Of a DNA stretch of 45,405 nt, positions 1-45,405 are shown in pieces (the first letter of the stretch is position 1; each line of letters starts with the position of its first letter). The notes under the pieces are model-generated. The model worked only from the letters and a program-made list of their open reading frames with translations. It made no database searches and was not told the DNA's origin. Made by a program: the position numbers and the translations under genes. The stretch is from Vicugna vicugna. Taxonomy: Eukaryota. Location: contig MU057629.1 of assembly GCA_013265495.1 (NCBI GenBank), positions 16,867 to 62,271 of the forward strand, given 5' to 3'.

Positions 1-1246
1 ACAGACAGATCAATGGAGCACAATAGAAAGCCCAGAAATAGACCCTCCCAAATATAGTCAACTGTTCTTTGACAAAGGAGCAAAGGCAATACAGCAGAAC
101 ACGATAGTCTTTTCAACAAAGGGCGCTGGGACAACTGGACATATGCATGCAAAGAAGTTAATCTTAGACATAGACCTGCCCCCTTTCACAAAAATTAACT
201 CAGTGGATCATACGTGGATACATACATGTAAAACACAAAGCTGTAAAATTCCTAGGAGATAATGAGAATCTGGATGACCTTGGGTGTGGTTACGCCTTTT
301 TAGATACAATATCAGAGACATGATCCATGAAAGATAATTGACACACTGGACATCATTAAACTAAAAAACTTCTACTTTGGGATGGATGTTACCAAGAGAA
401 TTAGAGGACAGACTACATACTGGAAGAAAATACTTGCGGAAGACACATCTGATCAATGGCTGTTACCCAAAATACACGAAGAACTCTTAAAACGCAACAA
501 CAGGGAACAAGTAACAAATGGCCAGTAGGAAACAGTCCTGAGCAGACATTTCAGCCAGGAAGACACACAGATGGCAAGTACATGCCTCAAAAGATGCCCC
601 ACATCATTGTCCTCAGTGAAACGCAAACCAAAACGAGACGCCACGACACACCTGTAAGTGGCTGGCGGTGACGTGGAGCAGCAGAAACTTAGCTCACTGC
701 TGGGGTGGGTGCACAGCGGTAGTCACTTTGGAAGACAGCTTGGCAGTTTCTTACAAAGCTAAACATATCTTACCATGTGGTGCAGCCATGATAACCCTTG
801 GTGTTTACCCAAGGAAGTTGAGAACTTACATCCACACAAAAACTGGCACATGGATGTTTGTAGCAGCTTTATTCATTATGGCCAGAACTTGGAAGCAAAC
901 AGGATGTTCTTCAGTAGGTGAAGAGATAAACTGGTCCATCCTGACAATGGAGCATCTTCCAGCACTAAAAGGAAATGAGCTATCTAGCCATGGAAAGACC
1001 CAGAAGAACCCTAAATGCATCTACTAAGTGAAAGAAGCCAGTCCTAATGGGCTACGTGCTGTCTGATTCCAGCCCTGTGGCATTCTGGGAAGGGCAGGGT
1101 TTACCCCTCGTGTCCCATTCTGTTGACGGATGTTGTTTGGGGGGCTGCACACGTAGGGTCAGGGGGCACACGGGCACTCTGCACCCTCCCCTCAGTTTTG
1201 TTGTAAACCTGAAATTGCTCTAAGGAATACTCTTGAGAAAAAAAAG
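1..1246 (+). mobile_element. Ancient L1 LINE fragment (3' end of ORF2 plus 3'UTR, L1MC-like), running off the left edge
   Basis: L1 ORF2 C-terminal signatures (GATCAATGG..AATAGAAAGCCCAGAAATAGACC; ORF 668-1027 reads WMFVAALFIMARTWKQ). Ends in an L1MC-type terminus 'cagttttgttgtaaacctgaaattgctcta' and an A-tract at about 1238-1246. Confidence 0.85.
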
Positions 1247-3404
1247 AGCCCCTGCCCTCAGTGTCAGTAGAGTCCTGAGTCAGTGACCGCAGGGCATGTG
1301 CGAGGGACAGGGCACTGAGCAGAGTCCTGCGTGGAATCGGGGGTGGGGGGTGATTCTGGAGGGAGGAGGATCCCGTGGGGGACGGGGCTGACCAGTTTCA
1401 AGGACAGTGTGAGGACAGAGCAGCTGGGCTGAGCCGTGAGCGAGAGCCCGGTGGCGCCACCTTGCAGAGTGCTGGGTGGTCCATCTTCAACTATCTGCTC
1501 GGCTGTGAGGGTCTGGGCTTAGGTTTGTCAGGCTGCAGTTGGGTTCATGTCTCTCTTCCTGTGTCTCCTCGAAGAATCAATCGCAGAGAACCGGGTGATC
1601 TGGGTCGAGTGGCCGTGCATGCCTGGCCGGGGTCTTCCCGAAGCGCCTTCCCACCCCTTCCGGAGTGGCAGGACTTCCGTGGAGCAGGCCTGTGTCCCGG
1701 GTGTGAGACAGGAGTCACAGGCTGTCCCAGGGTTCTGGCAGCCGGGCACACAGTAGGCGCTTAGCGTGTGTTCACTCGAGGGTCACAGAGGTGGATGTCT
1801 GTCCAGTCCTGAAGGCCTGGGCTCCCCAGGGAAGGGTGCCTGCTGCGTGAGGATGGAACGGCAGGCAGGAGACAGACCCCCCCGCACCCCCAGAGTCTGC
1901 GGCTGCTGCCCCAGCTGCTCCCCCACCCTCTAATCAGCCCGTGAGCACTGAGGAGCCGGGGGGAGTCCCTCCTCAGGGCTGCGCCCCCTCAGAGGCTGGG
2001 TTTGGAGGGGGTCCAAGCCACCTGGCTCTCCTTAGTGGGGGTGCTGGTGCTATAGGAGTGGGGGGGTCTCATGGACCCCAGACTCCTTTTTCCCTCCCCC
2101 TCCCCAGGGGGTGGGGCTGGGACCACCCGTGTAGATGCAGTCAGTCTGTCTGAGTGGCAGACAGTGTAGACATGTGTGGGTGGTGAGGGGTGCTGTGGAC
2201 GTGCAGGGGCCCTGCCTGTGTGGAGGGCACGTGTCTCAGCATGTGAGCAGGTGTGAGAGTGCAGTGCTGTTGCTGTGGGCAGCACACGTGGGTTTGGGCC
2301 CCACAGCCCCTTGCTCTATGCTTGGACCCTCAGTGACTTCTGGACCCTTCTGCCCACCCACCACTCTCTGAGGAGGAGCTGAAGCTGCTTCCAGACCAGG
2401 GCTGAATTTTTGGTCTGTGTGTCCATCGCTGCCTCCCACACCATCGCCCTGCCGCTTTCCCGGCATCCCCCCAGCTTGCAGGTTCTCTGGCTCCCGTCTC
2501 CCTGCCCCGCCTGGCTGGACGGAGCACAAGCTCCTGGGTCTCAGGAAAGGGCGTCTCCTGGAAGTTTATGCTGCTTCAGACTCTCATGGGTATGGACACA
2601 TTGCCTTCTCCATGTGACCCCCAGAAGGTGACCCCCATTTACAAAGAGGTTTAAGGATTTTCTGGAGCCCCAGGTGCTCCCTGAGCCCCAGTCCAGGAGT
2701 CTGGCTGCAGCTGACAGGGCAGCCCTCAGAAGCACAGCTTCAGTGCCCTGGGCAGCCCGCCCCACATCCCTGGCTGCTCTCAGGGCCGGCCTTGTGCACC
2801 CGGCCCCTCGCTGCCCTTCCTGTGGGCACAGCCCCTGCAGTTTCCTACCTGTGTGCAAGGCCTGGGTGCCTTATCATTCATGCTCTTGGGTCCAACACTG
2901 TCCGATCGCCATGAATCTGGTTCTGGGCCCTTTCATGCCCCTCTGAGAGGGCTTCAGACCCCTGTCTGGGTTGAGCTGCCAGGAGGAGGTGGCGGCCTGA
3001 GTGGCGGGAGGCTGGTGGACCCTGGGCCACTGGGGCCTCTCCACCCCTTCCTTCCACAGCTGCTTGCTGAGTGTTCACTCTGCCAGGGGCCAGCCTTGCC
3101 TTAGTTCCCCCACAACCCATTATACAGATGACGCCACAGTGGCCCAGAGAGCATAGTCCAGTCCCACGAGTCTGATGGTGGCCACCACGCTGAGCACCGA
3201 GGCCCCTCATTCGGGCTGGTGGCCAGCAGAACATGGCTTTTCCAAGCTCTGGGCTGCAGCTGCCGCTCAGGATCAGGGGCCATCCCCACTGCAGGGCGTT
3301 GCTGGTCACTAGCGCTGCCCTCTCCTGCCACCCCATAGGCTGGAGCAGAGGAGGGAGGTGGGGTCTGGGCTGCAGCCAACACGAAGTCGCCCGCATTCAG
3401 AGGC

Positions 3405-3490
3405 CACCTCCCCGTGCTTCAGTTTCCTCTTTGTACAAGTACAATACCTCTCTCGTAGGACTCTTAAGAGGCTTAAATGAGAGCATAGCA
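3405..3490 (+). mobile_element. MIR SINE fragment
   Basis: Core 'cttcagtttcctctttgtacaa...aatacctctctcgtaggactcttaagaggcttaaatgaga' resembles the MIR consensus. Confidence 0.6.
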
Positions 3491-5104
3491 TCTGGGTAGA
3501 GTCCTTGGGCCCTGGGCCTGTCCTGCCATGGGTGCCCCGGAAACAGACACTCGCTCCTGGCTCTGTGCTGGGTGACGCCATGGATGCATCAGAGCTGGTC
3601 GCTTGGGCCTCGAGGCCGGGGGTGGGGGGCGCCTCGTGTGGCCAGGGCTGTGACGGAGACAAAGCCAGGGGCCCGGAACTTGCCTGCGGTGCAAGCCAGA
3701 AGTTAGCTGGCAGTGGGCACCCTGCAGGTGGGGGGTGCTGGGGCCTCAGTGTTGCCAGAGGCTGAGCCACCAGCAAAGGTCAGCTCATTTTCTTTCCAGA
3801 AACCCCAGGCCTTGCTGGAGCCACAGGAAAAGGGCACCTGGAAATGCCTGAGGACTCAGGCCATGAGAACAGTGTGGCCAGTGCTGGAACGGGTGGGTCC
3901 TCTCCCGCCCCACCCCCGGTGCCCGGCACAGAGGTGCTGGTGCTGCTAGCACAGTGGTGGTGGTAACGTTCCTGCACACCAGGCATGGTTCTGAACTCTT
4001 GATGGGTGCACTGACCCTCACAAGGGCCACGTCTTCCGGCCCCCAAGTTACAGATGGGGACCTGAGGCCTGCAGGTGACGTGAGCTGCCCAAGGCCTTGA
4101 CTCAACTGAGCAGCAGAGCTGTGATTTGAACACAGTCAGTGCACAGGCCGGGGGGAGAATGGGAGGGAGTTGTGGCTTCAGCTGAGGTGGGGTGTGTGGG
4201 TGGGGCCTTCTCAGGGTCCCGTGTGGGCACAGGCAAGGGTGTTGCTCAGAGGTGCCAGCCACCCTGGCCTTGGTGTCGCGATGCCGAGAGGGACTGTTTG
4301 GCTCGCAAGTGCTTGCTGAGGCCAGAGATTGAGGCTGCACTCTCCTGGAGAGCCCTGTGGGGAGGGTGTGGCGTCCTCGGCTAACAGGGACACTGAGGCT
4401 CACAGGGGGCCGCTGGGTGCGTGAGACACGCAACCAGGGTGTCAGAGTTGGGATTTGGACCCAGAGTGGGCAAAGCCCATGCAGCTCTGTGTTTAAGCAG
4501 GGGGACTGCTTCAAGCTTTGCAGACGTCGTGGGTGCCGACCGCTGGGGCCATTTGCTGGGCGATCACTGCAGGAAGGCCCCGTGCTGGGCGCCGAGTCTC
4601 AGTGCTCTCTCCACCGTCAGAGGGGGTGTCAGTGCCCGTCTTACAGATGAGGACGCTGATAAGGCCCTGAGAGGGGCCGTGGTGCCCTGTGGCAGCCAGG
4701 GTTCCAGCCACCTTGTTTCCCGGAGTCTCAGGAGAAGCCAGGGGTTATGGGATGCCCAGGGGGTGGGCAGGGGCTCCAGGATTCCCCAGTCCAGTGTCAA
4801 TGTGGGTGGGTGAAGGGCCCCTTCTCTGTGGGGGTGACAAGAGGTCAGCCCTTGGATTTGAGGGCCCTTCACGCTTGTCCCTGTGCTGACAGCTGGGCCC
4901 TTGGAGGTACCAGAGTCACTTGGCGAAACCACAAAGCTGGACCTCCACTTGGTGTCTGGGAGGTGGGCTGGGCATTGAGGAAGGGCCGCCTCGTGAGGTG
5001 AAGGGACCCCACGTGGCTTCAGCGTCAGGTCATAGTGGGGACCGACCCTGAGCCATTCTCATCTCCCAGGGCTTGGACTGGGGCACATTATCAGTCAAGG
5101 TCAC

Positions 5105-5235
5105 ATTCCTGGCTGTGGGACCCTGGGCAAGTCCCTTTACCTGTCTGATCCTCAGTTTCCTCTTCTGTAAAGCAGGGATGGTAACGATGCCCACCTGACA
5201 GGGCTGCTCTGGGACTCAGTTAGGGAGACCATGTG
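5105..5235 (+). mobile_element. MIR SINE
   Basis: 'ggctgtgggaccctgggcaagtccctttacctgtctgatcctcagtttcctcttctgtaaagcagggatggtaacgatgcccacctgacagggctg' matches the MIR core. Confidence 0.8.
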
Positions 5236-5264
5236 CCGGGCATAAAGGCACAGGCTTGGGGGCC

Positions 5265-5420
5265 ACTGGGTTTAGTCCCCAGCTCTGCATCTCACAGGCT
5301 GTGTGGCTTTGGGCAAGTCACTACCTCTCTGAGTCTCGGTGTCCCTGTCGGTCAGATGGAGACAGCAGGCCCTCCCTCACTGGGCTTTCTCGGGACACAT
5401 GAGGCAAAGCCCTGTAGATG
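5265..5420 (+). mobile_element. MIR SINE
   Basis: 'ctgggtttagtccccagctctgcatctcacaggctgtgtggctttgggcaagtcactacctctctgagtctcggt' matches the MIR core. Confidence 0.7.
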
Positions 5421-8400
5421 TGAGCGGAGGTCCTGTGTGACTCCAGTGGGCGTGAGAACCTCTGACTTCCCCTGCCTGGACGCCGGCGTCCACCTCCCAG
5501 ACTGCCGCGTGGGGCTTGCAGCTCCCGGCTGCCTGTGGGAAGCGGAGCCCAGCGGTTTCATCCCCTGCACTCTGTCTGATGAAGTATAAATAGCATGCGG
5601 TGTTTGCGAGCGAGGGTGGAAGTGTCTGCGGTTGTGCCCTCCCTCCCTCCCCACCCGCTCAGGCAGCAAGGCTGATGAGCTGGCCGTGGGGAAAGGAGCT
5701 CGTGAATAAACCATCACAAGGTCTGGGCTAATGCACTGGCCTCGAGGCACTGCGTGCAATTAGTGTGCTGATTGTCCAGAGAGGGTGGCTTCTGTGCAGG
5801 CTCAGTCCAGCGTCCCCTGTTTGCGAAGCGTCATCTCCTGGGGCTGGGGAAGCTGCAGATAGGGGCCTGTTAGCCGCTGCCTGCTGCCTGTGAGGTGGGC
5901 TCCCCAGGACTCAGGGGGCGGTCCCACACTGGTGAGCACCAGCCAAATGGGTCCTCATACCCGTGTTGTGGCTGCAGTGGCCCTCACCTGGGTCAGGTGC
6001 TGGTGGGCCGGGCTGCTCTGGACCTCAGAGCAGAGCCTGGGGCTGAGGCCCTCACGGCTCCTGCTTCTCTCTGTGTTCAGCAGTTTGATTTTTTTTTTTT
6101 TTGCTTTTGAACCAAGGCTGTCCCAGCTTAGCCAGCTCCTGCCCCGTTACCAAGGTGACCAGACCATCTCCAGCACCCCATGGCCACCGCCAGGGTTAGG
6201 CAAGGGACTCTGGTGCATGCACATGCACATAGCCTGCACACGTGTGCCACACATGTGTCATGCCTACACACACATGTACATACACATGTGGGAGAGCAGA
6301 CACAGAGACTCAGCCCCATGTGTCCCGCTTCGGGATGAACATAGGCACAGATGTGTCCTCCTGAGGACACAGCCTGTGTCCCTTTCCTGTGCTCCCACAG
6401 AGGACATGGGTGCACAGCCAGTGCGGGCTGCACACAGATGCGCACCCCTCTATGTGAGCAGCAGGCTGCCAGCTTCACACCTGATCTCTGGTCTCTGCAT
6501 GAGCCTCCTGTCGGGAGGAGAGGTGACCTCTCCAGGGTGTGCAGCCTGAGAAGGGGGCAGCCCCAGGCACTGATGGCCTGTGGCCTTGGGGTTCTGACCC
6601 TGTTTCTTCCTCTTGGGGAAGTGTCTCATAGGCTTGTTGAGAGGTGCACACAGTCGGTGCTGAACAAAAGCTCCAGATGTGAGAAGACTTTCCCTGGGGT
6701 TCTTGGGGCAGAGGCCTGCTGGTCACACCCTTGCACCAGGAACCCCCCCCCACAAATCTACCTCATCTTCTTGGGCACAGACTCAGAGAGGGTCAGTGAC
6801 TCAAGGTCACACAGCACAGCGGGGGCCAAATGGGGTCCAGATACCAGGCCCCTGCCCCACCAGTTAGCCATGAGGGAGACGCAGCCCGGGGAGTCTTCCT
6901 GTAGGAGGTGGTCCTGAGCCACTTGGAGAGACTCTAGTTTTCTCCTGAGTCATCAGGGCCAGACGTGTGTGGTCAAGTCATGGTTCTCTGTTCCCACAGC
7001 TCTGAATCTGGATTTAGATGATTCCTGCCCTAGCTCTGTGGTGGGCCAGATGTGCGGCCCCAGGTATGGCGCTTGCCGTCTCTGAGCCCCAGTCTGTTGC
7101 AACTCTCCAAAGGACCCATGGCATGAGCTGAAGTAGCACGTGTCACAGTGTCCACAGCTCATGTTTGCTGGGAATGGAAAAGTGTGCGAGGCAGTCAGGC
7201 TGCGGTGGGGTCAGGTTGGTTGCCCTCCCTCGTGGTGCCTTCCCTCCCTGAGCCTCAGTCTCCTCGCGTGATCAGGCCTGGAGGAGCCTGCCCCGCCCAG
7301 ACCTCACCTCCCACCCCCTTGCTCACCCTCCTCCCTCCTTCCTGCCATGGCGTCCTCTGCCCGGAGCCCTGTCCCGTTGGGGTCCTGGCTCTCTGCTCTA
7401 GCAGTCAGCTGGGCCGCACCTCCCCAGGCAGGAGCAGTGCCTTGGAACCCTCTTCATTTATTCATTTCCCTCTAAGTGTCCGCCTCTCTTGTTGGTGATG
7501 AACATCAGGTGGGCGGGCCCGTCCCACCTGGTCACGACACACATGGTGCTCGGTGGACACGTGCTTGTGGAACAAAGGAAAACACGAATGAAGGAGTGAG
7601 AGAGAGAGCCTGGCAACGTGCTGCTTCCCAGGTGAGGCCCCGGCTGCACCTGTCTGGCGTGGTCACCTCTGATGTCCACCTGCTCAGGATGATTTTTTTT
7701 GGACATGTGAGAAAACCCATGTACAAAAGAAAATAGAAACATGAAATACTTACCGAAACATTGTTCCAAAATGTGTGATTCGGTAACCAGTGAGCTGTGT
7801 TGAATAGTGCCCGGACTGCAGGGCCTGGCAGGGCTCCGACATCCGTGCCGGGTGAACCGCCCTCAGAGGTCTGCCAGGCCCTCCCAGTGAATGTTCTGTT
7901 CCCCAAATAAAGCCACACTGACAAAGTGAGGAGGACGAAAGAGGGAAGCTGAGGAGACACCGGTCCCTGCGCTCCCCCAGCAGGGTATCCAGGTCACTGT
8001 GGGACTGAGACTAGGGGCTCAGGCCCTGGTCCTGCTGGCATTTGCCCAGAGAGGCGTCACGTGGGGCCCAGCCTGCTGTGAAGAAATGCAGCTCCAGGCC
8101 TGGAGGGCCCTGTAGGGAGGAGGTGGCTGGATCCTGGTGCTGGGCTCAGCTGTGCGGCTCATAGCCTTGTGCCTGCGGACACAGCCATACTCCTCTCTGT
8201 GCCTCACTTCCTCTGCTGTCAAAGACGCTTGGGCCGTCCCACCCAGAATGTTCTCAGGTGCAGTGCCAGGCACTCAGAAGAAGAAAGGCACGCAGTTCCA
8301 GGGGCCAAAGAAACATGTGGGGCTTGGCAAGAGCAGCCAGGGAACCTAGGGAAATCTCAGAAGACTTCATAGAGGAGGCATGCTTTGAGCTCGAAGGATG

Positions 8401-9029
8401 CATGGTATTCCATGGAGGACTCTGAGGTTGGCATTGCTGGGCCCGCGCTCGCTGAGGGTCACATGATCACACAAGCCCAGTGGGGGCCCAGCCCTAGCCC
8501 TCCTCTTACTCCCACGTGTCCTTTTCTCTTGTTGGTCTACACAAACCCTTTGCGTATTAAGTGTATCAGTTCTTTTTATAACAAGCATTTGTCATTTACT
8601 TCTGAATTTGCCTATAATGGGTTTTGATAAAAAACATCAGAACTGTTTTCATGTTGGCACATTTTCCAGCCTTTTCTTTCATGGTCTTTCTTGTCCCAGG
8701 CCGTTTCTTGTCACTCTATCTCAGGTCTTTGCTCACCCGTACACAGGCTGGGCACTTAGAAAATGTCTGAGCCTTGAATTAAGTTGAAGCTTGAAAAATC
8801 ACAGCTGTTAGAAGAAAACACCGTGGTGCCTTTGCTCACTGGGTCCCACTGCTGTGGTTCCTTCCATCCTGTCCCTCCACCCACTGCTTCCTGCTTGGAG
8901 TTAGCTCTAGTTGAGGCCTTCCCGGGGCCTGTGACCCCTCTTCAGAGTGACTCAGGGGCTCAGAAATGTGGTGATGGGAGGGGCTGGGGGACAGAAAATT
9001 CCCAGCTCCGTGTGTTAACTCGCTGAAAC

Positions 9030-9170
9030 CCCATCATGACCCCTTGAGACATAGCAGTGGCAATCCTGTCTCGCAGGAGAGAAAACGGGGCTCAGAGAGG
9101 TTATATGACTTGTCCAAGGTCACCCAGGAAGGTCCAGAGACAAGATTTGAACCCAAGCCATATTGCCCCA
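9030..9170 (-). mobile_element. MIR SINE
   Basis: 'gagaaaacggggctcagagaggttatatgacttgtccaaggtcacccag...gatttgaacccaag' is the reverse complement of the MIR core. Confidence 0.75.
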
Positions 9171-10984
9171 GAATTTGTACTTTCAAACTCTGTGGCACCC
9201 CTTTGCCCTTGGGGTTAAGTCTGAGCTCTTTGAAATGACACAGGATCTCTCAGAGCCTGCGCACGTAGGGACTCAGTACACCTCTTCCCTCCCTGCTGTT
9301 AGGGTGACAAGGTGCGCCCCACCTGTCTCTCAGTACCCCCTCGACCCCAGATCCTTGGGATCCTGGAGTGTTGTGGCCGGAAGGGCCAGCCTGCTTGTCT
9401 GCCGATGGGAGTAGGGAGGCTCCGAGTTGAGTGAGCCCTGCCCGAGGGCCAGTGTGTGCCCGTGTGCACCCTGGTCTGTGGGGCCCCGAGTGCCCCCACT
9501 GTGCTTCGGTCAGCCTCAGGCTGGACTCTCTCTTGGGCTCCGAGGGCTCTGACCCTGCTGGTTGTGGTGCCGCTTCACTTGCTATCTTCCTGCTCGGCAG
9601 GGCGCCCCATGCAGGCAGGCGCTTGCTGGTCCACCCTTGAGTCCCTGGTGCCCAGCTGAGCCCAGCATTGAGCAGGCCCTCAGGAAAGGTTGACTGTAAG
9701 AGGGAGGCCCAGAGAGGGACAGAGACCTGCCCCAGGTCACACAGTGAGTTGGATCAGAGTTGGGAGCCCCATGAAAAGCCCAAGAACCTCTGGGGCCTAC
9801 TTGCCCCTGGGGCCCAGTGAAGCCCAGGGATGGGGCAGTGTCTATAAAAGGCACCCAGGGGCCTCTGTCCTCTGCTGCTCCCAGGGGCCTGGGGCCAAGG
9901 ACACCCTGTCTCCCTCCTGCCCCCACCCTCTGTGGAAGGATGTTCTCAAGATAAAAATACCCTCGGAAAAGTTCCCTGATGCCTGGCATGACCTGCCGTC
10001 CACCTTGGGGGCCAGAGCTTCCTGCCCCTGACTTCACCTCGGGGCTTGGAGAGTGGACACCCGCCCAGCCCTGACACCGCCACAGCCTTTACTTGTGGCC
10101 AGTGTGTCCAGCCCCTGTCTCCAGACCACAGAATGTCAGGGGGCTGATGGGTCGTGGTCACTCATGGCTGCTGTGCCAGTGTTTACTGAGCACCACCTGC
10201 CAGCTGTGACCACCCGGGCACAGGGGAGCAGGCGGCCAGTTCCCTGCCCTGGCGGAGCTCAGGGCTTTCCTGCTTTGCTGACTATTAGACACATTCTGAG
10301 AGCATCACACCCAGGCCGCACGGGAGGGTCAGAGAACGCACCGGCTTTCAATCACGTCGGGAGCCCCAGGCTGCTTGTCAGAGCGGGAAGCCCCTTGGGG
10401 GACACTGGGGGACCTGGTGCTTAACCATGTGTCTGCAGGGCCTCGGTGTCCCCTCTTCACCGCCTTCCGAGGCAGGTGGAATCTACCTATTTGCAGGTGA
10501 AGGCTGAGGCCCAGGGGAGATCCCACAGTGAGCTGGGGGGTGACCAGGACTTGAACGCAGGACTAGGGGCTTGCTGGCTGCTTGGGCCCCACGCTCCAGG
10601 GTGGGCTGTTGGGGAAGGGGATGGTGAGGATGACGGAGCCACGGAGTGCCCAGCCTGTGCCCGCACACTCCCACGCCGCGTTGAATTTCATGAGCACATC
10701 CGCTGGGAGGCTCGTTTTGCGAAGGAGGCAGCTGGGCCTCAGGAGGAGGAGGTGTGGATAGGACAGCACTGGGGGGGCAGGGCTCCCCACTCTTGCTGGG
10801 AGCTTAGGGCCAATCTAGACTCTCATGTGCAGACACTGATCCCCTCCTGCCTCCCCGTCTAGGACCGTGGAGGGGGTCATACTTTGACCACGACCCAGGA
10901 AAGAGTTTGGGGAACTTCAGAGGGTTGGGCTCCTGTCCTGTGGCGGCTGCAGCCACTGCAGGGGCAGGGGGAGCACTGGACAGG

Positions 10985-11110
10985 GTGTCCAGGGACCTGG
11001 GTTCTGGTCTCTGAGCTGCCACTTGTTCCACAGCTTTGTGACCTTGGGCAAGTCACGTTTGTGCTCTGAGCTTCAGTTCCCTCCTGTGTAGAGTGGAGCT
11101 AATTTTGCTT
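10985..11110 (+). mobile_element. MIR SINE
   Basis: 'gacctgggttctggt...ctttgtgaccttgggcaagtcacgtttgtgctctgagcttcagttccctcctgtgta'. Confidence 0.75.
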
Positions 11111-12008
11111 CCCACATTATAAGAACAAATCCAACTGGATTTATGGGTCTGGAGAAAGCCCTTCCAGGAAGTAGGGGGCTGGAAGGAGGCTGAGAGAGCC
11201 TGGGGCAGGCCAGGTGACCAACAGGAATTGGGGCAGGGCAGGCCATACACCTGCATACTCCTCCTTCACTCAGACTTGCCTCCCATGGCCATGTGTCACC
11301 TCCTCTGCTCAGAGTCCCAGCTCTCTGTGACCTGGGTGAGGGACATAGCCTCTCTCAGCCTGTTTCCCTGTCTGTCCTCAGGGTGGCTGTGAAGGGGGAA
11401 TCACAGGCTGGGGGCCCAGCACACAGGGCCAGGGTCCACTCTAGGGGCAGGTCGAGAGATCAGAGGCTGGGAACAGGCCCTGGCAGTAGGGAGTCCAGCT
11501 GTGTGATGGGGTCTGGGATGGAGCCTCCCTGAGCCTCAACTTCCCCTTTGATTTCAGGTGGGAGAGGCCCATGGGCGGCCGTGGCTACTGCTCTGGGAAT
11601 GATGAGGGACGGGGATAGAGGGGCTGGGGGTTGGGAGTCTTGAGGTGAGAACCTGGAGTAAAGAGGGGCCAGCCATCCGCTGACAGAGTAGGCAGAGGCC
11701 CAGAGTGGAATGCGACTCACCGACGGTCACATGGCTCTAGAGGGCAGAGCTGGGACGGGAACCCTGTTCTGTGCCATCACCTGCCCCGGGAGGCTTGTGA
11801 TGGGCTTATGGTGACTCAACAACAGGTCCCTTAATCCAAGCCAGAAAATCAAGTGTGACCATGGATCCCAGACAGCCTTGCGGTGTGGGGGCCCAGTGGG
11901 TCCTGGGGCAGCAAGAAGTGGGGGTTCATAGGGAAATTTCTGTGTTTTGAGCCTCTCTGAGGAGAGTGGCACTGTCTGCAGTGACTTAGATTTGCTCTGT
12001 AACTTTAG

Positions 12009-12114
12009 GGCCCTCCAGCCACCAACTCCTCAGCAGCTGGTACCTGGGAGATGGCAGCCTTGAAGAAGGCCACTGCCTGGTCCGCGGCACTACTTAGAGG
12101 ATAGGAGTCAAGAG
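12009..12114 (+). other. Probable non-coding 5'UTR exon of the KCNJ12-like locus
   Basis: Acceptor 'tttgctctgtaactttag|G' (AG 12007-12008) and donor 'AAGAG|gtaaca' (GT 12115-12116), 5.5 kb upstream of the coding exon. KCNJ12 has non-coding upstream exons, and the 3' half resembles my recollection of the human 5'UTR (unverified). Confidence 0.6.
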
Positions 12115-12139
12115 GTAACACTGAGGTTACCAATGTGCA

Positions 12140-12340
12140 CCTGTCCATCTAGTCATCCATTCCACCCAACACCTATCTGTCCATTCAGCTAGCCACACAT
12201 CCATCCATTTACCACCATCCATCCAGTCACTAATCCATTCACCCAACCCATCCAATCATTGCCCACCTAACCCATCCATCCCTCTGATCACCCTCCATCC
12301 ATCTGTCCACCCATCTGTCAGCCCTGTTTATCCATCCATG
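12140..12340. repeat. Degenerate (CCAT)n/(CCAC)n simple repeat
   Basis: Runs of ccatccatcc, ccacccatc and ccattca. Confidence 0.85.
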
Positions 12341-12419
12341 TGCTCGACCACTCACCTGCACACGTAACTGTGTTCTCATCCGTCTCCCCACCCTCCCTCT
12401 ATTCAGCAGCTCATTCCCT

Positions 12420-12830
12420 CATCCTTTTGTCTGATCAGTGGGCAGTTCCTGGGTGCTCCTCTGTGCCAGGCCTGCACCAGCTTCTCTGGACCTCTGAGGT
12501 TGGCCATAGCTGGGGACAGGCAAGGTCACCTCTCATACCAGGGCCTCACAGGAGAAGCCAGAGAGTCTACAAGGGCTTCCTGAAGTGGTGGGTTTCAGCT
12601 GATTCCTGACAGATGGGAGAATTTCTAGCATTCCCATTAGCTGTGATTTGGAGGTTGGACCACATGGGGTGAGGGTCACCACAGGAAAACCTGTCAGGGA
12701 CCTGTTGCTGTGTCCAGGTAGCAATGGCCTGGACAGGAGGGTGGCTGTGGGCGAGGAGTGGATGGGCGGCTTTGATACTTCCATGAGTGCAATACACCGG
12801 ACCTGGTGGGGAAACGGATTTGGGGGCTAG
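12420..12830 (-). mobile_element. L2 LINE fragment
   Basis: Purine-rich L2-like text 'tgttgctgtgtccaggtagcaatggcctggacaggagggtggctgtgggcgaggagtggatgg'. Confidence 0.55.
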
Positions 12831-14094
12831 AGGATCGGGAGGAGGCGGGCTTGTGGCTGGGGTGACTGGGGAAGTGACCCTGTGAGGGGGAAGGTGGTAG
12901 GGGAGGAGGGAGGAAGTTTGGAGAGGAGAAGCATCCTGGCCATGCGGTGCTGTGGGTGGCCAGGAGGGAGGGGCTTCCTGAGGCCTGTGAGCAGGGGCCC
13001 AGGGGTGGAGGAACCCGGCTCCCTGAGTGTGCCCCTCGGGGTAGGGAGTGCTCGGAGTGGGGCATTAAGCCCCTTGCCTGCTGACACATGCGCAGGGCCC
13101 GCTTCAGGGGCCAAAGGAAGCTTTTGGGCAGAAAAACTGGTGTTGGTGGTTGGAAACTGGGCCTGTGGGCTTTGCAGGGCTGAGGGTGGGGGCTGCAGAG
13201 CATCTGCCGTCCACATCCCCAGCACATGCGAGGTGCCTCTCCTCAGGCCTCGCACGGGCCTTGCAGGCACAGAAAGCCTGTGCCGTGTTGACCCTGAAGG
13301 TGTGCAGGCCGCCGGCGACCCAGCCATCTGAGCACTAGGGATGTGGGAGAGAGGGCGTTTTTCTGGGAAAGGTGGGCAGGCACAGGAGATGTCTTCTTCT
13401 CCCAGATGGCGAGAACAGACCTGTCGGTCCCCCAGCCCTCCAACTCCCCAGCCAGCCTCAGCCTCCTCGCTGGTCCTGGGTGCCAGCTCCTTCTCCCCTC
13501 CTGCTCCCTGCTCCCCCCTTCCTCCCCCAGACCGGCAGCCCCACCCTTGGAGCTGAGCTGTGGTGCAGCCTCTCACCTCCTGTGAGAATGAGCAAGGGAG
13601 CCCCTCTCAGAGCCTCCATCTCCCCATCTGCCCGGGAAGGGCTGGATTTTACAAGCCCTTGGGCTGGGTCTGATGGGTAGTGCCTGGCTTGGGAAGGACT
13701 GAGGCCATCACAGGATGCAGTGAGTTGGCGTTCTGCGAAGGATTGGTGACGTCCGCTGTGGGCTTGGGCTGGAGAGTGAGGTGGACCTAGGCCACATGCT
13801 GGCTTTCCCTGAGACAAGAGATTTTTAAGGATTCTCCCAGCTGTAGGACTTGATCATGACGTAGTGAGTGCCTTTTGCCTGGACTTCCCAAGCAAGGCCT
13901 GAATGGCCACAGATCAGGGGTGCTGATCAGGGTCTTGCCTCTGATGTCTGAGTGCTGAGATTTATCACCACACAGGATTGGGGGACCTTGAAGGCTGAGT
14001 AATGTCATGCCCACGGTCTGTCCTTGGGGCCTGAACAGGTCGGCGGTTGCTTTCTTTCCTAGCCCCTCCCAGCAGACTAGGAGCTCACTCCTGA

Positions 14095-14245
14095 AAGGCT
14101 GTGTGACCCTGGGCAAGTGACTCAATCTTTCTGAGCTTCAGTTTCCTCATCTGGAAAATGGGAGTAATAGTCAGAATGTTGTTATTGGGATTAAGTGAGT
14201 TAACTGGTGCTCTCAGTCCCTGGCAGGTAGTGAGTGCCTGATGAA
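14095..14245 (+). mobile_element. MIR SINE
   Basis: Near-consensus 'ggctgtgtgaccctgggcaagtgactcaatctttctgagcttcagtttcctcatctggaaaatgggagtaatagt'. Confidence 0.9.
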
Positions 14246-16592
14246 TACTGATTACTCTGCTCATACCTCTGAAGGGGCCCAGCCACCTACGGGGCTCTGC
14301 AGGAAGGGTCACCAGCCCCTCCTCTGTGCCCCTCCCTCGAGCCATCTAGCTGGCGTTTCTTGGCACCTGAGAGTGTGGGCCAAGGCCTGGGCCTGGTGTC
14401 CTCCTGGATGCTGCCAAACCTGAGGCCCAGAGGCTCAGGGACTGCGCACGGGGCGTCCTGCTCCATCCGGAGGCACCTCCTGCTGACTTTTGGGCCCCAG
14501 CCGCAGGTCACATGTTAGCTGCCTCTCTAAAAGCTCGCAGCCAAGGCCCTGCCGGTGCTCCGAGCTTGCTGGATGCGGGAGACTCTGTGCACAGGCGCTG
14601 TGGCCGGCAGGGAAGCGGGCTCCAGGGACGCCAGGCTCCGACAGCTTTGCCGCCTCTCAGGGCTCTCTGGTTCCGGCCCGCTGGGATTGCCACACCCTGC
14701 TCTTTGCTGCTGAAGTCGCCTTCTCTCGCTCAGGTAGTGTACACAGTGCCCCTCCCCTCCCCTTCCAGCAATGCCTGGGACCCCTGTAGGCCAAGCTGGG
14801 AGTCCAACACCGTGGTCTTAACTTGTCTTTACCATTTGTCTCATCCTGGCCCATGAGTTGCTTTGTGACCTGCCTCAGTTTTCCCATCTGTAGAATGGGG
14901 ATCTGGCTCCCTTGCTTGCTAAGGCCTCTTCCAGCAAAACAAATCTAATTTCCTTTCTTATCTGATCCAACTATATGCACCCACCAGGCAGGAGCCAAAC
15001 AGGCCTGCACATCCCTGGGTGAGGGTACTGTCCCACATTCCTTAAATCGAGTTCTTGAAAACCGTAGAGCTATGTCACCTTCTTGCCCTGTGTGTGGAGG
15101 GTCCCTGACATTTGGCAAGTTTGTGGTGCTGGGGTTTCTACTCATGGGTCCTCTTCTCAGCCTTTCTCTGTGGTCTTGTATTCACCAAGCGCCCTGACAT
15201 CTCACACACGCACGTGCACACGCCTGTACAAGCAGCCATCAACTCTGTCTCTGCTCCTTGGCTTCCAGGTGACTTTGGACAAGTGACTTTGCTCTGAGTA
15301 TCAGTTTCCAGCTCTGGGAAATGGGGGAGTGGAGTGAACGTTGATCTTCTCTCTGGTTTTAGGAGGACTGTCAATAGAAGAGGGGATTCCCAGGCCTGTG
15401 TGACACAGTCTGGGTGGGTCCCAGGAGCCCAGCCCAGGCAGAGATGCCAGTGGTCACTGTGATGCCCCCACCTGCCTGGGAGCTGGCAGGCTGGGCTCTC
15501 CTGGCCTTTGATTCTTGCAATTCTGTCCCTTGCAGGCCTCGAGCTGCTCAGAGCCCCACCTGGAGCAGCCATGACCCTCTGGACGTCCCTCAAGGCCTCC
15601 TGGCCACAGAAACACACCCCCTGCCATCTGGTGGCCTCCTGCCAGCATCTGAGCACCCCAGCCCTGGCCACCTTCCCCTGGAGGTCCAGGAATCTAAGGC
15701 TGAGCTGTCTTCCTGGCACAGTCCCCAGGGTTCCCACTGCCGCCGGCTCCCTGCCTCCTGGCCGAGGCAGAAGCAGCATCCAGCATTTCGGCCTCGGGCC
15801 TCAGCTCCTCAGACCCAGGGTGAGGTGGTCAGCTGGAGCAACGGTGGGGGTAGGCTGGCAGCGTGAGGAGATATCCCCGCAGAGCCTGGGGTCCCCACAG
15901 TGGGAGAACTTGAGTTAGACAGAAGTGGCTCTGATTTCAGCTCTCCTGCTTAGAAAGCTGTGTGGCTTTGGGGAAGTCACTTCACCTCTCTGAAACTCCA
16001 TTTGTAGCGTAGAAGTAGCCAGAGTAGCCACCTTCTCGGGCCACTGAGAGGGTGACCCACAAGTGTCTGTGGATGCCCGCTGCCCTGGTGGGGGCCTGGC
16101 CTGCTGTCCTGCGTCTGGACAGGCTGGCTCCCTCAGGTGTGAGTGTCCCGTACCCACCAGACCTGGGGGTCCAGTAGCACCAGTAACTGAGGTGGGTCCT
16201 GGCCGGGTCTGCAGCCTGGCTGATTGTGTGGGCTCCACCCTCACATTCTCCCAGGGTCTGAAGCAGGGGCCACTCACAGGTAGTGCCCTCTCTGAGGCTC
16301 TGGTCCCACATGCCAGGGCTGAGTCCTGGCTGTCGCTTCCCGTGTCCCCCGTCTCCTCGCCCGGCCACCATGGGACGTTCCCTGCAGCTCAGCATCTTCC
16401 AGGCCCTCAAGGGTCCCCAGGGTCTTCTAGCTCTGACCTCGTAGTGCGACTGGGTGGGGGTGGGGGTTGTGGGGTACATCGGTGTGGGGGAGCATGCCCA
16501 GCTCCTCCACGCCCTGCCAGGCCAGCCCCGCTGAGCAGGGCATCAGGGGTGCTGGCCGCCAGCCCTGAGGCGGGATTTGTTTGGACCACCTG

Positions 16593-16594
<2 letters not shown>

Positions 16595-16632
<38 letters not shown>
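16595..16632. repeat. (GT)n microsatellite, about 19 units
   Basis: Uninterrupted GT dinucleotide run. Confidence 0.97.
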
Positions 16633-16635
<3 letters not shown>

Positions 16636-17079
16636 CAGCCGGCCACCCAGGTGCTATGCCGTATGGACTGAAGACCAGGGCTCTTCTGAGTTCCCGCTAC
16701 GAGCTCCTGTTCAGAGCTGAGGAAGGCAGGGGTGGTAGAGGCCCTTGGGCTGAGGTCTGCATCAGTGAGCCCCTGGGTGCTGACTCACGGGCCCCCTCCC
16801 ACCACAGCTGGTGATGGGGCGGCTGGGGCATGGCATGTAGGCACTGAGTGTGGGCACCTGGGGTGGGCCCCTGGGCTGGAGAGCATGAGCATCAAGAGGG
16901 TGGGTGGGGCCTGGCTTGGGGCGTCCGTCAGGCCAGGCTTAGCTCCAGCCCCTGGGGTGAAACAGCAATGAATGAAGAGCAAACTGCTCATTCCTGCTCT
17001 CAGGGAGCTGATGGTGGGATGGTGGGTGCAGCCCCGAGTGGCTCCTTGCTGTTGTTGCTGTTACTGTTGTGAGATCAGA

Positions 17080-17450
17080 GGTCAGTGCTATGGGATCACG
17101 GTGAGGTCCTGAGTGGGGTGCGCGGGGAGGCCCCTGGAGGCATCCCTGTGGCACTGAAGCTGCGGCCGAGAGGAGAGTGTCCAGGTGGGTCTGGGGGTGA
17201 GATCTGAGGGGTCCCCGCAGAGGACGGACTGACTTGTGGCTGCCCCAGGGAGGCCAGTGGGTTGGCCATCACACTGGTCTTGGTGGGTGATGTCGGAACT
17301 GAGGCCGAGAGGGTGGAGGAAGGGGCTGGATATTGAACATATTTTGAAAGCAGAGCCTTGGTGGGAGTAGGGGAACCGAGGATGGACCCAGAGTTCTTGT
17401 CTGGAGCAGCTGGGAGGATGGAGAGTCCGTCTCCCTGGCCGAGGAGGTGG
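17080..17450 (-). mobile_element. L2 LINE fragment
   Basis: 'gggaggccagtggg...ggctggatattgaacatattttgaaagcagagcc...gaggatggacccagagttcttgtctggagcagctgggaggatggag' is typical of antisense L2. Confidence 0.65.
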
Positions 17451-17571
17451 GTGAGGAGCCGGCTTGGTGGGAGGGAAGAGCAGGATCTGGGCTGCAGGTA
17501 AATCAGAGTCAAGGGGTCAGCCGAGGGCCCTGGGTGGGTGTGGGGTGCGGGCGGGTGTGGCTGCCCTGCCA

Positions 17572-17594
17572 GCCCTGTGTCCTCTCTGTTTCAG
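17572..17594 (+). promoter_or_regulatory. Splice acceptor of the KCNJ12 coding exon
   Basis: Polypyrimidine tract 'ccctgtgtcctctctgtttcag|GAGCTGCC'. The exon starts at 17595, 56 nt before the ATG at 17651. Confidence 0.8.
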
Positions 17595-17650
17595 GAGCTG
17601 CCCCACCCGGAGCTGGCCTGGGGGCAGGCCAGGGTACCCCTGCCCCCGGG

Positions 17651-18930
17651 ATGACTGCGGCCGGCCGTGCCAACCCCTACAGCATTGTGTCGTCGGAGGA
17701 GGACGGGCTGCACCTGGTCACCATGTCGGACGCCAATGGCTTTGGCAACGGCAAGGTGCACACACGGCGCCGGTGCCAGAACCGCTTCATCAAGAACAGC
17801 CAGTGAAACATCGAGTTTGCCAACATGGACAAGAAGTCACAGCACTAACTGGCTGACATGTTCACCACCTGCGTGGACATCCGCTGGCGCTACATGCTGC
17901 TCATCTTCTCACTGGCATTCCTTGCCTCCTGGCTGCTGTTCGGCATCATCTTCTGGGTCATTGCTGTGTCCCACGGGGACCTGGAGCCAGTGGAGGGCCG
18001 CGGCCGCATGCCCTGCATGATGCAGGTGCACGGCTTCATGGCGGCCTTCCTGTTCTCCATTGAGACACAGACAACCATCGGCTATGGCCTGCGCTGCATA
18101 ACAGAGGAGTGCCCGCTGGCCGTCTTCATGGTGGTGGCGCAGTCCATCGTGGGCTGCATCATCCACTCCTTCATGATTGGTGCCATCATGGCCAAGATGG
18201 CACAGCCCAAGAAGCGGGCACAGACACTGCAGTTCAGCCACAATGCTGTGGTGGTGCTGCGGAACGGCAAGCTCTGCCTCATGTGGTGCGTGGGCACCCT
18301 GCGCAAGAGCCACATCGTGGAGGCCCACGTGCGGGTGCAGCTCATCAACCCCGCGTCACGGAGGAGGGTGAGTACATCATGCTGGACCAGATCTACATCA
18401 ACGTGGGCTTCGACAAGGGCCTGTGCATCTTCCTGGTGTTGCCCAACACCATCCTGCACGAGATCGACGAGGCCAGCCCGCTGTTCGGCATCAGCCAGCA
18501 GGACCTGGAGACAAACGACTTCGAGATCGTGGTCATCCTGGAGGGCATGGTGGAGGCCACGGCCATGACCACGCAGGCCCGCAGCTCCTACCTGGCCAAT
18601 GAGATCCTGTGGGGCCACCGCTTTGAGCCTGTCCTCTTTGAGGAGAAGAACCAGTACAAGATCGACTACGCACACTTCCACAAGACGTACGAGGTACCGT
18701 CCACGCCCCGCTGCATCGCCAAGGACCTGGTGGAGAACAAGTTCCTGCTGCCCAGTGCCAACTCCTTCTGCTACGAGAATGAGCTGGCCTTCCTGAGCCA
18801 CGAGGAGGAGGATGAGGCGGATGGAGAGCAGGGCAGACACAGCCCCCAGTCCAGGCATGACTTTGACTGGCCCCAGGCTGGTGGCGCCACCCTCGAGCAG
18901 CGGCCCTACAGACGGGAGTCAGAAATCTGA
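17651..18930 (+). pseudogene. KCNJ12: KCNJ12 (Kir2.2 inward-rectifier K+ channel) non-processed pseudogene
   Basis: Translates [22 protein letters not shown]...[11 protein letters not shown]...RRESEI*, colinear with Kir2.2. In-frame stops are TGA 17804-17806 (C53) and TAA 17846-17848 (Y67). A 1-bp deletion after 18348 (K234) shifts the frame. Two single-codon deletions (KK>K, LDRIF>LCIF) and D173H are also present. Confidence 0.96.
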
Positions 18931-21128
18931 GTCATTGAGGGCTAAGGTGCAGCACCGCCCCGCCAGAGAGAGGCCCCTGTCCTGCGAGGGCCCCAGGCCT
19001 GAGCAGAGCCGGCTTGGGCCCCAGCTGCAGACTCAGTAGAGTTGTAGATGTTTTATGTTTCTTCACAGTGGCCTCAGGAGGTTGGTGGGAGAGTGGGCGG
19101 CTAGAGCAGCTTCAGAGGCTGGTGCAGGCAGAGGGGCAGGAAGGTGGCCTCCTGGGGGCCGGGCCACGGAAGCCAGGGGCCTCTGCCTGAGGTGGGAGCT
19201 GCAGCCTGCCCAGAAATGCTAGCCAGCTGCCCAGCCTCTGTGGGCGAAGGCTGGCAGGCTGCAGGGCACCTCATTGGTTTTTAACTTGGGGAGAAATACC
19301 GGTCTTGGCTTTCTCAACCTTAGTTTGAGTAAGACAGTTTACAAAGAAACAAAAAAATTAACATGTGAGTGAAACAAATTTTTATAATTTGGGGTGGGGT
19401 GGGGTGGGTGGGAGGGCGGGCAATTAGAATTCCATTAGTCTGCTCGGATGCAAGCAGCTGGGTGGAGTTACCGGAAGGTCCCCGAGGCTGGACGGCCTCT
19501 CCTGGGGAGGCAGCGGTGTGGCCTGAGGGTGAGCACTGGGCTCACCTCATTATTTCTGCTGTCAGTTGCCCTGGCTTCCATTTGTGATGGCAGAATGAAG
19601 ACCATGTTAATGATTGTAACAAAAGCTCTCCAGCATCATTGGGTGGGGTAAGGACCAGGAAAAATTCAGTTTGAGTTTTCTGAGTTTGAGTTTGTACCTT
19701 AGAGGTGTGTCTCGGGGCCAGTGTGGGACCTGCCTGCTGTGGAGGGTCTGATCTCCCCAACCCACCGGATTCTCCCGTTCTGCTTCCTTCTCCTTTCTGC
19801 CCAGAGGCCTCCACCCATTCCACAGGGGGCGGTGGGACATACAGTGGTGGGTGGCTCCGTGGGAGGGGATGCCAGGTTCCCCAACTCCAGGGAAGTGGAT
19901 CCGCCCACCCACGGCCCCAGCATGAGTTGTGCCTTAGAGACCCTGGTGTGTGGCCTGGCTCTAGCCATGTCTGTTGTTACGGGACTCGCCCATCCTGCCT
20001 GATGCCCCTACTCCACCAGGAAGTCCCTGCCAGGCCCTCTGTCTGCAGAGGCCAGGCCCACCTTGCACTCACCCTCACCAAGAGGGCAGTGCAGGTGAGC
20101 CCAGTTGGGGCCCAGCCAGGCTGAGCCCTGTGGCTGGATGCAGAGGAACAGCCCTCGTGATGGCCTGGGCTTGTCTGTGAGTGACTGGGGATTTGGTGGC
20201 ACACATCCAGATGCCTTAGTCAGGAGGAGGATTGGGGCCCCCTTATTTGTCACCTGCTTTTGGCTCTGCTGCCACAAGAGCCCCCAAGGCAGGCTTATTC
20301 TTAGCAAGGAAGCTGCTGGCAGGGGCTGAGCCCTTCCCAGAACTACCAGGAACATCATCATCTCAAGTGACCATGCCCATCTGGAAGCCAGTAACTAGCA
20401 GCCTGCGCTTCCCCAGGCCACCCCCAGGCTGCTCCAGGACGGCTCATGCAACCAGAAGGTGCAGGGACCCCAGCTCGAAGGGAGACTGCGGCAGAGTGTG
20501 AAGTCACACAGCGAGCCCTGTGTGAGGGATTGCGGGGGCTGCTGCCTCTCGCTCCTCCTACCTCCACTGCAGCTGGAGGCGAGGGCTAGCAGTCCCCTCC
20601 CCTGCCCCGGAGTCCCAGCACCCTGCCCAAGCCTCAGACCCCACCTTGTTTCCGGTCACAGGTCACATCAGGAGGGTCAGCCTGGGGCAGGTGGAGGCAG
20701 CTCTCCCCTCTCAGGACCTGCCCGAGGGCCCTCAGCCCCTTCCTGCCCTGAGCTTTACTCAGCCTTCATCCTGGGGGATGAGTGCTCCCACCAGGAGCCA
20801 CATGGGAGCATTCCCCCCTCCCCCCCTCAAATGCCGCCCTGACCGCCAGGCCAAACCAGGCAGGGGTGAGGCGGCCCGGGTGCTCGGGGCCGGCCTGTGG
20901 GCTTACTGGGCCAGCCCTCCACTCACACTACCCTGGGCAGATCCCAGGGGCCCTGGCTTCCCCGAGGCTTTGGCCATCTTGGGTGGCCTGGTGCACTGCC
21001 TCCCAGGCCTGTGCGGATGGCTCAGGCCGCAGACCCTGCAGGAGAGCTGCCCTGAGCTGCCTTTCGTTTCTCACCAAAGGCAGATGCTGCGTTTTCAAAC
21101 TCCTCTGCCCTCTTTTTCCCTCCCCTGT

Positions 21129-21149
21129 ATTTATTTATTTATTTATTTA
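21129..21149 (+). promoter_or_regulatory. AU-rich element / (ATTT)5 tract
   Basis: Five overlapping ATTTA pentamers in the 3'UTR. Confidence 0.6.
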
Positions 21150-22389
21150 TTGCTTGTGCTAAAGACCAAAATAGTCTCCCTCTTTAGTGCCCTTGAAACG
21201 GGAGGGCGGATGGGCGGAGCTGTGTGTGCAGAGAGTGGGTCACATGGTCCCTAGGCGTGTGCCTGTGTGTGGATTTTGCGGCGTGCCATGTGCCGTGCGC
21301 CGTGCGCCGTGCGTGTGCATGTGCGTGTGTGTACATGATGTGTACCAGCCTGCCCCCGCCCAGGCTGGTATTCCCAGGAAGTTTCTCGAAGCCTGGACCT
21401 GGTGGTGCAGAGGCTGGAGTTGGCCAGGGCACACCCTCTGCCCTGAGACCCTGAGCTGCTTCCCCTGGGAGGGGACACGGGAGCACCAAGGGCGAGGGTT
21501 CCTGTGTGACCTGGTCTCATCTGTGTGCGGGTGAAACATGCCCAGTTTTATCTTTGCCTGTAAGTGCACAAGCGTGTGCATCCATTGTACATGGGAGTGG
21601 TGTGCAGATGTGTGCACACAATGATCTCCACATGTGTGTAAACACAGGCTGATGGTGCCTAGGCATGATACACATGTGTGTGCACACACTCACATGGTTG
21701 TGTGCATATGTACCCAGAGTCTGTCTGTGTGTGCATGTTGTAGGTGTGGGCGTTGGTTTCAATGTTTACCAGGCAGTGAGGCTGGGCACAACACTCAGGG
21801 TGGATACCAGCCGTGGGCCTTGGCTGCACCTAGTGATCCCCCCAGGCCTCTGCCTGAGTGTTTCTGTGTGGGCTGTGTGTACCTGGGTTCAAAGTGATAG
21901 CTACATGTGTATGTGTGTACATGGCTTCCAAAGATGAGCATTTGCACATAGACTCCATGTAGGAAGCCTGTGTGTGTCTGTCACGTGAACACATACGTCT
22001 GTGTGTGGAGCATATGTGCAGCAGCTGTGCCCGGCCCCCTCAGCAGGGGCCGTATGTGTGCATGTGGGAACCTGTGCGGGTCCCGGGGGTGTGTGCGCAC
22101 GCATGTCCGCGGGGTGGTATGTCCGTGTGCAGGCCTGAGCCTGTCTCTCAGCTCAGCGCCCCCTCCCCGCCCCGCCCTCGTCCCCTGCTGGTGCTATGCT
22201 CCCCCTGCCACCCGAGGGTCCTGGCGGGGGCAGGGGGCCTGGTGGGAAGGAGACCACTGCACAGGGGTGTCTGCCTTGTGTGAGGTCAAATAGACGTCAG
22301 ATCTATTTTAAATGGTGAAACTGGAGAATTGTCATGTTATTTTCAATACATAGCAGTATCTAAAGACATAGGCCATGAGACTAGACCAC

Positions 22390-22395
22390 ATTAAA
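22390..22395 (+). terminator. Putative polyadenylation signal ATTAAA
   Basis: Lies at the end of an AT-rich island (22285-22410) and is followed about 30 nt later by GU-rich 'gtgtggagatgtgtgtct'. Confidence 0.6.
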
Positions 22396-23984
22396 TGCAT
22401 TTTGATCTCTTTGAGTGCCACCGTGTGGAGATGTGTGTCTGAAAGTCCCTGACTGGCTCAGCGCCTGCCGGGGAAGGGGTGGGTGGGACACAGTAGCGGC
22501 TCAGGGTGAGGACACAATGCAGCCTCCTCGCAGACCTCTCCCTGTTCTTCCAGGTCTGATGAGGCCCCCACGTGCAGGGCAGCTGTGCGCTGGGTGCAGG
22601 AGACCAGCGCTCTCTCCTGGGACCCATGGTAGTGGGGGAGGCCCCGGCAGGAGGTAGCCCTGGTCCTCACTGCCGTGACTGGAGGGGAAGCCAGGGGTGT
22701 GGGTGGCAGATTGGAGGAATTGAGGCTGGGGATGGTGGGGGGACAGGGGCCGACAAGGGCTGCTGTCAGGGAGAACAGCATGGACGGGCATCCTGGGGAA
22801 AGGAGATGGTCATCTGTCCCAATGAGAGAGGATTCTATCCTTTGCCCCAACTTTCCCGGAGTGGAGAACTCCTCTGCATCAGTGAGGGATCGGGGTCCCT
22901 CGTTCTGGGGGACCTGGGTGACGATTCCAGACGACAGGTGAGAAGCCTGGGCAGTGACAGCTTTTGGTGAGGACGTTGCAGGAGGCTGTGGGGGGTGGGG
23001 GTGGTTGCTGCGGCTTCTAGGTGGATGTTCCCTTGGGTTGGACCTGGAGGGCTTGGCTTGATTGTGGTGTGGGCTGGGGCTCGCCTTCCCTGGCCCTGGA
23101 GCTTTCCCTGGGACCCCAGTACCAGAATCCCAGCCAGCGGTGGCTGCCCATCCCCCAGGGCAGGACCTGCCCCGCTGGATCTTGGTGATGATTTACTGCT
23201 CAAACTTCACAGCCCCAGAGCCCAGGAGTCTCTGGGGGCCCCGCCCCGGTTGTGACCCTGGATCAGACCCCAGGCCACGCACTTGCTCAGTGATCTGACC
23301 TCAGTCTCCCAAGTGGCAGGAAAGGGGTGCTCAGGATCTGGCTCGCAGAGAAGGAGAGAGAACCTTCCCTCAGTGAGTGCTTCGACCGCGTGCTCCACAA
23401 GTCCACCGGGTGGGGACAGCGGGGCCCCGTCTGTGTGTGGCTGTGCCCACCGGCTTGCCCTGTGCTTTCCTGCCTCCCCAAGGAGGAGATGAGTCCAACG
23501 CAGAATCTGCTTTAAAACAGTAGAACGGGTGGGGTAGGGGATTAGGGACCAGTGTTCACTGAGCACATGCTCGCTTCTGTTTGAGGTCTGCTGTTTGGAA
23601 GGAAGTCAGTTCAGGGTCAGTAAGGGCACTGGGGGGAGTTGTCTGAGCTGGGTACAGAGCTGGGCCTCAGGCCCCTAGCCCTGCTGCGGCCTTCAAATTG
23701 AGCCATTTGACCAAGATGCCACCACCCTCCCAGCCAGAATGTCTGCCTCAGTGTATCCTCCCCAAATCCGTCTTCTGGGCTGGGGGCCCCATGACTTGGG
23801 AGGAAATCACGGTGGGCTTCTCCTTCACACCAAGAGGCCAGGAACCAGAGCAGTGGGGCCTCAGAGGTCACTCCCCACACCTCCGCTGCCCACACTCCAC
23901 CCAGGACCAAAGTGGTCTTAAAACCAGAACCGGGTTTTTAACCCCCCTGTCTGACACCCTGCCTGGCTTCCTTCCACACCTTAT

Positions 23985-24275
23985 GAAGATAAAATCCCCA
24001 CCTTTCTCCAGCCTCTGAGATGCTGTCCATCCAGCCCTGCCTTGTCCAGCTCATCCTCTCCCTCCCTCTCCTGCGCCTCTGCTCCAGGCACCCTGCCTCC
24101 CTCTAGTTCCTTGAAAACACGGCATTTTCCTCCCCACCCGGGACCTTTGCATGGGCTGCTCCCTCTGCCCCCCCGCCCCTCCCTGCCCCGGGGAGAGCCC
24201 GTGAGGGCAGGGGTCACAGTGTCCTTTGTTCAATGCTGGGTGCCCACTGCCCAGAGCAGGGTGCAGTAGTGCTCT
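23985..24275 (+). mobile_element. L2 LINE 3' fragment
   Basis: 'ctctgctccaggcaccctgcctccctctagttccttgaaaacacggc...ggacctttgcatgggctgct...ccgtgagggcaggggtcacagtgtcctttgttca'. Confidence 0.7.
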
Positions 24276-25039
24276 GAGGGCTTTTGTCTAGTGGGCAGAT
24301 GGACGAACGGGGCCAGTCCTGTGGGCATCCCACCCAGAGAGTGATCTTCTGCCTCAGCTGAGCCTGGGGAAACAGGAAGGGTGGCGTGCTTGGTGCCCCT
24401 GGAATGCGGGCCCACTGAGGGCTCTGGGCCCCTGCTTTCCTTCCTTCTCAGTGCTGCCAAGAAAGCGCAGAAGAGGGCTGTCCTTACCCGAGGCCAGACC
24501 GGATCTTGAAGACCTTCTGCCTCTTAAGTGTATGTCACTGGCCTTCTCTGGGCCTCAGTTTCCCTACGTGAGAAATAAGAGGCCCATTCACTCCCTCAAG
24601 AAGTGTTTGAATTACTACCGTGTGCTCGGCATTGGAAACCTGGTAGGAAACGGGTCAGCCCAGCTCCTGACATCACTCTAGGGGCTCAGGGAATGGCCAG
24701 TCCCTGGAGGTGGAGCGGGCAACGGGGATTTGTTTGCATGTGATCCCTTGGGGAGGGCTCCATGGAGGGCGGGGAGGGAAGCAGGAGAGGAGCTGAAAGG
24801 CAGGTGGGTTCTGCGGGCTGGCCTGGGCCCAGGAGCCTGAAGGGCCAGGAGCTGCCCAACCCAAGGGCGGGGCTGGGTTTTTGTGCCCTTAGCAGTCAGT
24901 TCCTGCCAAGCCTGAGGTGCTGCCTTTCAGCCAGTTCAGGCCCAGCTGGCTCCTATTGGCCCAGAATGGTGCTCAGAGAAGGGGCAGCTGGGAACCTTGA
25001 ACAACTGACACAGCAGCTGGGTTCCCGGTGGGACATGAG

Positions 25040-25305
25040 TCATACCCACCGCAACAGCAGTGACAATACAGCTTGATCCCTGAGTGAGAGGAACACAGGG
25101 TGCCATGCAGCAAAACAATGGACGCCCTGTGGGGGGACCAAGGTGGGTCCTCCAAGGAAGTAGTATTTCCTCTGAGATCTGGAGGGGGAGTAGGTGTTTG
25201 CCAGATATGTGGGGAGGAGCTTCCCAGAGAGAGGACAGCATGCAAAGGCCCTGGAGTCAGAGAGCACGTGAGGTAGCAGAAGGAGGCAGCCTGGCTGGGG
25301 AGGGG
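25040..25305 (-). mobile_element. L2 LINE fragment
   Basis: 'ggggaggagcttcccagagagaggacagcatgcaaaggccctggagtcagagagcacgtg'. Confidence 0.65.
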
Positions 25306-25440
25306 AAGACCCCACAGGGCCCGTGAACCCCACCCAGGGTCTGTAAACCCCACACAGGGCTCGTGGACCCCAACCAGGGCCTGTGGACCCCTCGCAGGGC
25401 CTGTGGACCCCACATAGAACTTGTGGACCCCACGCAGGCC
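25306..25440. repeat. 20-bp minisatellite, about 6.5 copies (consensus CTGTGGACCCCACNCAGGGC)
   Basis: Units start at 25321, 25341, 25361, 25381, 25401 and 25421 in exact 20-nt register. Confidence 0.9.
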
Positions 25441-26221
25441 CGGTTTACTTTCCTGGCATTCAGCTCCCTCAGGCCTCCGTTGCAGCCTCACTGCATCAAC
25501 CTCCTGGCACGTCAGCCTCTCCACAGCAGGAACTCTTGCCCAGAACAGTAATTGCCTGGCTCCCAGCAGGTGCCTCCAAAGATACAAAAGAACCGTGGGA
25601 AGTAAGAGGTCAGTAGAGTTGTTTTTGACCTGTCCTTGGGGGGACCTGGGGCCTTGCCTTGGGGTTGAGTGGGACTCCTTGGGGTCCAGGAGGCCTCCTC
25701 TGTCAGTCCATGCTGCGAGGTGCTGGGGAGGGGGCTGCAGGGGCAAACCCCAGCCTTGTGTCAGAGAGCCACTGCCTGGAGGCCGCTGCAGTTCTCTGTG
25801 TTATGGTCTCCTTCTCAGGTGAACATTTTGAGCTGCACAAAGTAAAACACATATGGTTGCAAGGGAAATCCAACTTCATGAAAAGCAGTTAATCAAAATA
25901 CAGACAAATAAGTTTGTGGGGTATTCATAACCATGTTTCCTCATTGATCACTGATGCCAGCTTCCTGGTGGTGAGCAGTTCCCAGAAAGCTGTGGGCAAA
26001 GAACCACCCCCCACCACCACTCCGCAGGCTGCAGAATCACCTCCATCCATAAAGGAGGAGATCAGTAAACGTCCACTTGTGGTGACGAGCATGGAGCTAT
26101 AAATATTCCTCCTGCAAGTGCACATGCTCCTGGGTTTCACCCATGAGCCCTTGCAGGTGTGTGGGCCCAGGTCCTGGCCCTCCAGGTCCAGTGGTTTGAA
26201 GACAGGCTTGCTGCTATGAGG

Positions 26222-26425
26222 CAGGGCAGATGAACTTTGTCTGCAGAGGCCTGATAGTAAATGTTGCAGACACATGAGGTCTCTGTGTGGCTCTGTTTTA
26301 GTATGAAATCAAACCCTGTAGTTATTAGTTACCGTGTTCAAATGAAACCTCATTTATGGACACTGACATCTGAACTTCACGTATTTCTCACATGGCACAA
26401 AATGTTACTCTTCCTTTGACTTTCT
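26222..26425 (+). mobile_element. MER58-like hAT-Charlie DNA transposon relic
   Basis: Starts 'cagggcagatgaactttgtctgcagaggcctgatagtaaatgtt'; internal 'tgaacttcacgtatttctcacatggcacaaaatgttactcttcctttga'. Confidence 0.6.
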
Positions 26426-28599
26426 CCTCCAGGCATGGGAGGGCTCAGTGACAAGTAACTCAAAAGTGTGGTTAGAACTTTGCTTCTCAGCAGCACTCTC
26501 CTGATGAGGAAACTGGGGTTCAAGGAAAAGAGGGAAGGACAGATCTCACTGCTCGAGTCTCTGCACCTCATTCTCAATGCCCCCTTTCTCTCCTCCGCCT
26601 GCCCCTGCCTGCTCTAGTGCAACGCTGTGACATTTTAAATCTCTAAAATTTGTTTTGAGCCCCAATACATTTCTCCACCCACTGCCACCACCTGGCCCAG
26701 GCCACTGCCATCTTCTCTCTGGGCCCCATGCCCTCCTCATCCTGGTCCTCCTGAGGAAATCTTCAGAGTCCCCTGGGCTTTGGATCTGGGTGGCCTGGGC
26801 TCCCTGACCCTGATGGGTCCACTGGGGCACTGCATGGAGGCTGCTCCAGCAGGCAGAGGGTTTGGCGGGCCCAAAAGGAGCAAACCAGTGGCCGGGATCC
26901 TGGTTCCGTCCTTCCTGAGTGACTCTGCCAGCTGCAGCCCCTCCTGATGCCGTGTTTGGCTGGGCTACGCAGGTGCGCATGCTGAAATTCTCATCCCTTT
27001 CCTTCCCGGATTATTGCTCCGATCAGTGCTTAGTGGCTGTCCTTACTCCCTAGTGGAGCTAAGCACCGAAGGTGGGCTGGAGCTCTGAGACCACAGTTCT
27101 GGGCCAGGGCAGGGCCCCAGGCCTGGCTCTGGAGCAGTGCAGCTTCACAGGTTGTGTACTGCACAACCTCAAGATGCCATTCACAACCTACTCCACCATG
27201 AACAGCAGTGGCAAACTCTGAGGCCTCTCGCCTCTCCTTACTGCCTCAGGGCTCCAGAAAGGAGCTGCTTGCTCGTGGGCTCAGTGGGCACAGGTGAAAC
27301 ATGCAATGAGCAGTGGTGGCCCATGGGCAGGAGCTGCTTCTGAGACCCAGCAACTCTTTTTGTGGACCCAAAGACTCACTGGAAAATTGTTGAAAGGGGG
27401 TCACAGCCTCATAGTAACACACACAAAACCCACACATACATGTGCACATACACACAACAATGCGCACACACACAGCAATGCACGTGGTATTACACAGCGG
27501 TACAAAAGAACAGACCCTGAAGCTGCAGCCACACGAAGGGAGTCACGGGTGGGAACAAGTTCAGGTTCTAGACCAGATGTCAACTGTGATGACAGAAATC
27601 AGGACAGGGGAGCAAGTGGCCAGTAACTGTGTGTTAGGGGTACAACTTGGTGGATTTGGGTTCAGAGAACAGGCAACACCTGGATCTGGAGGAAGGGCCT
27701 GACAGGGCAAGGTTTTGGGTATCCTGTGCAGCAAAGAGTGGGTTTCACAGCTGAATTAGGAGGTGAAGGACTTGCCCAAGGCCACATTGTCTTTCCTTCT
27801 AGCCTTTGAGGGACAGGCAGAGAGAGGAGAGGAGGTCAGCGGGCTGGAGACAGGAGGGGTGAACTGGGAAGGGCCTGGCCTGTGCTGGAGCACTCAGTGA
27901 GCTGAGAGGGGCCCAGGTATGGTGGCGGACAAGGTCATGTGACATTCAAGGCCCTCAGTGTTCAGAGATGCTGACAACGCCACATGCATGGGCTCTGGCC
28001 CTCCCAGGAATCCCTTAGCATCAACAGCCTCCCCAACTCCCAACTCAGCCCCTCGGAAGCAGCCCCCACTTTCCCTGCCCTCTTAGAAGAACAGCTGGGC
28101 TCATCCACTGGGACCAGACCAGCAGGCAGTTAAATGTGCATTAATGACCTCTGCTAAACAGCCTTGTTTGTGGGGGTCAGTGAGCCCAGCTCCTCCCAAG
28201 GAGGCCCCTGGATTCCTGCCCTGGGACAAGTGCCCCAAGTGACCGTGAGGCCCCAGCCTGTGGAGTTCCAGCCACAGGGGCTCTGCTAAGCCAGGTCATT
28301 TCTTGGACTTCCTACTGAACCTCAGAGAGAGTGTCCCTCCCAGCCAGGTGGCCCCCATGGAGCACCAGGGAAGTCCAGGCAGCTGTGACCTCTCCCAGCA
28401 CCTGCTCAAAGGCAGGGACAGTGTGGCATGGCTTCTTTCATTAAGCAGTTGGGCACTTTCTCTGTGCCTGGCCCACAGTGATAAACATCACAGATGCTAC
28501 CAACCAGGTTGGTGCCAGAGAACAAGGTCAGCCCTTGGTGGGGGGACCCAGAGAGTGACAATGGGCTCTGAAGAGTGACTCTCCCTAATTCTGTGCCCT

Positions 28600-28740
28600 G
28601 GCCCAGGGAGCTAACTGCTTTGTGCCTCCATTTTCTCCTCTGTAAAATGGGGCTATAATCACAAAGCCATGTGTGAGGATTAAATGAGTAAGAAGTGGGC
28701 AACAGATGGGGGATGATGTGCCAGGTACGTGTGAGCTCTC
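28600..28740 (+). mobile_element. MIR SINE
   Basis: 'ctttgtgcctccattttctcctctgtaaaatggggctataatcaca...tgtgaggattaaatgag'. Confidence 0.85.
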
Positions 28741-29289
28741 CTCTTGCATCACGGTTATCTGGGGACGAGCACTGAGGGAGGCAGCCCTGGGCTGGCATTC
28801 CATGGGCTGGGGGAATAGAAGGAGGGCCTGGGTAGCTGGACCAGTTAGGTCCAGGGACAGAGTCCGAATGGGAAGAGGAATGGGTTGGGGTCTGGTCTGC
28901 TGACTCCAGGAATGCTGGGAGCTAAAAAAAAAAAATCCCCCCTCAAAACGCCATGGAATGGTTGACTTCCTGAGAGGACCATTCTGGCTTCCCTGTAGGA
29001 AGTGGCACAGTGCAGCCAGGGTTGGGGCTGAGGAGAGGGGTCACTCAGTCCAGGCAGCTTGGTGGGAGGTTGGGCCAGGATTATGAGGCTGCGTGTGCAG
29101 CCTGGCTGAGGGGCCCCAGGGAACACTGAGAAGTCCTGCTGACACTGCTGATTCTGGGAGGAGCCACCAGGTGGGCCAGGTGGACTGGGAGGACCAGCGG
29201 AGGACCAGACTTGGGCCAGAGAGATGACATCCCTGGGTATGTTAAGATGCCAGCAAAGGCACTGCTGTGTGTTAGGATGTCCGTTCTTG

Positions 29290-29690
29290 CATAGTTGAAC
29301 ATGCATTTACTGTTAGATCAGCCATTCCACTCCTGTGTGCCACTCGAGAAAAATGAGAACTGACTTTCACACAAACACCCCTACGTGCATGTTTATTGCC
29401 GGAGGAGGCTCGGATGAACACCCCCTGGTAGGGGTGACCAGACTGTGGCTGTTCCCGTGACAGTGTCCTCCGAATGATGAGAAGGAATGGATGGGGCAGG
29501 TGGTATGGGATGGCATCCCAAAGGCATGGCCTTCTGGAGAAGCTGAAGCTGTAGGGCAGGAGGGTAATGAGAATGCCCTGTGTCCTTGCTATAATGATGC
29601 TCACATAGATACGTGCATTTTGTCAAGACTCAGGATGCCACACAACGAAGGATGAATGTGAGTTAATTATACCTTAATTTTTTTTTTTAA
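29290..29690 (+). mobile_element. Old L1 (L1ME/MC-like) 3' fragment
   Basis: 'gatcagccattccactcctg...ttcacacaaacacccctacgtgcatgtttattgc...atacgtgcattttgtcaagactca'. Confidence 0.6.
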
Positions 29691-30474
29691 AAGGAGGAAG
29701 AAAAAACAGATGCCAACAAAATTTGTATGAAGAGACGTCTATATGTCCTGGTTTCAGAGGAGAGGTCAGGTCTGAAGGTTGAGACCGAAGAGTCCCTGGG
29801 GTGTGGACGAGAAGTCAGGAGGCTCTAGTATGGAGGGGTGTTGAGAAGGGACTGGGCACCTGGTGACACCCCAAGTTAGGAGAGGTGGCACTGCCTGGGT
29901 TTCTTCCCTCAGCCCCAATGTGATGCTTCAGGGGCAACATGGGTTCCAGGGGCCCTAGGCAGACCTGGGACCCTCCAGGGCATCTTGGCTTCTGGGAAGA
30001 GAGGCTGAGGGGCTGGGCTTCCCTCCAGCTCCTCCCCCAGGGCCCCCTGGGACACTCTGATAGGGACTGAAAGCCGAGGGTGACCATGTATTTATTGCTC
30101 AGGCCAGGACTCTTTTGCAATGGGAAGGAGAGAGGATTAACAGTAACCTCACGAGGAACATGGGGTAAAGCGAAACAATCCTGGGCAGATCAGCTGGATC
30201 CCATGCAGAGGCTGGCCAGGCAAGGTGGGGCCTCCTTAGCCTCAACCCTCCTCCCTCCACCCCCATCCCTGGTGCATGGGCCAGCCACACTCACAGGGTC
30301 CTGGACCTGAGCAGGAAGGCAGCATGGGGCCAAAGCCCTGGTCCAGCCTCAGTGGTCTGTCTTTGCAGCGGGATGCTGGTGGTAGACAGTTCAGGGGCCT
30401 CCTTGGACTTGAGGGTCAAAATGAACGTGACTTTTAGGTGCCATCACGTATAGGGCACAGCTGGGCGAGGCGCT

Positions 30475-31030
30475 CACACACAGACCTCTGCACAGTGTCT
30501 CACACTCATCACTGAATATGGCAGACACACACACACACACTGACATCAGTAAACACAACACACGTTTCCTCATAAACACGTTTAACAAAGTGATATGTGA
30601 ACAGAGACAGCCGGAGAGTCACATATACATTATGCACAAAAGACAGACATACGCAAAAAGAGGCTGGCAGGCAGATTATATGTGTGTGTGTTAATGTACA
30701 CACTCAGATACACAGAGAGAAAATACAGGTAGACAGACAGAAAGACAGCAGAACAGACACATGGAAAAATTGACAGAGTGAAAGTGATTTGACAGACAAA
30801 GAGATAAAATCAGGAAGACGGACACATTAACAGATACACTAAAAAAGAGCCAACCAGCCAGCCAGATGGACAACACTTGGATAAAGACAGGCAAGAATAT
30901 GACAGACACATGTGGACCAACAGACAAGTGAGGCAGACACGCAAACATGCACCTGCACGCGGAGTCGTACAGACAGACAGACACCGAGAGAGATGCGCAG
31001 CCCGCGGGACAGAGACGGACAGACAGCGTT
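30475..31030. repeat. Low-complexity (CA)/(GACA)/(GA)-rich tract
   Basis: Repeated acacac, gacagaca and gagaga motifs. Confidence 0.75.
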
Positions 31031-32254
31031 TTCTCTGCCTTTGAGCCTCGGCAGGTGAGCTCTCGGCGGGCAGATGGCATGGAAGCCGCTCCCACAAAAG
31101 GAGCTGATACGTGCTCACTGTCCATTGTGAACCTTACATTCTGGGTGAAATGTTGCAGTTTTGATGAAAGAGTATTCATCAAGAGTTTCATATTTTCACT
31201 TTATTTTTGCTTGTTTTGTGTTTAAGAGGAAATGCTTATAAAAATTCTACCCCGAAGGCTTTTCCCTGGACCACATCTCCTTGGGGATTCCCCCTGGAGC
31301 CCGCAGAGGGCAGGAAGATGTTTGTCTCTAGACCGGGTAGCTTGGTCTGCGGGCGGTGGAGAAGGACTCAAGGCGCTCTCGTGCCTCAGTTCCTGTGCAT
31401 TTCGTTCAGTAACAAAACCCCAGGATCTGCATGGGTCCATCCACCCTTAATGAGCCTGCCAAGTCCTCAGTGTTTATAGCGCTCAGAATTTCTGACCTTT
31501 CTCAGCAATGAGGTATCAGAGCTGCCACTCAAACCACGGGGAAAACAGCAGAAATCCACTCAAGCTAACTTTACAGATGGTCCTGTGGGGTTATATTGGA
31601 TAGTATAAATAACAATGTAGAATGAATATCTTACTGAGATTACCACCTGTAAGCTTATCCTTTTTCCTTTGTATTGCATTATTTATTAAATTCTGCATTC
31701 ACAGAAATACATTTGCTGTTCAAAAAGAAGGACTTTTGGAAGATAAGTAATCAAAGTGTATGTAAACTAGTTACAACAATGGACAGTGCCCAGTAACGTG
31801 GCCTCTTCATCCAGCTGCTGGCAACAATCTGACATGTGTTCGTCAGTATTTGCAGGCAGAAAACCCCATCATCTCAAATGTAATTTGAGACTATTTAAAT
31901 ATATCCTTACATTTTACAACTTTGGGTTAAGATAGACTGACCCCTGTGCATGAGCTCAAACAAGTTTCTCTTTAAACAGGGAAAATACAACAGAAGTATT
32001 CCCAGTGAAATTAGCTTAGGGGCAATAAAGTCTGTTTCCACTGATGTCATTTGCTGTTGTGCTGGAATCTTGATGGACATGGTGCATCAGGAAGAAACAG
32101 GACTCAAGCCAGAACCACGTGAAGATGTGTGGTCTTTAGGGTGAAAGGAAGCCCCCTGGCGAGCTCTCAATGGTCCTCCTGTCCCAGAGCCAGCCACACT
32201 TGTATTCTCCACGGGTTTCCAGTTTCTGAGCCACCAGTCAGTGCAAACACACTC

Positions 32255-33055
32255 TAGGTACATCTTTATATCTAGCTTTCTGCCCAGAGTTGTGTCTATG
32301 AAATGCACCCATGTTGTATCTTGTAGTGATAGTTCCTTTTGCCGTTGCACTACCGTTGTGTGTATCAGAGCATACGCATCTGCTCTATGACTGATGTGAC
32401 ATTTCTCACTTCTGACTGACTGATTTTCCTAGCTGTTGCCTACTTGCATGTCTTTTCGTGGACATGAGCAATAATCTATGTCAGGCAGTGTTGGTGGCGG
32501 GTAGTTGTGCGTTCAGCTGCATGGATATTGCCAAACAGTATTCCAGAGTTGTGCTAATTTACACTCCCATCAGCAACTCTTGTCTTCCCAGTTTTAAAAA
32601 TATTTTTATTTAGTCTTTTTAATTTTAGCCATTCTGATGTGTGTGCTGTGTATGACATTCATCTTGATTTGCATTTCCTGAACGACAATGATGTAGAACT
32701 GGTTTTCCAAGGCCTCCTAGCCATTGGATATCTTCTTTTTCGAAAGGCCTGTTCTAACTTTGGATTGTTTTTAATTGGGCTCTGTTTTTAAAAAGCTTGG
32801 TTTGTAGCAGTTCTTTATATGCTCCGGGTATGAATCCTCCATGGGATAAATGCATGGCAAATAAATCCAGTTTTTGGCTGTCATTTTTACATAAGGTTCT
32901 TAACCTTAACAAAGCCCAATTTAACAATCTTTTACTTATGGTTATTGTATTTTTGGGGTCCCATTTGAGAAAGCTTTTCTGATACCAAATTCATAAATGC
33001 TCTAACACGAAGAAGACACACGCCTGTGTTTTCTTCTAGAAACTTTGCATTTCCA
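32255..33055 (-). mobile_element. Old L1 fragment, antisense
   Basis: 'aatttacactcccatcagcaa...aattttagccattctgatgtgtgtg...gatttgcatttcctga...gccattggatatcttc' is the reverse complement of the L1 ORF2 3' end. Confidence 0.8.
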
Positions 33056-34169
33056 CCTGTTGTCGGGGCAGGATCTTTACCTCCAAGGCCCCAGCTCTGG
33101 GTAGTCCTCTGCCTGCCCAGACCCAGAGGTGCCAGCGCAGCCAGGTGATGGCCCCGCCCTGGGGCCCTTGGCCATGGGCTCTGCGGGCCCTGAGCTCCTG
33201 TCCTTTGCTCAGTAGCCTGGAGGGCGGTGCCAGCTCCCAGTGTCCTCTGCCTCTGTCCCATCTCAGGTCTCCCAGCGTGCTTCCCAGGCCTCCAGGTTCC
33301 CTGCATTGGTCTCTGTTCGACTCACTGCTGTGGCTTCTGTTTTCCCGCTGGACAATGATGAAACCATTACAACCTGGAAAAGGTAAACTGAAGACACTGG
33401 ATGTTCCTGTTACTGTCTGGTGAATGAAAACTGGGAAGACTGACAGTACCCAGGAGTGTCAGGCTCTGTGAAAGTGTATACACTTCACACTACTTTGAGT
33501 ACAAATTAGTGTTGTCTTTTTGAGGCGCCACTTGGCGGCACGTGTTAATGTCACAATGTGTTTAGATTTGACTAGTACATTTTCCTTCATGCCACCCCTG
33601 CCTCTAGAGAAAGATTCTCACCTGAGCAGGAAGACGTTCGTTGGCATGACCATCCACACATGGTTTGAACGTAAATGATCCTAACAGGATGGGTGTCAAA
33701 CTGGCACCTCCGATGTACATCATGGGGTCAATCTATGCAAACTGAACAGGACAGCTATGCAGGACACAGGATATGAACATGTCCATCTGTGCAGAAAAGC
33801 ACTTGGTAGAACTGTGTACAATTATGGCCCTCAAATAATCTAGCGCTGCTGCATTTCAGGCAGTAACCACTTGATTTAGTGGCCATCCTGACACTTGGGG
33901 GGTGACAGGGCTCTCACGGGCGCTACTGCGCAGGCTGCTCCCCAGTCGCATGGCCCCTGCAGTGAGGCCACTGGCCAGGCCACAAGTCCAACACTGCTCG
34001 AAATCCTTGCTCATTTATTCTGCTTGTCATGGTCATGCTATGAACAAGGGTGTCCCCAGGTAGTGTGAGGTCTGGGGCTCAGGGTAAGGAGCCTGCTGGA
34101 GGCTCAGCAGCCCACACAGAGCAGCCTCCATGGACAGCTGGCTGCAGGCAGAAGTTTGCCTCCCACGCT

Positions 34170-34410
34170 GCTGCCCCTGGTCCTACTCCAGTGATTGCGT
34201 TATTTTTCAGAGCAAAGTGATTTTGCAGATGTAATTAAAGCTAAACCTTGGGAGAGATCCAGGTGGCCTAATCTAATCATGTGAGCCCTTACAAACAGAC
34301 AGCTTTCTCTGGCCAGAGGCAGAGGGCAAGTCTGGGAAGTCAGGGGCTCAGCTGAGAGCGCTGCGCTGTCAGGAGTTGAGTAACCCTTGGAAGCCACAGA
34401 CCGAAATGAA
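34170..34410 (+). mobile_element. MLT1 (MaLR) LTR fragment
   Basis: 'gattttgcagatgtaattaaag...atccaggtggcctaatctaatcatgtgagccctta' is an MLT1-type signature. Confidence 0.75.
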
Positions 34411-34891
34411 AGCTTTAAGTTTGAATCACTCACTACAGTGAACTATGCAAGAATCTAAAGCTGGAGAAGGCACCTGTTGAGAACCAGGAGTAGCAGTGCC
34501 AACGTGGAGTCCTCTCACTGCTGGGGGAGCCCTGACAAAAGGGTGTGGCAGTTCTGTGGACCCAAGAAGGAGGGTGGGTGTGAGGGGTGGGCTTGGAGTG
34601 GGAAAGTACTGGGTACCTGGTCTGAGTGGAGAGAGTACCTTCAAGGTCTTATTTGATTTCTACTAAACCAAGGTACAACAAGTATTATACTTAGCACTGG
34701 TGACTCTAAAGACATGTCTATATTAATCAAAACAATAAGCTGACATCAAACCAACCCTGGCATTGAAGGACAAATATTTCAGTCTATTAAAAGATTTTCA
34801 ATCAAAAGGGGAAATGATGGAAAAATCTTCATATTGAGGTATGGGAAATCTTACATGTGGTTCTGGCTTATACATGGTTAAACTTGTTCTG

Positions 34892-35015
34892 TGATCAGAG
34901 AAAACTTGTTCTGTGGCCTATTGATGATGCACTGAACACTTGCTTTGGCCGCTGATCAGAGAAACTTGTTCTGTGGCCTATTGATGATGCGCTGAACACT
35001 TGCTTTGGCCGCTGA
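34892..35015. repeat. Tandem duplication of a 60/61-bp unit
   Basis: 'tgatcagagaaa(a)cttgttctgtggcctattgatgatgc(a/g)ctgaacacttgctttggccgc' starts at 34892 and 34953, with one substitution and one indel. Confidence 0.95.
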
Positions 35016-35642
35016 GGAGAGGAAAGCATTTAGAATTAAAAACAGAAGACCTCATCACCCACACAGAGGCCTTAACAAACTTTGCCCAGAAAGCCTAAAG
35101 ATGGTAGTAAACAGGCTATTGGTCTACCAAACTCAGGAGTTTCTAAGAGGGGTAAAAGTGGTCCTACAGAACTATGTGGCTCTTGATAGTTTCACAGCCT
35201 CTCACAGAGGAACTTATGCTGTAATATGTACCGAATGCTGTTTTATACCTCATCGATGGTCTCCTAACGACTCACCTCATGACACATACGAAAAATCAGA
35301 TCTCCTCTCTGAATGATCCCCTTCCTAGTTTAGGTTTAGGGGAAATATTGGAAAAACGGTTTGATTTAGGGGGCTCTTGGCTCAAGCCTCTGCTGCTGAT
35401 GTTGTGAAGTTGCTGTGAATTGTTTCTCCCTCTTTGCCTCACCTGCCAGAATAACTCTGTGCAAGTGAGGTTCAGACGCTGCTGTGGTGACACCAAAGCT
35501 CATCTCACTCTAGCAGCAAGAGAGTTTCACTCCTGTGACTGGGGAGACCCCAGTGCCCAGCCTTCAAAGAAAACAGAGAAGACTGACCATCAGCCCTGCA
35601 CCCCTCAAGACTGAGGAGTGAAATATCTCAAGAGGGGAGTTT
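35016..35642 (+). mobile_element. Truncated class I ERV internal region: degraded env transmembrane subunit and polypurine tract
   Basis: 35158-35250 reads VVLQNYVALDSFTASHRGTYAVICTECCFIP, matching the gamma-type ISD (LQNR.ALD.L) plus CX6CC with the first Cys changed to Tyr. A hydrophobic stretch follows at about 35380-35450, and PPT 'aagaggggag' at 35630-35639 abuts the LTR. Confidence 0.85.
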
Positions 35643-36157
35643 TGTAAGCAGGTGGGGTTTGTGGAGAAAGAAAACCAGCTATGGCTTTCTTGACAGAAGA
35701 GAAGCCATTTTGTGATCCAAGCATGGCCACAGTGCTTGCCCTTGAACAGGTCTCAGTAGTTAATTAAGAGAATGAAAGAATGTGGAAACAAATGGCTGTT
35801 TCCAGGCAAGAGAAGTAACAACAGCAAAGATGTCAGTTGTAGAGACTCGCAGTGCCCTTTCAGCGTAAAGATTAGCCTGACACCTCAACCGTCAGATCAA
35901 TGGAAACTTGAAGGATGGTGATATTGCCCTTTTCTGACCCTCGTGACTTCAGGCTACGAAAGCTTGGACAGCCCAAGCCCCTTCATGAATGTGTCATTAA
36001 CTTAAAACTTCCCCAGATTTGCAGTTCAGAGAGACACTGCTTTGGGAAAGATCCTGAGTGTTCTCCTTACTTGCAACAAGTGATACATACTTCCTTCTCC
36101 TGATCTTTGGCATGGTTTTGTAGACACCCATCAACAGTGAACCCAGTTTGGGGTACA
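35643..36157 (+). mobile_element. ERV1-type 3' LTR
   Basis: TG(TAAGC)...(GGGTA)CA termini directly after the PPT; about 515 bp; LTR-like R/U5 text 'gctttgggaaagatcctgagtgttctccttacttgc'. Confidence 0.75.
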
Positions 36158-36161
36158 GTTC

Positions 36162-36640
36162 TGTGAACGAGAAATATTGCAAACCATATCGGTAAACAAA
36201 GAATACTGAAACCAGCGAGTCATCAGCGGCTGCTGCCACCCCTTGGTGAAGACAAGCCTGCAGCCCAGCCTCAGTAACCACTCACAATGGTGCACCCTGA
36301 GGGGACTCAGAATGATAAAGGACAGGATACTGGCCCTAGATAGCTAGATGCTTGTCAAAGGAATGAATTCAATGAGCCCAGATGTTTGCTTCCTCCCATG
36401 TATAGAAAAGCACTAACTTCTTTAACTTGAGATGCCCAGTTTTCTTTAGATAACATGTAATCTTTTATTGTTGCAACTACCTGGTCTTTGTTGTAAAGCT
36501 TCTGTATATCCTAGCTCCTCCCCTGCCTCTTCGGAACAGTCCCTCAGAGTGACCTGAGAGGCTGTCATCCCTGCTCAAGTCCTCCCGCCAAATAAAACAT
36601 AACTCTCAACTTTTAGGCTATGTACTTATTTCAGTCAACA
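36162..36640 (+). mobile_element. Solo LTR of a second ERV1-like family with 4-bp TSD GTTC
   Basis: TGTGAAC...GTCAACA termini, AATAAA at 36591-36596, flanked by GTTC at 36158-36161 and 36641-36644. Confidence 0.85.
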
Positions 36641-37130
36641 GTTCCAATAAGTGTGCAGTGTTATCTCATTGCTGTAATAATTTGTAGTTCTCTAATGGGC
36701 TACGATGTTGAGCAAATTTTTGTATACTATCTGTATATCTTCTTTGGCCAGGTGCCTGTTCAGTTGCTTACCTAATTTTAATGGGGTTGTGTCTTTGTTT
36801 ATTTTGGAACAAATCCTTTAATAGATGTGTGTTTGCAAATATTTTTCTCCCAGTGTGTGACTTCTCTTTTGATTTTCTGAATAAGGTCTGTCCTTATTCA
36901 TAAGGAAGCAGAAATTTGGAATTTTATAAAGTCCATGATATTACCTGTTTTTCTTTCTGAATTGCCTTTTTGCATTGTGTGTTAAAACTCAAGGCTCCAT
37001 TATCTACCAGACCAAACCCAAGGTCATGTGGATTTTCTTCTGTGTCTTCTATTATTTTGAGTAATGTGGTGTAAGTTGTAAAATTTGCGTCTACATTCAT
37101 TTCATGCCATTCGGTCTCCAATTAACTGTT
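36641..37130 (-). mobile_element. Old L1 ORF2 fragment, antisense
   Basis: 'gtgttatctcattgctg...gatgttgagca...gtgtttgcaaatatttttctcccagtgtgtgactt'. Confidence 0.8.
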
Positions 37131-37211
37131 CCCTAGCAATTTTGGAGAAGTTGTGGGGCATTTGGCTCCATTGCAGTTTGAATTTCCATGGTTTAATGGA
37201 GTCGGCAGGTC

Positions 37212-37229
37212 TGCCAGCAGGGGGCGCTG
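37212..37229 (+). promoter_or_regulatory. CTCF consensus site
   Basis: TGCCAGCAGGGGGCGCTG matches the core CCASYAGRKGGCRS at every position. Confidence 0.75.
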
Positions 37230-37303
37230 CCCCCCTGGCCTGTGAGCTCCGCCTGCGTGTCCCGTACCGACCGCAGGGGGGGCTGACCGCGTCTCTGATC
37301 CAT

Positions 37304-37314
37304 ACGCATGCGCA
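37304..37314. promoter_or_regulatory. NRF1-like site
   Basis: ACGCATGCGCA versus the NRF1 consensus GCGCATGCGCA, one mismatch. Confidence 0.55.
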
Positions 37315-37929
37315 TCCCCCGGGGGCTTGGCTCTGCGCGCCGCCGAAGGGAGTTTGTCTCCTCATTTGCCGCGCGGGCGGCAGCTTCAGGACCACACGGG
37401 GCAGTGTCCACACTGACTGGAGCTGGGTTCTCCCAAGACCGGCCCGGGGGGCGCCGCCGGGGGAACGTGTGAGGAGACGTGAGGAGACGCTGCCTGCGGG
37501 GTGGCTGCGGGGTCGGGGTGGGGGTCCGCCTTCAGGGGGCCCAGGAGGGTCTTGGTGTGGAAAAGCGGTTTTTTTCAGTCAGTCCAGCTCTCCCAGCGCA
37601 GCGCGGCTTGCGGTGCGGACCGCCCTCCCCCCTGGCGTGTCTGAGCCCCGCTGTCACACCTTGGCCGACCCGGCCGGGGCGGGTTCGTGTCCTGTCCCGC
37701 TGCCCCGCGCCTGTGTCTGTGCCGATTCCACAGTTTCGGCCGCTGTAGCTTCTGCTTAGAGCGAAGCTGGGGAGGGAGGTGCCTCCAGCCTGCTCTCCTG
37801 TCGCAGGGCCGCTTTGGCTGTTCGGGGCCCTTCGTGGTTCCACGCAGACAGCAGGGTGAGTTCTCTGGCTGTGAAAAGTGCCCGTGGGGTTTTGGTGGGG
37901 GTGCATCCCTGTGCGCGGGGCTTTGGGTA

Positions 37930-40243
37930 CAAGGGACAGTTCTGCATCCATGGGCACAGGATACCCTTGCATTTATGAGTCGTCTTCAATTTCTTTGGGA
38001 ATGTCTTAAGGTTTTCAGTGTGCAGGGCTTCCACGTCTGGTTAAATTCATTCATAAGTATTTTGCTCTGTTTGATGCAATTGTAAATAGGACTGTTTTCT
38101 TATTCCTTCTGATGGTTCATTGTCAGTGTTTAGAAATGCAGTTGATTTATGCGTATTGATTTTTTAGCTTTACTGAATTCGCTTATTATTTCTAATCATT
38201 TTTTGGTGGAATGATGTGGAAATTTGGAATTCAAAAATAGCACTGTGTCAACCACATCCAGGTCATGCACAACGTGGAGACAGTGGCTCCTAATGTGACC
38301 TTCCGCTGTGTCTGTAAATTACACGTGGACCCCTACAGGGGCAATGAGGCTCACTCTGTGTGTGAACTGGATCTGGGGGGGCCTGGCCTGTGAGGAAGTG
38401 TGATGTGGGCTCTGCCTTTCTGGTCTTGGCATGGCGTTTTGAAAGGTAATTTACTTTTCGGGAATTGCAAACACACAGAAAACTTGCAGTAGCAGACAAA
38501 GTGCTGTCTGTCTCTACACCCAGATTCCCTGCTGTCTTTGCTCTACCCCGTTTACCACTTCACACAAAATACTCCAGCACGTTTTTTTACCCAAACAAGC
38601 GACCTCTCCCAGGGAGTCCGCACACAGCCTCCAAATGAGAAGATGATTGCAGTTTCCACATTGTAATCCAGTCCACAGGCCCGCTGCAGATTTCACCATC
38701 CGCCCCAGCTCTAGGGAAACGTCTTTTCACATTTTGATCCAGTTTTCTTTTTCTGGAACCACTACTGATACTTCCTATCATTTCACAAACTTGATTTAAT
38801 TTAAAGCACACAGGAGAGCCTGATCTGGGTGGCCTTTTCTGTGTGGCTTCTTTTCCTTAGGCTTTTTCAGTTTTCATCTCTGTTGTACCAGGCATAAGTA
38901 CTTCATTATTTTTTTTCATTGTGACATAGCATTTGCAATTTGAACTGTTTTAAGTACACGTTAAGTTGTATGACCTTAACTACAATCACAGTGTTGTGCA
39001 AATAGCCTCTCCATCTCCAATCTCTAGAACTTCTCAGTTTTCACCAGTGACTAATTCCCTCAGCCCTTAGCAACCACATTCTGCGCTCCGTCTTTGAATG
39101 TGACTTCTCTGGATACCTCACAGAAGTGGAAACATACCATCTTTGTCCTTTTGTGGCAGAGTTATTTCACTTATCATAATGGCCTCAAGGTTCATATATG
39201 CTGCAGCAGGTGTCAGAATTTCCTTAGTTTTTAAGGTGGAATTCCACTCCTTTGTGTTTACACATTTGGTTTATCCCTCTGTCCACTGGGGGGCACTTGG
39301 GTCGCTCCCACCTTCTGCTGCTGTGACTGTGCTGCTGTGAATGGGGGTGTTCCCATGTCTGTTCCAGGCCCTGCTTTCAGTCTTCTGGGTGCACACCCCG
39401 ATGTGGAATTGGTGGCTCGCATGTTAATGCTGTGTTGAAGTTTTTGAGGGGCTACCATCCTGGTTCCCACAGAGGCTGCATTATTTCTCTTCATTTATGG
39501 CAGAATCGTATGGTGGTTTATGAATCAACCCCACTTTGTTTATCCATTTACCCACTGGTGGACGCTGCATTGTTTCTACCTTCTGGCTGTTGTGAACAGT
39601 GCTGCTGTCAATAGATGTGAACACCTGCTTCAGTTCTTTGGGGTTTACATCTAGGAGTGTAGTTCTTGAGACATACGGTAACTTTCTATTCATACGGTTA
39701 ACACAGATTGCACCCTTTTCCGTTTTCACAAGTAATGCTTAAAGGTTCCAGTTTCTCTGCATTGTTGCCAACATTTGTTACCTTTAATTTTCTTGACTAT
39801 AACCATTTGAGAGTGTGTGAAGGAGTTATTGCATTGTGGTTTTAATTTGCATTTCCATCCTATCTTTTCAGCTGCTCATGGACCATTTGTCTTGTGTGGA
39901 GAAGGGTCTGTTTAAGTCCTTTGTCCGTATTTAAAATTGGGGTGTTTGTCTTTGGGTGTGTCTTTGTTGAGGAGGTGTAACATTTCTTGATACACACTGG
40001 ATAAAGACTCATCAGATATATAACATGGAAATATTTTCTTACAGTGTGTGGGCTGCCTTTTCACTTTCTGGATTGTGTATTTTGATGCAGAAAAGTTTTT
40101 AATTTTGAGGAAATCCAAACTTTTTCCCCCTTTCATTACTTGTGCTTTGATCTGAGAAATCATTTCTTGTGTCAGATCTAGGAAATCATTGTTAAATCCA
40201 AGGTTATAAAGATTCATCTGCATGTTTTACTGGAGAGTTTACA
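37930..40243 (-). mobile_element. Mosaic of old antisense L1 fragments (with a short unassigned segment at about 38210-38430)
   Basis: Minus-strand ORF remnants read L1 ORF2-like (39912-40223 LDFLKIKNFSASKYTIQKVKRQP); several L1MB/MC-type 3' ends. Confidence 0.75.
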
Positions 40244-40587
40244 CAGTCATCCCAAGGTATCTGTGAGAGATTGGTTTCAGGACACCCCACAGACTACAAA
40301 ATCCATGGACGCTCAAATCTCTCATAAAGTGGTATAGTATTTGCATATAACCCAGGCACACGTTCTTGTAGACTTTTATTACCTCTAGATTACTTATAAT
40401 AGCTAATACAATGTAAATCCTGTATAAATGTCTTAAGTACAATGTAAATGCTATGTAAATAGTGGCAGGTACCTGGCAAATTCAAGGTTTTCCTTTGGAA
40501 ACTTTTTGGAATTATTTTTCTAATATTTTTGATTTGGAGTTGGGTGAATCCATGGATGTGGAACCTGCGGATGCAAGAGGCTGACTG
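40244..40587 (+). mobile_element. MER2 (TcMar-Tigger MITE), about full length, nested in L1
   Basis: Inverted termini 'cagtcatccc..ggtatctgtg' and 'tgcggatgcaagaggctgactg'; 344 bp; internal 'gtatttgcatataacc'. Confidence 0.85.
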
Positions 40588-41149
40588 AAATTTTACCTTT
40601 CATTAACATTTAAGCCTTTTATGTATTTTGAGATTCTTCTTGTTTGTGGTATGAGGTAAGGGTCCAATTTCACTCCTCAGCATGTGGATAGCCAATAGCC
40701 TAGCACCCTTTGTTGAAAACACCATTTCCCCGAGTCTAATGCAGTTGACTGTTGTCTGAAATCAGTGCACCATCGATGGATGGGTTCATCTCTGGGATCA
40801 CATTCAGTGCCATTCATCTGTGTGTGTATACATATGGATGCCTGTGTCACAGTGTTTTATTTACTCTTGTTGTGTACTCTTGCAGTTGGGGAGTGTGCAC
40901 CTCCAACCTTGATTTTCTATTTTCAGATAGTTTTAGCTCTTTGGGGTCTCCTGAAATTCTGTATTGTGGGGTGTCCTATTCTGCTCCCCTTCATATGGAT
41001 GCACCCAGTTTGCTTACACGTTCACCTGCTGAAGACATCCTGATTCCTTCAAGGTTTAGGCATTATGAGTGGGGCTTCCACGCACAAGAGCGTGCTTGTT
41101 TCTGTTTGGATATAGTTTTTCAAAGCAGTTGTGTAAAAATTGGAGGCAT

Positions 41150-41911
41150 TTTTTTGTATATATCTATTCTTATTGAAGTATAGTCAGTTTACAATGTCAT
41201 GTCAATTTCTGGTGTACAGCTAATGCTTCAGTCATACATGAACATATATATATATATTCATTTTCATATTCTTTTTCACCGTAAGTTACTACAAAATATT
41301 GAATATAGTTCCCTGTGCTCTACAGTGTAAACTTGCTGTTTATGTTATATATAGTAGTTGAGTATCTGCAAATCTCGAACTCCTAGTTTATCCCTTCCCA
41401 CCCCCTTTCCCCCATGGTAACCATAAGTTTGTTTTCTATGTCTGTGAGTCTGTTTATGTTGTATAAATAAGTTCATTTATCTTTTTTTTCAGATTCCACA
41501 TATAAGTGATGATATATGGTATTTTTCCTTCTCTTTCTGGCTTTCTTCACTTAGAATGACAATCTCCAGGTCCATCCATGTTGCTGCAAATGGCATTATT
41601 TTATTTTTTATGGCTGAGCAGTATTCAATTGTATAAATATACCACACTCCAGGTCCATCCATGTTGCTGTAAATGGCATTATTTTATTTTTTATGGCTGA
41701 GCAGTATTCAATTGTATAAATATACCACAACTTCTTTATCCAGCCATCTGTCGATGGACACTTCGGTTGCTTCCATGTCTTGGCTATTGTAAATAGTGCT
41801 GCTATGAACATTGGGGTGCATGTATCTTTTTGAATTAAGGGCCCCTCTGGATATATGCCCAGGAGTGAGATTGCTGGATCAGATGGTAAGTCTGTTTTCA
41901 GTCTTTTGAGG
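41150..41911 (-). mobile_element. Young 5'-truncated L1 (cetartiodactyl/camelid-type 3'UTR) with 12-bp TSD
   Basis: ORF 41608-42015(-) contains a well-preserved ORF2 C-terminus DPAISLLGIYP...DTCTPMFIAALFTIAKTWKQPKCPSTDGWIKKLWYIYT. TSD AATTGGAGGCAT at 41138-41149 and 41912-41923; T-tract from 41150. Confidence 0.9.
41564..41729. repeat. 83-bp tandem duplication inside the young L1
   Basis: Copies at 41564-41646 and 41647-41729 differ at one base (gctgca vs gctgta). Confidence 0.95.
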
Positions 41912-42082
41912 AATTGGAGGCATGATTGATGCATCTCAAGATGTGAGACTTGTTTAGCCTTGGAAAATTCTGCCCAGCTATATTCCAGGAGGCTGTATGT
42001 GTGTTCCATCAGCAATGAAGGAGAGTTGCTGTGTTCCCTGTTCTCTAGTAATGAGCATTGTCGCCTTGTGGGGAGGTTAGCA

Positions 42083-45000
42083 GTTCTAATAGGTGTGTAG
42101 TGCTGTCCGCTTGCTTTAATTTGTAGTTCCCTAATAGTATATGATGTTGATCATATTTTTGTCCACTTACTTATTTTCTGTATGTCTTATTTGCCAGGTG
42201 TCTATCCAGATCTTTACCCATTTTAAATAGGGTTGCTGGTTTTATAGTTCTTTGTGTAATTTGAGTACATATTCTTTAGCAGATATGTGTTTTGCCAGTA
42301 TTTTTCTCCCAGTTTGTTGCTTGTCTTTTGGTTTTCTGAATAATGTATTTTACCAAGTAGAAAATTTTAATTGGATGAAGTACACATTATTAGTTTTTTT
42401 CCTTTTGTGTGTTGGCTTTTTGTGTTGTTGAAAGTCAAAGATCATCATCTACATGACCAAACCCATGGTCATGTAGATTTTCCTTTATATTTTCTTCTAT
42501 AATTTTTACAGTTTTGCATTTAAAATTTGTCTATGGACAACTTTGAGTGACTTTTGGTGACTTCTGTAAAGCTGTGTTTACCTTCATTGCATATGGTTTC
42601 TAATTGTTCTATAACCATTTTTTGAGAAGTCATGGGATATTGGCCTCCATCCATTTGAATTTCCAAAGCTGAGTGCATTCAGCAGGACTGCCAGCAGGAT
42701 TCAGCAGCCTCCGCTGGACTGAGTGGGTGCAGCTGCATTCCCCTGTTTGCCAGCAGAGGGTGACTATCCACCTCTCTGACCAGGGCAGTGCCTGCCTGTT
42801 CTGCCCACAGCCTTGGCTCCCTGCTCAGCCAACAGGAGCCTGGTCTCCTCCGGACCTGCCAGGGATTTGGCTCCGGGAAAACGTGGGGCTTGTATCCACA
42901 CTGAGAGGAGCTCCGTGTCTTCAGAACCAGCTGGGAGATGCTGCCAGAGGAGGAAGAGGTGAGGAAAAGTGAGGAGAAGCTTCCCATGCGTGTCTGGATG
43001 CTGGAGTGTCCGTCTTCAGAGGGCCCAACACAGGAAGGGCTTGAAGTGGGAAATTGTTGGTTGTAGTTTTGTGGAGGCGGGGCAGATGGTGTTCAGCGTC
43101 CTTCCTTGGCTTGTGATGTCCAGTTGTCCGGACATCATTGATTGAGGGGACTGTCCTTTCCCTGAGGTGTGCCATCAGTTGTCATCAGTTAACTGACCAC
43201 ATATTTTTGGATGTGCTCCCGGGCTCTCTCTTCTATTCCTCTAGCCTCTTACTGTGCCATTTCTACACTGGTTACGGTAGCTTCATAATGTGGTTTGAAG
43301 TCAGTGAGTTTCCTGCAGCCGCTGTTCTCCTTTGCCTGGATCCTTTGGCTGTTTGGGGTCCTTTGTGGTTCCTTACAAATGTTAGGATGGTTTGTTCTGT
43401 CTCTGTGGAAAAGGCCGTTGGTATTTTGGTAGCAATTGCATTCAGTGTGTCTATTGTTTTGGGTGGAATGGACATTTCAGCTCTAGTAATTCTTTACATT
43501 CATGGGGACAGGATACCTTTCCATTTTTTTGGTCTTCAATGTCTTCATCAATGTCTTACCATCTTCAGTGTGCAGAAGATTTACCGTCTTTCACATCTTT
43601 GGTTAAATTTATTCCTAGATATTTTGTTCTTTTGTTGTTATTGAAAATGGGATTGTTTTCTGAATTTCTTTCTCTGATGGTTCATTATTATTGTCTAGGA
43701 ACACAAGTGATTTTTGTGTATTGATTTTGCATCCTGCAGCTTTACTGAATTCATTTATTAGTTCCAACAGTTTGTGTGTGTGTGTGTGTGCGCGCGCGCA
43801 CGTGTGTGTGATTTGATGTGGAAACTGGAATTAGAAATGGCCCTGTTTCAACTACATCCAGGTCATCCACAGCACCCAAGACACAGTGGCTGCTGATACC
43901 ATTTTCCCAAAGTGCCCTTCAAAAATGTGTGGACCCTGCAAGGGTGAGGAGCATCACCACTGGGTGAGCATGGGCTGGATAGGACTTGGCCTCTATGACC
44001 AAGTTTGATGTCTTTTCTACTTTTCTGTCCTATTATTGACATGGTTGCTTAGAAAAGCATTTTTTCCCCAAGAATTTCAAATGTATGGAAGAATTTCAGT
44101 AGCAGTACACAGTACTCACATTTGCCACCTCACACAAAATACTCCAGTGTGTTTTACCCCAAAGAGGGACAGTCTACCAGGGAACCAGCACATAGCCCCC
44201 AAATGAGGATAAATTTAATTTCTTATAAAAATCCAACCCAACTTTCACCAGCTAACCCAAGTCTAGGGTTATATTTTTTTTCCCATTCTGATCCAGGTTT
44301 TTTTCTGGAAACCTGACTGCAGCTTTCCTTCATTTTCACAATCCTGAGGGATTTAAAGCACAAGAGGGGTATGTGATCTGGGTGGCCTTTCCTGCATGGC
44401 TCCTCTCACTTGGGATGTTGTCAGTGTTCATCTGTGTTATAACAGGTATCAGGACTTCATTTTTTTTCATGGTGATTAAAAACACAGAACACCTCTTAAA
44501 CTGTTTTCTGTGTACATTCTGTGGCATTAACTACATCCACACTGTTATAAAGACACCCTCACCATCCAGCTCCTGAACTGTTTCATCTTCCCAAAGTGAA
44601 ACTGTATCCATGAAACCCTGACTCTTCTCAGCTCCTCACAACCCCATTCCTTCTGTCTCTGAACTTGACTCATCTGGATCTGTATGTAAGTGGATTATGG
44701 AACTTGTCCTTCTGTGACTGACTGACTCCACTTAGCATAGTGACTGCAAGGTTCATCCAGTGTAGCATGTGTCAGAATCCCCTGAGTTTTCAAGGCTGAA
44801 TGACATTCCCTTGTGTACATACCACATTCTGTTTATTTATCCCTCAAAAGGCACTTGGGCTGCTTCCACATCTGTGACTGTTAATGGGGCCGCAGTGACT
44901 ATGAGTGTACAAATATCTGTTCCAGTCCCCACTTTCCAATATTTTGAGTAAATACCCTGAAGTGGAGTTGAAGGCTCATGTGTTAACTCTACATTTCATG

Positions 45001-45405
45001 TTTTGAGGAGCTTCCATGTTGTTCTCCACACTGGCTGCACTATTTTACTTCATTATTTATATGGCAGAATAACATGGCAGTTCATGGATCTACTGCATTG
45101 TGTTTATTCATCTGTTGATGGGCATTTTAATTGTTTCTATCTTTGGCTATTGCGAACAGTGCTGCTATGAGTACTCATGTACGAGATTTTGTTAGAACAC
45201 CTGCTGTCAATTACTGAGTGTCTGTCACTAGGAGTGGAGTTGTTGAGCCATGTCATACTGTACATTTATCTTTTTGAGGCAATGTCAAAGTATTGTACCC
45301 ACAGGCTGCACCATCTTATGTTTCCACAAACAATGTTTAAAAGTTCCATTTGCTCTATACTGTTGGCAGTATTTGTTATTTTTAGTTCTTCTTGACTATA
45401 ACAGT
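42083..45405. repeat. Second, diverged copy of the unit at 36641-39805 (L1 mosaic plus promoter-like core)
   Basis: Same order of blocks and shared junction sequences at an offset of about 5.4-5.6 kb (see findings). Confidence 0.85.
43773..43810. repeat. (TG)n(CG)n alternating purine-pyrimidine tract
   Basis: tgtgtgtgtgtgtgtgtgcgcgcgcgcacgtgtgtgtg. Confidence 0.9.

Follow-up and report, generated by a model that had tools for sequence, protein, structure and literature searches.

A disabled, intron-retaining copy of KCNJ12 in camelid DNA

The stretch of DNA analyzed here (the window) is 45,405 nucleotides long and contains a disabled Kir2.2 (KCNJ12) coding sequence at 17651 to 18930. Like all gene features described below, it lies on the forward strand. 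The Kir2.2 homology of this interval is split into two translated pieces, in which 389 of 425 aligned residues are identical to an intact 428-residue alpaca protein (P0156), and Pfam Kir domains are found on its homologues. Lesions were called against P0156 and are given as they stand in the assembly sequence. Premature stop codons occur at C53 (TGA, 17804 to 17806) and Y67 (TAA, 17846 to 17848), and a 1-nt deletion at R236, where two bases of the codon are left (18353 to 18354), shifts the reading frame. These are the two stops and the frameshift for which a preliminary description of this DNA had considered the exon disabled. In addition, we found 34 missense changes and two alignment gaps of one codon each, namely the in-frame loss of a lysine codon (K48/K49, at 17791 to 17792) and of D260 (at 18423 to 18424). 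The KCNJ12 mRNA of the Bactrian camel (PMC10277799, supplement file 4), which was compared by eye over the first 400 of its 1637 letters, has an open frame in that part, with a Cys codon and a Tyr codon at the positions of the two stops and with both Lys codons kept.

The normal ATG opens a frame of 51 amino acids that is ended by the TGA at C53 and contains no membrane helix. Judged from its reading frame, the disabled copy would be unable to make a channel, as translation from the normal ATG would end after 51 residues. An exact protein look-up of frames derived from the window found none of seven, which is expected of an unannotated pseudogene, yet gives no support for one. When proteins of similar length were searched with the C-terminal piece, six matches were obtained among 416 candidates, the best of them 89% identical and none derived from a pseudogene.

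The coding exon is embedded in recognizable gene structure. Its acceptor AG lies at 17593 to 17594, and by eye the Bactrian mRNA splices into the same base; the 5' UTR part of this last exon (17595 to 17650) is identical to that mRNA at 53 of 56 nucleotides, again by eye. An upstream exon of the long (RefSeq X1-type) KCNJ12 isoform lies at 15536 to 15819 with AG/GT boundaries and is frameshifted near 15684. It corresponds to the N-terminal extension that is predicted for long KCNJ12 isoforms in many mammals: tblastn with such extensions from primates, carnivores, rodents, and others matched 15571 to 15821 in two frames, with E values down to 1e-28. Its donor is the GT at 15820, and the sequence from 15820 to 17594 reads as a retained intron with GT and AG ends. 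Further upstream, 12009 to 12114 is a candidate non-coding exon, preceded by a pyrimidine-rich tract and AG and followed by a weak GT donor at 12115; no convincing match to it was found among 55 isoform N-terminal extensions. The intron DNA also holds a MIR-like SINE remnant at 14085 to 14200 (strand unassigned), which is 82% identical over 61 nt to positions 5111 to 5171. The names MIR and L2 for the intron repeats are assumed from likeness to their consensus sequences.

Downstream of the coding sequence, a probable 3' UTR extends from 18931 to 22410. Its extent is set by the signal ATTAAA at 22390 to 22395, the only AATAAA or ATTAAA within 18931 to 24000. Runs of eight or more A occur in the window only at 1238 and 28924, and hence the copy has no polyA tail. 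Since the intron, acceptor, and upstream exon are kept and no A-run follows the signal, the copy is a genomic one rather than a retrocopy, as the preliminary description had held; accordingly, a processed pseudogene was rejected. The window was searched with a 16-nt motif that closes Bactrian exon 1; two matches were obtained at three mismatches, and 11 of 100 shuffled controls also reached two matches. This is chance level, which indicates that exon 1 is not in the window. In the Bactrian camel, exon 1 would lie about 30 kb upstream, as judged from the annotated gene span.

Near 31 kb, downstream of the copy, the GC content steps down from about 0.6 to about 0.43, which may mark a duplication edge. 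The DNA beyond this step is presumably L1- and LTR-like. No neighboring gene was found when 147 of 155 downstream frames of at least 62 amino acids were searched against Pfam, the four weak matches all being below the cut-off, and Rfam gave no match on 19000 to 45405. An old tandem duplication is present at 36634 to 39803 and 42076 to 45402 (74% identical over 2971 aligned nt, with a period of about 5.5 kb). Its first unit contains a CpG island at 37001 to 38000, with a CpG o/e of up to 0.82, and the second unit has decayed. The repeat has the appearance of a gene's promoter or first exon that was duplicated, and it has no Pfam or Rfam match. Before it, at about 35050 to 35400, lies what we take, from motif likeness, to be a degenerate retroviral env-like remnant with stops, followed by LTR-like DNA to about 36640; the one frame of the remnant that was scanned had no Pfam match. 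Between the two tandem units, 41160 to 41850 is presumably the 3' end of a young-looking L1 of camelid type, and it carries an internal 83-nt tandem duplication with 99% identity.

The disabled copy is camelid. Among 26 proteins compared, alpaca P0156 is the nearest (389/425); the best of the other 25 reached 380/425, and a partial whale protein reached 310/344. All seven alpaca-typical residues, defined as those that set alpaca apart from 9 or more of 11 other mammals, are shared by the copy. In a quick tree of 37 rows, the copy and alpaca pair with an SH-aLRT support of 97, with branch lengths of 0.10 and 0, respectively. Orthology with KCNJ18 (Kir2.6) was rejected on the grounds of this pairing with alpaca Kir2.2, the broken frame, and the lack of any derived change shared with human KCNJ18. 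I47 (V47I) is common to the copy and alpaca and absent from the Bactrian camel. This hints weakly at a New World camelid, as it is a CpG site and about 19% of such positions have changed.

Purifying selection has been lost in this copy, and its changes look neutral and CpG-driven. Over residues 40 to 380 it differs from alpaca at 31 positions, compared with 2 to 6 in 14 intact placental proteins and 33 in tortoise. Of the 36 residue changes (34 missense and two stops), 27 fall at the 346 of 428 columns that do not vary among alpaca and 14 other amniote proteins, which does not differ from random placement (p = 0.40). The missense changes have a mean BLOSUM62 score of -0.21, and a neutral simulation gave -0.53 (SD 0.28; P = 0.14), with 0.8 stops expected where two are seen. 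A CpG transition is possible in 20 of the 36 changes, which is an upper count as the codons were inferred from residues. Over the 322 nt that can be compared with the Bactrian mRNA, 15 substitutions, 12 of them at CpG, and one codon gap were counted by eye; within 88 codons, eight of these are nonsynonymous (both stops included) and four are synonymous, and three more lie in the UTR.

Several observations indicate that KCNJ12 is intact in other camelids. Alpaca P0156 (XP_072796117.1) is a full-length 428-aa Kir2.2 on a 63.3-Mb sequence, but as it is named "KCNJ12-like", it could itself be a secondary live copy. Bactrian KCNJ12 (GeneID 105081329) is annotated as protein coding with a span of 31.6 kb, and it was expressed in three mammary samples, with normalized values of 423, 408, and 12, and had values of 0 in the other three. 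In the supplement giving this annotation and expression, KCNJ12 is paired with a gene under the KEGG code "cdk", which we take to be the dromedary. A published Bactrian primer carries the codon for Ile268, which is changed in the disabled copy. The Bactrian KCNJ12 qPCR primers match the copy at 18444 to 18603 with one and zero mismatches and the same 160-bp span, and they might also amplify a similar copy in that species, if one exists there. No Camelus protein was seen among the members listed of two large non-primate clusters (15 of each, from 40 of 142 and 40 of 163), and KCNJ12, KCNJ18, MAP2K3, and TNFRSF13B had no matches in 10 supplementary files on VicPac3.1. Compared with this parent gene in alpaca and Bactrian camel, the copy is alike in its single coding exon, acceptor, 5' UTR, upstream isoform exon, and camelid-typical residues, with 91.5% identity; only the copy has the two stops, the frameshift, the two codon deletions, and the 34 missense changes.

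The age of the decay bears on whether the copy is a duplicate or the remains of the only gene. At nonsynonymous non-CpG sites, the copy has diverged by 1.9% (1.0 to 2.8%), and the rate applied was 7e-9 per 5-year generation (PMC7331169). This would place the decay at about 13 My (7 to 20 My), an estimate for which 17 substitutions were inferred and the rate was borrowed. A faster rate of 2.2e-9 per year gives 8.5 My, with a lower bound of about 4.7 My. Lama and Vicugna (Lamini) split 2 to 3 My ago, and dromedary and Bactrian camel (Camelini) split 4 to 5 My ago (PMC6946651). Decay over some 7 to 20 My would exceed these splits, which makes loss of the only copy unlikely; a species-specific loss would leave too little time, and therefore dead and live copies most likely coexist. 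An intact KCNJ12 would thus be expected in this same genome. Overall, we assign a probability of about 90% to the reading that the copy is a genuine camelid pseudogene of KCNJ12, unprocessed and otherwise ordinary. The preliminary description had offered two possibilities. The first, a decayed lineage-specific duplicate, is supported, here as a camelid one, by the pairing with alpaca and by neutral decay that appears older than the splits within the camelid tribes. The second, loss of the only Kir2.2, is made unlikely by the full-length alpaca protein, the expressed Bactrian gene with its intact codons, and the decay age.

Three other explanations have to be weighed against a decayed duplicate, and the least probable of them, which we hardly credit, is that the lesions are an assembly or consensus artefact of an intact KCNJ12. 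Thirty-six residue changes, about half of them explicable by CpG transitions, together with codon-sized deletions, do not resemble a spectrum of errors, and independent genome-sized runs contain about 70% of the 31-mers of the copy. For this comparison, 544 31-mers were sampled from 17300 to 22450, two thirds of which is 3' UTR. Fourteen of 24 listed runs, which are genome-sized and represent one organism and six studies, contain 0.69 to 0.77 of them, and with the best-holding study left out, 10 runs from five studies contain 0.69 to 0.72. An intact-type copy alone, at 3.9 to 4.7% divergence, would be expected to hold about 0.2 to 0.3, assuming that the UTR diverges alike. The shortfall from 1.0 could be due to polymorphism, a sister species, or contig breaks at shared words. 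Six rows were RNA or RNA-like runs with shares of 0.05 to 0.21, which fit transcripts of an intact gene or partial transcripts of the pseudogene alike. The copy as the only KCNJ12 of its source species, that is, a unitary pseudogene with Kir2.2 lost, has very little probability left, even though its flanks are kept as in a native locus, over at least 17.6 kb on the upstream side and, with high GC, over about 9 kb downstream. Kir2.2 loss would also be less drastic than the preliminary description implied, as KCNJ12 knockout mice are described as viable and fertile (PMC6390110). Against a unitary pseudogene stand the intact alpaca protein, the open frame and expression in the Bactrian camel, and the "cdk" gene paired with KCNJ12; every living camelid is within 2 to 5 My of one of these species, a span shorter than the 7 to 20 My of decay.

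It is similarly improbable that the copy is transcribed and retains some function as a non-coding RNA or through a subunit reinitiated at M71 that could dampen Kir2 channels. Such a subunit would consist of TM1, pore, and TM2 with a frameshifted tail. The frame from 17849 to 18568 is open for 239 codons with the GYG filter kept, and nonsense-mediated decay is not expected for stops in the last exon. However, this frame is absent from the protein collection, and the membrane and pore residues 71 to 190 show no extra constraint (8 changes in 120 residues versus 28 in 305 elsewhere, p = 0.45), with D173H and R186Q falling at residues invariant in 11 mammals. In favor of a dampening subunit, dominant-negative variants of Kir2.2 and Kir2.6 are described in PMC6390110.

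For the decayed duplicate, the following course of events is proposed. A genomic block with at least the 3' half of KCNJ12 would have been duplicated in the camelid lineage, probably 7 to 20 My ago, and would have comprised the upstream exon, introns, coding exon, and 3' UTR, presumably as a segmental duplication. The extra copy was probably redundant from about the start and would have decayed neutrally, mostly by CpG deamination, with a working KCNJ12 likely persisting elsewhere. We found this copy described in none of the titles and abstracts of open-licence papers on KCNJ12 in alpaca, mustelids, or camels, or on KCNJ12 pseudogenes and segmental duplication; the locus may already carry a pseudogene annotation. 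Intron-retaining decayed copies are also seen in repeat- and pseudogene-rich blocks of alpaca, where NEK10-like and FMN2-like copies are described (PMC13751797); these form multi-copy arrays.

Extra copies of KCNJ12 occur in other mammals. In humans, KCNJ12, KCNJ17, and KCNJ18 lie in segmental duplications, and three paralogues are reported in T2T-CHM13 (10.1101/2021.07.12.452063). KCNJ18 has an open frame with 96 to 99% identity and is described as not found in cat or mouse (PMC4163655). KCNJ18 (Kir2.6) and KCNJ17 at 17p11.2 are, like the camelid copy, genomic duplicates of the same locus, but of independent origin, as the copy in the window pairs with alpaca, and the frame of KCNJ18 is open whereas the camelid copy is dead. 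Mustelid KCNJ12-like or KCNJ18-like models (otter P0018 and P0020, river otter P0030, and ferret P0033) are likewise extra, strongly diverged Kir2.2 copies, with 41 to 81 differences from intact mustelid proteins. They are known from database annotations alone and stand apart from the copy in the tree; each has zero to five changes in common with it, which are CpG-type parallel changes. Both otter models lie on one 89-Mb chromosome, and their accessions are nearly adjacent. Three gorilla models of KCNJ12 type (P0135, P0136, and P0140) are found on one 195-Mb chromosome, one with 31 differences from gorilla KCNJ12. A colobine monkey model (P0071) differs from human KCNJ12 at 15 positions and has two gaps of 20 residues, possibly because the gene prediction steps over lesions in another decayed copy. 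Copy number variation of KCNJ12 has been reported in cattle, as cited in PMC10808162. In JGI metagenomes, six Kir loci matched the window, only within the coding exon and at 70 to 82%.

On the quick tree, the 10 rows labeled as extra need five changes, at least two of which are forced by strongly supported branches. Tentatively, and at somewhat less than even odds, KCNJ12 may be a recurrent duplication hotspot in mammals, with copies that arose independently in great apes, in camelids, and, probably more than once, in mustelids; almost all of them would have decayed, human KCNJ18 being a rare survivor. The data are extra copies on separate branches of the tree; they do not imply a rate above background or common breakpoints. 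If the hotspot is true, the copies would be explained by one common cause, for example a fragile region of breakpoints adjoining KCNJ12.

A single dead duplicate matters little in itself. It is a mapping hazard, as about 95% identity to KCNJ12 can yield false variants and primer cross-talk in camelids. If the wider pattern is true, the birth and death of KCNJ12 copies would set human KCNJ18 in a general mammalian context, and the decayed copies would provide natural controls for asking why Kir2.6 survived.
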